Source of the DNA: a virus
Lineage: Duplodnaviria; Caudoviricetes
IMG/VR virus record: IMGVR_UViG_3300027608_000010
Direction: 5' to 3' (one strand)
DNA length: 64,000 bases
The translations under genes were made by a program, and so were the position numbers. Numbering within the stretch: position 1 is the stretch's first letter; the number at the start of each line of letters is the position of its first letter. This document shows positions 1-64,000 of the stretch, one piece after another. The notes beneath the pieces are model-generated. The model had not been told where the DNA came from. It was given only the letters and a program-made list of their open reading frames with translations, and ran no database searches.

Positions 1-408
1 TACAATCGTAGCATTAACGAGGATACGTTACGTTGGTGGAGTACTCAAAGCGAGGCTGCACAAGAAGAAGCTATGGGAGATTCTGGACGTGAATCATTGT
101 CTGACTGCATGGAGAAACTATATAAGTTTTGTTGGAACCGTCGTGCTGTATGGTCGCACGGTGCACCCTTTGACGTTGTTGTCATGGAGTCAGCACTAAG
201 ACAAACTTCAACTAGACCTAATCCAATACCCTGGGCTTTCTATACAGTAAGAGATACACGAACATTATTTGACATTACTGGAGTAAGTCTTAAAGACGGT
301 GGACACGTGACTACCCACAAAGCGGTAGAAGATGCTGAACGTCAGGCTATTGTCGTACAGAAAGCGTATATGAAATTAATTAAAGCAGGATTAGTGCCAC
401 CTAAATGA
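1..408 (+). CDS. 3'-5' DEDD-family exonuclease (Rv2179c/epsilon-like), 5'-truncated by window edge
   Basis: Frame 1 is open from base 1 (YNRSINEDTLRWWSTQ...). Motifs WSHGAPFD, RDTRTL and HKAVEDA match ExoII/ExoIII-type motifs. Confidence 0.75.
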   Translation, partial: YNRSINEDTLRWWSTQSEAAQEEAMGDSGRESLSDCMEKLYKFCWNRRAVWSHGAPFDVVVMESALRQTSTRPNPIPWAFYTVRDTRTLFDITGVSLKDGGHVTTHKAVEDAERQAIVVQKAYMKLIKAGLVPPK

Positions 409-998
409 AGTTTCAATCAGATATTGATATTGACTTTGGTAACAGAGATAGTATATTAAAACATATCTCACATATACCTGCGGCAATGCGTAGAGCTAAT
501 CCTATTCGTAAACATGCAACTGGTATCTATGTGACAGAGATTCCATATGATGCACTACTTGACATGGCTAACATGGACTATAGTGAAGCAGAAAGTCGCG
601 GGTATCTTAAGTTAGACTTTTTGAACGTGCATGTATATGATAAGGTTCGTGATGAACAGCATTTGATTGAATTGATGCGTGAACCTAATTGGGACAAATT
701 AAATGATAAAGTATTTGTGGGACAACTGATTCACTTGAGTAACCATTATCATAGTATGCAAAAGATGCAAGATCCTATTAATAGCATACCTAGACTTGCT
801 ATGATGTTAGCAATAATTAGACCTGCTAAAAAGCATTTAATTGGATTACCTTGGAAAGAAGTTGCAGAAACAGTGTGGGAGAAGAATATAGATGGATACA
901 GTTTTAAGAAAAGTCATGCAATTTCCTACTCATGGCTTGTTGCAGTGCATATGAATCTATTAGAAGAATTAGGACATCCTCTTGACGAGGGTAATTGA
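405..998 (+). CDS. dnaE: DNA polymerase III alpha (DnaE)-like catalytic C-terminal fragment
   Basis: SDIDIDF (DnaE PDxDxDF), HATGIYV (HAAGVVI), YLKLDFLNV (KxDFLGL), LAIIRPA (ALxRPG) and GYSFKKSHAISY (GYxFNKSHAxAY), all in the right order within 197 aa. Confidence 0.8.
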   Translation: MKFQSDIDIDFGNRDSILKHISHIPAAMRRANPIRKHATGIYVTEIPYDALLDMANMDYSEAESRGYLKLDFLNVHVYDKVRDEQHLIELMREPNWDKLNDKVFVGQLIHLSNHYHSMQKMQDPINSIPRLAMMLAIIRPAKKHLIGLPWKEVAETVWEKNIDGYSFKKSHAISYSWLVAVHMNLLEELGHPLDEGN

Positions 999-1349
999 TT
1001 TTCTTTTTGATTTTCTTTTGGCCAATTCTAATATGCTACATATCGGACCATGAACTACGGTGAGACTTTTGTTGTTGAATGTTCTTATATATGGCTTAAA
1101 CATCATCCATTCTTCTTTTAAAAACATATTGATGGGTACTAAACGATTACTCTCCCACCACCATACATCACCTAATTCTAAAAATTTCTCCCTTAGTAAC
1201 TGGTCTACTATTGCCCCGTAATCATAGATAGTTGTAACCACATCATCTCTATTTTGAACAATTCCAACATAATCTTGTCCTGCATAGGAACATATGGTTA
1301 TAAAGGGGTGATTTTTAGTTAGTTTGTTAAAGAATTCGTTTTGAATCAT
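969..1349 (-). CDS. hypothetical phage protein
   Basis: ORF track gives 969..1379. ATG at 1349 is preferred because a GATAAATA late motif lies on the minus strand at 1370-1377. Confidence 0.65.
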   Translation of the reverse strand: MIQNEFFNKLTKNHPFITICSYAGQDYVGIVQNRDDVVTTIYDYGAIVDQLLREKFLELGDVWWWESNRLVPINMFLKEEWMMFKPYIRTFNNKSLTVVHGPICSILELAKRKSKRKSITLVKRMS

Positions 1350-1435
1350 TATTTTAGTGTTCTCGGATTTATTTATCAATTTTATTTGCCCAATGTATTT
1401 AAATTTATTAATAAATATAGTAAAGGACCAACATT

Positions 1436-2188
1436 GTGTATTCTACCTCAGTAAGCTATTATATCCCCCGACAAACGGTAGTACTCTATTCAGGATCCTC
1501 ACCTAGGAGTTATCAAACCGTGTATGCTAAAAATTTAAAAATCCATAAAGGAATTGACAATACATTACAATTTCAATTCATAAATCAGGACCAAAAACCA
1601 GTAAACCTGACCGGTAAGTCTATCACTTGTATATTGATGAATTATGATGGTTCTGAAATAATATTACAGAAAACATTGTCATTAGTGTATCCTTTAACAG
1701 GAATAGCAAGTTTAGATGTTCTATCTTTAGAAACACTTGCATTAGATGCTTCTTTATGTCATTACTCATTGACTATACCGATTGGTGCATTTGATTACCC
1801 GGTATTCGTTGATGATAGTTCAGGTGGACGTGGAGTCATTGAGATAGTGAACAGTGTATTACCTAAATTTACACCATCTACACAATTAGAGTTGACGGTC
1901 CATGACACCCCAACAAACATTAATCCAGTAACTTACTACAGTACAACGTACACACCAAAACACAATTCACTATTGACTGTCCAAACAACATTAGATAATT
2001 ACAATGGAACAATTAAGTTTCAAGGATCAGCAACAGGTGTGTCCCAAGAATGGTTCTATTTAGATACTGAAGAAACATATACTGGTTATACCAATATTGA
2101 TTACTTCAATTTAGAAGGTCATTTTCCATACTTTAGAATTGAATTTGCAAGTACTGGTGGAACAGTAGACAAAGTTTTGGTTAGATAA
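1436..2188 (+). CDS. putative virion structural protein
   Basis: 250 aa beta-rich ORF with GTG start, AAGGA RBS and upstream ATAAATA late motif (1411-1417). Confidence 0.55.
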   Translation: MYSTSVSYYIPRQTVVLYSGSSPRSYQTVYAKNLKIHKGIDNTLQFQFINQDQKPVNLTGKSITCILMNYDGSEIILQKTLSLVYPLTGIASLDVLSLETLALDASLCHYSLTIPIGAFDYPVFVDDSSGGRGVIEIVNSVLPKFTPSTQLELTVHDTPTNINPVTYYSTTYTPKHNSLLTVQTTLDNYNGTIKFQGSATGVSQEWFYLDTEETYTGYTNIDYFNLEGHFPYFRIEFASTGGTVDKVLVR

Positions 2189-2201
2189 GTATCCATCGTT
2201 C

Positions 2202-2230
2202 TTGTCATATGAATGACTTTGTGTTATACT
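2202..2230 (+). promoter_or_regulatory. sigma70-like promoter of primase (TTGTCA-17-TATACT, extended TGn)
   Basis: -35 at 2202-2207, -10 at 2225-2230, ATG at 2238. Confidence 0.6.
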
Positions 2231-2237
2231 AACACAG

Positions 2238-3212
2238 ATGTTTGATATACTCTCAATAATACCCGGTCGTAAGAAACAAACAAGCGGTGGTTGGACAAGT
2301 TTCAACGCTATTTGTTGTTCCCATCGCGGGCATAGACCTGATGATAAATTTCGTGGTGGCATCAAATTTGATGGACAAACGAATTGGGTATACCATTGCT
2401 TCAATTGTAGTTATAGTTGCAGTTTTACATTGGGTAGAGTTATCAACGACAAAGCAAGAAAATTCTTACTATGGTGCGGTGTTGATATAGAACAGATTCA
2501 ACTTTGGAGTCTTGAAAGTTTACGCAACAAAGACTTTTTAGATTTCAGTTATCGTAAAAAGGTTCGTGAAACACTTTCATTTAAGACTAGAGAATTACCC
2601 GATGGTGAATTGTTAGATGGCAATAATCCTAATCATAGTGTATTCTTACAATATCTACGAAATAGAAAGATTGATGAAAAACTATTACCCTTCATTGTAA
2701 CACCCAATGATAAGGGTAGACATTCTAATCGTATTGTTATCCCATATACGTATAAGGGAAAGACTGTAGGACACACTAGTAGATTTTTAGATAACAGAAT
2801 ACCTAAGTATATCAACGACCAAGAAGCCGGGTATGTATTTGGATATGACTTTCAGAGACCAGAATGGCAAGCATGTATTCTAGTTGAGGGTATCTTTGAT
2901 GCAATGAGTATACATGGTTGTGCTTTAACACACAATACAATATCAACTGAACAAGCACAGTTATTAGCGCAACTAAACAAGAAAATCATTGTTGTACCTG
3001 ATCGTGATGCTACCGGACTTGAGATATGTGACAAAGCATTAGAGTTTGGGTATAGTGTCAGCTTACCTGATTGGGATAGTTCAGTTAAAGATGTAAATGA
3101 CGCAGTAGTAAAATACGGTAGACTACCTGCGTTACTAAGTATATTAGAAAATGCAACAATGAGTAAGATAAAAATAGAAATGCAGAGGCGTAAAATTGCA
3201 AAAGGATTATAA
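2238..3212 (+). CDS. DNA primase (T4 gp61-like, Zn finger + TOPRIM)
   Basis: N-terminal Cys/His zinc ribbon (AICCSH...YHCFNC). TOPRIM motifs VEGIFDAM and VVPDRDATG. Confidence 0.9.
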   Translation: MFDILSIIPGRKKQTSGGWTSFNAICCSHRGHRPDDKFRGGIKFDGQTNWVYHCFNCSYSCSFTLGRVINDKARKFLLWCGVDIEQIQLWSLESLRNKDFLDFSYRKKVRETLSFKTRELPDGELLDGNNPNHSVFLQYLRNRKIDEKLLPFIVTPNDKGRHSNRIVIPYTYKGKTVGHTSRFLDNRIPKYINDQEAGYVFGYDFQRPEWQACILVEGIFDAMSIHGCALTHNTISTEQAQLLAQLNKKIIVVPDRDATGLEICDKALEFGYSVSLPDWDSSVKDVNDAVVKYGRLPALLSILENATMSKIKIEMQRRKIAKGL

Positions 3213-4608
3213 TGTAGAGATTCAGCGGCTCTTTTTAGAGATGATGCTAACAAATGCAGAACTCTATACTAGGGTAATGAATATTATGAATGCACAGAAC
3301 TTTGACAAGGGATTAAGACCTGTGGCAGAGTTTATGGTAGAATATAGTGAGAAATATAGTCTGTTACCTGATATTAAACAGATTTCAGCAACAACAGGAA
3401 CTAACCTAAGTCTAGTCGAAGACTTTGGTGAGAAACATACTGAATGGTTCTTAGAAGAATTTGAATCATTTACTAAACGACAAGAATTAGAACGAGCAAT
3501 TCTTAAAGCAGCCGATTTACTTGAGAAGGGTGAATTCGGACCAGTTGAGAAACTAATCAAGGACGCGGTACAGATTAGTTTGCAACGAGATATGGGTACA
3601 GATTACTTTGCTAATCCCAAAGAACGATTACATAGATATTTCAATGCAGGTGGACAGCAAAGCACAGGCTGGCCGCAACTTGATAGATTGTTATATGGTG
3701 GCTTCAGTCGAGGTGAATTGAATATCTTTGCAGGTGGTTCAGGATCAGGTAAGAGTTTGGTCATGATGAACATCGCATTGAATTGGTTACAAATGGGATT
3801 GAGTGGTGTTTATGTATCGTTAGAACTATCAGAAGAAATGACCTCATTGCGTACTGATGCGATGTTGACAATGATGAGTACCAGAGATATTCGTAGAGAT
3901 ATTGACGGCACTGAACTTAAAGTTAGAATAGCATCTAAGAAAGCAGGTGAATATCGTGTTAAAGGAATGCCTGCACAAAGTAATGTTAACGATATTCGTT
4001 CATACTTAAAAGAAGTACAAATCCAAACTGGAATCAAAGTTGACTTTGTTATGATTGACTATCTTGACTTGGTTATGCCAGTATCAGTTAAAGTCAATCC
4101 TAACGACCAGTTTATTAAAGACAAGTATGTCAGTGAAGAATTACGTAATTTGTCAAAAGAACTAGGTGTATTAATGGTCACTGCAAGTCAATTGAATCGT
4201 AGTGCGGTTGAAGAAATAGAATACGATCATAGTCATATTGCAGGTGGTATCAGTAAGATTAACACAGCAGATAACGTGTTTGGTATCTTTACGAGTCGCA
4301 GTATGAAAGAACGCGGAAAGTATGGAATTCAATGTATGAAAAGTCGTAATTCTACAGGAGTAGGTCAAAAAATTGACCTAGATTATAACATTGAAACTAT
4401 GCGTATTACGGATGAAGACCCGGAAGGATATTCGGATCAGCAAGCAAAATATAGGCCAGCTCCGAGTCCCAACGATATTATGAATCAAGTAAAGCCCCAA
4501 TCTACTGTAGTGGGGGAAAATATACATCTCCCGGAAGAGACAAAGCGTGTAGTAGCAGATGTGCGAGGGGCGACACTTAAATCTTTACTTAAGAATCTCC
4601 AAAATTGA
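3196..4608 (+). CDS. replicative DnaB/T4 gp41-like helicase
   Basis: Walker A GGSGSGKS, Walker B VMIDYLD, VTASQLNR motif; adjacent to primase. Confidence 0.92.
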   Translation: MQKDYNVEIQRLFLEMMLTNAELYTRVMNIMNAQNFDKGLRPVAEFMVEYSEKYSLLPDIKQISATTGTNLSLVEDFGEKHTEWFLEEFESFTKRQELERAILKAADLLEKGEFGPVEKLIKDAVQISLQRDMGTDYFANPKERLHRYFNAGGQQSTGWPQLDRLLYGGFSRGELNIFAGGSGSGKSLVMMNIALNWLQMGLSGVYVSLELSEEMTSLRTDAMLTMMSTRDIRRDIDGTELKVRIASKKAGEYRVKGMPAQSNVNDIRSYLKEVQIQTGIKVDFVMIDYLDLVMPVSVKVNPNDQFIKDKYVSEELRNLSKELGVLMVTASQLNRSAVEEIEYDHSHIAGGISKINTADNVFGIFTSRSMKERGKYGIQCMKSRNSTGVGQKIDLDYNIETMRITDEDPEGYSDQQAKYRPAPSPNDIMNQVKPQSTVVGENIHLPEETKRVVADVRGATLKSLLKNLQN

Positions 4609-4635
4609 TAAATACTATTAGGATCTACCCACAAC

Positions 4636-4884
4636 ATGCAAAGAAAAACCCGTAGTCTTTTAGAAGAATTAGAAGCAATTGGAAATAATCGTGATACGTC
4701 ACATATTATTGAAAGCCGTGCCCATAATATCATCACTAGCGCAATTAATCTATTGGAAATGATTAACAAGCACTATGACAGTGAAAAGGCTCAGATACTA
4801 GAGAGAAAATTGCTTAGTGCTATTAAAGCACGTGATCAGGATAGATTCTCAAAAAGTTTGAGGAAAAAAGATGAGATTCTCTGA
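4636..4884 (+). CDS. hypothetical protein
   Basis: 82 aa ORF following late motif GATAAATA at 4607-4614. Confidence 0.65.
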   Translation: MQRKTRSLLEELEAIGNNRDTSHIIESRAHNIITSAINLLEMINKHYDSEKAQILERKLLSAIKARDQDRFSKSLRKKDEIL

Positions 4885-5575
4885 GTTTGATTTTTTAATT
4901 GAGGGGGGCGGATCCCGCCGACAAAGACAACGGGCTAAACGTCAGCAACAGCAGGCTCCACAACAGCAGGCTCCACAACAGCAGGCTCCACAACAGCAGG
5001 CTCCACAACAGCAGGCTGCCCCTGCATCACCGGCGTATGCTCAACAACAACAGGCTGCACAAGCGCAACAACAAGCAATGCAATACAGTCTTCATGGAGG
5101 TTCTAAACCAGATGAAACTGACATTCAGCATATTAATTCTTGGGCTGATGCAATTCAATCTGGAGCGCATTCACCCGGTGATGTTCCTGATGTATACCTA
5201 CAGTATGTTAATAAAGCTATCCAGGGCAGAAGCCTGTCAGCCCCTGCAAGACGAACAGGCCCTATTAATAATAGAGTGGATAAGAGAGCAGATCAAATTT
5301 TTATCAATAACTTTTCAACCAAATTACGTAACGCAAAAACAGATCCTCAGTTTGATTATAATAAGTTTACTCAGGACTATCTAACAAGAAATAACTATAA
5401 TACCGGGGTATATAAACTTGCATTAGACCAAGCATTAGACCAAGCTGTTACTGGAAAGAATGACCAGGCTGATTTAGCACTTGGTCCAGTAATGTTAAAA
5501 ATAGCGCAAGCAAATACTAATAAGGCTAAAGTAGAAATGCCGAGTATTAAGGGAATGATGGGTATCCCAAATTAA
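4871..5575 (+). CDS. hypothetical protein with QQQAP repeat, putative internal head protein
   Basis: 234 aa. N-terminus MRFSEFDFLIE; low-complexity Q/A/P tract. Confidence 0.65.
   Translation: MRFSEFDFLIEGGGSRRQRQRAKRQQQQAPQQQAPQQQAPQQQAPQQQAAPASPAYAQQQQAAQAQQQAMQYSLHGGSKPDETDIQHINSWADAIQSGAHSPGDVPDVYLQYVNKAIQGRSLSAPARRTGPINNRVDKRADQIFINNFSTKLRNAKTDPQFDYNKFTQDYLTRNNYNTGVYKLALDQALDQAVTGKNDQADLALGPVMLKIAQANTNKAKVEMPSIKGMMGIPN
4946..5017 (+). repeat. 15-bp tandem repeat CAACAGCAGGCTCCA x4 plus partial copy
   Basis: Exact copies start at 4946, 4961, 4976 and 4991; partial copy at 5006. Confidence 0.95.
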
Positions 5576-5583
5576 ATTAATAT

Positions 5584-5609
5584 AGCCCGCTTTTATTGCG
5601 GGCTTTTTT
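5584..5609 (+). terminator. rho-independent terminator
   Basis: AGCCCGC-TTTTATT-GCGGGCT followed by a T-tract. Confidence 0.85.
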
Positions 5610-5626
5610 ACCTCTATAAATAGTGT

Positions 5627-6085
5627 ATGTCATTAAAAATTAAATGCTACACCCTGTTTGATATAACTAAAACAGGAATTACAAACAGAAGAAACACTCC
5701 CGCTCCTGTTGCGGAAAAGATAACATTGTGGGAACAACAAAGAAATACACAATGTAATCTTGATACTATTATTCAAATAATCTCCTTAAGAGGGTTACCA
5801 GAAGAAATTACAACACCTGAAAAAGAAGAAGTTACACTAAGTGACACAGAAAGATTTGGATTTTTATTAGAATCAGAAGAACCTTGTACAATGTGGTCAT
5901 TTAGCTTTACTATTGTTGGGGAAGATATGTTTAATGATGGTATAGCTAATTTAGGATATCTATTCTCTGATTGTGAAGGTGTACCCATGATTCAAGTTGG
6001 TAATGAATTTAATAAATTACCAACATTTTTAGATGTTACTCCTGAATTAAGAAATATATACTTTGAGGTGATTGATGGTCAGTAA
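5627..6085 (+). CDS. hypothetical protein (late, apparently leaderless)
   Basis: 152 aa. TATAAATA at 5615-5622 lies 4 nt before the ATG. Confidence 0.7.
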   Translation: MSLKIKCYTLFDITKTGITNRRNTPAPVAEKITLWEQQRNTQCNLDTIIQIISLRGLPEEITTPEKEEVTLSDTERFGFLLESEEPCTMWSFSFTIVGEDMFNDGIANLGYLFSDCEGVPMIQVGNEFNKLPTFLDVTPELRNIYFEVIDGQ

Positions 6086-6560
6086 AAACGACAAATTATT
6101 TTCTATTCTGACTAGGATGTTCAGTAAAGAAAAGCTATCAAAATTAGAACGTGAAATCATTTATCAGGATCCTGACGGAACATATAGACTGTACGGTGAT
6201 TATTCTATCAAAAAAAATGATGACGGATATCTAATGACTAAAGATGCAACATACACTAGTCATACTTTTACTGAGTTAAAGAATGCAGTAACTTGGATCA
6301 CGTTTGATAAATCTAATTATATTATGGATGCTGCCCGAGTTCTTTACTTAGACAGTATTCTTTCAGGAACACTGGAAAATCTAAAACTACATCAAAAATT
6401 AGCTAAGTCTGGGAAGAACCTAGAAGCTAGGACTATCATTTTGACTAAGTTGAACGAAGATATGCTCAAAAAGCAGAAACTTCTATCAGAATTAGAGAAT
6501 TTTATAGACAAGGCCAATGCTTGGCAACATAAACAATTTGCGCTAAACTCCGCAAAATAA
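6075..6560 (+). CDS. hypothetical protein
   Basis: ATG at 6075 with GAGGTG RBS, overlapping the previous stop. Confidence 0.65.
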   Translation: MVSKNDKLFSILTRMFSKEKLSKLEREIIYQDPDGTYRLYGDYSIKKNDDGYLMTKDATYTSHTFTELKNAVTWITFDKSNYIMDAARVLYLDSILSGTLENLKLHQKLAKSGKNLEARTIILTKLNEDMLKKQKLLSELENFIDKANAWQHKQFALNSAK

Positions 6561-6603
6561 TTAAACCAATGATAAATATATTATCAGTACTCTAGGAAAA
6601 ACT

Positions 6604-7326
6604 ATGAAACTAACCGAATTTAACGCTAAACCAACAACAGTAGCTAAACAAGCTCTAAAAGAACACTTCAACACATCCTTTAATGTTGAGAAGCTAGGTC
6701 TATATGAGACTAAAAATATGCTTAAAAAAGTCAAAGGATTGATGAGTGAAGCAAAAAACAAGTCAATGAGTGGAGAACAAAATCCTGCTTACTTGAAACT
6801 TGTGTTCATGGAACAAGCACTAAATCATCATTACGGTGATTTAAGAACTATGCCAATGTACAATCCACGTATTGTTGTTGAGAATGAAGAAGTTGAGAAA
6901 TCTCAAGTTGTTCTAGCCGCACAAGAAATGGTTGATTCAATGCAAAAGATGATTGAACAAGTTAGTGATATGCTAGTAAAAGAATTACCAGCAGTTGTTG
7001 ACGGTGTTAACAGTGAGTTTGGAACAAGTGAAGGTGAACAATTTAGTAGCCAAGTAACAGAGGCATTGACTTCACTACAAGCCGCACTAACACAATCTAA
7101 GACAGGTCTTACAGGCGCATTAGGTGTTGTGACTGGTCAAGGCGGCGGCTTTGGTATGGATGCAGGAGGCATGGATAATGGTATGGGAGCCGATCCAATG
7201 GCAGGTGGCGAGATGGGACCTGATCTAGGTGGTGAAGAAATGGGTGCTGACGCAATGGCAGAACCTGAGATGCCAGCAGAAGAACCAGAAGAGCCTATGC
7301 CAGCAGTAGGCAGAACTAAGCGTTAA
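6604..7326 (+). CDS. putative head/prohead-core protein
   Basis: MKLTEF leader, helical body, acidic G/M/E/P tail, late motif at 6571-6578. Confidence 0.5.
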   Translation: MKLTEFNAKPTTVAKQALKEHFNTSFNVEKLGLYETKNMLKKVKGLMSEAKNKSMSGEQNPAYLKLVFMEQALNHHYGDLRTMPMYNPRIVVENEEVEKSQVVLAAQEMVDSMQKMIEQVSDMLVKELPAVVDGVNSEFGTSEGEQFSSQVTEALTSLQAALTQSKTGLTGALGVVTGQGGGFGMDAGGMDNGMGADPMAGGEMGPDLGGEEMGADAMAEPEMPAEEPEEPMPAVGRTKR

Positions 7327-7327
7327 T

Positions 7328-7642
7328 ATGCGCTTATACGAATTCAGTGATAATGACCCATTGCGTATTAAGTTGACAGCAGTAGCTAATCAACTTTCTA
7401 CGCAAAATGAACCTATGACCACTGATGAATTCTTGACTGTCTTAAACAAGAATGGCATAACTGTAGACAAAGCAGATTTGTTTAATATGATTAAACAAGA
7501 TCCACTGAAAAATATCATCAGAGATATCGAAAAAGATCAAGTTATCTTCAAGGGCCAAGACCGTGACACAGAGGGTGCTGAACAAGGCCCGGATGAGAAT
7601 GAAAAGATTCGCCAGCAAATGGCTAGTAAACAAATCAATTAA
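7328..7642 (+). CDS. hypothetical protein
   Basis: 104 aa with MRLYEF leader. Confidence 0.65.
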   Translation: MRLYEFSDNDPLRIKLTAVANQLSTQNEPMTTDEFLTVLNKNGITVDKADLFNMIKQDPLKNIIRDIEKDQVIFKGQDRDTEGAEQGPDENEKIRQQMASKQIN

Positions 7643-7652
7643 CCGAATATAG

Positions 7653-7681
7653 TTGACAATTAATCTAAGATAGTGTATAAT
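7653..7681 (+). promoter_or_regulatory. consensus sigma70 promoter TTGACA-17-TATAAT
   Basis: -35 at 7653-7658, -10 at 7676-7681, ATG at 7690. Confidence 0.85.
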
Positions 7682-7689
7682 CTTAGTAA

Positions 7690-8376
7690 ATGTACAATCC
7701 CAACAAATTCAAATACGAACCACTCAAACGCATTGACACACCAGAAGGTCGTAGATATGCAACTCCCGATGGTAATAAACTTCCCTCAGTCACTACAATA
7801 CTAGATGCTACTAAATCAGAAGAATCCAAAAAAGCATTGATGGAGTGGCGCAAACGAGTCGGTCCCCAAAAAGCACAAGAGATAACAACTGAAGCCGCAG
7901 GTCGTGGTACACGAATGCACAAGTGGCTTGAAGATTATATTAAGACAGGTGAAATAGGCACACCGGGAAGCAATCCATATAGTATTCAAAGTCATCAAAT
8001 GGCTCAGAGCATCATTGCTCAAGGACTTAGTAAGTGTAATGAATACTGGGGTACAGAAGTTCCAGTATATTTCCCGTCAGTTTATGCTGGTACAACTGAC
8101 TTGTGTGGTGTACATGATAATGCAGAAGCTATCATGGATCACAAGCAGACAAACAAGCCCAAGAAACGTGAGTGGATTGATGACTATTTTGTACAGCTGG
8201 CAGCCTATGCTAACGCACACAATGAAGTGCATGGAACAAAGATACGTAAGGGTGTTATTTTTATGTGTTCAGCTGCCAATGAATACCAAGAATTCATCGT
8301 TGAGGGTACTGAATTTGACAAATATACTGATATGTGGTTCAAAAAGTGTGAACAATTCTATATGAAGTTCTTGTAA
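7690..8376 (+). CDS. PD-(D/E)XK exonuclease (Cas4/lambda-exo-like)
   Basis: LPSVTTIL, GTRMH, YAGTTDL, DHKQT and YFVQLAAYA motifs. Confidence 0.85.
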   Translation: MYNPNKFKYEPLKRIDTPEGRRYATPDGNKLPSVTTILDATKSEESKKALMEWRKRVGPQKAQEITTEAAGRGTRMHKWLEDYIKTGEIGTPGSNPYSIQSHQMAQSIIAQGLSKCNEYWGTEVPVYFPSVYAGTTDLCGVHDNAEAIMDHKQTNKPKKREWIDDYFVQLAAYANAHNEVHGTKIRKGVIFMCSAANEYQEFIVEGTEFDKYTDMWFKKCEQFYMKFL

Positions 8377-8413
8377 ATCGTGATAAATAGTTTAATCAAC
8401 TGAAGATTAAACT

Positions 8414-9394
8414 ATGGCCATTGTACAAATAAGTAAAATAATTCACAGAGTAGGTGCAAATATAGATTTGCCCCAATTAGACACGGGGGAAATAGGATTT
8501 GCATCAGATACTCAACGAGTATATATAGGAAACGATCCTATATTAGTACCTGTTCCGGATGGTGGAACAACTACACAAACTGAAATATTAACTGAAGTCT
8601 CAACATTACAATTTGCTAAAGTAGAAGGTTCTAGTAATACTTATCTTAGCACAGCTAATATTGTTACTGGTCAACTATTAGTAGCAAACGGCAATGCATC
8701 AACCGGTACGTCTTGGACTAACTGGGACGGAACAAAATTAGGCCCTAATAAAAATATTAAACTAAGTTTAGGAGCCCCTGCAAATATTTCAATTTCAGGC
8801 GGAATGAGTGGCGGCTTATTATCTACTGATGGAACCGGTAATTTAAGTTGGACATCCTCTGTTGGAGGAGGAGCAAGTTTACCTCAAGACGCAGAAGGTT
8901 GGTTGTATAATACTGGGTCTGATTTGTCTTGGGGTAAACCTAGCAACATTATTAGTGGAAACAGTAATGTATCTATTACCGCTAACAGCAATGTAACAAT
9001 AAGTGTGGGTGGAACTGCAAATATTGCAACCTTTTCAACAGCAAATATTACTCTTAGTGCTAATACAGATATTAAATTAAGCGGTACTGGCTCAGAAGTT
9101 TCGGGTGCCAATCTTATTAGTGGTAACTACTTAGTAGGTACATTAACAACAGCCGCACAACCTAATATCACAAGTGTTGGTACATTGGCTAATTTAACAG
9201 TTACAGGTAATGCAACTGTTGGTACACTGATAGTAACAGTAGCAACTGCACCAGCAAATAGCTTTGGTGCTGTCGGCGATAAAAAAGGTACTATAGCGTT
9301 TGACAATAATTACATGTATTACTGTAGACAAGACTATGTTGACAATTTAACAGACATTTGGTCTAGAGTTTCAATGAGTCAGACTCCTTTCTAA
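8414..9394 (+). CDS. virion fibre/baseplate-associated protein
   Basis: N-terminal LPQLDTGEIGF (Mtd-N-like), a TTAAQPNITSVGTL fibre repeat, late motif at 8382-8389. Confidence 0.6.
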   Translation: MAIVQISKIIHRVGANIDLPQLDTGEIGFASDTQRVYIGNDPILVPVPDGGTTTQTEILTEVSTLQFAKVEGSSNTYLSTANIVTGQLLVANGNASTGTSWTNWDGTKLGPNKNIKLSLGAPANISISGGMSGGLLSTDGTGNLSWTSSVGGGASLPQDAEGWLYNTGSDLSWGKPSNIISGNSNVSITANSNVTISVGGTANIATFSTANITLSANTDIKLSGTGSEVSGANLISGNYLVGTLTTAAQPNITSVGTLANLTVTGNATVGTLIVTVATAPANSFGAVGDKKGTIAFDNNYMYYCRQDYVDNLTDIWSRVSMSQTPF

Positions 9395-9417
9395 TCACCC
9401 AAAAAAGATAAATATAA

Positions 9418-9471
9418 TGTTCGCTCTTGAATGAGAGTTTACGCAGTAAGCCACTGCGTAGGCCTAGAACG
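9418..9471 (+). ncRNA. candidate structured 5' leader RNA (three-way junction)
   Basis: P1 GTTC 9419-22/GAAC 9467-70; P2 GCTCTT/GAGAGT; P3 TACGCAGT/ACTGCGTA. Begins just after late motif 9407-9414. Confidence 0.45.
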
Positions 9472-9495
9472 CCCATAACTTAAAGGAAAAATAAA

Positions 9496-10455
9496 ATGGC
9501 ATCAAATCTAAACAAAAAATATTTTGGTAATCGCAACATCGGTACAACAGGTACTACTGATGATAAAATTGGTGGTGAAGGCATCGCTAGTATCAATTGG
9601 TCTAACTTAGGTCTATTCCGTGGCAATGATGCTACAAATAGCCCATTAATAGGGTTAGCACTTCCAGCTCCAACGTTGCCCGGCGGTGTACAAGCAACTT
9701 GGGCAGTTACTTTTGAAGTTGCAAGTGTGTCAACAGGCGCAGGCAAAGCAGGATTATCAGTCGGTGATACATACACTTATGCAGCCGGTGGTAGTCCAAC
9801 TATTACCGTTGCTAGTATAAGCGGAACAAATGCTACATTTACAACAACTGCAGGTAGTGGTGTTGCATATGGTAGTTTACCAACTGACACAACTGGTGTC
9901 AATATTACTAAGACAGGCACCCATTCAGGACCTGCTACATTCTTAACTGATATTAACTTTAGTGTTAAAAGTGCTGTTATCAATGAAAAAGGATCTGGTT
10001 ATACTGGCGCAGAAACATTTACAGTTACTACTTACTCAGCTACTACTGGTGCAGCTCCAGTAGGTACTATTGTGTTAACAACTGATTCAGGTGCACCTGG
10101 TTCAAGTACCAATCAAGAAAACGCACTTACACCGTTTGCATACGTAACAGGTGGTACTCGTAAAGTTGCTGATATTATTCGTCAAGTTGGTGCACGCCGC
10201 TACAAGGTTAAAACAGCAGACGGTACTATGACTTGTTCATTAAAAACATCAGCCGCGTCAAATGCTGCCGGTGAAATGGACTTAACAGCTACTGATTCTT
10301 CTGGTAAAACTTATTATGTTAAGAAACTTACTGGACACAAAGCAACATTGGTACGTTATGGTTCTGCAGGACATGAATTTGCTACTGACACCGCAGTACA
10401 GTGGACACTAGCCGCACCAACATTGAACACAACAGTTCAAATTGCTAACGCTTAA
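9496..10455 (+). CDS. putative virion structural protein
   Basis: 319 aa, T/G/A/S-rich, AAGGA RBS, late motif, own terminator. Confidence 0.6.
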   Translation: MASNLNKKYFGNRNIGTTGTTDDKIGGEGIASINWSNLGLFRGNDATNSPLIGLALPAPTLPGGVQATWAVTFEVASVSTGAGKAGLSVGDTYTYAAGGSPTITVASISGTNATFTTTAGSGVAYGSLPTDTTGVNITKTGTHSGPATFLTDINFSVKSAVINEKGSGYTGAETFTVTTYSATTGAAPVGTIVLTTDSGAPGSSTNQENALTPFAYVTGGTRKVADIIRQVGARRYKVKTADGTMTCSLKTSAASNAAGEMDLTATDSSGKTYYVKKLTGHKATLVRYGSAGHEFATDTAVQWTLAAPTLNTTVQIANA

Positions 10456-10472
10456 TCTTTTTAAGCATCAAC

Positions 10473-10500
10473 AAAAAAGCCGCACTATGCGGCTTTTTTT
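10473..10500. terminator. bidirectional rho-independent terminator
   Basis: AAAAAAGCCGCA-CTA-TGCGGCTTTTTTT between convergent genes. Confidence 0.9.
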
Positions 10501-10904
10501 ATTAGTTTCTTTAATTTGTCTTGTACTACATCAAAGTTGACTGTGTTAAACAGTCCCGGATGTAATGGTTTGGGATAATGTTCACTGTCAGTCCAAGCAT
10601 ATCCACAATGTTCTTCATTCAATACTGGAATAAACTCTTTGTCTACTTTGCAAAAGAATGTATGATATGTAAATGTATTGTTTATGAATTTTTGTATTGG
10701 TACGAGTTTAGCATTGTCAGGAAAGAAACCTACTTCTTCTAAGCATTCTCTTTCAACACCTTTCAATAGTGTTTCTTTGCCTTCAATTTTTCCACCGGGT
10801 ATACCCCAATTACCTGGATTTTTATTATCGTTTCTAAGTAGATAAAGAAATCTTTTTGTATCACTTGCGTAAAAAAAGATCCCTGCTGAGGTATTGTCTT
10901 TCAT
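10485..10904 (-). CDS. NUDIX hydrolase
   Basis: Nudix box GGKIEGKETLLKGVERECLEEVG; likely start MKDNTSAG at 10904. Confidence 0.88.
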   Translation of the reverse strand: MKDNTSAGIFFYASDTKRFLYLLRNDNKNPGNWGIPGGKIEGKETLLKGVERECLEEVGFFPDNAKLVPIQKFINNTFTYHTFFCKVDKEFIPVLNEEHCGYAWTDSEHYPKPLHPGLFNTVNFDVVQDKLKKLIKKAA

Positions 10905-10923
10905 ACTATGATTTATCATAGCA

Positions 10924-12297
10924 TTAGATGACGATAGAAAAATCCCCCGCCTCATACCAACCCTCAAATGCTTTCACCCAAACACCATCAGTGAATCTAT
11001 ATTGTACACTGCTAGTTAGATTCTTAACATATTCAGTTGTAGTTGAATTTTTACTATCAAAATCAACTTGCCATTGTTGTGCGCTACTGTTATATTGAAT
11101 AATATCATTTGCATTAGCAACTACATTACCCCAAATAGATGGTGAAACATTGTCTACATCACCTATATTTTCAATTAGTAAATATCGTTGACCATTAACC
11201 ACTGCGGGTAACCCATGTGATGGACCTTTTGATTGAGGATTGATAATGCTATTAACCGGAGTCAACGTATTTTCGGGTAGTGTATCAGTATCAATATTAT
11301 ATAATAAAATTCTATCATCTGTTGGATTCAAGTTAATGGTGCCTACAATATCAGTAGTCATGTGTTGATTTTGTAACCAAATCTGTGAGATGCCCGGCTT
11401 GATTGCACCGTACACGCTTAACAATGATGACCAATGTAACTCAGTATCAGGAGCTTCTGGTATATCCAACATTTCATTATTAGGTCTTAGTGGTTGATTA
11501 GCAGGCAATAGTTGGAGTGTATCACCGATTAATAATATCTTATATCCATAAGGTGTAATCTTTTGTCTTGTACCTAATAATAAGTCACTATCTTGCATGT
11601 CAGTGAGAGCATTTCCTTGATAGATACTTGCAATAACTTTTTGAATGACACCTAATTTTTTAATCTTAGCAGGACCACTTATCCAGATTGGCATATGAAA
11701 TTTCCAACTCATAATGTCAATCGGGTTACCTGAACCTTGAGGAATTGTTCTACTGCTAAATGTTAAACCGTCTTGGTATACAACTGATAAAGAAGTCCAA
11801 TCAATAAAGTTGTCCGTACTTTGGATTTCTAATGCAGGATTAAACAATACACCTAATTGTTCAATCAATTCTAGTTTTTGATTATAGTTGGTAGTCCAAA
11901 AATCTACGTTCACACTTAGCTTATATGGTACAGGCATCATTCTTTCAACAGTAAAGGCTTGACCCTGTGTAGTTTCATATGATCCTGAATCCTGATTAAA
12001 TGTTCGTTGTCTCATCGATACTTTATCAACAAACGTAGGATCTTGCGTTCTACCCTGATCGTAATCTAGTGCTACAACATTATATGTTATTAATGGTGCA
12101 CTAGGTAAACTACTAGGACTGTTGTTTGCAATTTGTGTTTGCGCCATTCTACTAGCGTCACCGTATTGAATTGGGACACGAACAAGAATATCATTTCCTG
12201 CAGGATCTGTTCCTTTAGTAACTTGCCAATCACTAAAGATTCTTGCAAATTGTATTAAGAATCTGCGGATTTGATTATCAAAGAAAAACTGTGCCAT
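10924..12297 (-). CDS. tail terminator/sheath stabiliser (T4 gp15-like)
   Basis: FFFDNQIRRFLIQF, RVPIQYGD, PVPYKLSVNVDFWT and EQLGVLFNP motifs; next to neck gene. Confidence 0.75.
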   Translation of the reverse strand: MAQFFFDNQIRRFLIQFARIFSDWQVTKGTDPAGNDILVRVPIQYGDASRMAQTQIANNSPSSLPSAPLITYNVVALDYDQGRTQDPTFVDKVSMRQRTFNQDSGSYETTQGQAFTVERMMPVPYKLSVNVDFWTTNYNQKLELIEQLGVLFNPALEIQSTDNFIDWTSLSVVYQDGLTFSSRTIPQGSGNPIDIMSWKFHMPIWISGPAKIKKLGVIQKVIASIYQGNALTDMQDSDLLLGTRQKITPYGYKILLIGDTLQLLPANQPLRPNNEMLDIPEAPDTELHWSSLLSVYGAIKPGISQIWLQNQHMTTDIVGTINLNPTDDRILLYNIDTDTLPENTLTPVNSIINPQSKGPSHGLPAVVNGQRYLLIENIGDVDNVSPSIWGNVVANANDIIQYNSSAQQWQVDFDSKNSTTTEYVKNLTSSVQYRFTDGVWVKAFEGWYEAGDFSIVI

Positions 12298-12305
12298 CTA
12301 TTACC

Positions 12306-13994
12306 TTAATCTGGTTGTATTTTTAGTATCTGTGAAAGTGCTTGACGTTCCGGCATTTCAGTACCATCACTCAGTGTAGTTGTGTTTGTATTGTTAATGA
12401 ACCCGGACAACTGAGATTGATTATTAGCATCACTAAATCCAACACCTGTTCTAACATTCTCACTAATCTTAACCCATAGATTACCATCCCAACGGAATAA
12501 TAACTGTGGTAAATAATCTGTTCTTAAAAAATAATCACCAGCCTTTGGTAGTGATGGAAACGTAATACCTGCACCAGTAGTAACACCATTAGGGGCATTG
12601 CCGTTGCCAACCATATAACCATCTGTATAACCAAAACTTCTTGGTGAACTTCTTGCAACAAAATGGAATCTTGGATCACTATCAGCACGATAATCCATGA
12701 TATCAGGAATGATAGTACCAGTAAAACCATCCATTAATGGATCTTGATCAGCATTACTATATGTATTATCAGTAGTACCATAAGGGCCGTCAATTGCTCC
12801 CAATGCCTTTACTGATAATATTAAATCACCTTTAACTTTACCAGAACCTGTGTCAGTTTTCTGTGGTTTAGTTCTAGCTACTTTTAAATTCAGTTTGACA
12901 AACTCTGCTAATTTAGTATCATCTGAATCAGCAGTCATATCCCAAATACTTTTTAATGCACCTGCACCAATCCTAACCACAAAATAATTTTGACCACGTG
13001 CTACAATTTCTTCAATAGTGCCTTCTGGTCTTACGGGTGACCCCTTCAAATTAACAATACTTGCAGTACTTACTGGTTCATCGTTTGAATTAGTCGCAAC
13101 TACATATAAATTAGTATTATCATATCCTGATTTAGGTAATAATCTTCTAGCTTCAGCTAAAGCCGCATCATTGATTGCTATGTTTGTGTTGTATCTACTT
13201 AAAATATCTTTTAGATTGTCAGCAGTATCCAATGTCCAAAATGGCGAGTTAATTATATAAGTTTTTGTTACATCATCATATATTGTACACGGAGTACCTA
13301 TAGGAACAGTAGATGCGGCAACATAATTTTTATCACCGTATGTAACTACATAACCCGGTACGTATGTTTTGGTTCTGTCCCATACACCAAGGTAGTTGTC
13401 TTTGTTTAGTGGCTGCTCTAGTATACTTGAAAACTCTTGACTATCAACAAGTGGCTCACATTTAATTCGCCATAGATGTGCATACCATGTACTACTGAAT
13501 CCTTCACTTGCAAAGTTTCCATCTGTTACTTGATAGTATCTACGTAAACTTGTAGGTATCAATTCGTTTAATGGATGGTAGTCAGTCAAATGAGGTAATT
13601 CTAATACATCACCTACCATCAATTTACGACCAATTAAATCAATCATTTCATTATAATGTATTGTAATGAATATAGTATCATTGTTTAAGAACAATCCAAA
13701 TTGACTTAGGTCAAAGTCTAGGTTCTGTACATTATAATGACCTCTGATTCTATAGATATCGGGCGCATAATTGCGGTCACGATTCTCTAAGAATAACAAG
13801 TCTTGGATTTGAGTAGGATCTAATATACTACGCTGTGGCTGAGTTAAATCTGCACTAGGACCTTGATCCTTGATACCTATATATTTGTGAACGTACAAAT
13901 CCGTTCCACCTACAGTGAATTGCTCTTTGATAATTCTATCAAAGAATCGATAATCGTTGGATTTTTTCTCGCGGTATAAGGATAATCTTGGCAT
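12306..13994 (-). CDS. neck protein (T4 gp14-like) with insertions
   Basis: DLSQFGLFLNND, GDVLELPHL and HLWRIKCEPL motifs. Confidence 0.7.
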   Translation of the reverse strand: MPRLSLYREKKSNDYRFFDRIIKEQFTVGGTDLYVHKYIGIKDQGPSADLTQPQRSILDPTQIQDLLFLENRDRNYAPDIYRIRGHYNVQNLDFDLSQFGLFLNNDTIFITIHYNEMIDLIGRKLMVGDVLELPHLTDYHPLNELIPTSLRRYYQVTDGNFASEGFSSTWYAHLWRIKCEPLVDSQEFSSILEQPLNKDNYLGVWDRTKTYVPGYVVTYGDKNYVAASTVPIGTPCTIYDDVTKTYIINSPFWTLDTADNLKDILSRYNTNIAINDAALAEARRLLPKSGYDNTNLYVVATNSNDEPVSTASIVNLKGSPVRPEGTIEEIVARGQNYFVVRIGAGALKSIWDMTADSDDTKLAEFVKLNLKVARTKPQKTDTGSGKVKGDLILSVKALGAIDGPYGTTDNTYSNADQDPLMDGFTGTIIPDIMDYRADSDPRFHFVARSSPRSFGYTDGYMVGNGNAPNGVTTGAGITFPSLPKAGDYFLRTDYLPQLLFRWDGNLWVKISENVRTGVGFSDANNQSQLSGFINNTNTTTLSDGTEMPERQALSQILKIQPD

Positions 13995-14042
13995 AGTGTA
14001 TTTATCGCAATCCTAAAGCAAAAGTATTACCTCACAAAAGAC

Positions 14043-14071
14043 TTGACAATAAATGAATGTTCGTATATAAT
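14043..14071 (+). promoter_or_regulatory. consensus sigma70 promoter TTGACA-17-TATAAT
   Basis: -35 at 14043-14048, -10 at 14066-14071, AGGAG RBS, ATG at 14101. Confidence 0.85.
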
Positions 14072-14100
14072 ATTAAATATTCGACACTCAGGAGTAATTC

Positions 14101-15252
14101 ATGACAATACGCAAACCCAAAGCAACATCAGATCACTTTATCAAGGCACTGAATCCAAAAGATGCTGATCAAAAGTATATGGGTGATGAACCATTCTTCC
14201 CATTGCAACCTGACACTGACAGACGTAAAATTACACTAACTGTAAGTTTCACATGGTACAATCGGTTCTATGGTAAAAAGGATGCTAAAGAATTGCTATG
14301 TCAATATTTAGATAGTCATGACCGTACCGCTGAAGCGAAATATCTACGCAAAGTACATGAATCTGAATTCTTGATGACATTGTGCTGGCTCGCACGTATG
14401 AATTTGCGCGGTCTTGAACTGAACGAACATGAATCACTTACACTAGAAAATGAAATTTCCCGACTGTTGAAACTGGTTCACAAGCCTGAGGTCGTTACAA
14501 AAGAACCTAGCAATCGTCCTAACATTCAGGAATTGATGCGTGAGAAAGCCGGTGAGGCAGCAGGTGAACTTGAAGGACTACTTGACGAGTACATCACTAC
14601 AGGTAAGACTACACAAAAGACAGTTGATATTGTTGCTAAATTCAATGTCATGCCACAGCATATCCCTATCATTGTTGAGATTTGGAAACGCAAAGCTGAA
14701 GAATTTAATCAACTAGTTGAGGGTACAGATAAAGACCTGAACGAGGCTTATGCTTTCTTAGGTAAAGTACAAGTGCGTAATCTTGTCAAATTTGTAGATA
14801 ACGTTCTAGGTGACTTGAACAGCTATATCTCAATTAAGAAAGCAAGCAAAGCACCTCGCAAACGCAAAGCAGTCCCTGTTGAGAAGATTGTTGCTAAACT
14901 CAAGTACTTGAAAGAATTCAAGGATCCAGTCAACAAACTTGAACTGATTAGTGTGCATCCTACTAAGTTACACGGTGCAAGCGAGGCATGGGTCTATGAT
15001 ACTGCAAAACGTAAAGTGCATCATTACATTGCTGACGATTACAGTAAGACTTTTACAGTTAAGGGTAATACGATCCTAGGCTTTGATAGCAATACAAGTG
15101 AAGTCAAAACATTGCGTAAGCCGGGTGAGCAGATTAAAGAAATAATGGGTAGCAAGCCGGCTGCACGTAAATACTTTAAAGAGATTAAAGCAGTAGCAAC
15201 TGCGCCTAATGGTAGGTTCAATGAGAACATGCTAATACTGAAAGCGTTCTAA
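14101..15252 (+). CDS. hypothetical early protein
   Basis: 383 aa, basic, with C-terminal WVYDTAKRK...VKGNTILGFD...KTLRKP block. Confidence 0.75.
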   Translation: MTIRKPKATSDHFIKALNPKDADQKYMGDEPFFPLQPDTDRRKITLTVSFTWYNRFYGKKDAKELLCQYLDSHDRTAEAKYLRKVHESEFLMTLCWLARMNLRGLELNEHESLTLENEISRLLKLVHKPEVVTKEPSNRPNIQELMREKAGEAAGELEGLLDEYITTGKTTQKTVDIVAKFNVMPQHIPIIVEIWKRKAEEFNQLVEGTDKDLNEAYAFLGKVQVRNLVKFVDNVLGDLNSYISIKKASKAPRKRKAVPVEKIVAKLKYLKEFKDPVNKLELISVHPTKLHGASEAWVYDTAKRKVHHYIADDYSKTFTVKGNTILGFDSNTSEVKTLRKPGEQIKEIMGSKPAARKYFKEIKAVATAPNGRFNENMLILKAF

Positions 15253-15443
15253 TGGATAATAGTAAAATAAAAGACAGGATGACAGAACTAATGGCTCCGG
15301 TCGAACAGCAATTACTAATGTGTGATGACAAAGAAGACCAGCTTATGATGGCTTGTGCGATGTTACAACGAGTAAGTGAAGTCTTTGTTTACCATTTAGG
15401 TGAACAAGGAGCAAAACAAATGTTTAAGGATTTGATAAAATGA
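15252..15443 (+). CDS. hypothetical protein
   Basis: 63 aa, overlapping both neighbouring genes. Confidence 0.6.
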   Translation: MDNSKIKDRMTELMAPVEQQLLMCDDKEDQLMMACAMLQRVSEVFVYHLGEQGAKQMFKDLIK

Positions 15444-15886
15444 ATGTAGATTTAAACAAATATAGTGATTTTGTGCAGGCTGTTACAAGCCAACCAAGTA
15501 GTGACTTGACAACTTTCATGGACACCCTTGACCGATTAGATGCAAACTATGAACTAGATGCCGATGCCGGTATAATGAAATATGGGCCTGACATCAACGT
15601 TCCGTTGTTACTGACCGCATGTCTAGGACTAGCCGCAGAGTCAGGCGAGTTTATTGAGATTCCTAAAAAGATTTTCTTTCAAGGTAAACCCCTAACTGAC
15701 GATAATGTCTTTCACATGAAACGTGAACTCGGAGACATCATGTGGTACTGGATTAACGCTTGCAGGGCACTTCGTCTAGATCCTAATGATGTGATTGCTG
15801 AGAACGTAGAGAAACTAAAAGCACGATATCCCGGTGGCGAGTTTAACGTGTTCAATAGTGAGAATCGTCAACACAACGATATCTAA
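15440..15886 (+). CDS. mazG: MazG-like NTP pyrophosphohydrolase
   Basis: GLAAESGEF...KK...KRELGDIMWY...NVEKLKARYP motifs. Confidence 0.85.
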   Translation: MNVDLNKYSDFVQAVTSQPSSDLTTFMDTLDRLDANYELDADAGIMKYGPDINVPLLLTACLGLAAESGEFIEIPKKIFFQGKPLTDDNVFHMKRELGDIMWYWINACRALRLDPNDVIAENVEKLKARYPGGEFNVFNSENRQHNDI

Positions 15887-15891
15887 GTAGA

Positions 15892-16512
15892 TTATTTAGG
15901 TAATCTACCTTTTCTTTTTATCTCTTCCGGTGTGCGTTTACGAACTATAAATTCAATCGCACACTCACTTATACTATGATAGGTTTGATCTACTCTACCA
16001 ATATCATATATAAATGTACCATTTATTAATTCAACCTTAAGAACCTCAACCTCACTATTGTATTGATATAAGAATTCAAATACGTTAGTGCTGACCGGGC
16101 TCCAGCTTTCTTCTTTATTAATTGTCCAACTTGTTTTATGATCGGGGTTATGGTTACTAGGCCACACGCCCTGTTCATACAAATCCTCATCAGGAATAGT
16201 TACAATAATATGTCCGCCCGGCTTACAAATTCTAAGCCAATTATCAAATGCTTGGAACGGGTCCCTCATGTGTTCCAAACAATGACTGCTATGTACAAAA
16301 TCAAATGTATCATCAGCTACCCCTTCCATAAGTTGAGCATCACCGTCAGGCATATCCCACGCTTTTAAACCTGTCATTAGTGGAAATTGTTGAGTGTATC
16401 TTCCAATTTGGTCGTTACCCGCCCCAATATCAATTCCATAACCTCTAAAATATGTACTAGCAAACCTAGCATCTTGTAAACGGCGAATTAATGCCTTGCT
16501 TGACTCATTCAT
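15892..16512 (-). CDS. class I SAM-dependent methyltransferase
   Basis: GIDIGAG, FDFVHSSHCLEH and KPGGHIIVTIP motifs. Confidence 0.85.
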   Translation of the reverse strand: MNESSKALIRRLQDARFASTYFRGYGIDIGAGNDQIGRYTQQFPLMTGLKAWDMPDGDAQLMEGVADDTFDFVHSSHCLEHMRDPFQAFDNWLRICKPGGHIIVTIPDEDLYEQGVWPSNHNPDHKTSWTINKEESWSPVSTNVFEFLYQYNSEVEVLKVELINGTFIYDIGRVDQTYHSISECAIEFIVRKRTPEEIKRKGRLPK

Positions 16513-16594
16513 TGTATTCCTTAAGTAAAATTATATTTATTTTACACTCACTTATCTAAAATAAAAGTTGAGTTTAGTTCATTGTACTATGGTT

Positions 16595-16617
16595 TCCAGA
16601 TAAATATATTATCTGGA
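16595..16617 (+). promoter_or_regulatory. hairpin covering late promoter and RBS of neck gene
   Basis: TCCAGATAA-ATATA-TTATCTGGA. Contains GATAAATA (16599-16606) and overlaps GGAG (16615-16618). Confidence 0.6.
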
Positions 16618-16624
16618 GAACACA

Positions 16625-17395
16625 ATGGCAATTCTGCAATCAACTAGTTTAGACGCATTAAAAGAAGATTTATTTAGAAACTTACGCTTACGTATGGGCG
16701 AAGGCATTGTTGACGTTGAATTAGATCCTGAACATTATGAAGCCGCTTATAAGTATGCGGTTCAAGTATATCGTCAACGAGCACAAAATGCAACAGAAGA
16801 AGCATATACTTTATTGACATTACAAGAGCATCAGGAAATTTATACTCTTCCCAAAGAATTTATTAATGTAAGACAAGTATTCCGTCGTACTGTTGGAATG
16901 GAGACAGGCCCAGGATCAACTAGTTTTGATCCATTTAGTAGTGCTATTCTTAACACGTATTTACTGAACTATAGTTCGGCAGGTGGGTTAGCAACATATG
17001 ATTTCTATGCAGGATATGTTGAATTGGTTGCACGTATGTTTGGTGGATATGTAATCTACACCTTCAACAATGTTACAAAAGAAATTCGCTTAGTGAGAAA
17101 TATCAAAGGTAACGGTGAACAGATACTAATTTGGGCTGATATTCAAAAGCCTGAATCAACATTACTTCAAGATCCGGGAAGTGGTGTTTGGATTGGTGAC
17201 TGGACCTTTGCTCAATGTATGAGTATCTTGGGTGAAGCCCGTGAAAAGTTTGCAAGCATTGCTGGCCCGGGTGGCGGCACTACCCTTAACGGATCCGCAT
17301 TGAAATCCGAAGCTAAAGAAATGCAAGCCACATTATTAGAAGATTTAAAGCGTTATGTGGATTATAGTCAGCCACTAACTTGGGTACAAGGTTAA
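16625..17395 (+). CDS. neck protein (T4 gp13-like)
   Basis: LRLRMGEGIVDVELDPEHY...GGGTTLNGSALKSEA pattern. Confidence 0.8.
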   Translation: MAILQSTSLDALKEDLFRNLRLRMGEGIVDVELDPEHYEAAYKYAVQVYRQRAQNATEEAYTLLTLQEHQEIYTLPKEFINVRQVFRRTVGMETGPGSTSFDPFSSAILNTYLLNYSSAGGLATYDFYAGYVELVARMFGGYVIYTFNNVTKEIRLVRNIKGNGEQILIWADIQKPESTLLQDPGSGVWIGDWTFAQCMSILGEAREKFASIAGPGGGTTLNGSALKSEAKEMQATLLEDLKRYVDYSQPLTWVQG

Positions 17396-17404
17396 TAACA
17401 TTAT

Positions 17405-17866
17405 ATGAGAGCAACTGAGTTTATTACGGAACTATTTCGCCCCGGTAATCAAAACTGGAAGTGGAATCGACAATCCCAGGAAGAGGCAGTTGCAAATTTT
17501 ACTGTGGGCGAAAGAAAGTATGTATGGTCAGCCTACAGTCATCACCAAGATGATAAGCCAGAAACATGGGAAATACAATTTCGTTTAATTAGAGAGGCGT
17601 TAGACCCTGAAAAATTATCACTATATGGCACAACAGGTACAGGCAACTCAGCAGAAGTAATGTCAATTGTAGTAGATATAATGCGTGAATTCTTAGAAGA
17701 CTACAGTGATAATGTACAAAAAATTATATTTGATGCAAAAGAAAACAGTCGCATAGGACTATACACAAGAATGGTTAAGCGTTTAATACCCAATTGGGAT
17801 TTAGAACAAGACTATAATCCAGAAATGGGATTAAGATTCATATTGTCTAGACCAAAACAAATGTAA
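17405..17866 (+). CDS. hypothetical protein, putative internal head protein
   Basis: MRATEFITE leader resembles the T4 capsid-targeting sequence. Confidence 0.6.
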   Translation: MRATEFITELFRPGNQNWKWNRQSQEEAVANFTVGERKYVWSAYSHHQDDKPETWEIQFRLIREALDPEKLSLYGTTGTGNSAEVMSIVVDIMREFLEDYSDNVQKIIFDAKENSRIGLYTRMVKRLIPNWDLEQDYNPEMGLRFILSRPKQM

Positions 17867-17923
17867 CCTAAATGCTAGCACATGTCATCTCTTAGTAATA
17901 TAATTACAAGTACAGGAGAACGT

Positions 17924-18571
17924 ATGATTATAGGAGTAACAGGTCTAATTGGCAGCGGCAAGGATACTATAGCTGACTATTTAGTAACAAATCACAAATT
18001 TAAACGGATAAGTTTTGCATCCAGTCTTAAAGATGCTGTAGCAAGTGTCTTTGGTTGGGAACGAGAAATGTTAGAAGGTACAACTAAATCTAGCCGCAAA
18101 TGGCGTGAACAAGTTGATCCTTGGTGGAGTCAACGATTAAACATCCCTGAACTAACACCACGCTGGGTTCTACAACAATGGGGTACTGAAGTTTGTCGTG
18201 CTAACTTCCATGACGATATATGGGTAGCAAGTGTAGAGAACAAACTACGACAAACAAAAGATGATATCGTCATTACTGATTGTAGATTCCGTAATGAAGT
18301 TGATGCTATCAAAAATGCAAATGGTATTACTTTAAGATCAAATCGAGGTCCTGAACCCGAATGGTACGATGCGGCAAAAGCATATAATAAGGGACCTGAC
18401 GGGAATAGTCTTTGGGCTTTGAGCAAAGCTAAGTTAGACAAAGCTAAGATTCATGCCAGTGAATACTCTAGTGTGGGATTAGAATACGACCATTATATTG
18501 ACAATAACGGATCTATTGATGATTTACATGCTACACTTAGTCAACTTCTAAATCGCCCCGACGCCAGTTAA
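17924..18571 (+). CDS. deoxynucleoside monophosphate kinase (T4 gp1-like)
   Basis: IIGVTGLIGSGKDT, ISFASSLKDA, TPRWVLQQWGTE and ITDCRFRNE. AGGAG RBS before ATG 17924. Confidence 0.92.
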   Translation: MIIGVTGLIGSGKDTIADYLVTNHKFKRISFASSLKDAVASVFGWEREMLEGTTKSSRKWREQVDPWWSQRLNIPELTPRWVLQQWGTEVCRANFHDDIWVASVENKLRQTKDDIVITDCRFRNEVDAIKNANGITLRSNRGPEPEWYDAAKAYNKGPDGNSLWALSKAKLDKAKIHASEYSSVGLEYDHYIDNNGSIDDLHATLSQLLNRPDAS

Positions 18572-18878
18572 CTTCTTTTCTTTTTACCACTTCAACACAG
18601 TTTAAACAGATTGTACGTAGGTTAGTAAACTCAGTGTGTTCTAGTTTACCATCTATATGAAACACAGTAGTCTGACTAGGATATGAACTCTTAAAGCCAC
18701 ATAAATCACATGTGGCTTTTTTCTTGTACCCTGACTTTTTCCAACTAGGTTCTCTTGGTTTAAGTTTATTTTTCTTACGACCACATTCATCACACATACT
18801 ACGATAGTGTGTTATGCCATCACGTTTATAATTTACAGCAGTATTATTCTTACCGCATGTGTTGCATATTGGTCTCAT
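18537..18878 (-). CDS. zinc-finger / degenerate HNH-like protein
   Basis: Four CxxC pairs and HIDG...NLRTICLNC. Confidence 0.65.
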   Translation of the reverse strand: MRPICNTCGKNNTAVNYKRDGITHYRSMCDECGRKKNKLKPREPSWKKSGYKKKATCDLCGFKSSYPSQTTVFHIDGKLEHTEFTNLRTICLNCVEVVKRKEVNWRRGDLEVD

Positions 18879-18996
18879 ACTATATTTATCATTGTAACCT
18901 TCGAAGGTACGCTAATTGGCATTTTTTTACCATTTACACTAAATATTAGTACGTTAGGGCGTTAACCCTCATAATCATAACATAAAGGAAAATAAC

Positions 18997-21900
18997 ATGG
19001 CACTAGTATCACCAGGCGTAGAAGTAAATATCATCGACCAAAGTCAATATTTACCAGCAGCCACAAATTCAGTTCCGTTGCTAATTGTTGCATCAGCACA
19101 AAATAAAGCAAACGCCGCAGGCACAGCAGTAGCTGTAGGAACAACAAAAGCAAATGCAGGTAAATTATATCAAGTAACAAGTCAACGTGACTTAACTACT
19201 TTGTTTGGTAATCCATTCTTCTATAAGACAACAAATGGTACACCGATTCATGGATATGAATTAAACGAATATGGTTTATTAGCAGCCTATTCATTATTGG
19301 GCACAACAAATCGTTGCTATATTTTAAGAGCAGATATCGATTTATCAGAATTTGTAGGATCAGTTTCTAGACCATCAGGTGAAGCGGTAGATGGTACATA
19401 TTGGTTAGATACAACTAATAGTACATGGGGCATTTATGAATTTAATGCTACGTCTGGTAAGTTTGTTAATCAAATTCCATATGTTCTTACAAGTACCGAT
19501 CAATTAACTGATGCACGACATCCATTAGATACCATTGGTAACGTGGGAGAATATGCAATTGTTGCAATGCATCACGCTGGTGAGCCTGCCGGGGATAGTA
19601 CCTATTTCTATAAAATGATGGATAATACATGGATGACATTAAATAGTGATTCATTGGCTTCAAGTAATCCATCAGTAAGTTCTACTATCTCTAATCCAAC
19701 ATTAACTACTGGATATAGTTTTGATATAACATTAACCTGTGAGGCAAGCGGAATGGCATCAACAACCAATATTATTGTAGCCGCCGGTGATGATGTGAAC
19801 GATATTGCAACTTATCTTAATAATTTAAACGACATTCAATTTAACGCTGACGTAATTGATAATAAATTGAATATCTATGTAGTTGATGGAAATATTGTCA
19901 CATTAGCTAATCATTCCACTGACGGTTCCTTGCTTACTCAATTGGGAATTACTGCAGGTTCTTATTATGGTGTTACATGTCATTATGGTACCAGTGCTCA
20001 AATGCCATTATGGACTTCAAGTCAGGCAAAACCCCGTGCTACTGGATCTGTTTGGATTAAAACAAGCAGCGCCGGGAATGGATTATCACTATCACTCTCA
20101 AAATATAGCGTAGCAACTGCTAGTTGGACTTCACAATTTGTTTCAGCATATGGTAGCGAAATTAACGCAACCGCTGCATTAGATAGTACTGGTGGAAAGG
20201 CTATTCCCCAAAATACAATTTTTGCAAGATATGCTAGTCCTGGTGCTGGCGGTAGTCAAAGTACTGCACCAGTAAAATTATTTAATAGACTGGCTACGGG
20301 GCCTACAGTTACTACTACAACAATAGCTAACCCTACAATTACTACAGGCAATAGTTTTACTGTATATGTGAGTATTCCTGGTGAAAGATTGTCTAGTATA
20401 GATTTACCCGCAACCAAAATAATATTCGAGAATACAGGAACAACCGCGGCTTCATTTGTTACAGATTGGCAAAATGCTCAAATTCCCTATACAACTGCTA
20501 CATTAACAACTGATGGAACTATTCAAATTACTCATACATTAGGTGGTGAAATTTTTATATCAGATATTGACCCTATAACACTCCAACGCTCAGATGTATT
20601 GTATGCTGATTTAGGATTTGATGGGGTAGGTATTAAATATGGACCGATACATACATTTACTGTATCTGTTACACCTGAAGCAGTAACAACATCCGGCACA
20701 GGTGGATCAATTTCCGTGTCTGTGGATAGTGCAGGAAAATATATAATAAACACTGTTAGTGGTGGTTCCGGTTACGCAGTGGGTGATGTTTTAAAAGTCA
20801 GTGGTGGTTATCTTAGTGGTTCTAACGGTGTTAATGATTTGAAATTAAATGTCACTAAAGTTAATGCAGGATCTTTGGAATCAGTTAGAATATCAACAAC
20901 AACTCAATTTGCAGATAGAAAGTATTATACCCAAATTTCAAATTGGGAAGAAATTGAGTATACTGCAAATGAAGGTGCTCCTGTAGAATTACCTGCAAAC
21001 GGTAGATATTGGTACTTTAGCACACCAAGTCAAGTTGATATCATGGTCAACCAAGGTGGAGTATGGAAGGGATATAGAAATGTAAACTTTGATAGTTCTG
21101 GTCATCCAGCTAACTCAGGAACAAATAATACTGATTCTACGGGCCCTATTGTTAGTGCATCAGCACCAATAACGCAAAGTGATGGAACTGTATTGGTTTA
21201 TGGTGATCTATGGCTTGATTCTGCTGATTTAGAAAACTATCCAATGTTATATCGTTGGGAAGCAGTTAGTAGTGTAGATCAATGGGTTTTGATTGATAAA
21301 AATGACCAAACTAGTAGTAATGGTATTTTGTTTGCTGATGCAAGATGGAGTCATTCGGGTGCTGTGAATCCAGTAGATGATCCTATTCCATCTATAACTA
21401 CTTTATTAACTAGTAATCACTTAGATTTAGATGCACCAAATCCAGCTTTATCTCCACAGGGTATGTTATTATTCAATACACGCCGTTCAGGATACAATAT
21501 TAAAGAATTCAAGACTAATTATTTTACAAACAAAAATTATCCTAATGCCGGTAACTATAATTCAGGCGCACCGACAAACAATGCTAATTTACCTCAAGTA
21601 AGTTATGCTTGGGTTAGTGCTAGCGGATTGAAGTCAGATGGTTCGGCTTACTTAGGTCGTCACGCACAGCGTCATATGATTGTGTCAGCGATGAAATCGG
21701 TAATTGATACAAATCAAACTATACGTGAAGAAGATAATTTCTTTAACTTGATAGCAGCTCCTGGTTATCCAGAACTACAACCTAATATGGTAACGTTAAA
21801 CAATGACCGCAATAATACTGCTTACATTGTAGGTGATACTCCATTAAGATTACCAGATCAAGCTACTAATATTACAAATTGGGCGACTAATGAAGCATTA

Positions 21901-22596
21901 GCAACCGAGTCAGGTGAAGATGGTTGGGTTACCCGTGATACGTATTTAGGTGTGTTCTACCCAAGCGGTATTACATCAGATACAACAGGTACAGCCGCAG
22001 TTGTTCCTGCAAGTCATATGATGTTACGCACGTTACTAAGAAACGATACATTGGGTTATCCTTGGTTAGCTCCAGCAGGTACACGCCGTGGTACAATTGA
22101 CAACGCTACAAATATTGGATACTTAGATGCTACTACTGGTGAATTCCAAGTAGTTAAGAATCGTATGAGTATTCGTGATGTGTTATATTTGAATCAAATC
22201 AATCCATTAGCATTCTTTACTGGTGTTGGTCTATTGAATTATGGTAATAAGAACTCATTTGATTCACAATCAGCATTGGATCGCATCAATGTATCACGTT
22301 TAGTTTGTTATATTCGTGAAAGACTGCAAGTTGCGGCTCGTCCATTCGTATTCGAACCAAACGATGCTCTTACACGTAATCAACTTACCGGTGTTGTTCA
22401 GTCATTGTTTATTGACTTAGTTGGAAAGCGCGGATTGTATGACTATCTAGTTGTATGTGATGCAAGTAATAATACTCCATCTAGAATTGATAGAAATGAA
22501 TTGTGGATTGATATTGCAATTGAGCCAGTTAAGGCAGCAGAATTCATTTACATACCGGTTCGTGTTATGAACACCGGGGCTATTGGAGCTCAATAA
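18997..22596 (+). CDS. contractile tail sheath protein (T4 gp18-like)
   Basis: MALVSPGV start; FNLIAAPGYP, PWLAPAGTRRG, INPL, RINVSRL, FVFEPND and IEPVKAAEFIYIP motifs. Confidence 0.95.
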   Translation: MALVSPGVEVNIIDQSQYLPAATNSVPLLIVASAQNKANAAGTAVAVGTTKANAGKLYQVTSQRDLTTLFGNPFFYKTTNGTPIHGYELNEYGLLAAYSLLGTTNRCYILRADIDLSEFVGSVSRPSGEAVDGTYWLDTTNSTWGIYEFNATSGKFVNQIPYVLTSTDQLTDARHPLDTIGNVGEYAIVAMHHAGEPAGDSTYFYKMMDNTWMTLNSDSLASSNPSVSSTISNPTLTTGYSFDITLTCEASGMASTTNIIVAAGDDVNDIATYLNNLNDIQFNADVIDNKLNIYVVDGNIVTLANHSTDGSLLTQLGITAGSYYGVTCHYGTSAQMPLWTSSQAKPRATGSVWIKTSSAGNGLSLSLSKYSVATASWTSQFVSAYGSEINATAALDSTGGKAIPQNTIFARYASPGAGGSQSTAPVKLFNRLATGPTVTTTTIANPTITTGNSFTVYVSIPGERLSSIDLPATKIIFENTGTTAASFVTDWQNAQIPYTTATLTTDGTIQITHTLGGEIFISDIDPITLQRSDVLYADLGFDGVGIKYGPIHTFTVSVTPEAVTTSGTGGSISVSVDSAGKYIINTVSGGSGYAVGDVLKVSGGYLSGSNGVNDLKLNVTKVNAGSLESVRISTTTQFADRKYYTQISNWEEIEYTANEGAPVELPANGRYWYFSTPSQVDIMVNQGGVWKGYRNVNFDSSGHPANSGTNNTDSTGPIVSASAPITQSDGTVLVYGDLWLDSADLENYPMLYRWEAVSSVDQWVLIDKNDQTSSNGILFADARWSHSGAVNPVDDPIPSITTLLTSNHLDLDAPNPALSPQGMLLFNTRRSGYNIKEFKTNYFTNKNYPNAGNYNSGAPTNNANLPQVSYAWVSASGLKSDGSAYLGRHAQRHMIVSAMKSVIDTNQTIREEDNFFNLIAAPGYPELQPNMVTLNNDRNNTAYIVGDTPLRLPDQATNITNWATNEALATESGEDGWVTRDTYLGVFYPSGITSDTTGTAAVVPASHMMLRTLLRNDTLGYPWLAPAGTRRGTIDNATNIGYLDATTGEFQVVKNRMSIRDVLYLNQINPLAFFTGVGLLNYGNKNSFDSQSALDRINVSRLVCYIRERLQVAARPFVFEPNDALTRNQLTGVVQSLFIDLVGKRGLYDYLVVCDASNNTPSRIDRNELWIDIAIEPVKAAEFIYIPVRVMNTGAIGAQ

Positions 22597-22600
22597 ATAC

Positions 22601-22618
22601 ACTCCCCTCAGGGGGAGT
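22601..22618 (+). terminator. GC-rich hairpin after sheath gene (terminator or processing site)
   Basis: ACTCCCC-TCAG-GGGGAGT; T-tract is weak. Confidence 0.55.
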
Positions 22619-22652
22619 TATTTAAGATAAATAATATATAGGAGATAGTAAT

Positions 22653-23282
22653 ATGGCAACAGCCTCAAATTCATTGTTCAACATGACTGTCGGATCAGAC
22701 AACACACCTAGTTCTCAGGGTTTGTTAATGCCTAAACTACAGTTTAGATTCAGAGCATTATTTTTAAACTTTGGTACAGGTGGTGCAACTCAAGAGTTAA
22801 CCAAACAAGTTATGGATATACAACGTCCCAACGTTTCTTTTGAAGAAACAGTAATCGACATTTACAACAGTAAAGTATATCTAGCCGGCAAACATTCTTG
22901 GCAAGAAACGCAAATTAATTTGCGTGATGATGCTGCCGGTAATGTTTCAAAATTAGTTGGTCAGCAACTACAGAAACAATTTGACTTTGTTGAGCAAGCA
23001 AGTGCGGCTTCAGGCCAGGACTACAAGTTCCAGATTAACTATGAAATTCTAGACGGTGGTAATGGTACATTGGTTCCTAATGTACTAGAAACCTGGGAAT
23101 TGTATGGATGTTTTATTAAATCAGCAAACTACAATAACATGGATTATAAATCAAATGATCCAGTATCTATTCAGTTATCTATCCGTTTTGATAATGCAAT
23201 TCAATCTCCATTAAGTTCTGGCGTTGGTACTAATGTTGGTCGTGCATTTGGTGGAACATCGGTCACTGGTTTAGGCAGTTAA
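22653..23282 (+). CDS. tail tube protein (T4 gp19-like)
   Basis: LMPKLQFRFR, YLAGKHSWQ and WELYGCFI motifs; follows sheath gene. Confidence 0.9.
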   Translation: MATASNSLFNMTVGSDNTPSSQGLLMPKLQFRFRALFLNFGTGGATQELTKQVMDIQRPNVSFEETVIDIYNSKVYLAGKHSWQETQINLRDDAAGNVSKLVGQQLQKQFDFVEQASAASGQDYKFQINYEILDGGNGTLVPNVLETWELYGCFIKSANYNNMDYKSNDPVSIQLSIRFDNAIQSPLSSGVGTNVGRAFGGTSVTGLGS

Positions 23283-23294
23283 CTTAGGTAAACA

Positions 23295-24596
23295 ATGGCA
23301 TTCAGTATTGATGGCCTTGTAAATGGCAATTTTGGCAAAGGCAAAGATGTCGTCAGCGGCGCCGTCAAAGATATTTTTGGAATAGATGTTGCTGCCGAAG
23401 CAGGGAATGCCGCAAAGGCATTCTTTGGTGGCGGCGAATACTTACGTGATGCTACTCATGCAAGTAAAACTTTTACTCCAAATAATTATGCTTATGCTCC
23501 CAAGTTTAAACATTTATTTCACGTATATTTTGATATAAACACTGCATTGACTGAAGTAGGTAATAATTGGCCGGAAGATGCTAATTTTAGTTTGAATGTA
23601 AAATCAATTCAACTACCTAAATTCAATTTTGAAACACATTCCTTAAATCAATATAACCGTAAACGTATTGTACAGACTAAAGTAAAATATGAGGCGGTAT
23701 CAATAAAATTCCATGATGATAATAGTAATCTAGTTAATAAATTATGGCATGCTTATTATACATATTACTATAAAGATGCCGCACAAGTTGATATAAATTC
23801 TTCTAGGACAGCAGGGGGATCTACCTCAGGAATAGGTAAACGCTATGAAGATAATAGAAATTTATATGATACTATTATTCCAAACAATGATGATTGGGGT
23901 TTTATCGGTGAGGGAAACCCATCGCTAACAACAACATCTGGTTTGCTAGGCAGTCCTAAAATTGCTTTTTTTAAATCTATAAACATCTTTGGATTTCATC
24001 AACATAATTTTATGATGTATAAATTGATAAATCCTATAATTTCATCATTTAACCACGATCAATATTCATATTCTGAAGCCGGCGTGATGGAAAATAATAT
24101 GACAATTGAATATGAAACTGTCAAATATTTTCAAGGAGCACTCAATGGCCAAAACCCCGGCGCTATTGTGTCGGGATTTGGTGATCCGGGACATTATGAT
24201 ACTAGACTTAGCCCTAATGGTAAAGCAGGGAGTAATGCAAGCATCCTTGGGCAAGGTGGCGCGGTTGATGCTATTGATGGTATCATAGATGATATTTCTA
24301 CTGGAAATTTTACTGGCGCAATACAAAAAGCAGGAACTGCATATAAAACATTTGATTTGAAAAATGGATTAGGTAAAACACTTAGCATTGCAAAAGGCGA
24401 GGCGGGCGGTATCATATCTAATAAAATAATGGCTCCTAGTAATAGGGGAGGATTTGATTTTCCTAGTGCCGCATCGTCAGGTATTAATAACGGAATTCAA
24501 AAAGGAGTTGATGTTGTTAAAGGAGCATTTACACGTGCCCCGGCTAAATCTCAACCTCAAGTTATTGGTCAAGGCCAGGATGCTAGGTACGACTAA
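23295..24596 (+). CDS. tail-tube-like baseplate initiator (gp48/gp54-like)
   Basis: Tube-fold motifs VKSIQLPKF, NQYNRKR and ISIKFHDD-type segment; adjacent to tube gene. Confidence 0.6.
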   Translation: MAFSIDGLVNGNFGKGKDVVSGAVKDIFGIDVAAEAGNAAKAFFGGGEYLRDATHASKTFTPNNYAYAPKFKHLFHVYFDINTALTEVGNNWPEDANFSLNVKSIQLPKFNFETHSLNQYNRKRIVQTKVKYEAVSIKFHDDNSNLVNKLWHAYYTYYYKDAAQVDINSSRTAGGSTSGIGKRYEDNRNLYDTIIPNNDDWGFIGEGNPSLTTTSGLLGSPKIAFFKSINIFGFHQHNFMMYKLINPIISSFNHDQYSYSEAGVMENNMTIEYETVKYFQGALNGQNPGAIVSGFGDPGHYDTRLSPNGKAGSNASILGQGGAVDAIDGIIDDISTGNFTGAIQKAGTAYKTFDLKNGLGKTLSIAKGEAGGIISNKIMAPSNRGGFDFPSAASSGINNGIQKGVDVVKGAFTRAPAKSQPQVIGQGQDARYD

Positions 24597-24641
24597 ATAC
24601 TAACCAAAACAGTATAGCATAAATATATCTACGAGGTAGAT

Positions 24642-25007
24642 ATGGCACAAATAATAGACGGACCACAAACACAATTAGATAGAACTGTTAAAATTTTTGA
24701 CAGCTACTATAATTTCACCGCTTCAGTTGGTGCCAATCAATATGAAATAGTTTTTTCATATTTTTTATCTGTTTGCAAAAGTAGAAATACTGCTAAAAAT
24801 TTCACAGCAATGTTGTTTAGAATTGCTTCTACTATTGATGAAAACCCAATGACATTATTAGATTATCTACAGGGTACTGGAGATAAAATGAAGGCTACAC
24901 GATTAATGGTTTATTATCTTAACAGTTTAAAAAGTAAAACTACATTATATGGTGTAAATGCAGAACCTACACCCAATGAATCAATTCAACGAAACATAGT
25001 AACGTAA
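24642..25007 (+). CDS. hypothetical protein
   Basis: 121 aa; late motif at 24618-24625 and RBS-occluding hairpin. Confidence 0.65.
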   Translation: MAQIIDGPQTQLDRTVKIFDSYYNFTASVGANQYEIVFSYFLSVCKSRNTAKNFTAMLFRIASTIDENPMTLLDYLQGTGDKMKATRLMVYYLNSLKSKTTLYGVNAEPTPNESIQRNIVT

Positions 25008-25444
25008 TGGCTAGTTTTGCACAGGGTATATATGAAGTACAGAATCCCGAGAAATATATAGGAAAACATAAACCTAGATATCGTAGTGGTTGGGAAATGA
25101 CTTTTATGATGTTTTGTGATAACAATAAGAACGTACTTAAGTGGGCTAGCGAAGCAATCAGTATCCCATACCGCCACCCATTAACTGGTAAGATGTCAAT
25201 GTACATACCCGACTTCTTTGTAGTGTATGCAAACAGACATGGAAAACAGATAGCAGAAGTTGTAGAAATCAAACCTAAAAAACAAAGTCTTATTGAAAGC
25301 AAAGTAGCTAGTGCTAGAGATAGGGCTATTGTCGCAGTCAATCATGCTAAATGGGTAGCAGCCAATGCTTATTGTAGACAGAATGGATTTGCTTTTCGGG
25401 TGGTTACAGAGGATGACCTTTTTCATCAGGGCCGTCGTAAGTAA
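25007..25444 (+). CDS. head completion nuclease-like protein (T4 gp4-like)
   Basis: YRSGWE, YIPDFF, EIKPKKQ and VNHAKW motifs. Confidence 0.88.
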   Translation: MASFAQGIYEVQNPEKYIGKHKPRYRSGWEMTFMMFCDNNKNVLKWASEAISIPYRHPLTGKMSMYIPDFFVVYANRHGKQIAEVVEIKPKKQSLIESKVASARDRAIVAVNHAKWVAANAYCRQNGFAFRVVTEDDLFHQGRRK

Positions 25445-25471
25445 TAAATATACTGTTATTTAGGATAGCAC

Positions 25472-25957
25472 ATGACAAAAAAGTTAGAAGAATTATTTGA
25501 ACTACCAATTGATGATGAGGTAAACAATCAAGTGTTTGAAAACACACAGGTTAGTTTTGTCACACAAGAAACATACGATACATTACAGAAAATTGAGATT
25601 GCTTTGCCCCAAGTTCGTGGGTTAGAAGCAAGCGATAATGAAATGGACGAACTTGCATCATTGGCTACTAGTAGCTATAAAGACTTGATGGATTTAGGTA
25701 TGCAAGTAGATAGTCGCTTTTCAGCCGAAATATTCAATAGTGCAAGCGGTATGTTAGGACATGCTATCACTGCTAAGACTGCAAAGATTAATAAGAAGTT
25801 AAAAATGCTTGATTTACAGTTAAAGAAAGCACAGTTAGATCAAAAAATTGCAAGTAAAACTGAAGAAATTGAGAATACCCCGTTAGGTGAGGGTAGTCTA
25901 GTTGACCGTAATGAGTTGCTAAAAACCATATTGGCAAACAAAAAAACGGATAATTGA
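25472..25957 (+). CDS. hypothetical helical protein, possibly terminase small subunit
   Basis: Helical and coiled-coil, loosely similar in pattern to T4-like gp16; late motif at 25443. Confidence 0.4.
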   Translation: MTKKLEELFELPIDDEVNNQVFENTQVSFVTQETYDTLQKIEIALPQVRGLEASDNEMDELASLATSSYKDLMDLGMQVDSRFSAEIFNSASGMLGHAITAKTAKINKKLKMLDLQLKKAQLDQKIASKTEEIENTPLGEGSLVDRNELLKTILANKKTDN

Positions 25958-25982
25958 TAAATAATAGAATAGGAATAACATA

Positions 25983-26591
25983 ATGAAAACCCTTCGTCAT
26001 TACTTAATGGAAAGTGTTCGCACATACAACTACACGATTAAAATCTTGGGTGATGTAGAGAACAAAAACTTATTGAATATGTTTATACATAATCTAAGTA
26101 AATTTGATCCTGTAAAAATCAGTGATCCCAAAACAACTGTAATTCAAAAAAATCCTTATGGATTCCCACTTGAAGAAACGAATCAAAGTGTAATAATTAT
26201 TCAAGCTGAATTCAAATATCCAGCAACAGAACCGATGATTGTACAAATTGCACAACAATCAGGTCTAAGAAATATGATTCGTGCAGTAACAAAAGATTAC
26301 AATGACAGTATCAATGCTGAAAATGACAAATATGCTAATCAAGTGCAAGATGAAGAAAAGAAAGCATTATTAGATACACCTGAATTAGAAGATAACGGCA
26401 AACAAGCTAGCAAAGACTATGCTAATCAATATCTAGATAAAGTAATTCCAAAAGAATCAAGCATTGATATCCCTTATAATGCTAAGAAAACCCCAACAAT
26501 CAAGAACACAAGCAAAGATGGTATTCAAACAAAGAGTCCTTTTAGTAGTGTTAAGATGCCAGAAAGACCAGCAATCGGAGCACATAAATGA
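25983..26591 (+). CDS. hypothetical protein, putative head protein
   Basis: MKTLRHYLMES leader; late motif at 25956. Confidence 0.6.
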   Translation: MKTLRHYLMESVRTYNYTIKILGDVENKNLLNMFIHNLSKFDPVKISDPKTTVIQKNPYGFPLEETNQSVIIIQAEFKYPATEPMIVQIAQQSGLRNMIRAVTKDYNDSINAENDKYANQVQDEEKKALLDTPELEDNGKQASKDYANQYLDKVIPKESSIDIPYNAKKTPTIKNTSKDGIQTKSPFSSVKMPERPAIGAHK

Positions 26592-26809
26592 TCGACTTTA
26601 CTTCTACCCAACTCAGTTGGATACTCATCGGGGCTTGCAGTATAGGCGGTACTGGTTACATGTCTGTGGATACTAAAATTAAAGAGTTAGATACCAGTGT
26701 ACAAATATCAAGTGCAAAAATGGATGACATGAAAACAAATATGTCTGAGTTACAAAAACAATTAACTCGCATGGAAGACAAACTAGATAGAAAACAAGGA
26801 TCAAAATAA
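26588..26809 (+). CDS. small membrane-anchored coiled-coil protein
   Basis: Hydrophobic N-terminal segment followed by a heptad helix. Confidence 0.55.
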   Translation: MIDFTSTQLSWILIGACSIGGTGYMSVDTKIKELDTSVQISSAKMDDMKTNMSELQKQLTRMEDKLDRKQGSK

Positions 26810-29800
26810 TGGATTTTAAATCATTACTACAAACAATGGATAATATAAGTGAAACTGTACACAAAGCAGGTCCGGGCGGATATGGTAATCGTCATGGTAC
26901 AGAAACACAAACTGACCAATACGGTAAGCCGATTGGTAAAGTAAGTTTAGCTAAGATGGGTCCTAAAGATGATACACCTAAGAAACGTGGCGCACCTGTA
27001 AAGGCTGACAAGCCGTTGACAGGTAAAGATGATCCAAAAAATAAAAAAGTAGGTGACTTGTTTGGTCGCACTACCGGTGATGTACCAGCAGGTAAAAAAG
27101 GTACAAAAGTTTCTAAGATGGACGCCGCCGATAAGGAAGAAAAGAAAAAAGAAAAAACTGAAAAGAAAAGTTTAAAAGATTGGATTGAAGTATCTGAGCA
27201 CAATCAATTGAATGAAGAAGATGTTTCAGTCAAACCAATTCAAGCAAGTCAAATCATTGGTCAAGATGGTAAGTCAATGGGAACTGCTGATCCTGCAACT
27301 GCCAATGCTATTAAAGCGGCAGCTGAAAAAGGTACATTGAATTTGTCAGGTGATGATAGTAGTACTACTTCTAATAGCACTAGTTCACAACCAATGACTG
27401 AAAAATCTGACAAGCCAGTTAAAACTGACGCTTCAGCAGAAGGCAAGTATAAAGGCAAAAGTAAAAGCGAATTACTAAAAGCATTTAAGCATTTAAAGAA
27501 AACTGGACCTCATGAAAAAGATAGCACACAGTATAAAAACATGAAAGAATTAGCAGTTGCTATTCGTGCTAAGGGCGTCTCGGGTAAAGAAAAAGAAGAA
27601 CCGGTATCAGAAGGTGGGTACAGAGGTCGTGACGCTTACAGCCGAGACGAGTATTCGGCAACTACAGGCTTTGATAAGAAGGATTCTCAAGCATATCAAC
27701 AAGACGGTGGAGCCAATGATGAAGGTTGGGAAGATGAAAAACCTAAATATCCTAGAACATCTGATCGTATGAGACAAGCACAGCAACGCCATTATGGATT
27801 TAAACGCCCTAGTTCAGAATCTATTGGTGAAGGCGAAGGTAACTTTGAACAACAGGAAGAAGCGTATGTTGCCTGCATAGTGCAACATAACCGTTCAGGC
27901 CAAGCAGTTGTACAAAGAACAAAACCTATAAGTCGTGACCGAGCAGAAGAAGTAATTAAACATGCTCTTTCTAAAAATACATTTGTACACCCTCCATTCA
28001 TGACTATTTACCCAGCAAGTGCTGGTAAGTTAGACGGCTCAACTATTATGGCTCAATTTCCTGATATGAGTCAAGAAGCAGGTCCTGCTAATACTGGTAT
28101 GATGGAAGGTAAAGAAAAAACTAAGGCAAAAGACTTACCAGGTGATCAAGATGAATTAGATGTTGCACCACCAAAAGGTAAGTTAACTGGTGCAGACTTT
28201 AAAGCATTGTCAAAAAAGAAAAAAGTTAAAGAAGATCGTACTATGCAAATATTAGAAGGCATCAACTTTAAAGAATTAATGGCTTCAGCAGATTCAGAAG
28301 TACAAGAAATGTTGATTGAATTGCAAGATGATGTAGAGATGTTTAAAAAGACAGGTCACACATCTGAATTGATAGATTCATTCTTAAAAGTACATTTGCA
28401 TCACAGTAAAAAGAGAATTACAGATGAAGCCGCAGGCGCAGGACGTGGTTCAGTAAATCCACCGGCAGTTAATCCTTCAGCACCCTTGCCACCAGCAAGA
28501 TCCGCTGCACCAGGATGGGGCAGAGATGACTATAAACCTTTAGTACCTGACACCTCACCTAGACCAGCAATGGGCACCATCAAAGGTGGTGTATGGAATG
28601 CTGATCCTCCTAAGCCAGGTGAAAGAGGAGTACCCGTTCCAATGGATCCAGAAGGCGTTAAAGAAGGTAATTTTTTAAGTACATTAGGTCAATCTAATAA
28701 AACATTCGAAAGTAAAAAAATGAAAGATATTCAATTAGAAAACTGGGAAAAAGAATTAAATTCTTTACTAACTATCAATGAAGGCATTACTGTATCTACA
28801 AGTACTGGTCAACAAGGTTCACCTGACTCAGTTAGCGTTAATGCAACTGACGGAGATTCAGCAGAATTGTTACAAGTCCTACGTCAAGCTGGCTTAGGAG
28901 TGTTTGGTGGCGAAGAAGAACGTAGTAGTTACGGCTCACCAATGCACAGTCATGAACCAACAGGAGCTGGTTCTGAACCAGAAATGAGTCCAGCGGTAGT
29001 TGGAGACGGTGATGATATGATGGCATTGATTAAGAAAATGTCAGGTATACAAGATAGCGGCGATCAAGGAAGTGAAGAACCAGAAGGCGTTGCAGTAGTT
29101 GATTTTTCAAGTGAAGAAGGTTCAGAAGAAGATGATGAGCAAGCAAAACACGGTTCTGATGGTCATAGCCATGAAGAATCAGATGACGAAGGTGAAGAAA
29201 TTTCAGAATTAAGAGCAGAATATCCAGGTGGTAGCACAGATTTTAACACAGGTGAAGTTAAAACAACCGGAGCAACCAATGAAGATGAAATGGAAGAAGG
29301 TAATGCTTTTGGAAACGAAGTTCGCCAAAAGAAATCAGACAATATTCCTGATAGCCAACAACGCATCACAACAGGTGGACAAAATCTTCCAGTAAAAGAA
29401 GAAGGTCATCACCACGAAGAAGGTGGTACATGTAACGAATGCGGTATGTATGAAGCACGTTGTGTTTGTGAGCCGGGTAAAGAACAAGTTGAAGAAGAAC
29501 AACTAGATGAACTAAGTCCCAAGTTGATGCAAAAAGCGGTAAACAAATCAAACGCTATGATGAACAAGAGTTACCAAGATAAAGATCATAATGCCACAAC
29601 TGATTATGCAAATCAAAGTACTAGAATACAGCATGGCATGGATAAAAGAGCAGGTAAACCTACCGACTTCACTGGAAACAGTAACCATTACGTAAAAAAT
29701 GAACCAGGTGCTAATACAGCTAAAGGATCTCGTATGCCTGTTGGAATGGCAGAAGATTACGCAAACGAAGCTGGTCATGAAGAAATGGCTAGTTTAAAGC

Positions 29801-29946
29801 ATTTGTTAAACGTGGGCAATGATATGCACTACCCTAAAGAAAAACAATCTGTTGGCAATCCAACTAAAGTAACATATGAAACAAAGTTATTGAAAGATTC
29901 AACAAGTCTATTACACGACTTTAGAAAATTAAGCGGAATAAAATAA
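26809..29946 (+). CDS. large acidic low-complexity protein, putative internal head/core protein
   Basis: 1045 aa with many (L/I/V)xE motifs, an LDELSPK motif and a His/Cys cluster. Confidence 0.55.
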   Translation: MDFKSLLQTMDNISETVHKAGPGGYGNRHGTETQTDQYGKPIGKVSLAKMGPKDDTPKKRGAPVKADKPLTGKDDPKNKKVGDLFGRTTGDVPAGKKGTKVSKMDAADKEEKKKEKTEKKSLKDWIEVSEHNQLNEEDVSVKPIQASQIIGQDGKSMGTADPATANAIKAAAEKGTLNLSGDDSSTTSNSTSSQPMTEKSDKPVKTDASAEGKYKGKSKSELLKAFKHLKKTGPHEKDSTQYKNMKELAVAIRAKGVSGKEKEEPVSEGGYRGRDAYSRDEYSATTGFDKKDSQAYQQDGGANDEGWEDEKPKYPRTSDRMRQAQQRHYGFKRPSSESIGEGEGNFEQQEEAYVACIVQHNRSGQAVVQRTKPISRDRAEEVIKHALSKNTFVHPPFMTIYPASAGKLDGSTIMAQFPDMSQEAGPANTGMMEGKEKTKAKDLPGDQDELDVAPPKGKLTGADFKALSKKKKVKEDRTMQILEGINFKELMASADSEVQEMLIELQDDVEMFKKTGHTSELIDSFLKVHLHHSKKRITDEAAGAGRGSVNPPAVNPSAPLPPARSAAPGWGRDDYKPLVPDTSPRPAMGTIKGGVWNADPPKPGERGVPVPMDPEGVKEGNFLSTLGQSNKTFESKKMKDIQLENWEKELNSLLTINEGITVSTSTGQQGSPDSVSVNATDGDSAELLQVLRQAGLGVFGGEEERSSYGSPMHSHEPTGAGSEPEMSPAVVGDGDDMMALIKKMSGIQDSGDQGSEEPEGVAVVDFSSEEGSEEDDEQAKHGSDGHSHEESDDEGEEISELRAEYPGGSTDFNTGEVKTTGATNEDEMEEGNAFGNEVRQKKSDNIPDSQQRITTGGQNLPVKEEGHHHEEGGTCNECGMYEARCVCEPGKEQVEEEQLDELSPKLMQKAVNKSNAMMNKSYQDKDHNATTDYANQSTRIQHGMDKRAGKPTDFTGNSNHYVKNEPGANTAKGSRMPVGMAEDYANEAGHEEMASLKHLLNVGNDMHYPKEKQSVGNPTKVTYETKLLKDSTSLLHDFRKLSGIK

Positions 29947-29962
29947 TAAAAATCCGTACTTT

Positions 29963-29992
29963 AAATAGCTCGGTTCGCCGGGCTATTTTTTT
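29963..29992 (+). terminator. rho-independent terminator with UUCG loop
   Basis: AAATAGCTCGG-TTCG-CCGGGCTATTT followed by a T-tract. Confidence 0.9.
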
Positions 29993-30043
29993 GGTTCCAT
30001 CTTACTGATTAAAAACGATAAATACATAATAAGGTAGGATAAA

Positions 30044-33000
30044 ATGGCACAACAAATTATAGATTTCGGCGCATTCCCAAATGACCCTGCTGCCGACCCA
30101 ATACGAGCAGCCTTTCAAAAAGTACAGAACAATTTTACGGATTTATATTCAACTACACTTACCACTGGTGTCACATCAGTAACAACTGGTCCCGGATTAA
30201 CACAAAATAGAACTACTGGGGCTGTTCTTGTAAGCGCAAATATAGCCAGTATCACAATACAAACTCAGAATGGATTATTAATTGGGGTTGGATCTCCTAC
30301 ATCAACATCTGCTACAATAACAAATTCTGCTACACCTTTTGTTATTGGTCTTTCTACACAGATATCAATTTCTAATGTTGTTGCAACCAGTGTCACCGGT
30401 ACATTAAGAACAGCATCCCAGCCGTATGTTACTAGTCTAGGTACTCTGGTATCATTAGGTGTTACTGGTAATGTCACTGCCTCTAACTTTTTAGGTAATC
30501 TAGTAGGCGGCACTATTTCAGGAACGGTAGCTGCGCCAGGAGCAAATACTCAGTTATTATTCAATAATAGAGGTAATATTGGGGCAGCCTCTAGATTAAC
30601 ATACTCTGGTACTTCATTACAAATGAACGGAGATTTTACTGTAATTAATGGTGGTGTTAGTGCTATTAATCTTACTGCCTCTGCCAACGTATATGGTCAA
30701 TATTTCATAGGTACTTTCTTAGGCCCGGCTTCAAATGCTTCAGTGGTTACTGGAGCTGCTCAGCCAGCAATTACGTCAGTTGGAACTCTTTCAAGTTTAC
30801 AGGTTTCCGGTACATTAAACGCACCTACTATTGCAGGTAACGTTACTGGTAATTTAGCCGGTAATGTTATTGGTAATCTAGCAGGAACAGCAGACAGATC
30901 AATACAGGTCACCGGGGCATCACAACCTAACATTACTAGTTTAGGAACGTTGACTATATTAAACGTTCAAGGTAATGCATCTATCGGTAATATTAGTGCT
31001 ACGTATATTGAAGGACAAGTAACATCTTCAAGTCAACCTAATATTAGAAAATTAGGATTGCTAGATGGATTAGCAGTTGAAGGTAACTTAACTAGTGGTA
31101 ATATTACATTAACTGGTAGAATGAGTGCATCACTAATGGATGTGACTACATTCACTGCCGCTACTATAGCTGCTACTAGTCTTGCTGGCAATCTAGCAGG
31201 AAATGTTGCCGGTGACTTAACGGGAAATGTTGCAGGTAATTTGACAGGAAATGTTGCAGGTACTTTAACAGGAAATGTTATTGGAAATGTTTCTGGTAAC
31301 ATGTCCGGCAATATGTCTGGAAACGTGTCTGGTAATATTTCTGGTAATATTTCTGGTAATATCTTTTTACCAGGAGCAACCACACAATTGGTATTCAATG
31401 ATAGTGGCATTGCCGGCGCACACACAGGTGCAACATATAATAAAACTACTGGATTGTTTAGCATTACTGCAAATATTTCAAGTGGCAATTTAAATTCAAC
31501 AGGTATAATATTTGCATCTGCGGCTGCTAACGTAGGAGATTTAATCAGTAGAGGTGATGCAAACGTTACTGGAAATGTAAACAGTGGCAATTTAATTACA
31601 AATGGATTATTAACCGTCACTGGCAATGCAACAGTAGGAAATATTTCAGCTAGAACGCTTAGTGGCAATATTGTAAGTGTTAGTGGTAACGTATCTGGAG
31701 CTAATTTAGTTGCAAGCGGGCTTGTCACTATTCAAGGAACAAGCGCAGAATCTCTTAAAACTTCAGGTGGTGCTAATATTAGTGGCACTACAATGCAAGA
31801 CGGTAGTGTAGTTACTGCAAACATAAACGTAACAACTAAACTAACAACATTAGATTTATCTGCAAGAGGAAATTTAGATGGCGCTAATCTAAGCACAAGT
31901 GGATTACTACAAGTTACTGGAAATGCAACAACAGGTAATTTAAACACAGGCATATTAATTACAACCGGTAATATTGTAGGCGGTATTGGTACAACTATCA
32001 ATATTGGTGGCGGAATTATATCTATCGGAACGGCAACGGTAGGCAATGTAGTAACAGCTAATGCTAATATCACAGGTATTGCTAATGTTGGTTCGTTGTC
32101 ATCTCAGGGTAATGTCAATGTAACACAGCAAATATTTGCTGACGGTAATATCAATGCATCAACAGCATGGGTTAATGCACAGAATGCTAGTTTGGGGAAT
32201 GTAACATCTACTGGTAATATCGGAACAACTGGTAATATTAATGCAAGTAGTGGTTGGATTAATGCAGCCAATGCAAATTTCACTTCAATGCTTGTTGGCA
32301 ATATTACGGGTAATATTTCTGGTAACACAATGCGAAGTAATGCACTAACTGTTTCCGGCACTTCTAATTTCTCACACGTAGTTCTACCTACAATAGCGTC
32401 AGTGTCAATGGCATCTATATCAGCAAGTAGTACTACTATTACAGTTACAACTACAGCCGATCATGGCATGACAGTGGCAGGAGCACAGATAACACTATCA
32501 GGTGTTTCTGGTACCAATGCTCCAAGTGGACCTTATACAGTTGCTACAGTTCCCACTAATACAACATTTACATTTACTGCAACTGTAGCGCCATCGGGTG
32601 GTATTTCTGGTGGAACATTAACTATTAGACCATTATTAACAAGTACAGGATCAGGATCATTTGGCGGTACAATGACTGTTACGGGTACTGGTACATTTGG
32701 TAATGCTGCTACTACTCACCTAACAGCATCGGGTGATTTGTATGCAAATGGTGGTTTAATAAAATCTGCTAATGCAAACTTTACCGGAACTGCATCTTTA
32801 TTACACATTGATTCAACAGGTAATGCTAACTTTAGTGGATCTGTATTCAAAGTAACAGCTTCTGCCTCATTCGCTGAAGTACCTACTGCGGGTAACATTA
32901 CTTCACAAGCAAATATTCAGGCTGCGAACCTAGTTGCAACAAATACATTGACCGGAGGTAATTTATCTACTCCGGGACAATTAACAGTCGCTGGTACAGC

Positions 33001-35809
33001 TAATGTATCTCACATGACTTTACCATCAGTTGTATTAACTGGTACGTCAGCAATCACATCAATTCTATACAATACTGTTACTATTCGTGTAACCACTGTT
33101 AATTCGCACGGTATGGCAGTAATTGGAGCAACTGTTGTTGTAACCAATGCAAGCACAACAACCAATGGTACTTGGATTGTTTCTAATATTGTCGATTCAA
33201 AAAGATTTGAATTTGTAGTTAACGTAGCACCATCAGCATCAATAACCGTAGGAGCAACTACATCTATAACAATTAAACCAATATTATCTAGTTCTGGGTC
33301 AGCATCTATTGCCGGAACAATGTCTGCTGGTAACGTTGGAACAACTCACGTTGATGCTAGTGGTAATATATCTGCCTCATCTGGGTATGTATTCTCAAAA
33401 AATGCAAACGTTACTGGATTAGCCAACGTAGGCAATTTAGTAACAGGCGGAAACTTATATGCAAATTCTGGATTAATTAAAGCACTGAGTTCAAACATAA
33501 CCGGTACATTAACCTCATTACACATTGATTCAACAGGTAATGCTAACTTTAGTGGATCTGTATTCAAAGTAACAGCAAATGCAAATATTGGTAATATCAG
33601 TAATATCATGCACATTGTGTCTACTGGTACTATTTCTACTAGTGGTTTACTAAAATCCGCAAATGCCAATATTACTGGTTTAGCTACTCTTGCAAGTGCT
33701 AATGTCACTGGAAATAGCTCACACGGTAATATTGAGTCACTTGGTATATTAAACGTTGTCGGCAATGCTAGTGTAGGTAACTTCAGTACTGCAATAATAA
33801 GTGCTACTGGTAGTGCTAGTATTGGTGGAGGATTATCCGTTACTGGTAGTGCTAATGTTGGTAACTTACAATTCCCTGCATCAGCTACTGTATTAGGAAC
33901 AATTTCTGCAACATATGCATCTACTACTATTACGATTATTAGTACAATTGCACACCAACTAAGTGTTGGTAATGAAGTTGTATTATCAGGTATAACAGCA
34001 GCAACAAATGCACCTAATGGTGTCTATGTGATTGCAACAATCCCAGGAACACCACAAGTAGGTGGACAACCTAGTAGCTTTACAGTCACAGCCGCAGTAG
34101 CACCAACAGGTACATTAGGTGGAACAATTGTTGTAACAGTAAGACCTTTAATCTCTAGTGCAGGTTCTGGTATCTTTGATGGTCGATTAAAAGTAGGCGG
34201 CAATGCAGAAATTTTAGGTAGTTTAACTGGATTAACTTCATTGTCAGTAAGTACATTGATTTCAGGAGCTACTTTCCAAGCATCTGATTTTAACGGATCA
34301 AATGCTAATATAACAGGTAACGCAAAATTTGGTAATTTGTCAACACCTGGATTAGCAAACATAACAGGTCAAATTATTGCAGGTGGTAACTTAACAATCA
34401 CTAGTACTAATCAATCTAACTTTAGTGGTAATCTTGGCATCCCTCACTTATTTGCATCAGGCAACGTACAGGGAAATGTTCTAGTATCTTCAACTATAAT
34501 CACTGCGATAGGAAATGTTTCCGGTGGTAATTTAACTACCAATGGAATGTTAAAGGTAGACGGCAATGCAAGTGTAGGTAACATCACTACAAAAGATATC
34601 AATGGTACATTAGTTTCTGTGTCAGGAAACGTATCCGGTGCTAACTTAATTGCTAGTGGTATATTGACTGTTGCAGGTACTGCTAACATAGCAAGTTTAT
34701 CGTTACCAAGTACCCTTAAAGGAATTACTTCAATTACTAATTCTGGTACTACGGTAACTGTTACTACAACTACTGATCATGGCGGAAGTATGGGCACTGA
34801 ATTTACATTGACCGGTACAACAGCAACTACATTCCCGCCAAATATTAATGCAGGTGGAAATCCAGCATGGTTTGTAATTGCTACTGCCACATCAAATACA
34901 TTTACATTTACTGTGGCATCAGCACCTACAGGCACAATTGGTATTTCAGTTGCCTCATTAAACTTCAGACCATTCTTAGTTAGCACTGGTTCAGCAACCT
35001 TTGGTGGTGGATTAACTGCAACAGGGACAGTTATAGCTGGTCAATTCACTGGATATGCAAATGGTCTTCAAAATATACCAGCAGCAAATATAACTGGTTA
35101 TGCTCCATTAGCTAATGTGGCTAATACAGCAGTTACTGCTGGATCTGCTACAACGGTTACCGGTGCTTCACAGACAAATATTACTGAAGTTGGTAATCTA
35201 CTTAAATTATTTGTAGGTAATGCAACAGCTAATACTAATTTTGGAAATGGAACAATATCGTTAACTGGCAATTTGAATGCAGGTAACATACTTGGAAACG
35301 GATTCTTCTTAGCATCTGCAAATGGAGCAAACGTTTTAGGCAATGTAGCAGGTGCAACATTAGCTTACGGTCTATCCCCAGGACCGTATACTAGTATTAA
35401 TGCAGTAGGTACATTAAGTTCTTTAACTATAACCGGTGACACAGTTACTGGTTTAGCAAATGTTAACGGTCTTATAGTTAGAGATGCAACAGGTAGTCAC
35501 GTTAATTTTAGCACCAATCAAACACTAACTGCTCAATCTACTGCACCTGCAATGAATAAAACAATTAACATTATATCTGGAGTTGGAGTAGCTCCATATA
35601 ACGTCACGATGCCTACAATAGCTTTGGGTAGAAGTATATTTGTGTTTAATGATTCAGCACAGACAATCAATATATTACCAATTGGTGCTGGTGTGAATTT
35701 GGATGGGTTTACAGGCGGTGCATCCTTTCCATTGGGTGCAGGAGCAAGAATTCAATTTGTAGCCGGCACATTAACAAAATGGTATGCTCTAACAGGAGTT
35801 TATTCTTAA
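30044..35809 (+). CDS. very long tail fibre/spike-like structural protein
   Basis: 1921 aa, G/N/T/S/A-rich beta repeats, N-terminal DPAADPIRAAFQKV anchor, late motif at 30017. Confidence 0.75.
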   Translation: MAQQIIDFGAFPNDPAADPIRAAFQKVQNNFTDLYSTTLTTGVTSVTTGPGLTQNRTTGAVLVSANIASITIQTQNGLLIGVGSPTSTSATITNSATPFVIGLSTQISISNVVATSVTGTLRTASQPYVTSLGTLVSLGVTGNVTASNFLGNLVGGTISGTVAAPGANTQLLFNNRGNIGAASRLTYSGTSLQMNGDFTVINGGVSAINLTASANVYGQYFIGTFLGPASNASVVTGAAQPAITSVGTLSSLQVSGTLNAPTIAGNVTGNLAGNVIGNLAGTADRSIQVTGASQPNITSLGTLTILNVQGNASIGNISATYIEGQVTSSSQPNIRKLGLLDGLAVEGNLTSGNITLTGRMSASLMDVTTFTAATIAATSLAGNLAGNVAGDLTGNVAGNLTGNVAGTLTGNVIGNVSGNMSGNMSGNVSGNISGNISGNIFLPGATTQLVFNDSGIAGAHTGATYNKTTGLFSITANISSGNLNSTGIIFASAAANVGDLISRGDANVTGNVNSGNLITNGLLTVTGNATVGNISARTLSGNIVSVSGNVSGANLVASGLVTIQGTSAESLKTSGGANISGTTMQDGSVVTANINVTTKLTTLDLSARGNLDGANLSTSGLLQVTGNATTGNLNTGILITTGNIVGGIGTTINIGGGIISIGTATVGNVVTANANITGIANVGSLSSQGNVNVTQQIFADGNINASTAWVNAQNASLGNVTSTGNIGTTGNINASSGWINAANANFTSMLVGNITGNISGNTMRSNALTVSGTSNFSHVVLPTIASVSMASISASSTTITVTTTADHGMTVAGAQITLSGVSGTNAPSGPYTVATVPTNTTFTFTATVAPSGGISGGTLTIRPLLTSTGSGSFGGTMTVTGTGTFGNAATTHLTASGDLYANGGLIKSANANFTGTASLLHIDSTGNANFSGSVFKVTASASFAEVPTAGNITSQANIQAANLVATNTLTGGNLSTPGQLTVAGTANVSHMTLPSVVLTGTSAITSILYNTVTIRVTTVNSHGMAVIGATVVVTNASTTTNGTWIVSNIVDSKRFEFVVNVAPSASITVGATTSITIKPILSSSGSASIAGTMSAGNVGTTHVDASGNISASSGYVFSKNANVTGLANVGNLVTGGNLYANSGLIKALSSNITGTLTSLHIDSTGNANFSGSVFKVTANANIGNISNIMHIVSTGTISTSGLLKSANANITGLATLASANVTGNSSHGNIESLGILNVVGNASVGNFSTAIISATGSASIGGGLSVTGSANVGNLQFPASATVLGTISATYASTTITIISTIAHQLSVGNEVVLSGITAATNAPNGVYVIATIPGTPQVGGQPSSFTVTAAVAPTGTLGGTIVVTVRPLISSAGSGIFDGRLKVGGNAEILGSLTGLTSLSVSTLISGATFQASDFNGSNANITGNAKFGNLSTPGLANITGQIIAGGNLTITSTNQSNFSGNLGIPHLFASGNVQGNVLVSSTIITAIGNVSGGNLTTNGMLKVDGNASVGNITTKDINGTLVSVSGNVSGANLIASGILTVAGTANIASLSLPSTLKGITSITNSGTTVTVTTTTDHGGSMGTEFTLTGTTATTFPPNINAGGNPAWFVIATATSNTFTFTVASAPTGTIGISVASLNFRPFLVSTGSATFGGGLTATGTVIAGQFTGYANGLQNIPAANITGYAPLANVANTAVTAGSATTVTGASQTNITEVGNLLKLFVGNATANTNFGNGTISLTGNLNAGNILGNGFFLASANGANVLGNVAGATLAYGLSPGPYTSINAVGTLSSLTITGDTVTGLANVNGLIVRDATGSHVNFSTNQTLTAQSTAPAMNKTINIISGVGVAPYNVTMPTIALGRSIFVFNDSAQTINILPIGAGVNLDGFTGGASFPLGAGARIQFVAGTLTKWYALTGVYS
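31187..31363 (+). repeat. 12-bp-period degenerate repeat encoding (G-N-x-x) about 15 times
   Basis: GNLA GNVA GDLT GNVA GNLT GNVA GTLT GNVI GNVS GNMS GNMS GNVS GNIS GNIS GNI. Confidence 0.9.
32801..33576 (+). repeat. 59-bp exact direct repeat (32801-32859 and 33518-33576)
   Basis: TTACACATTGATTCAACAGG...CAAAGTAACAGC is identical in both copies. Confidence 0.9.
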
Positions 35810-35819
35810 AAGGAAAATT

Positions 35820-36443
35820 ATGATAACATTGGAATTATTACAGGCATTATGCCCAAAAACTAAAGTAGCAGTACTAAAAGTATATGCTCAACCCTTACAT
35901 GAAGTAGCAGAATACTATGACATGTATGATAACATGCGTAGAGCGGCAGCATTTGTTGCACAAACTGCACATGAATCAGGTGGCTTTAACTTTGTTAAAG
36001 AAAATCTAAACTACAGTGCTAAAGGATTGATGGGTACTTTTAAAAAGTATTTCCCTACTGATGACTTAGCAAGACAGTATGAACGCAAGCCAGAAAAGAT
36101 TGCAAATCGTGTTTACGGTGGACGTATGGGCAATGGTCCAGAAGAATCAGGTGATGGTTATAAGTTCTGTGGTCGTGGATTGATTCAGTTAACAGGTAAA
36201 CAAAATTATACTAAGTTTGCCGCAGATTTAGGTATCAGTATTGACGAGACTGTTGCATATTTAGAAACACCTGAAGGTGCAGTAAGCAGTGCAGGTTGGT
36301 TCTGGGATAACAACAACTTAAATCAATATTGTGATAGTGATGATTTTGTTACATTGACAAAACGAATCAACGGCGGAACTATTGGGCTTGAAGATAGACA
36401 ACATCATTATCATCTTGCATTAGATTTATTACAAGGACATTAA
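35820..36443 (+). CDS. glycoside hydrolase family 19 lysin
   Basis: AAFVAQTAHESGGF, ENLNYS, GRGLIQLTGKQNY, AGWFW and TKRINGG motifs. Confidence 0.93.
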   Translation: MITLELLQALCPKTKVAVLKVYAQPLHEVAEYYDMYDNMRRAAAFVAQTAHESGGFNFVKENLNYSAKGLMGTFKKYFPTDDLARQYERKPEKIANRVYGGRMGNGPEESGDGYKFCGRGLIQLTGKQNYTKFAADLGISIDETVAYLETPEGAVSSAGWFWDNNNLNQYCDSDDFVTLTKRINGGTIGLEDRQHHYHLALDLLQGH

Positions 36444-36444
36444 T

Positions 36445-38607
36445 ATGTCACAGCCGGTTTGGAAAACCCCCGCAGGAGATTTAGGAACCTATAATATAGG
36501 AACCCCAATAAATTTAACATTGAGTGCGGCAGCAACATTTCCTGCAAGTTATTTAGAATATAAATTATTAAGCGGAGAATTACCAACAGGTGTATCTTTA
36601 GACGCATTTGGAAATATTAACGGTATTCCCTCAAATAGTTTAGTTGAAAAAAATTTCACTTTCACAATACGTGCTACTGATGAGTTAAATAAAATACGTG
36701 ATAGAACATTTAACCTAGCAACGTCAAGTGTAATTAATAAACCAAAAATAACTACGCTGCCAGGTGAAATCATAAACGTAATTGATAGTTTGTATGTAGA
36801 TTATAAAATTCAATATTCAAATGTCGTTTCGTCAAATAACATATCATTTACTATCCTGGCAGGAAATTTACCACCGGGATTATATTTAAATCCTGAGGGA
36901 ATAATTAAAGGTTATCCCAAAAAACCGTTTTTAGCTAACAAAAGCCCAACAACTATAAAATATACCTTTACAGTGTTATTGACAAGTGATTTGGGAAATG
37001 ATATTGCTATTTTTTCAATCGTGGTAAGAAATAAACAATTATCAAGTCCACTCAATAATAGAATTCCGGTAATCTTAAATAAAAAACCATTACATGAACC
37101 TATTAGGGTCGATGATCCATACACTGATTATTATTTGTTAGAAGGTGAATCAATATCTACTATCAAAGCTAATGAATATTTTGCTTTTAAAATAATTGCA
37201 GTAGATTTTGATAACTCGCTCATCGATTATCAATTTGGTGGACTGCCACCTGGACTAGTTGGTAATAGTACTACTGGTTGGATTACGGGCATCCCAAAAG
37301 AACCTAGAAAAAATATTGTAACATATGATATTTCAGTCAGTGTAGCAAAAAGAAATAATCAAACATTAGTTTCTGCCCAAGAAATTTTTAGAATTAGTAT
37401 ACGTAAAGATATTGAAGAAGATATTGCATGGAATACCGGTAGTGATTTAGGAACAATATTCAATGGTACAATAAGTATGCTTAAAGTTTCAGCTACTGCT
37501 ACTGAATCATTAGTGTATGAAGTTGTCAGTGGTTCTTTACCTAAAAACTTAGTTTTATTAGAAACTGGTGAAATTGCAGGAAGAGTGGCTCAACAACCTG
37601 ACGTTTACAAAATATTAACAATAGGTGATACTATTGAATTCAATTTTACTATTAGAGCATTTAGCAGAACTTATCCGTTACTAACAAAAAGTAAACAATT
37701 TAAAATTACGGTATATCAATACTACCCTGAACCGTTAGAGAATGTATATTTCAAAGCATTCCCTAATACTTATGGAAAACGAGTAATTTTATCATTATTG
37801 ACAGATACCAGTTTAATACCAACTGACTATCTATATAGACCCAATGACATGTATTTTGGAAAAGCAACAGATGTTAGATTTGTTCATGTATATGGAATAA
37901 CTGCTAGTTCAATGCAGAGTTATATTAACGCTACACAGAAAAATTACTATGAACGTAAAATTACGTTAGGTGAAATAAAAACAGCGATAGCCACTGATTC
38001 TGACGGTACTGTATTGTATGAAGTAGTATACAGTAATATTATAGATAATTTACAAAATGAAAACGGTAAGGGAGTATCAGATAAATTAACTTTTAATAAT
38101 CCAATAAGTTTACGATTGGGCCCTTGGTTCATTAATAACTCCTCACTATTAATCAATACGTCTACTGTTAAAATTAATGCGAGTCCCGGAACAACTATGT
38201 TTGTATATCCTGCAGGATTGCATAACATGAGATCAGCATTAACATCAAATATTACTCAAAATTTTGATAATAGATTGATGCCGTTGTGGATGACCTCACA
38301 ACAAACGGATACAACACTAGATTCTACTTTGGGCTATGTACAGGGATGGATTATATGTTATACTAAACCTGGATATGCTGAGATTATTAAAAATAATATC
38401 AATGAAAATTGGAATTATACGCTAAATGAAATTGATTTTACTATAGATCGATTCATAGTTGACAAGAGTGCAACATATAACTGGAATACTAACTTGACTA
38501 TTCCTTCTTGGAGTGATTTACCAAGTGCAACACCTGTACCGGACCCATTCGATTCGAATGATGCAGTTGTTCTTTTCAGCAAAAAAACTATTTTACCAAA
38601 TAGTTAA
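36445..38607 (+). CDS. baseplate wedge-type protein with putative Ig-like repeats
   Basis: Repeated SGELPTGVSL / GNLPPGL / GSLPKNL He_PIG-like units. Confidence 0.6.
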   Translation: MSQPVWKTPAGDLGTYNIGTPINLTLSAAATFPASYLEYKLLSGELPTGVSLDAFGNINGIPSNSLVEKNFTFTIRATDELNKIRDRTFNLATSSVINKPKITTLPGEIINVIDSLYVDYKIQYSNVVSSNNISFTILAGNLPPGLYLNPEGIIKGYPKKPFLANKSPTTIKYTFTVLLTSDLGNDIAIFSIVVRNKQLSSPLNNRIPVILNKKPLHEPIRVDDPYTDYYLLEGESISTIKANEYFAFKIIAVDFDNSLIDYQFGGLPPGLVGNSTTGWITGIPKEPRKNIVTYDISVSVAKRNNQTLVSAQEIFRISIRKDIEEDIAWNTGSDLGTIFNGTISMLKVSATATESLVYEVVSGSLPKNLVLLETGEIAGRVAQQPDVYKILTIGDTIEFNFTIRAFSRTYPLLTKSKQFKITVYQYYPEPLENVYFKAFPNTYGKRVILSLLTDTSLIPTDYLYRPNDMYFGKATDVRFVHVYGITASSMQSYINATQKNYYERKITLGEIKTAIATDSDGTVLYEVVYSNIIDNLQNENGKGVSDKLTFNNPISLRLGPWFINNSSLLINTSTVKINASPGTTMFVYPAGLHNMRSALTSNITQNFDNRLMPLWMTSQQTDTTLDSTLGYVQGWIICYTKPGYAEIIKNNINENWNYTLNEIDFTIDRFIVDKSATYNWNTNLTIPSWSDLPSATPVPDPFDSNDAVVLFSKKTILPNS

Positions 38608-38636
38608 ACTATAAATAGAAGACGGAATTAAAAATT

Positions 38637-39455
38637 ATGAGTTCAATTAACACTAGTGCAATTAACACAGCTTACCCAATCCCTGGAGTGAATAATAGCA
38701 CCCAAGGATTCAGGGATAACTTTACCAGTATTAAGAATAACTTAGATACTGCAAAAACAGAGTTAAATGACCTACAAAATAAAGTTCTTGTAAAATCTGC
38801 ATTAGCTGGTAGAACATTAGATAATAATATGGCAGGCGTATTGATATCTAATGCTAGTATTAAAGGATTTCGCCAACCAATGCATAATATGGGTTCTAGC
38901 ATAAGTGATACTCTATTAATTGATGTAACTAAAGGTGATGTACAATACGGAACTATTGTTGGTGACACTACTATTAGTTTTGCTGGCTGGGCCACTACTG
39001 GTACATTGTGTAGTGTTCAACTTAATTTGACTATTGATTGGAACGCTGGATATACTATCTATTTACCTAGTACAGTTTATAATGCACAAGCAACCATTGC
39101 CAATGGAATGGATGCTACGGTAACTATATTAGAAAATTACGGGTTCATCGGTACTCCTGGAGTAAATGCTACCGTAACTAATCAAATTACTGCACCTGCA
39201 GGTGTTACTGAATTACAGTTAAAATTTAGTACAGTAAATTGTGGCACAACAATAAGTGTACAGCCATTAAATAGAAATCAAACTACTTCTTATATAAATT
39301 TAAGACAACCTACCAACAAGGGTGTGCCTGGTGACATGCCCGGAGCTATTTGTTTCGATGGATATGATTTGTATATATGTATTGGAGCATATGACGGTTC
39401 TACTACTATCTGGGGTAAACCTGGTTGGTCATTAGTTCCGGCAGAGACAACTTAA
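38637..39455 (+). CDS. virion fibre/baseplate-associated protein
   Basis: N-terminal YPIPGVNNSTQGFRDNF plus coiled coil; C-terminal domain resembles that of 8414..9394. Confidence 0.55.
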   Translation: MSSINTSAINTAYPIPGVNNSTQGFRDNFTSIKNNLDTAKTELNDLQNKVLVKSALAGRTLDNNMAGVLISNASIKGFRQPMHNMGSSISDTLLIDVTKGDVQYGTIVGDTTISFAGWATTGTLCSVQLNLTIDWNAGYTIYLPSTVYNAQATIANGMDATVTILENYGFIGTPGVNATVTNQITAPAGVTELQLKFSTVNCGTTISVQPLNRNQTTSYINLRQPTNKGVPGDMPGAICFDGYDLYICIGAYDGSTTIWGKPGWSLVPAETT

Positions 39456-39691
39456 TGGAACACCCTTTCATGCCAGATTTGTCAAATAAAACAATAGATG
39501 AACTACAAACATCTATTCAAGATTTAACTAGTAAATTAACTTTTGCACATCGTATTGGTAAAGAGTTTATGGTAAATCAAATACATATGGTTCTTGAAGG
39601 CTATAACAAAGAATATGCCAAGAGAATGGATGAACTGTACAAGAAGCAAAACATCCAAAACAATATCAAAATTGACAATAATAAAGCCTAA
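39455..39691 (+). CDS. hypothetical protein
   Basis: 78 aa from ATG 39455, which overlaps the previous stop. Confidence 0.6.
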   Translation: MEHPFMPDLSNKTIDELQTSIQDLTSKLTFAHRIGKEFMVNQIHMVLEGYNKEYAKRMDELYKKQNIQNNIKIDNNKA

Positions 39692-39741
39692 AAGGGCAAA
39701 TAGCTATTGTATTTTTGTAGAAACTATGTTATCATAGCACA

Positions 39742-40248
39742 ATGCAAATTGATATATACGGTCAGCAAATTTTAGATGAAATGGACTTATGCAGTGCCTT
39801 TCTATCTGACCCCAACATAAAAATCAAAAACGCATTAGTCTCTGATGATATCTATTTTGATAAAGATTTAGAGATAGAAAATATACCCACATTCAAGAAA
39901 TATGTCAAGCAATCTATAACTAAGGAAGAGTTTGACAATCAATTACAACGTAATTGGTTTATTCCAGAAGAATACAATCAATTAGATATAGCCAAACATG
40001 TACTAGACTTATGTCAAACTGACGCAGAATTACAACGAGTTGGGCAAGAGTTAATATTATATCAGCAACGAGATTTGTTTCAATTATTGCGTTATTGTAA
40101 GTATCTAGTTGATACTATGAGAGCAAATAAAGTTGTTTGGGGAGTAGGTCGTGGTAGTAGTGTATCCAGTTATGTTCTGTATTTGATGGGGATACACAGA
40201 ATAAATAGTTTGCATTATGACTTGTCCATTGACGAGTTCTTAAAATAA
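39742..40248 (+). CDS. dnaE: DNA polymerase III alpha (DnaE)-like N-terminal palm fragment
   Basis: RVGQELILY...VVWGVGRGSSVSSYVLYLMGIHRINSLHYDLSIDEFLK aligns with DnaE GPGRGSxxGSLVAYxLGITxxDPLxYxLLFERFL. Confidence 0.8.
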   Translation: MQIDIYGQQILDEMDLCSAFLSDPNIKIKNALVSDDIYFDKDLEIENIPTFKKYVKQSITKEEFDNQLQRNWFIPEEYNQLDIAKHVLDLCQTDAELQRVGQELILYQQRDLFQLLRYCKYLVDTMRANKVVWGVGRGSSVSSYVLYLMGIHRINSLHYDLSIDEFLK

Positions 40249-40258
40249 GGAGAAAATT

Positions 40259-40627
40259 ATGCATAGATCAGCATTAGGTAAAACAGTAGATATGTCTTCA
40301 TTGGTTTCAAAAAATGAAAAAGTACGTGCCGTGGGTAACATGAACGTAAATGCTAGAGGTGATATTATCGACAGTCACGGCAGAGTGGTACAGGATAATA
40401 CACAACGAGTTAAAAGACAATATAGTAATACTGTTAATAAACCATCAATTCAAGAAGATGTACAACCAGAAGTTGTAACTCCTGTAGTTACTCCTCCACC
40501 GGTAGTAGAAGTAATAGCACCTGACTTGAATCCAGAAGAACAAAAAATGTTTGAAGAATTTGATGATTACGAAGAAGTTGAAGAAATCAAGCAAACCGAA
40601 ACAGAGAAACCGAAAGCAAAGAAATGA
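40259..40627 (+). CDS. hypothetical protein
   Basis: 122 aa with AGGAG RBS; AVGNMNVNARGD motif. Confidence 0.65.
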   Translation: MHRSALGKTVDMSSLVSKNEKVRAVGNMNVNARGDIIDSHGRVVQDNTQRVKRQYSNTVNKPSIQEDVQPEVVTPVVTPPPVVEVIAPDLNPEEQKMFEEFDDYEEVEEIKQTETEKPKAKK

Positions 40628-40992
40628 AATTAGCGTTTGAACCACATAAGTTTAGTAAAGAGAGTTTTAAACCCGTTGGAAAACATATCATTGTAAGTGA
40701 TATGGAATTTGATGAGCGAATCACGACAGGTGGAATCGTGTTGTTATCTGATAATCGTAAGGATCATGGTATCAGACCACGCTGGGCGCAAGTATATGCA
40801 TTGGGTTCTGACTTCAATGATGATGAGATACAAGTGGGTAAATGGATTTGTATTAGTCATGGAAGATGGACACGGGGCATTGATGTTGAAGATGAAACGG
40901 GAGAAAAGACGTTGCGTAGAGTCGATGAAAATGATATACTACTAGTATCAGACGAACCCGTCTATGATTTAACAATTGGTGAAAAAGGATAA
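40624..40992 (+). CDS. groES: co-chaperonin GroES/Cpn10-like
   Basis: FKPVGKHIIV, TTGGIVL, QVYALG and VDENDIL motifs. Confidence 0.8.
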   Translation: MKLAFEPHKFSKESFKPVGKHIIVSDMEFDERITTGGIVLLSDNRKDHGIRPRWAQVYALGSDFNDDEIQVGKWICISHGRWTRGIDVEDETGEKTLRRVDENDILLVSDEPVYDLTIGEKG

Positions 40993-40994
40993 AA

Positions 40995-41324
40995 ATGAAA
41001 TGGTTAGATAATTGGTTCTTAAAGAAAGTACGTTGGGCTTGGGATCATCAAGAAGCAGACGAAGGACCCAATCTTGTTATGACTGGTAGTAAAAGACAAA
41101 ACATCGGTCGTGCGATTTCAACAAGACATGATTCTTCTGGTGAATTAGAAAGTCGTGGGGTATCATTCAATCTATATTCTGCTAACGGCGGGCATGTAGT
41201 TGAACTGCGTAACTATGATGATAAAGCAGACAGAATAAAAAACTCATTACATATCATACCACATGACAAAGACTTGGGTGAAGCACTTAACCACATTATC
41301 ACTTACGAAGCATTAAAACGATGA
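40995..41324 (+). CDS. hypothetical protein
   Basis: 109 aa ORF within the operon. Confidence 0.6.
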   Translation: MKWLDNWFLKKVRWAWDHQEADEGPNLVMTGSKRQNIGRAISTRHDSSGELESRGVSFNLYSANGGHVVELRNYDDKADRIKNSLHIIPHDKDLGEALNHIITYEALKR

Positions 41325-42244
41325 AAAATCAACTCTGGGTAGAAAAATATAGACCTCATTCTGTAGAAGATTATGTCTTTGTAGATGACAGACAGAAAGA
41401 GCAAGTTAACGGTTGGATAGAAACTGAAAGCATCCCTCATCTATTGTTAAGTGGCGAACCCGGTACAGGTAAGACTACACTTGCAAAAGTTCTTATACAA
41501 GAATTAGGTGTAGAAGAATATGATGTATTGGAAATCAATGCATCACGTGAGAATAGTGTTGACGTAGTGCGAAACAAAATCATTGGCTTTGTGCAAACAA
41601 TGCCATTTGGTAAATTCAAAGTCGTATTATTAGATGAGGCAGATTATCTAACTCCAGCAGGTCAGGCAGCATTGCGTAATGATATGGAAGCATATCACAT
41701 GACTGCACGATTTATTCTAACTTGTAACTATGAACACAGAATTATCCCTGCACTTAAAAGCAGATGTCATGAATTTAGAATAACTAAAACGGATAAGACA
41801 GAATTTACTGCACGTGCCGCAACAGTATTGGTTGCTGAGAACATAGACTTTGATTTAGATATACTAGATAGCTATGTCAGTGCTACATATCCTGACTTGC
41901 GTAAGTGTTTGAATCAGATTCAAGTAAATAGTAGTACGGGTAAATTGTTACCTCCAGTAGATGCTGGCAAAGGTGAAGATGAATTGCTTTTTGAAGCAAC
42001 ACAATTGTTTAAAGCAGGTAAAATTTTAGAAGGTCGTCAGCAATTACTACAACATTTAAGTTTATATCCTAGTAGATTAGAAGATATCTATCGTTGGCTG
42101 TATAATAATTTAGATTTGTGGGGTAATTCAAACGAGAAGCGTGATGCTAGTATCATTATCATTCGTAATGGTCTAGCGAATCTATCAATGGTTGGCATCC
42201 CTGAGATCAGTCTTGCAGCCACAATGGTAGAATTAACAAGTTGA
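41321..42244 (+). CDS. sliding clamp loader AAA+ subunit (RFC/T4 gp44-like)
   Basis: LWVEKYRP, GEPGTGKTT, LEINASRE, VLLDEADYLT, LKSRC and YPDLRK motifs. Confidence 0.93.
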   Translation: MKNQLWVEKYRPHSVEDYVFVDDRQKEQVNGWIETESIPHLLLSGEPGTGKTTLAKVLIQELGVEEYDVLEINASRENSVDVVRNKIIGFVQTMPFGKFKVVLLDEADYLTPAGQAALRNDMEAYHMTARFILTCNYEHRIIPALKSRCHEFRITKTDKTEFTARAATVLVAENIDFDLDILDSYVSATYPDLRKCLNQIQVNSSTGKLLPPVDAGKGEDELLFEATQLFKAGKILEGRQQLLQHLSLYPSRLEDIYRWLYNNLDLWGNSNEKRDASIIIIRNGLANLSMVGIPEISLAATMVELTS

Positions 42245-42251
42245 GAACAAT

Positions 42252-42503
42252 ATGAGATATTTTTTAGTAACATACGTAACTAAGCCTGATGGCAAGATTG
42301 ATGAACAAGTAGAGATTTCTAAAAATCTAAAGGATAGAGATATTACTATGTGTAATATTATTTTAGATTTTAAAGAAAAGAATGTTCAGAAGAATGTAGT
42401 TCAAGGTAATGTGATGAATCTATCATGGAGTACACTGCTAGAATATTACAAAAAAGTATATCCAGACCAAATTGATCAATTAGAAAAAATTAACGGAATA
42501 TAA
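42252..42503 (+). CDS. hypothetical protein
   Basis: 83 aa ORF. Confidence 0.6.
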   Translation: MRYFLVTYVTKPDGKIDEQVEISKNLKDRDITMCNIILDFKEKNVQKNVVQGNVMNLSWSTLLEYYKKVYPDQIDQLEKINGI

Positions 42504-42538
42504 AAAAATAGGGATGTTATGAGCACCCCTAAACCCGA

Positions 42539-43327
42539 TTAAGCGTACAGTCTAAGTACGTGCTCTATAATTTTGTGGCGTTGAACATCTTTCAGTTCAA
42601 AGTTACACAATTGCAACCCTGGAATCACCCCCTTCCCCAATCGATTTTGTAAGTCTAGTAGCCCATTGTCGGCTTTTTTTCTATCAGCTTGTTCTATGTC
42701 GCCAGTAATTACAATCTTACTGCCGATACTGATTCTAGTCATAATCATCTTGAGTTGACTGGGGGTTGCGTTTTGAGCCTCATCTAATACGATATAGCTA
42801 TGTTTAAAGTTTCGACCTCGACAGAATGCTAGGGGTGCAATTTCCACTATCTGTTCTTCTAGCATGTGGGCGATTTCCTTTACCGTATAATACTCTCTCA
42901 ATACATCAAGCAAAGGTCTTGTCCAAGGTTCCATCTTAGCGTTCAGATCACCTGGCAAGAAGCCATGCTTTTCATCATCTACCCCAACGGCGGGTCGTGT
43001 AAGAATGATACGAGAAACTTCACCTGCTTTTAGTGCTTTGATTGCAGCTAACATAGCAAGATAAGTTTTTCCCGTTCCTGCAGGTCCACCGACCACGACA
43101 ATATCAGTCTCTTGGTCTAGTAGTGCGAGGATATATTTTTCTTGGTTTACTGATTTGGGCACCATGACAATGGGCTTACTATTCAGCTTAGGACGACTTT
43201 GGTCAAAGTTGATTGTTTTTGATTCGTGTGTGTAGTATGTTTTCTGTGTGTTATCGTATTTTTTACTGTGTGCGTATCTTGTATCTTGATCCTGAGTGCG
43301 TAAAGCACTTGTTTTGCGTTTGCTCAA
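42539..43327 (-). CDS. phoH: PhoH-family ATPase
   Basis: GPAGTGKT, GFLPGDL, RGRNF, LDEAQN, TGDIEQAD and VQRH motifs. Confidence 0.93.
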   Translation of the reverse strand: MSKRKTSALRTQDQDTRYAHSKKYDNTQKTYYTHESKTINFDQSRPKLNSKPIVMVPKSVNQEKYILALLDQETDIVVVGGPAGTGKTYLAMLAAIKALKAGEVSRIILTRPAVGVDDEKHGFLPGDLNAKMEPWTRPLLDVLREYYTVKEIAHMLEEQIVEIAPLAFCRGRNFKHSYIVLDEAQNATPSQLKMIMTRISIGSKIVITGDIEQADRKKADNGLLDLQNRLGKGVIPGLQLCNFELKDVQRHKIIEHVLRLYA

Positions 43328-43494
43328 AATATTCTCCTTTTTAGAGCCGAATGCTCATAACATTCAAGAGTATTTAAGGTGAAACGGTCCACGCAATATA
43401 GCATACTTTTAACACATCATCTGGTGATAAATATTAGGCTACGCTACAAAAAATCTAATTGCTCATTATCATTGCAAGAATGATAAATACAACT

Positions 43495-44118
43495 ATGAGT
43501 AAACTTCCATCTGACGACTTTTTTAAAGATATAGATTATCCAAATATTATTGATAATATCAAGGGTATCTTCACCAGCGACGGTACCATTAATACATTGC
43601 TTGACTTTGAGCGTGTATTAGATGAGGCAGACTTGTACGCATACCAGAACTGGGAACTAGGTGAACTTGTCAACGGTCCTATTAGCAAAAAATACACAGT
43701 AACCTGTGTGTTTATGTATCCCGAGAAACTAATGCCCAATCCAAAAGGTGGAAAGAGATTAACACACTTAGGATGTACTATACATTTCAAGAAAACATCA
43801 ATTGAAGTTCCAGTAAAAATCGAAGGACATGAAGATTTTGAACCAGGCACACATTATCCTAAGATGGTTGAGAAGCCGGTATGGTTAGTACGTATTGAAA
43901 TACCAAGAGAATTAATGAATGATGTCCGTGAAGGTAGTATTGACTTAGCAGGACAGACAATTGAACTAGATGATTTAGATTCAGCATACGAAGATGACCT
44001 AGATAAAGAAGGTACTGAAGAACAAGGTAATGCGCCAGCCAATCAGGCTATGGGTCAACCACCAATGGCGGGCGGTATGCCACCGCAACCAATGGCACCC
44101 CCTCAGGGAGCAATGTAA
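43495..44118 (+). CDS. hypothetical protein (late)
   Basis: ATG 43495 lies 5 nt after GATAAATA at 43482-43489. Confidence 0.7.
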   Translation: MSKLPSDDFFKDIDYPNIIDNIKGIFTSDGTINTLLDFERVLDEADLYAYQNWELGELVNGPISKKYTVTCVFMYPEKLMPNPKGGKRLTHLGCTIHFKKTSIEVPVKIEGHEDFEPGTHYPKMVEKPVWLVRIEIPRELMNDVREGSIDLAGQTIELDDLDSAYEDDLDKEGTEEQGNAPANQAMGQPPMAGGMPPQPMAPPQGAM

Positions 44119-44696
44119 TGAGACTAGTTGAAAACTTAGATTATCGTGATTTAGTTGGACAAGTAATCCCAACATTATCTATTGATGAATATGAAGCAAA
44201 AGCAGGAAGCAATGATGAGATTATCACATTAGCTTTTAAAGTTGTCGGTAAAGCAGCTAGTACAGATTTGGTTGATTGGTTTGAACGTGGTTACGAGTGG
44301 GTACTAGATGCACAAGTAAGTGAAGGTGAGTATACTGCTGGAAAATATTTAGTTTTTGTTGAGATTGAAAGAAGAACTAAAGCAGTTGAACGTATTGTTG
44401 AATTGATTGATGACTTAGAAACACTAACAAACATGTCATTAGCAGATTGGACAGTTACAGTTGATGGTTCAGAATATGGTGCAGATATTTCAGAGTTAAA
44501 AGGTTTGTTCGAATTAAGTCCTCATTCTTACCGTGAAAGCAATCCGGAAGATACTGAAGAAGATGAAGAAGATGAAAAAGAAAATATTGAACCTGAATTA
44601 AATGAAATGCGTAGACAAGCTGGATTAGAACCAGCTAAGATGAATAAACAAAAAGATAGTTTATTAAAAGATTTTATTGCAAAGGCAGGATTATAA
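44118..44696 (+). CDS. hypothetical protein
   Basis: 192 aa with MRLVEN leader. Confidence 0.65.
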   Translation: MRLVENLDYRDLVGQVIPTLSIDEYEAKAGSNDEIITLAFKVVGKAASTDLVDWFERGYEWVLDAQVSEGEYTAGKYLVFVEIERRTKAVERIVELIDDLETLTNMSLADWTVTVDGSEYGADISELKGLFELSPHSYRESNPEDTEEDEEDEKENIEPELNEMRRQAGLEPAKMNKQKDSLLKDFIAKAGL

Positions 44697-44697
44697 C

Positions 44698-45297
44698 ATG
44701 GCAACATTATTAGCAAAAAAAGCAGACGGTACTATACCATTAGCAAAGACAGACGATCACCACGAAGCATTAGCGGCTGATCCTAGTATATCAGCATTCC
44801 CGCAAGGTAGCTCATTCGGAGGAACATCTTCAAACGGATTCGGTACAACCGCACCCGGCTTTGGTGCAGTTCCCCCAGCATCAAGCTCCAGTGGACTCGG
44901 AAGTTTTGGAGCAGTTATTCCAGGAAAAGACTCAGGAGGAAATATGGCAGGATCAGTACAAGTAACACACAATCAAGCAGAGTCACTAAAAAGTGGCGGT
45001 GGTGCAATGAGTGAAGGTGGAGAATCTACTGTAGCATTGGATCAAAGTTCTACAGATTGGATCAACAAGAAAATGCGCCCAATGATGGGTTGGATTTATA
45101 TGTTGACATGTACATGTGACTTTGTTATCTTCCCGGTACTATGGTCAGTGTTACAAGCAATGAGTCATGGCTCAGTAACAAGTCAATGGCAACCATTGAC
45201 ATTACAAGGTGCAGGACTTTACCATATTGCAATGGGCGCAGTTCTAGGTATTGCCGCATACGGTCGTACAAAAGAAAAAGTAGCCGGCGTAGCTTAA
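44698..45297 (+). CDS. membrane protein, holin-like (3TM GTA-holin-like C-terminus)
   Basis: Disordered N-terminus, then WINKKMRPMMGW and hydrophobic helices. Confidence 0.5.
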   Translation: MATLLAKKADGTIPLAKTDDHHEALAADPSISAFPQGSSFGGTSSNGFGTTAPGFGAVPPASSSSGLGSFGAVIPGKDSGGNMAGSVQVTHNQAESLKSGGGAMSEGGESTVALDQSSTDWINKKMRPMMGWIYMLTCTCDFVIFPVLWSVLQAMSHGSVTSQWQPLTLQGAGLYHIAMGAVLGIAAYGRTKEKVAGVA

Positions 45298-45303
45298 TAA
45301 ATA

Positions 45304-45332
45304 TTGACTTAGCACACAAACTGTGCTATACT
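45304..45332 (+). promoter_or_regulatory. sigma70-like promoter TTGACT-17-TATACT with extended TGn
   Basis: -35 at 45304-45309, -10 at 45327-45332, ATG at 45340. Confidence 0.7.
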
Positions 45333-45339
45333 CAATACT

Positions 45340-46152
45340 ATGGAACACTATCAAACTTTAGGGGTAGACAGAAATGCCTCCTCCGATGACATTAAAAAAG
45401 CATATCGCAAATTAGCAGGAGTTCATCACCCGGACAAGGGTGGTGATACTGCTACATTTCAAAAAATTCAAAGTGCTTATGAAACACTAAGCGATCCACA
45501 AAAGAAACAAGAATACGATAATCCAAATCCGTTTGGTCAAGGCGGTGGCCCTGGTGGCTTTCACTTTACTACAGGTGGAGGAGGGTTTAATATGCAGTTC
45601 AATGATATTTTTGGGCAGATGTTTGGGGGACAACGTAATAATCCTTTTGGTCATTCTTTCCAACAAACATTTAAGACAACCATTTGGGTATCGTTAGAAC
45701 AAGTATTCAATGGGGCTGAACAACTATTACAACTACAAGGTCAGGGCGGCCCTCAAACTATTAAAGTTGAGATTCCAAAAGGAATAGAGAACGGTGCTCA
45801 AATGAGATATGATAATCTCATTGCCGGCGGAGTTCTTATTGTTGAATTCAGAGTTCATGTACATCCTAAGTTTGACCGTGTGGGGCAAGACTTAGTTTCA
45901 CAACATAGAATTAGTGTATTAGATTTGATTGTGGGTACGTCATTTGATTTCACTACTATTAGTGGGAAAACATTTCAAGTCCAAGTCAAACCAGGAACAC
46001 AACCTGATAGTACATTAAGAGTTTCGGGTCAGGGATTACCTCACATGAATGAACAAGGCAACGGTGACCAATTGCTATTGCTTAAACCATTTATTCCTGA
46101 TAAAATAGACAACAAGATAACTGCTAGCATTTTGCAGAGTCGAAGTAATTAA
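45340..46152 (+). CDS. dnaJ: DnaJ-class (type II/CbpA-like) co-chaperone
   Basis: J domain with HPD, G/F-rich linker, C-terminal domain, no zinc finger. Confidence 0.92.
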   Translation: MEHYQTLGVDRNASSDDIKKAYRKLAGVHHPDKGGDTATFQKIQSAYETLSDPQKKQEYDNPNPFGQGGGPGGFHFTTGGGGFNMQFNDIFGQMFGGQRNNPFGHSFQQTFKTTIWVSLEQVFNGAEQLLQLQGQGGPQTIKVEIPKGIENGAQMRYDNLIAGGVLIVEFRVHVHPKFDRVGQDLVSQHRISVLDLIVGTSFDFTTISGKTFQVQVKPGTQPDSTLRVSGQGLPHMNEQGNGDQLLLLKPFIPDKIDNKITASILQSRSN

Positions 46153-46176
46153 ATAAGATTTTAAAAGGAAATCATT

Positions 46177-48459
46177 TTGCACTCACCGGAAATCGAATCA
46201 ATTATTGAAAAAGCAGTTGATTTAGCAAAACAACGCAACCATCAATATTGCACAGTAGAACATCTACTATTAGCATTAATTTCTTATGCACCATTTCAGA
46301 AATGTATAGGCAGCTTTGGTATTGATGCAGATACTATGAGTAAAGAAGTAATTACATATTTAGATAATTTAAAATATATCGAATTATCAGTATCTGAAGG
46401 ACAAGAAATTCAGCCACGCAAAACTAATAGCTTAGAACGTGTAATGAATCGTAGCGTTACTCAAGTATTATTTACCGGTCGTAAAGTTGTAACAACTATT
46501 GACTTGTATCTTAGTATTATGGCTGAAGGCAATAGTCATGCACAGTATTTCTTATTGAAACATGGTTTTGTTAAGAATGAATTTGTTCCTTTTTGGCAAA
46601 AACATTACAAAGGCACACAAGCTGATGTTAAACTAACAGACGAACAAGCAGATAATATCCTAGAAGAATACACTATCAATTTAACACAACTGGCTAAGTT
46701 GCAGAAACTAGAGCCTGTGATTGGTCGTAGTAAAGAAGTTGATGACATTATCAATGTATTAGCTAAACGATTCAAGTCAAATGTATTGATGGTAGGTGAT
46801 CCTGGTGTTGGTAAAACTGCAATTGCAGAAGGTCTAGCACAAATGATTGTCAATGATGAAGTCCCTGAATTCTTAAAAGACCATGAACTTTACAGTTTAG
46901 AGATCGGTAGTCTATTAGCAGGTAGTAAGTATCGCGGTGACTTTGAAGAAAAAGTTAAAGCAGTACTTGATGCACTGACTGTTAAGAAAGATGCAATTCT
47001 GTTCATTGACGAAGCACATACAATGCGTGGCGCCGGTGGTGCAACAAATGGTGCAGTTGATTTTGCTAACATGATTAAACCTGCAATTACTAAGGGTACA
47101 TTAAAAGTTATTGCAAGTACAACTTGGGAAGAGTACTACGAATCATTTGAAAAGGACCGCGCATTGATGCGAAGGTTCTATCGTGTGAGTATTGATGAAC
47201 CAAGTCGTGAATCTACAGTTAGTATTCTTAAAGGTCTAAGTGTACGATTGAATGACTTCCACAGTGTGGAGATTACAGATGAAGCGATTGAAGCCGCAGT
47301 TGAAGGTGCAACACGATACATTCAGGATCGTAAGAATCCAGACAAGTCTATTGATTTGTTAGATGCCGCTTGTGCTAAACAACGAGTAGCAGAGAACAAG
47401 GGCGCTATCATTACTAAAGAATTAGTGTTTGATCAGATTGAAAAATACACCGGAGTTCCTGCTGATAAATTAACTGATGATAACTCAGAACGTATTATTA
47501 ACCTTGAGTCTAATGTAAAATCAAAACTATATGGACAAGAAGAAACAGTTAATAAGGTACTTGAACGTGTATATGTTAGTTTTGCTGGTATCGGCAATCA
47601 AACTAAACCACAAGCGAGTTTCTTATTCTTAGGCCCAACCGGTACAGGTAAAACTGAATTAGCTAAATTATTGTCTAAGAACCTTGACATGAAACTACTC
47701 AAGTACGATATGTCAGAGTATGGTGAAAAGTTTTCGGTATCAAGTTTGATTGGCGCGCCCCCGGGCTATGTTGGCTTTGGTGAGGGATCACTAGGTGGTG
47801 GACGACTGATTAATGACTTAAGCAAGAACCCACATTCAATTCTATTATTTGACGAAGTTGAAAAGGCTCACCCAGATATCTTTAATATCTTCTTGCAATT
47901 GCTTGATGAAGGTCGTGTTACCGGTAGCAATGGTAAAGAAGTCAATGCTAAAAACTGTATTATCATTATGACTAGTAACTTAGGTAGTGGTGACAGTGAA
48001 CGAAATGTAATTGGTTTTGGTAGTCAAGAACGTAGCGGGGAAGATGACAAAGCATTAAAAGAATTCTTTAAGCCAGAATTCAGAAATCGAATTGACTTGG
48101 TATGTAAGTTTGGTAAACTAGATATGTTGGCAATCAAAAAAATTGTTATTAAATTTGCTGATGACTTGAAGAAATCTCTCAGAGAGGCACATAATATTAC
48201 ACTACACTTGAGCGAACCAGTAGTTGAGTATCTAGCAGAAAAGGGTTATGATAATAAAATGGGAGCCCGCCCACTAGCAAGAAAGATTGATGAACTAATT
48301 CGGGTACCTCTGAGCAAGAAACTCTTGTTTGAGCGTATCAAAAATAGTACAATCAATGCTAACTTAGAGAACGGAGAAATTGTTTTTGATGTTCAACAAA
48401 AATTAATAGCAGAAGTAGGTGAAGATGGCATTATTAAAGTTACAACAGACACGCAGTGA
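46177..48459 (+). CDS. clpA: ClpA-type AAA+ unfoldase
   Basis: Clp N domain; two AAA+ modules (GDPGVGKT/IDEAH and GPTGTGKT/FDEVEKAH); IGF loop; no M-domain. Confidence 0.88.
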   Translation: MHSPEIESIIEKAVDLAKQRNHQYCTVEHLLLALISYAPFQKCIGSFGIDADTMSKEVITYLDNLKYIELSVSEGQEIQPRKTNSLERVMNRSVTQVLFTGRKVVTTIDLYLSIMAEGNSHAQYFLLKHGFVKNEFVPFWQKHYKGTQADVKLTDEQADNILEEYTINLTQLAKLQKLEPVIGRSKEVDDIINVLAKRFKSNVLMVGDPGVGKTAIAEGLAQMIVNDEVPEFLKDHELYSLEIGSLLAGSKYRGDFEEKVKAVLDALTVKKDAILFIDEAHTMRGAGGATNGAVDFANMIKPAITKGTLKVIASTTWEEYYESFEKDRALMRRFYRVSIDEPSRESTVSILKGLSVRLNDFHSVEITDEAIEAAVEGATRYIQDRKNPDKSIDLLDAACAKQRVAENKGAIITKELVFDQIEKYTGVPADKLTDDNSERIINLESNVKSKLYGQEETVNKVLERVYVSFAGIGNQTKPQASFLFLGPTGTGKTELAKLLSKNLDMKLLKYDMSEYGEKFSVSSLIGAPPGYVGFGEGSLGGGRLINDLSKNPHSILLFDEVEKAHPDIFNIFLQLLDEGRVTGSNGKEVNAKNCIIIMTSNLGSGDSERNVIGFGSQERSGEDDKALKEFFKPEFRNRIDLVCKFGKLDMLAIKKIVIKFADDLKKSLREAHNITLHLSEPVVEYLAEKGYDNKMGARPLARKIDELIRVPLSKKLLFERIKNSTINANLENGEIVFDVQQKLIAEVGEDGIIKVTTDTQ

Positions 48460-49141
48460 TGGCGTAGGGTATATCGACCATAGAGACTTGTATTTCGGTA
48501 AATTTAATTACCGTGCAAGAGTTCATATGATCGGTGCATATTTATGTTCATATGCTACGAAAAAAGAAGATTTTCAAAAGCGAATAAAAATCAATAAGAA
48601 AACCATGGCAGGAGCCAAGGTCGATGAACTAGTTCTTTTTGCTGATTGGAAGAATACTCAAAAGAAAGAAAAGAAAAGTGATATCACTTTTCGTATTGAG
48701 GGACAGTCTGCTAGTGTGTTTTCTAATAACCTAGAGTTTTTAAGAGAATTAGAATCACTAGGATTCAATGTTGATTTTACTGCAATTGAAGATGTAGTAC
48801 CTGTAGGTATAAAATACTTTGTCAATGAACCCAAATTCAAGTATCGTATCTATTTAAAAAGCAAACGAGTTTCTGAAGATTTTCCTAAGAAATTGAAGAA
48901 TATGTTTGATAGGTATAAAGGTACAGGCACTAAAATTTCTCCCAGCCCCTCATTAAATGACTGGTTAACTGAAAGGGGAACTCCTAGTTTAGGTGGATAC
49001 CTCTCTTGGAAACGCAGTTATTGTAGCAGTCATTACTTTATTGAATACAATGATGAGAGTTTTATTACGATTTTTGCACTTACCTTTACCGGGATTATTT
49101 CTAGGAAATACACTTTAGAAAAACGCCCAGAGTCAACATAA
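48419..49141 (+). CDS. hypothetical protein
   Basis: 240 aa, basic. Confidence 0.6.
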   Translation: MKMALLKLQQTRSDGVGYIDHRDLYFGKFNYRARVHMIGAYLCSYATKKEDFQKRIKINKKTMAGAKVDELVLFADWKNTQKKEKKSDITFRIEGQSASVFSNNLEFLRELESLGFNVDFTAIEDVVPVGIKYFVNEPKFKYRIYLKSKRVSEDFPKKLKNMFDRYKGTGTKISPSPSLNDWLTERGTPSLGGYLSWKRSYCSSHYFIEYNDESFITIFALTFTGIISRKYTLEKRPEST

Positions 49142-49173
49142 AATGATAAATACTCTATAATGGAGTGTTTACC

Positions 49174-49341
49174 ATGGCAAAGATTGTCGAAACTGTATTT
49201 GTAGTAAAATTAAGTCAATTAGTAAGAGATAATCCAGCATCTATAGAGACTGCTGGGTTTGATGAGCTTCCAAAAACTATTGAAGAAGTCGTGCAACAGT
49301 TAGTTGCAGGTGATGTTTTAGTGGAAGTTGAAAAAGCATAA
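49174..49341 (+). CDS. small hypothetical protein (55 aa, not in ORF track)
   Basis: MAKIVETVFVVKLSQLVRD...EVEKA; late motif at 49145-49152, GGAG RBS, stop overlaps next ATG. Confidence 0.7.
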   Translation: MAKIVETVFVVKLSQLVRDNPASIETAGFDELPKTIEEVVQQLVAGDVLVEVEKA

Positions 49342-49697
49342 TGAGCCAAACAACCGCACTTACCCTATTACCAACAACTATTGCAGTAGTAACCGGGGAC
49401 AAACAACCCGGGGTAAGTTATTACACCTCTGGAAAAACCCTACAAACTATTACTTGGAAACTTTCAGCATTCTTAGGAACTGTAATTGTTCAAGCAAGTC
49501 TAGTTGAGAATCCAACAACTGATTCTGATTGGTTCCCTGTATATAATTTAATTTGTACTACAGGTAATAATAATGGCGGGTCAATACCTAATCCAGCAGT
49601 AAGTTTTGTAAATATCACTGGTAATTTTGCATGGGTAAGAGCAAAAGTATCGGCATACACTTCTGGAACAATTAATTATGTAAAGGTCTGTTATTAA
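49341..49697 (+). CDS. putative virion structural protein
   Basis: 118 aa beta-sandwich-like sequence in a late operon. Confidence 0.55.
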   Translation: MSQTTALTLLPTTIAVVTGDKQPGVSYYTSGKTLQTITWKLSAFLGTVIVQASLVENPTTDSDWFPVYNLICTTGNNNGGSIPNPAVSFVNITGNFAWVRAKVSAYTSGTINYVKVCY

Positions 49698-49698
49698 A

Positions 49699-50634
49699 AT
49701 GTTTAAGTCAACATTAATCGCAGAACAACTTAAAAAGATTCGTCCTTTATTAAAGGAAGCCAATCCACAGCAAAAACTTAAATTAATGAAACTAATGAAG
49801 GTTGCATTGAAAGAGAATTTTGATGAACGTATGGCATTGATTCGTAAATTAGTCAGAACTGGTAAATATGACGCAAGTGATTTAGAATTAGCTACTACTG
49901 AACAACTGCGTGAATTATTAGATGGTCAACATGGTTTAGATGAAGACCAAGCTATACCACTGTCAGGAAAGATATCAGCAAGACCTAATCAAGATCCAAA
50001 CTCATTTGAGGATTGGGATTATTACCATCAAGGTGAACCAATACAACCAGGGTCCGATATACATACAAAAGTAAAAGATGTGCATTTACGCCAACGGGAA
50101 CCTGCATATGATACAATGAGAAATGCTTTTGATAACCCTATACAACCAGGACCAATACTTCCGCAAAATCAATCAGGTGATACAATAATTCCATCACGTC
50201 CTAAACCTGCAGAAAAGATAAAAGATGCGGATGGTAAGCCAATTAGATTAAAAGATTTTGTCCCACATGATCCTGACATAATGGAAGATGATTTAAAATC
50301 AATTGATCCTGACGATCATGGAGAGACAGAAGGTCGTTTTGTAAAGAATCAAATACAAACTATGCTACGTGTTTTATCACATTTAGAAAATGCAATAGGT
50401 GATGACGAAAATTTACCTGAATGGGTACAAATGTTACTTAGCCAATCACAAGATAAGATTGTAGGTGTCATGGATTATATGATTAGTGCCAAAGAACTTG
50501 CCAAAAAAGAACAAACGGGTAATCAAAGTATAATATCAGCATTAAGTATGCTGGAGGGGGAAAAACGTACTAAAACCGTTATCCCTAACAAGAAAAAAGT
50601 AAAAGAATCTAAAGATTTTCTACAAGAAAAATAA
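49699..50634 (+). CDS. hypothetical protein, putative internal head protein
   Basis: 311 aa with C-terminal NLPEWVQ...DYM block and several xxE motifs. Confidence 0.55.
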   Translation: MFKSTLIAEQLKKIRPLLKEANPQQKLKLMKLMKVALKENFDERMALIRKLVRTGKYDASDLELATTEQLRELLDGQHGLDEDQAIPLSGKISARPNQDPNSFEDWDYYHQGEPIQPGSDIHTKVKDVHLRQREPAYDTMRNAFDNPIQPGPILPQNQSGDTIIPSRPKPAEKIKDADGKPIRLKDFVPHDPDIMEDDLKSIDPDDHGETEGRFVKNQIQTMLRVLSHLENAIGDDENLPEWVQMLLSQSQDKIVGVMDYMISAKELAKKEQTGNQSIISALSMLEGEKRTKTVIPNKKKVKESKDFLQEK

Positions 50635-50684
50635 TTCGGGGTGGTCCTCAGTGTGTAAATAATTACATCATTTAAGAGGACCAA

Positions 50685-51653
50685 ATGGCAACTAAAAAAA
50701 CTAAAGTAACACCCGAAGCAGCACCCGTAGCAGCACCGGTAGCCGAGGCAGCCCCTACTGCAAAAAAGGCAACAAAATCAATTAAATCTACTAAAGAACC
50801 CAAAACGGTTCCTGTAGAAAAGGTTCAAGAAATTGCTGAACAGGCAGCTAAAGAACAAGCTCCACAACCCGGACAGATTCAAGTTAACGTTGACTATCTA
50901 AAAACAACCAAAGTACACATTGCAATGCCATGTTACGGTGGTATGTTGACTGAAAGTACATTCATGTCATTTATTAAGTGGGCTAATACTGCCCGTCAAC
51001 TTGGTATTGACTGGACATTGGAAACAATGGTTAATGAATCATTAATCAGTCGTGCTCGTAATACACTAACAGCTAAGTTCTTAGAACAAGAAGGCTCAAC
51101 GCATTTATTCTTTGTTGATGCTGATATTGGTTGGGAACCATGGCACTTGTTAGTATTAATCAACCGTGACGTTGACGTTATCGGTGGATTGTATCCAATG
51201 AAAACTATGCCGATCAAGTGGGTAGTTAATGGATTTGATGGTGCTGAAGAAGGTCCAGATGGATTCCAAGAAGTAAGTAAAGCAGGTACCGGATTCTTGT
51301 TAATGAAGCGTCATGTATTTGAAAAACTTAAAGCACATCCTGCTGTTAAGCAATACAAGAACGACATTGGATTAGATCCAAAATTTGACGCACATTTAAA
51401 GACATATTTTGATACAGCAGTTCGTCAAAATCGTTACTACAGTGAAGACTGGACATTCTGTGAAAACTGGCGTGATCTAGGTGGTAAAATCTATGTTGAT
51501 AAACGTGTATTATTGCGCCATAGTGGTAGCTATGTATTCTGTATGGAAAATCAGGATCATTTGATGAATTCAATTGGTCCTATGTATGTTCAAGAATTAC
51601 AGAAGAAACAAGCTGAAGCCGCTCAACAAGCAGCCGCAACCCCAGCACAATAA
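50685..51653 (+). CDS. GT-A-fold glycosyltransferase-like protein
   Basis: IAMPCYGG, ESLISRARN, FFVDADIGW (DxD), GTGFLL and SEDWTFC motifs. Confidence 0.75.
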   Translation: MATKKTKVTPEAAPVAAPVAEAAPTAKKATKSIKSTKEPKTVPVEKVQEIAEQAAKEQAPQPGQIQVNVDYLKTTKVHIAMPCYGGMLTESTFMSFIKWANTARQLGIDWTLETMVNESLISRARNTLTAKFLEQEGSTHLFFVDADIGWEPWHLLVLINRDVDVIGGLYPMKTMPIKWVVNGFDGAEEGPDGFQEVSKAGTGFLLMKRHVFEKLKAHPAVKQYKNDIGLDPKFDAHLKTYFDTAVRQNRYYSEDWTFCENWRDLGGKIYVDKRVLLRHSGSYVFCMENQDHLMNSIGPMYVQELQKKQAEAAQQAAATPAQ

Positions 51654-51673
51654 TAGAATTTAATTCTATTTTA

Positions 51674-51706
51674 ATGGCTATCACACACCGTGATAGCCAT
51701 TTTTTT
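51674..51706 (+). terminator. rho-independent terminator
   Basis: ATGGCTATCAC-ACACC-GTGATAGCCAT followed by a T-tract. Confidence 0.88.
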
Positions 51707-51738
51707 ATATAAATACTATATACTAAGGATTATCTACT

Positions 51739-52044
51739 ATGTTCTCATTTTTATTTTCTAACCCGCCGTTTAGTAAAGCACCACCGTATAATATATCTAT
51801 GCCAATTTCAGCACCAAACTTAAATGATAAGATGGAACCAACAGCACCTAAAGTTAACACTAATTTTAACAGTTGGTTTGGGGTCTCTATAGGTTATTCT
51901 GCATCGTTATTTGGAAAACCGTCAACTCCTCCTACGAAACCGGCTTCCACAACCATACCAACAACAAGCCGTATTGCAACACCGTCAACTATTGCTACAA
52001 ATTCAAAGATGACTATAACTAAAAAAGGTTTATTTAATTGGTAA
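51739..52044 (+). CDS. hypothetical P/T-rich protein
   Basis: Preceded by TATAAATA (51708-51715) and AAGGA; fills the gap before the next gene. Confidence 0.45.
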   Translation: MFSFLFSNPPFSKAPPYNISMPISAPNLNDKMEPTAPKVNTNFNSWFGVSIGYSASLFGKPSTPPTKPASTTIPTTSRIATPSTIATNSKMTITKKGLFNW

Positions 52045-52050
52045 AATACA

Positions 52051-52917
52051 ATGAATTTTAATGAATTAAATAGTTTCAACATGTCGGATGCTGTTCGTTT
52101 TCACGAACATTTGAATCCTGCCATATTTAACGGTGACCACATGAAAGAAAACGTAAGAGAGCAATTATTATTGATTGCTAGCGATTTTATAGAACATCTT
52201 GGCTTATCTGATTTAGCAATTCAAGATATCACTATCTCTGGAAGTAATGCAGCCTATAGTTATACTAATCTAAGTGATATTGATTTACATCTATTGGTTG
52301 ATATGACTCAGTTCAACGAAGATGATGTTTACCGTGAACTGTTTGACGCTAAAAAGACTGTATATAATGATAACCACGACATATTGATTGATGGGTATGA
52401 AGTAGAATTATATGTACAGGATAGTAATGAACCTGTTATTAGTCTTGGTGAGTACTCAGTAATGAATGATAAATGGTTAAAGCTACCTAGAAAACGCAAA
52501 GCAGACTTTGACCAAGTTGCTACTAAATTGAAATATCGCAAGTTATACAAGTTAGCAGGATATGCATTAAAGTCTGATGATCCAGAAAAGATTAATAGAT
52601 TAATTAATACTGTTAAGAAATATAGAAGAATTGGATTAGATTATAATGGTGAGTTTGGCCCAGAAAATATTGCATTTAAAGCATTGCGTAATAAAGGTAT
52701 AATTAAGAAATTATATGAGAAATTACAATTACTACACAGTCAACGATTAAGTTTACCTGAGTCCAGCGGGTACATCCCAAGCCCAAATGAAAAGAATGAT
52801 AGACGATGGATGACTGCATTAACCGCAGATATCACACCATTTACAATGCAACAAAATGCTAAGAAATTAGGAAGTAAAATAAGTCGTGCGGGTATCCCAC
52901 CGTTACTTAGACCATAA
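52051..52917 (+). CDS. DNA polymerase beta superfamily nucleotidyltransferase
   Basis: ISGSNAAYSY-TNLSDIDLHLLVD (GS...DxD) and a third acidic residue in YEVELYVQD. Confidence 0.8.
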   Translation: MNFNELNSFNMSDAVRFHEHLNPAIFNGDHMKENVREQLLLIASDFIEHLGLSDLAIQDITISGSNAAYSYTNLSDIDLHLLVDMTQFNEDDVYRELFDAKKTVYNDNHDILIDGYEVELYVQDSNEPVISLGEYSVMNDKWLKLPRKRKADFDQVATKLKYRKLYKLAGYALKSDDPEKINRLINTVKKYRRIGLDYNGEFGPENIAFKALRNKGIIKKLYEKLQLLHSQRLSLPESSGYIPSPNEKNDRRWMTALTADITPFTMQQNAKKLGSKISRAGIPPLLRP

Positions 52918-52936
52918 GAATAAGAAGGAAGATTAA

Positions 52937-55900
52937 ATGTCAAAAATTTGGATAAAACCGCAACAAGTAGATATAACTCAAGACCCAGGACTTAGTCCTC
53001 CTGTTGTACCTAAAGAAGATTTAGGTCTTGGATTTGTAGATGCTAACTCAACGTTTACTACCTCAACACCGTCAACACCTTTAACCAATACGGTTAATAA
53101 CATTTATATCACCCGAGGTCCTAGAGGACGTGATGGACAAGTTCAATTTAATGAAGATGGTTCTTATACAGGTGATCCTGGATTGTTATATGAGCCGAAT
53201 TCAGATACATTGACTACTGGAACATTAGACGTTAACCAGCTTAATGCAAATCGTGCAAATTTAGGTTCTATCAATTATCTAACTATATTAGGTGGAAACA
53301 ATAGAGATGTATTAAAAACAAATGGTAGTGGTGTTATTACTTGGGCAAGTGCATTCCCATCAGATGTAGGTAATAGTGGTAAATTCTTAATGACCAATGG
53401 CATTAGTCAGCAATGGGCACATCCTAGCTATACGAATTTAGTTGATGTCCCATCAAATATTGCTACTCAAAGTTATGTTGGAAATGCTATTGCTAATCTA
53501 GTAGATAGTTCACCGGCAGCATTGAATACATTAAATGAACTTGCAACTGCTTTAGGTAATAACGCAAATTACGCAACTGATATTACAAATATTTTAGCAA
53601 ATAAAGCAAACGTTACTTATGTAGATAATAAACTTGCAAACATTACGTGGGCTAATTTAACTGGTAGACCCACTATACCGGATGCACAAATCAACAGTGA
53701 TTGGACTGAAACAAATGTAGCCAGTAAAGCATTTATTCAAAATAAACCAACACTAGGTAATATTTCTAATATCAATATTAGTGGCAGTAGTTCTCAGGTA
53801 TTTTATGGTAATGGTATTTTTGCTAGTTTGCCTGCCGAAGTTAATTTAGGTAATCTAACTTTTAATGGAAATAATTTATCATCTACTAGCAATGTGGTTA
53901 TCATTACTACTAATGGAGCTGATGGATTAACTCAGTTAGAAAATAAACATATCAATGGTGATACATATGTTTGGTTAGACGAAGGTAATGTAAAAATAGA
54001 AGCCGACGGAAATGTTTGGACTTTTGCTAATAGTGGTAATTTAATGTTACCAGCTGGTGGTGACATCTTAGATAGTACAGGTAATAGTGTATTGGGTGTT
54101 AGTGGCGCAAACACAGGCAATATTACATTTAGTGGCAACGAAATTGGATCTACTGGCAATTTTATTAATATTACGTCAACGACTGGATATGTTCAATTAG
54201 AAAACTTAGATTCAACCAATGGTTCTACTTATATTTACCTACAAGAAGGTAATGTATTTGTAGAAAACAATGAGGGAACTTGGACATTTCATAACACTGG
54301 ATCATTATTATTTCCAGAAACGTCAAATGTTGAATTTGCTATAGTAATAAATGACACACTTGGTGAAATGAGTATTAGTACTGATAGTGGAAATATAGCT
54401 ATATGGCCGGAAAATAGTAAGTGGTTGTTTGGCGCAGATGGTAACTTAACATTACCGGCTAATACATTTAGTGTTAACTATGCTAATGGTACTCAAGTGT
54501 CCTTAGGTGGAGGCGGTGGAGCGAACACCGGCAATATTACATTCAGTGATACTACAATGGCTAGTACAAATGGTAATGTTAAGATTGGGTTTTCCCCTTC
54601 AGCAAGTCCTGCAGTAGAATTTACGTTTACTGATAATGGTAACTTAGTGTTACCACAAGGTACTATCTTAAGTGAAACAGCCAACTCAACAACCATCACA
54701 CCACCGAATGCATTAGCTGGACAGGGTTTAGTAGTTCGCTTAACAGGGGTTCAAGGAATTGTTTCCGATCATCCAGGTGGATTTACTGACGGTGATACTA
54801 TAACTCTAACTGTAACTCCTGATTATGGCAGTGCCCAAGTTACTGGAACATTAGATTATACATTTACTGGAGCTACTAGTGTACAATTAGGTAGAGCGTT
54901 AACAGGCACATTGACATTTACTAATGAAGTTTCTAAACCAATAAGTTGGACTATACCAGTATCAAGTACTATGACAACTTTCACTGTCACCATTAGCAAT
55001 GCATCAGGGTTTACTATTACTAGTGTTGATAACACACTTACACTGTCAACTACCGGTAGTACTGAAGACCATCATATTCACTTAATAGCAGGTGATCCTT
55101 CAATCACTGACATATATTTAGGTGATGATGACCAGTATGTTAAAATTGAAAAGAACGGTGGTAATGTAGTTATCGGAACTGATACAAATAATAAGCAATG
55201 GACCTTTGACACAAACGGTGCGCTAACATTCCCAGGTGGTGAAACATTTGAAAATGGACAAATAACAGCGACTGCAAATGGACAGGCTATGTTAGCCGAC
55301 AATGCACTTAATAATTTTATCTGGGTTGATAGTAATGGTGCGTATATTGAAACAGATGATGGCACAGAAAATACCTGGACATTCGGTGATGATGGTAATT
55401 TATCAATGCCAGGCAATACTGTTGTCTCAACTCCTGATAATACATCATTGAGATTACGCACTTCAAACAATGAATACGGTTCGACTAGTATTGAATTTGT
55501 TAGTGATATCAACGGACCTCATCCTTATACCTCTAAAGTTGAGGTTGACGGTGATGGTGTAAAGGTACATAACAGTGGTGATACTGTAGTTTGGAGTTTT
55601 AGTGGTGGTACATTTAACTTACCAAATGATAGTACAGGAAATGGTGTAATTTATTCTAACGTTGCTAATGCACAGTTATACACTGATAGAACTGGTAATG
55701 CTCAGGTAAGTATTCGTTCTAAAGGTATCGCCGGTGACAAGACCTGGGCATTCAAAGACAACGGAGAAGTACAGTTTCCGGACAACACATTACAAACTAC
55801 TGCATACAGAAACAGACCATTAACTAATCTGAACCTAGATGGCGGTAGTGCAAGTGTAGTTTTTGAAATTGATATGGCATTTGTTGATGGTGGCGGAAGT

Positions 55901-55999
55901 TTCTTACGTGGCATTCTATCACAAGATATATATGACGGCAATGATGGTGGTGCAACCATAACACAATTTGATAAAATATTAGACGGAGGCCAATCATAA
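52937..55999 (+). CDS. modular tail fibre protein
   Basis: 1020 aa; SPAALNTLNELATALGN fibre motif; about 8 W-x-F-x3-G-x-L-x-x-P repeats; C-terminal DGG motifs. Confidence 0.8.
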   Translation: MSKIWIKPQQVDITQDPGLSPPVVPKEDLGLGFVDANSTFTTSTPSTPLTNTVNNIYITRGPRGRDGQVQFNEDGSYTGDPGLLYEPNSDTLTTGTLDVNQLNANRANLGSINYLTILGGNNRDVLKTNGSGVITWASAFPSDVGNSGKFLMTNGISQQWAHPSYTNLVDVPSNIATQSYVGNAIANLVDSSPAALNTLNELATALGNNANYATDITNILANKANVTYVDNKLANITWANLTGRPTIPDAQINSDWTETNVASKAFIQNKPTLGNISNINISGSSSQVFYGNGIFASLPAEVNLGNLTFNGNNLSSTSNVVIITTNGADGLTQLENKHINGDTYVWLDEGNVKIEADGNVWTFANSGNLMLPAGGDILDSTGNSVLGVSGANTGNITFSGNEIGSTGNFINITSTTGYVQLENLDSTNGSTYIYLQEGNVFVENNEGTWTFHNTGSLLFPETSNVEFAIVINDTLGEMSISTDSGNIAIWPENSKWLFGADGNLTLPANTFSVNYANGTQVSLGGGGGANTGNITFSDTTMASTNGNVKIGFSPSASPAVEFTFTDNGNLVLPQGTILSETANSTTITPPNALAGQGLVVRLTGVQGIVSDHPGGFTDGDTITLTVTPDYGSAQVTGTLDYTFTGATSVQLGRALTGTLTFTNEVSKPISWTIPVSSTMTTFTVTISNASGFTITSVDNTLTLSTTGSTEDHHIHLIAGDPSITDIYLGDDDQYVKIEKNGGNVVIGTDTNNKQWTFDTNGALTFPGGETFENGQITATANGQAMLADNALNNFIWVDSNGAYIETDDGTENTWTFGDDGNLSMPGNTVVSTPDNTSLRLRTSNNEYGSTSIEFVSDINGPHPYTSKVEVDGDGVKVHNSGDTVVWSFSGGTFNLPNDSTGNGVIYSNVANAQLYTDRTGNAQVSIRSKGIAGDKTWAFKDNGEVQFPDNTLQTTAYRNRPLTNLNLDGGSASVVFEIDMAFVDGGGSFLRGILSQDIYDGNDGGATITQFDKILDGGQS

Positions 56000-58515
56000 T
56001 GGCAAATAGAATACAAATAAGACGAGACAGTGAAGAAAACTGGGTTGATGCTGACCCAGTATTAGCTGACGGAGAACTAGGATTAAACTACGATAATAAT
56101 CAAATCAAGATTGGTGATGGGACAAACACTTGGACTAGCTTATCTTATAGTGGTTCTAGTACAGGTAATGTTACATTCAGTGACCAAGTTATAGTAGGTA
56201 CCGGCGACATTGATGGTGGTGGTAGCGGATTATATTTGTCTCCGGGCGCTAACAGCACAGCTAATCTACAATATCTCAGAGTGCGTGGTGGAGATGACAG
56301 TGGTCACATTCATTTGGACACAGGCAACAACACAATATATGACCAATTCTTCGGCAATGATAACAAGTATCTTAAATTAGAAGCTGGCGACACCGGTAAT
56401 ATAGTAATAAGCACAGACGGAACCTATGAATGGCAATTTGGCAGCAATGGCAATTTAACACTGCCACAAGGTACTACTATAAGTGAAGCAACAAATATTG
56501 TTACTGTTACATTAGACCAGTTAACTGCTATCTCAGCCTGGACTGGAACTTTGGTTTTTACCAAAGTCAGTGACACATTATATCAAGCATTACCGAGTGG
56601 TCCAACTATGGAACTGGTTGTTGGTATTTGGAGACTTAGGTCTAATACTGCTACTTACTATGACTCAACAGACCTTATAACTTGGGGAACTGTTGCCGGT
56701 TCGTTGCCTGCGCCGGTTGGTACTACAGAGATATTGGAAACAATGAACCTAACAGTGGGTAGTAATGTTTGGACCTTTGGCGACGATGGCAACTTAACAC
56801 TACCAGGCAATGCTTTTGCAGTTAACTATGCTAACGGTACACAAGTATCAATCGGCGGTGGTGGTAATGCTAACACAGGCAATATTACATTTGACGATAA
56901 TATTGTTATTGGCACAGGCGATGAATTTGGCAGTACCGGATTGTATTTGGCCCCTGGAAATGCTAGTATTGCTAATAGTGCAGTACAATATTTAAGAGTG
57001 CGTGGAGGTGATGTTGCCACACACATTCACCTTGATACAGGCAACAACGCTTATTTTGACCAATACTTTGGTGATGACGACAAGTATGTAAAACTGGCTA
57101 ATACCGGCAATGTCGTAATCGGTACTGATGATGCCAATGGAAACTCAGCACAATGGACATTTGGCACAGATGGTAACTTAACTACACCAAGTAATTTAGT
57201 GATTGGCACAGGAGCTGGTAGTGGTTCAAGGATATTTCAATATGACGATGGTCTAGAAATTGTAGGAGAAGGTGCTAACTCCGTTGTACTAATGGGTTGG
57301 ACAGCAAATATAAGCGCACCCGATAGTGTTGCAACAATAGCAATGAATTACCCAAGTGGTGGCGAAGGTAATATATTGATTGCTGTAGGTAATAACGCAA
57401 CCACTGTACACAGCTGGCTTTTTGGCAATGATGGTGACTTAAAATTACCTGCAGGCGGTGATATTGTAGACAGTACTGGTACTAGTGTATTAGGCGGTGG
57501 CGCGGGTGGCGGTATAGCATTAACAGATTTAAGTATTGGTACTGATGGTACACCAACTGGTGGTGGTAATATTTCATATGCCAATTCAACTGGTGTATTT
57601 ACATATACTCCGCCGGTAATACCTGATGTTAGTGGATTTGCATTAACAAGTGATATACCTGATGTTAGTGGGTTCGTAACAGGCACGCCTTGGACGAGTG
57701 CAGGTTATTTAACAACTATCACAAATATATTCAATCAAGACTTGAATACAACTAACAATGTTACATTTAGTAGTGTAATCACTAGCAATGTACAAGCAAC
57801 TAACGGCTCACCCGCTGTGGCAAGTCCAGTGGCTGTCGGTGGTGCCGGCTCTTTGTTAACAATCAGTGCAGGTGATGGCGGCATTGCGGCTACCGGTGTT
57901 AATGCTGGGGCAGGTGGTAATCTAACAATCACTGCAGGTGATGCTGGTTCTGATATAGGTAACCCAAGTTGGGGAGAGATAGGCGGTACTCTTGTTATAA
58001 GAGGTGGAAATTCCTCAAGACCTTATCATGGTAGTGATGTTCAAATTCACAGCGGTAATGCTGTAGCATCACCCGGTGCAATATCTTTATACACTGGCAC
58101 AAATCAATGGACATTTGGCAAAACTGGTAACTTAACATTACCAGTTGGTGGCAACATTTTAGATAGTACAGGTACTAGTGTATTGTTCAGTGGTGACTAT
58201 ACTGACTTGACCAACAAACCAACTATATTAGCTGAACCTGCGTTCAGTGTTCAAACAACAGACTTCAATGCAACAGCAGGTTCTAGATATGGTTTTGATA
58301 CAACAACAGGAGTAGTAACTGCAACATTACCAGCAAGCCCAGCAACAGGTGATGCAATTTATTTTGCAGATGCAAGTGGTACAACGTCAACTAATAATTT
58401 CATAATTGCTAGAAACAGTCAAACAATTATGGGTTCAGCAAGTAATATGACAGTTAATGTCAACGACCAAAGTTTTGGGTTGTTCTATAATGGAACAACT
58501 TGGAGAGTTTATTGA
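55999..58515 (+). CDS. tail fibre protein with Mtd-N-like N-terminus
   Basis: MANRIQIRRD...LADGELG...IKIGDG start; duplicated internal module; C-terminal TLPASPATGD domain. Confidence 0.8.
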   Translation: MANRIQIRRDSEENWVDADPVLADGELGLNYDNNQIKIGDGTNTWTSLSYSGSSTGNVTFSDQVIVGTGDIDGGGSGLYLSPGANSTANLQYLRVRGGDDSGHIHLDTGNNTIYDQFFGNDNKYLKLEAGDTGNIVISTDGTYEWQFGSNGNLTLPQGTTISEATNIVTVTLDQLTAISAWTGTLVFTKVSDTLYQALPSGPTMELVVGIWRLRSNTATYYDSTDLITWGTVAGSLPAPVGTTEILETMNLTVGSNVWTFGDDGNLTLPGNAFAVNYANGTQVSIGGGGNANTGNITFDDNIVIGTGDEFGSTGLYLAPGNASIANSAVQYLRVRGGDVATHIHLDTGNNAYFDQYFGDDDKYVKLANTGNVVIGTDDANGNSAQWTFGTDGNLTTPSNLVIGTGAGSGSRIFQYDDGLEIVGEGANSVVLMGWTANISAPDSVATIAMNYPSGGEGNILIAVGNNATTVHSWLFGNDGDLKLPAGGDIVDSTGTSVLGGGAGGGIALTDLSIGTDGTPTGGGNISYANSTGVFTYTPPVIPDVSGFALTSDIPDVSGFVTGTPWTSAGYLTTITNIFNQDLNTTNNVTFSSVITSNVQATNGSPAVASPVAVGGAGSLLTISAGDGGIAATGVNAGAGGNLTITAGDAGSDIGNPSWGEIGGTLVIRGGNSSRPYHGSDVQIHSGNAVASPGAISLYTGTNQWTFGKTGNLTLPVGGNILDSTGTSVLFSGDYTDLTNKPTILAEPAFSVQTTDFNATAGSRYGFDTTTGVVTATLPASPATGDAIYFADASGTTSTNNFIIARNSQTIMGSASNMTVNVNDQSFGLFYNGTTWRVY

Positions 58516-58533
58516 TAAAATAAGGAATAGGAA

Positions 58534-59508
58534 ATGTCAAATTTATCAGATTACAAATTAACAATATCAACTAATGATGATTTATCATTAACCGGTAATA
58601 TCACTACTACACAGGACATTACCGCTAATAATATCAGCGCAACTAGTATCATAGTCAACGGTCAAACTTTAACTGCTACTGGTGCTGTTAATCCTGACTA
58701 CATCAATATGACAACATCTGCGGCGGTAAATGTAGCCGCAAGTGGAACAGACCTTACTTGGGATGTAAACAATGGTAGTTCGGGTATCGCATATAGCGCA
58801 GGCAAATTTTCTCTTACAGCAGGAAAAACATATCACATTTTAGCTGAACTAGCAATGCAAGAGTACAGTGCCAACGGATATCTACTAGTAGAACTAGTTG
58901 ACGGTACTACAAACGCACGAATTGGTTCTCAGACAGTGACTTTACCTTATAATTCAGGATTCAATGAAACTAACAATCCTACTCTTGATGTAGTATACAC
59001 ACCCGTAGCAAATCAAGATGTTAAATTAAGAGTCACTGGTGGCACAGGCGGATTAACTGCTCAATTAAGAGGCGGCGGATTTGCTAGAATGAGTATTGTT
59101 CAACTGAATCCTACAGCAAGTTTAAGTGCGGTATCTACAATTAGTGCCAGTGGCAATGTCACAGTTGGTGGCAACTTGACTGTTACTGGTGGCATACGCA
59201 AGAGTGCAAGAGTGCTTACTACAACCACTACATTGACAGTGGCAGATGCCAGTGGCTTTATTCAGTGCACCGGTGGACCATACACAGTTACATTACCCAA
59301 TCCGACTCAAGCCGCTAATGCAGGCATTGGTTATAGATTTTGGCAAAATACTGCCAGTAATATCACTCTAAGCACTCCGGCTGGAGCCTTCTTTGGTCCA
59401 AGTGGCACCACTACAAGCACAGTAGTTCTAGTACAGGCTACTACAAGTTATTGGGATGTTTGGAGCGATGGCTTTAACTGGGCTGTGTTTGGAATAAAGA
59501 TAGCATAA
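58534..59508 (+). CDS. tail fibre / receptor-binding protein
   Basis: Beta-sandwich-like central region and C-terminal YTVTLP domain. Confidence 0.65.
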   Translation: MSNLSDYKLTISTNDDLSLTGNITTTQDITANNISATSIIVNGQTLTATGAVNPDYINMTTSAAVNVAASGTDLTWDVNNGSSGIAYSAGKFSLTAGKTYHILAELAMQEYSANGYLLVELVDGTTNARIGSQTVTLPYNSGFNETNNPTLDVVYTPVANQDVKLRVTGGTGGLTAQLRGGGFARMSIVQLNPTASLSAVSTISASGNVTVGGNLTVTGGIRKSARVLTTTTTLTVADASGFIQCTGGPYTVTLPNPTQAANAGIGYRFWQNTASNITLSTPAGAFFGPSGTTTSTVVLVQATTSYWDVWSDGFNWAVFGIKIA

Positions 59509-59597
59509 TATGAAACATACTAAAAATGGTATAATAACTCAGTGGGAAACCGCAAGTTGTTGAGAAAAACTATAAATATAACAAATGGAGACATTAA

Positions 59598-60959
59598 ATG
59601 GCAAGTAAAATACAATTAAGACGAGATACAGCAATCAATTGGTCTAACAACAGTTCAGTTGTACTATCATCCGGAGAACCCGGATTTGAAACAGATACCG
59701 GTAAATTCAAAATTGGTAACGGTGTTGACAACTGGAATAGTTTAGACTATGCTGGTGGTGCAGTCACAAACAACGGTTCAGTATATATAGGTGATGGTGC
59801 AGGTAGTTGTAGTAGCGCATGTTGCTCAGTTGGTATTGGAAATTGTGCAGGTAATTGTTGTCAAGGATGTTGTGCAGTTGCTATCGGCGATCAAGCAGGA
59901 GAATACTGTCAAGGATCTAATGCAGTTGCTATTGGAAATTGTGCAGGACAATGCTGTCAAGGATCTTATGCAGTTGCTATAGGTTCTTGTGCGGGTGAGT
60001 GCTGTCAAGGATGCAATGCTATTGCTATTGGTCAATGTGCAGGACATTACTGTCAAGGATCTAACGCTATTGCAATTGGTCAATGTGCAGGATATGGCTG
60101 CTGTTGCGAAAGTGGTCAATCAGATTATGCAATTGCAATAGGTAATGACGCAGGTTATTGTGACCAAGGGACTTATGCTATTGCAATTGGTAAAAATGCA
60201 GGTTATTGTTCTCAGGGAGATTGTGCTATTGCTATAGGTCATTGTGCAGGTAATTGTTGTCAAGGTTTTGGTGCTGTGGCTGTAGGAGATATTGCAGGTA
60301 ATTGTGATCAAGGTGATCACGCTGTAGCGATAGGTTATGCTACAGGAAATTGTAATCAAGGTCACGGTGCTGTTGGTATAGGTGTATCAGCAGGTCGAAA
60401 CTCTCAAGGTGAATACGGTATAGCTATTGGGTATCGTACAGCTAGATGTAATCAACAAACAAACGCTATTGCAATTGGTACATACGCAGCCGAAGCAGAT
60501 GTATTTTATACTGTTGAGCATGACGGTGCTTATGTTGGAACTAACGACGGTTCAGACAGTACAATAACATTAACTAATGCATTTGATTTTAGTTCGGTGC
60601 GCCCAGGCATGGTACTTACTAATAACGGGTATAACAATATGTTAATATTATCTATTAGTGGAAATACATTAACATTAGCAGGAACACCCAATAACGGATC
60701 AGTGATTTCCGGTAATCAGTTCAATGTTGATGGTCGTCAAGGTACGAATGCTATTGCTATTGGTGCATATGCCGCAAGATATTCTCAATCACCTAATAGT
60801 ATCGTAATCAATGCAACAGGAAGCGAATTACGAAGTCAAGGTACTGGTACAACAGTAATTCAATCATTAAGACAGGTATCAGGTGGAACTGCACCGAGTG
60901 GATTTACTCCGGTATACTGGAACCCAACAACAGGTGAATTAATCACTGTTACAGCATAA
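59598..60959 (+). CDS. tail fibre with Mtd-N-like N-terminus and Cys-rich YadA-head-like repeats
   Basis: MASKIQLRRD...GEPGFETDTGKFKIGNG start, followed by 16-aa AIAIG repeats. Confidence 0.75.
   Translation: MASKIQLRRDTAINWSNNSSVVLSSGEPGFETDTGKFKIGNGVDNWNSLDYAGGAVTNNGSVYIGDGAGSCSSACCSVGIGNCAGNCCQGCCAVAIGDQAGEYCQGSNAVAIGNCAGQCCQGSYAVAIGSCAGECCQGCNAIAIGQCAGHYCQGSNAIAIGQCAGYGCCCESGQSDYAIAIGNDAGYCDQGTYAIAIGKNAGYCSQGDCAIAIGHCAGNCCQGFGAVAVGDIAGNCDQGDHAVAIGYATGNCNQGHGAVGIGVSAGRNSQGEYGIAIGYRTARCNQQTNAIAIGTYAAEADVFYTVEHDGAYVGTNDGSDSTITLTNAFDFSSVRPGMVLTNNGYNNMLILSISGNTLTLAGTPNNGSVISGNQFNVDGRQGTNAIAIGAYAARYSQSPNSIVINATGSELRSQGTGTTVIQSLRQVSGGTAPSGFTPVYWNPTTGELITVTA
59790..60479 (+). repeat. 48-bp-period degenerate repeat, about 14 units of xxAIAIGxxAGxxxQG
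   Basis: Visible in translation; about 31 Cys in about 230 aa. Confidence 0.9.
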
Positions 60960-60984
60960 TTTAAATATATAAAAGGAAATAAAA

Positions 60985-61197
60985 ATGGCACAATATAACA
61001 TCACAGCTACATCAGCTAAAGCAAATAACAATGCAGGTATGACTGTATCTAATACTAAAACTAATAAGCACCCTAGTCCAGCAGAGTTTGAGACTCAAGT
61101 ATTAGCACAAAAAAATGCTGACAAGTACGCTAAACGTCTAAGTAGCAACGACCACGAAGGCGTTCAGGACTGGGTTGGTCACGCTACCCCAGTTTAA
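60985..61197 (+). CDS. small hypothetical protein
   Basis: 70 aa with AAGGA RBS. Confidence 0.65.
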   Translation: MAQYNITATSAKANNNAGMTVSNTKTNKHPSPAEFETQVLAQKNADKYAKRLSSNDHEGVQDWVGHATPV

Positions 61198-61442
61198 TCT
61201 TTAGTTGAACTTATAATGACCGTAGATGATTCTTTGTCTACGGTCATATATCCCTCACACGCAAAGTTCCAATCGTCTCCGCCTGCACCGTTACCAGTAA
61301 CTTCATCCTGTACAGGTACGTTAATCTTTACATGTTTAACGAGATATTCTACCCCATTCTCAAACACACGCCATGCGTGATCCACCGAACCACGGCCGGG
61401 TTGTCCCCTAGACTTGTTGAATCTTATATGATACTTGTTCAT
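61194..61442 (-). CDS. hypothetical protein
   Basis: 82 aa, coupled to the oxygenase stop. Confidence 0.6.
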   Translation of the reverse strand: MNKYHIRFNKSRGQPGRGSVDHAWRVFENGVEYLVKHVKINVPVQDEVTGNGAGGDDWNFACEGYMTVDKESSTVIISSTKD

Positions 61443-62071
61443 ATAATAATAGGGCCCGCTTTTACTGGCTTAGTGCTAGGTCTAACACCAAGATTAAAGT
61501 GAACTAATCGTGTTGGGTCTTTACTAGGATTACGAGTAACGCTATGCGGTAACCAACTGTTAATAAAGTACATTCTTCCCGGTTGAGGAACAAACAATAT
61601 TGTTTCACTAGAATCAGTTATTTTATTTAAATTGGCTTCACGTAAATTAACCAATCTACGACCTTGTCTTGGGTCGTGAATAGCAACTTTACAACTATCC
61701 TTAGGTGTATCAATAAAATAGAATCCAGTAATTTGATTCCCATCACCGTGAACATGTTCTTCATGGCCTTGCATATAATGATGTTCTTGTGCCCACATTT
61801 CTGTAAAATATGTTTCCTTGTCACTCATAGCATGACCTTGATTATCTAAGATAGTCCAAGCACTTTGTGCTATAAAAGCAGTAAAATCACTAATCATTTC
61901 TTCATGGAAGATACTTTCAGTCTGTACCGGGTATATCGGGTTTACTTCAGACTTCTTTCTTTCAAACAGATATTGCATTGAAATTAGTGTAACCATGTCT
62001 AAGAATTCCGGTTTATCTACAGAATAGATTGTACTAGGAAAATGTTGATGGGGGGTTAGTGTCGTAGTCAT
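61439..62071 (-). CDS. 2OG-Fe(II) oxygenase-like protein
   Basis: HEEHVH, ITGFYFI, HDPR and FINSWLPHSV...RLVHFNL motifs. Confidence 0.8.
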   Translation of the reverse strand: MTTTLTPHQHFPSTIYSVDKPEFLDMVTLISMQYLFERKKSEVNPIYPVQTESIFHEEMISDFTAFIAQSAWTILDNQGHAMSDKETYFTEMWAQEHHYMQGHEEHVHGDGNQITGFYFIDTPKDSCKVAIHDPRQGRRLVNLREANLNKITDSSETILFVPQPGRMYFINSWLPHSVTRNPSKDPTRLVHFNLGVRPSTKPVKAGPIII

Positions 62072-62155
62072 AGATAATACTTATCTTTCCTAGGATATCC
62101 TCACAAATTTTAAACTTATGGATTTGTGATAAATATAAGATATACGGAATTTACT

Positions 62156-64000
62156 ATGAAAATAAGTCATTTACAAGAAAATCTTACACCTTCTTCTGCA
62201 CCAAGCGCATCAGTTCCTGGACCTAAGTTTGGCCGCAGTGATGAAATGTTAGAGTCTGACACAGGATCTAGCGCAAGCACAACTGCAGGTACTATAGCTA
62301 CGAGAACGGGCGAACAGCGTAAAGGTAAAAAGAGTATATTTCAAGGTATCAAAAATGCAGGTGGATTTGCTAATAGCAGAAAAGCAGGTATTGTTGGTGA
62401 GGGTGCTATCAATGAAGATGACTTAAGCGAAGAACAACTACAAGCAAAGAAAAAACGAGAAGATTTATTCAACAGAGCAAAAGACCGCGATATAGGTAAT
62501 AAACCAAAGTCACGTGAAATCATGGCAAGAGAATCTGACACTGATGATAATCCTAAACCAGGTAGCTGGCAAGAAATAGCAAAATTAAATAACATTACTG
62601 ATCCTAGAAAATTACAAGCTGACAAGTCAATTACTTTACCTAACGGTGACAGTTATTATGTGAATAAAGGTGATACACTTAGTGGTATTGCACAAAGATT
62701 AAGAACAACAGTGTATCCACAATACGGAGAACCTGGATCATCTACTGAGAAAACATCTACTGGAGATTCATCTAGTTTAACTAAACCAGCAATGTATGTA
62801 GGTGGTGTTAATAAACGAATGGCCACGCCTGTTGTACAACCAGACCCAAGAGATTTAGAAAAAGGAAATAGTAGAGGCACACGACCAGATGTTGCGCTTC
62901 CACGATATCCTGATTCAGTATATGATTATAAACCAGAAGTATCAACATCTTCATCTAACACGATACATCCTCCGGGAACATCAATCACAGCTAAAATCAA
63001 AGATCCAAAAGCACCAAATTGGCCATTGGATGTGAATTTAACAAAAGGTGATGACGGTAAGTGGCGCAATGAAAAGGGGCAATTACATAACTTTAATAAA
63101 CCAGGCGATAAAGAACAATTAGAAAAGATGCCAGCACTCCCGCCAAATCAGTCTAGTGCTGAGACCAAGCGTCTTAATAGTATCCCAAAGAATAAAGAGC
63201 CTGATATTCATAGTCAAGCCGCACAAGATGCACAATGGGAAAAAGATAAAGAAAATATGGGCAATGCATGGGATGAGTTTAAAGGCTGGGTTAAGAAACC
63301 TAGGTCTTTTACTATAGTACCTGGAAAAGATAAACCTCCAGTTGATCCAGCACATGATATTGGTCAACGTGCAGGACTATCACCGGATGAAATAGTTAAA
63401 AGACTTAAGTCAGCACCTGGTGGTAAAGATGATACTCCACCAGCTAAACCTCAGAAATCAACGACAAGTAAAGCATCTTCTGCATCACCTAATCTTTCTC
63501 CTGACCACAAAGTTATTGCTGGAATAGAAAGCGGTAATAAAGATTATAAAGATGACGGCACTCCAGTTGTTTCTCCTAAAGGTGCACAGTTTGCAATGCA
63601 GGTTATGAAAGATACAAACAGAGATCCAGGATTTGGAGTAGTTCCAGCTAAAAATAATAGTCCTGAAGAATCAAACAGAGTTGGAAGAGATTATTTTGAT
63701 GCAATGATGAAAAAATATAATGGGGATAAGGAAAAGGCTTCAGCCGCATATAACGCCGGTCCTGGCAGAGTAGATAGTAAAATAGCAAAAGCTGAAAAAA
63801 CCGGTAAAGATTGGAAAGATTTGTTACCAAGAGAAACAAGAAATTACATAAAGAAATTCAATAAAGGAACTCAAGTGGCCTCAAGTAATGATGATACAAT
63901 GAATGAAGATATTAGTCAAAAATATGCAAGAGACTATGAATATATTCTTACTTACTTATTGTCTGAGGTAAAACAACTTCCGAGTAGACCATTTGATTTA
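62156..64000 (+). CDS. LysM-like + SLT lytic transglycosylase protein, 3'-truncated (not in ORF track)
   Basis: Open frame from ATG 62156 to window end. LysM halves at 62561-62701; SLT motifs IESGN, SPKGAQFAMQVM, AYNAGPGRV and ETRNYI at about 63512-63856. Confidence 0.85.
   Translation, partial: MKISHLQENLTPSSAPSASVPGPKFGRSDEMLESDTGSSASTTAGTIATRTGEQRKGKKSIFQGIKNAGGFANSRKAGIVGEGAINEDDLSEEQLQAKKKREDLFNRAKDRDIGNKPKSREIMARESDTDDNPKPGSWQEIAKLNNITDPRKLQADKSITLPNGDSYYVNKGDTLSGIAQRLRTTVYPQYGEPGSSTEKTSTGDSSSLTKPAMYVGGVNKRMATPVVQPDPRDLEKGNSRGTRPDVALPRYPDSVYDYKPEVSTSSSNTIHPPGTSITAKIKDPKAPNWPLDVNLTKGDDGKWRNEKGQLHNFNKPGDKEQLEKMPALPPNQSSAETKRLNSIPKNKEPDIHSQAAQDAQWEKDKENMGNAWDEFKGWVKKPRSFTIVPGKDKPPVDPAHDIGQRAGLSPDEIVKRLKSAPGGKDDTPPAKPQKSTTSKASSASPNLSPDHKVIAGIESGNKDYKDDGTPVVSPKGAQFAMQVMKDTNRDPGFGVVPAKNNSPEESNRVGRDYFDAMMKKYNGDKEKASAAYNAGPGRVDSKIAKAEKTGKDWKDLLPRETRNYIKKFNKGTQVASSNDDTMNEDISQKYARDYEYILTYLLSEVKQLPSRPFDL

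Follow-up and report, generated by a model that had tools for sequence, protein, structure and literature searches.

Two distant genes of an uncultured lake phage encode the putative halves of a split, minimal DNA polymerase III alpha

We analyzed a 64,000-nucleotide stretch of DNA (the window) from IMG/VR virus record IMGVR_UViG_3300027608_000010, derived from an uncultured giant phage of a lake. Two of its genes, separated by 39.3 kb, encode proteins of 197 and 168 aa that we call the C-half and the N-half of a split, minimal polymerase III (Pol III) alpha (Table 1). An initial annotation of the DNA had noted MKFQS-DIDIDF, HATG, KLDFL, RP and GYSFKKSHA in the longer open reading frame (ORF) and GRGSS...YDLSIDEFLK in the shorter, and both ORFs are present where it had placed them: the C-half starts with MKFQSDIDIDF and carries HATG at residue 37, KLDFL at 69, IRPAKK at 138 and FKKSHA at 167, and the N-half carries GVGRGSS at 134–140 and terminates in YDLSIDEFLK. 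The ATG of the C-half shares the tetranucleotide ATGA with the stop of the upstream exonuclease gene, and the plus strand upstream of the N-half showed no sigma-70-like promoter. Both proteins matched phage-specific PHROGs labeled DNA polymerase, and the window copies are 45–49% identical to cultured members of the family. Residues 97–167 of the N-half match positions 24–94 of the Pol III alpha NTPase domain model (PF07733, E 9e-9). The C-half by itself had no match in a Pfam search, and because single-sequence searches with it against Pfam and the PDB yielded nothing meaningful, family profiles were required.

Table 1. Positions of the two polymerase halves and of other genes discussed in the text
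Feature	Position in window	Strand	Remarks
DEDDh exonuclease, Rv2179c-like, 3' part	1–408	+	PF16473
C-half, split minimal Pol III alpha	405–998	+	197 aa; phrog_11778, E 5e-52
Small antisense gene	969–1379	-	phrog_11637; likely start M11, giving 972–1349, ~126 aa
T4-type primase, gp61-like	2238–3212	+	conserved neighbor of C-half locus
Replicative helicase, gp41-like	3196–4608	+	conserved neighbor of C-half locus
N-half, split minimal Pol III alpha	39742–40248	+	168 aa; PF07733; phrog_11127, E 6e-40
Variable N-terminal part of N-half	39742–39951	+	residues 1–70
GroES-like gene	40624–40992		near N-half locus
RFC/gp44-like clamp loader	41321–42244	+	conserved neighbor of N-half locus
ClpB/Hsp104-like double AAA+ protein	46177–48459	+	760 aa; Clp_N, AAA, AAA_2, ClpB_D2-small
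Mtd_N protein	55999–58515	+	838 aa; N-terminal Mtd_N (major tropism determinant)

T4-type replisome genes neighbor both loci. PA5oct, RaK2, Atu_ph07 and SCTP-2 share with the window the gene order C-half, small antisense gene, structural-protein gene, primase and helicase. PA5oct also shares the arrangement around the other half (N-half, phrog_14844 gene, GroES-like gene, clamp loader), and the metagenomic relative L071 does so as far as the GroES-like gene. The antisense gene overlaps the 3' end of the C-half by 30 nt and encodes a basic C-terminal tail. It follows the C-half in the majority of the relatives that we inspected, PA5oct, RaK2 and lake-clade phages among them, with no match in L078 or L090, and within the lake clade it is better conserved (81–94% identity) than the C-half (63–89%). 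Searches with it produced no family and no Atlas lead, and AF2 gave no confident fold (pLDDT 55). The window holds tail genes as well as a ClpB/Hsp104-like gene, and the product with the N-terminal Mtd_N domain is probably a tail fiber or receptor-binding protein. A family B polymerase gene is absent from the window; two complete relatives, G002 and G003 (359.6 and 367.1 kb), each encode such a polymerase of 916–929 aa together with one N-half and one C-half. This fits the suggestion in the initial annotation that the split enzyme may not be the replicase. PHP, finger and HhH domains (PF17657, PF14579) were not found in these two genomes by searches in which the positive controls worked.

Profiles built from 18 diverse N-halves (A1) and 56 diverse C-halves (A2) related both proteins to bacterial DnaE. 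Searched against the PDB, the N-half profile matched Pol III alpha chains only, with residues 96–167 corresponding to E. coli 321–392. The C-half profile likewise matched Pol III alpha only, at a whole-sequence E value of 1.2e-3 with individually weak blocks. HMMER placed these blocks collinearly with DnaE: 3–20 with 399–418, 53–80 with 538–565, 97–139 with 598–641 and 150–177 with 739–767. Alignment with hhalign to E. coli DnaE paired N-half 95–168 with 320–393 (E 9e-7) and C-half 35–142 with 509–642 (E 2e-4). The catalytic aspartates that the initial annotation had named, D401, D403 and D555, are retained as C-half D6, D8 and D71, the first two by the HMMER alignment.

The last residue of the N-half is the equivalent of E. 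coli N393, and five phage residues precede D6 where DnaE has seven (394–400). As just ~7 DnaE residues separate the halves, they abut, in keeping with the near-exact abutment first proposed. Neither half has a Pfam intein domain, and both align with DnaE right to the junction, which leaves no space for intein fragments and agrees with the earlier reading that intein ends are missing. It follows that the halves would have to act as a non-covalent dimer. Elsewhere the alignment is marked by two large deletions: E. coli 406–508 is replaced by ~24 phage residues, deleting the thumb (433–510), and 643–738 by ~8–10, deleting the index finger. The C-half ends near E. coli 773, and neither half matches a PHP domain in Pfam. 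The absent parts are therefore PHP, thumb, index finger, distal (ring and little) fingers, HhH/clamp-binding, OB and tau-binding regions; PHP, most fingers, HhH and OB had been listed as missing at the outset, and the thumb, unlisted then, is gone too.

The retained segments include the positions at which the family varies least. Among the 56 diverse C-halves, D6, D8, D10, K69, D71, W96, R139 and P140 are invariant and H37, G40, K168 and H171 nearly so; across N-halves, W72, G134–S140, E165 and F166 are invariant. The N-half corresponds to the rigid N-terminal palm, preceded by its variable residues 1–70. Its R137-G138-S139, inside the invariant GVGRGSS, is equivalent to E. coli R362-G363-S364, the GS nucleotide-binding motif. 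The C-half contains the metal-binding strand with D6, D8 and D10, the small palm with K69 and D71 (E. coli K553 and D555), R139-P140 (R639-P640), G164 (G753) and a Y165/F167/K169/H171 motif (Y754/F756/K758/H760).

The residues of E. coli Pol III that come within 4 Å of dGTP or of the template base opposite it are given in a 2026 cryo-EM preprint (10.64898/2026.06.29.735100), which allowed a comparison contact by contact. R362-G363-S364, D401/D403, Y754/F756/N757/H760, R639-P640-G641 and G753 are kept, with K553 nearby, and R709, K714 and K715 are lost with the index finger. Based on alignments and models, the two halves together hold every palm and middle-finger residue that Pol III alpha uses for catalysis, dNTP binding and template contact. 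According to the same work, R362A and K553A abolish activity, and R390 touches dGTP, with R390A lowering catalytic efficiency 27-fold (10.64898/2026.06.29.735100). The R390 position is occupied in the phage family by an invariant Glu (N-half E165), a charge reversal. The preprint further describes palm residues 271–393 as rigid on DNA binding and the next part, with D401/D403, as mobile, and identifies a His beside the deoxyribose and an Arg bonding O3' (10.64898/2026.06.29.735100). In the bacterial enzyme, most duplex contacts and closure over the dNTP fall to the thumb and index finger. The phage split, at 393|394, coincides with the rigid/mobile palm boundary of the E. coli enzyme. The retained His and O3'-bonding Arg argue for dNTPs as substrates, and the loss of the closing finger together with the exchange of R390 for Glu leaves room for another transferase activity.

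Searches by tblastn matched the C-half to 96 phage records and the N-half to 90, or to 92 at E ≤ 1; the set includes entries below 100 kb (phiKp_21, for one, has 85.7 kb) and a few records with the C-half only. The records with halves come from the same groups of jumbo phages of 284–490 kb, including RaK2, 121Q, GAP32, PA5oct, Atu_ph07, SCTP-2, XacN1 and others. All ten large IMG/VR contigs picked for carrying the N-half contain exactly one C-half; the nearest record, a 41.8-kb fragment (G001), does not contain the C-half. The two genes are distant in every case: the interval is 31–44 kb in RaK2, 121Q, PA5oct and the relatives G002–G004, and it exceeds 100 kb in Atu_ph07 and SCTP-2. Co-occurrence, which the initial annotation had made a test of its proposal, thus holds in ~92–96 phage records and in 10/10 large contigs. 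So does the absence of relaxed selection: dN/dS between the window and its nearest relatives (Nei-Gojobori) is 0.075 for the C-half and 0.07–0.09 for the N-half, and both halves are under strong purifying selection. Clustering of environmental proteins at 90% identity gave at least 7,948 clusters for one half and 7,031 for the other, and clustering at 50% identity gave 354 family representatives. The termini of the halves are identical in thousands of independent metagenomic protein clusters, and the junction is therefore not an assembly artifact.

A search without a length filter recovered a rare form in which the two halves are naturally joined, exactly at the junction between them. This protein, P0283, has 375 aa, of which the first 180 correspond to the N-half and the last 185 to the C-half, with a 10-residue linker. 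Two more fusion clusters (P0393 and P0394) have 376 aa and are 78–81% identical. The fusions lie on four contigs (L082–L085) from four samples, at the C-half locus, and on the one contig of sufficient length they are followed by a small antisense gene and a structural-protein gene, as at that locus in split genomes; this antisense gene resembles that of the window weakly (E 0.002). Two of the four contigs have a DNA methylase gene (PF00145) directly upstream of the fusion. The PF07733 match of the fusion runs unbroken over the junction (residues 97–207 to HMM 12–121, E 4.8e-16). With conserved termini and a natural protein that bridges the junction, the worry that the junction is artifactual is settled.

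Fusions and separate halves were aligned together in a balanced subset (A4), in which the last 10 residues of the N-half rows are locally misplaced. A maximum likelihood tree grouped the three fusions in a single tip clade amid split forms, with a stand-alone C-half as its sister (support 99/90). The N-half most like that of the fusion, at 47% identity, is the split gene of L071, which sits at the canonical N-half locus. Because the fusions nest among split forms, fusion is probably secondary, as read from a tree that lacks an outgroup and whose root is not fixed.

The fusion model (pLDDT 87.9, pTM 0.85, from a 45-row alignment; residues 1–70 weaker) shows no added domain at the positions of the deleted thumb and index finger. 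Foldseek against the PDB returned 19 matches with E values from 8.5e-8 to 9e-4, all DnaE or PolC, and the next stood above 0.8. VIA-align superposed the model on 5lew (Z 21.9, rmsd 5.1 Å, 344 aligned), 3e0d (Z 20.7, rmsd 4.3 Å, 334 aligned) and the PolC structure 3f2c (Z 18.2, rmsd 3.3 Å, 291 aligned); CCA-adding and Cid1-type transferases came next, at Z ≤ 3.4, and no X-family polymerase appeared among the matches from either program. As modeled, the palm and proximal fingers have the fold of a C-family polymerase core. The structural alignments also run into the PHP region of DnaE over N-half residues 1–70 (chain ranges start at 6–51), where model confidence is low. No sequence evidence for a PHP remnant was found in this segment; judging from the model, it could be one, and if it is, the phage enzyme would reflect reduction from a full-length enzyme and not a primitive state. 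Two other proteins, P0406 (540 aa) and P0407 (551 aa, on a 16-kb NCBI contig), consist of PHP and palm only and end at PF07733 position 233 of 260; they may be other truncated or split DnaE proteins, or gene-call fragments.

Co-folding the window's own halves with family alignments, a further check named in the initial annotation, gave a score of 0.91, whereas the best of three controls scored 0.02. Among solved complexes 58 of 80, and among mismatched pairs 2 of 110, reach this mark, counts that apply roughly here because our own alignments were used. Three runs share 97% of contacts, and the partner pLDDT is 90. In the contacts of least predicted error, the GS-motif strand (W133-G134) lies alongside the DxD strand (D10-F11), and the invariant NWF strand of the N-half pairs with two C-half strands, so that the predicted dimer is interwoven into a single sheet. 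Because the halves belong to a domain that has often been solved as a single chain, the score may partly reflect this likeness. The prediction supports binding between N-half and C-half.

Our main reading, to which we assign a probability of roughly 0.7, is that the halves are obligate subunits of a split minimal Pol III alpha of group 2.2 (RaK2/PA5oct-like) jumbo phages, whose activity we infer. Co-occurrence, selection, the predicted dimer and the natural fusion all support the two-subunit, nearly palm-only enzyme first proposed from the window. The N-half would supply the rigid part of the palm, whose R-G-S motif would grip the incoming nucleotide by its sugar and phosphates. From the C-half would come the strand bearing both metal-binding aspartates, a small palm that contributes the third aspartate and the essential lysine, and finger residues in contact with the templating base and stacked on the incoming base. 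In the models, strands of both proteins pair to form one Pol-beta-like nucleotidyltransferase sheet. The dimer would be an active, dNTP-using, template-directed DNA polymerase, and, with thumb, index finger, clamp-binding and editing domains all missing, it is expected to be distributive, non-proofreading and error-prone. An enzyme of this kind would suit the synthesis of short patches, as in primer extension, gap filling or repair, alongside the family B replicase rather than bulk replication, and we offer this cellular role as a guess.

Other Pol-beta-fold enzymes nucleotidylate substrates or make nucleotide signals, and the dimer might likewise be a nucleotidyltransferase that copies no template, acting in tailing or terminal transfer, substrate nucleotidylation or nucleotide signaling. 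The deletion of the duplex-gripping, dNTP-closing thumb and index finger and the invariant charge reversal that replaces R390 count against a polymerase and for such an enzyme, and the sole other similar folds, at Z ≤ 3.4, are template-independent transferases of the CCA-adding and Cid1 types. We nonetheless regard it as unlikely: both genes are placed among replisome genes, and the template contacts R639-P640 and G753 (G164), the stacking Y754 (Y165) and H760 (H171) are kept family-wide, a pattern of template and dNTP contacts that is hard to explain without template and dNTP. That the halves are decaying or inactive dnaE leftovers, proteins with unrelated separate functions, or an assembly artifact is very improbable. 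Each half alone is an incomplete catalytic domain, and the C-half finds no Pfam match, as a leftover might, but this reading is at odds with the dN/dS values of 0.07–0.09, catalytic residues invariant in 56 diverse sequences, more than 7,000 clusters per half with the same termini, strict co-occurrence and the occurrence of fusions. Within the split Pol III alpha reading, we hold tentatively, at slightly less than even odds, that the 365-aa two-chain core and the 375-aa fusion are working template-directed polymerases with a Pol X-like role in short-patch synthesis or primer extension, in which E165 marks an altered pocket. If so, it would be the smallest member of the C family by a wide margin, and one that works with neither thumb nor index finger nor PHP domain.

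An extension of the main reading concerns the exonuclease gene at the start of the window. In the lake-phage clade the enzyme might have three parts, with the DEDDh exonuclease as an epsilon-like proofreader: its stop overlaps the C-half start in the window (ATGA), and it lies upstream of the C-half in eight of nine close metagenomic relatives. Five relatives, however, have a gap of ~400–1,300 nt between the two genes, space for at least one further gene; in the nearest relative the exonuclease was not found within 1.5 kb of the C-half; and it is not beside the C-half in PA5oct, RaK2, Atu_ph07 or SCTP-2. The closest cultured relatives of the exonuclease, moreover, come from small phages of 35–70 kb that are not among the records matching the polymerase halves. 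The adjacency is confined to the lake-phage clade, and a three-part enzyme seems to us distinctly doubtful. We also considered the PA5oct gene upstream of the C-half as a counterpart of the exonuclease and rejected it, as it is not homologous to the window's gene.

Small, distributive, non-proofreading polymerases with a Pol-beta-type palm are known in Pol beta and in Pol X of African swine fever virus (ASFV), and in the latter case a large virus keeps a short-patch polymerase beside its replicase. The phage enzyme possibly works analogously, although it is not an X-family member and resembles Pol-beta-fold transferases only distantly (Z ≤ 3.4). A dnaE gene in two distant pieces is likewise familiar from cyanobacteria, whose DnaE-n and DnaE-c are joined by intein protein trans-splicing; the phage halves differ in having no intein fragments and in the site of the split.

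With bacterial DnaE and PolC (PF07733; 2hnh, 3e0d, 5lew, 3f2b) the phage proteins share the Pol-beta-like palm, the GS motif, the three carboxylates, K553, R639-P640 and the Y754–H760 helix-loop-helix. They comprise 365 aa in two chains, whereas the bacterial proteins have ~1,160 in one, and they differ further in lacking PHP, thumb, index, ring and little fingers, clamp-binding, OB and tau-binding parts and in the replacement of R390 by Glu. Judged by alignment and model, the GS motif, carboxylates with K553, finger contacts and fold place the pair with the C-family catalytic core; by sequence, the PHP, thumb/index finger and distal/HhH/OB/tau parts that distinguish a full-length replicative Pol III alpha are wanting. 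If active, the pair would be the minimal catalytic unit of a bacterial-type replicative polymerase and would reveal what the thumb, index finger and PHP domains contribute; the fusion is a handy single-chain protein for biochemistry.

The initial annotation had suspected that fragmented DnaE genes might already be annotated in jumbo phages, and this is so: several GenBank records label the pieces Pol III alpha, and Iyer et al. (2021; Viruses 13:63; PMC7824862) described a split minimal Pol III alpha in group 2.2 jumbo phages. They distinguished an NTP-binding N part and a Mg- and template-binding C part that accompany a family B polymerase, suggested a role in one-strand synthesis or repair, and took the enzyme to be split in every case and to model the ancestral one (PMC7824862). 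Our literature search found no experimental study of this enzyme, no usable statement on the two half genes in the PA5oct omics paper and nothing on the split enzyme in the PaBG or Sharanji papers. The window's feature belongs to this published family, already known from sequence analysis only. The architecture is identical: distant genes encoding two separate proteins, a genome otherwise devoid of Pol III domains, a family B polymerase (in the complete relatives) and a T4-like replisome, with gp61, gp41 and gp44 homologs in the window. It differs in its uncultured source and in the fused lineage found here. To the published description we add the natural fusion, the residue map, the coincidence of the split with the hinge of the E. 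coli palm, the invariant Glu in place of R390 and the environmental size of the family, whose more than 7,000 clusters at 90% identity per half make it very abundant among environmental phages. Fusions nested within split forms bear on the argument of Iyer et al. for an ancestral enzyme.
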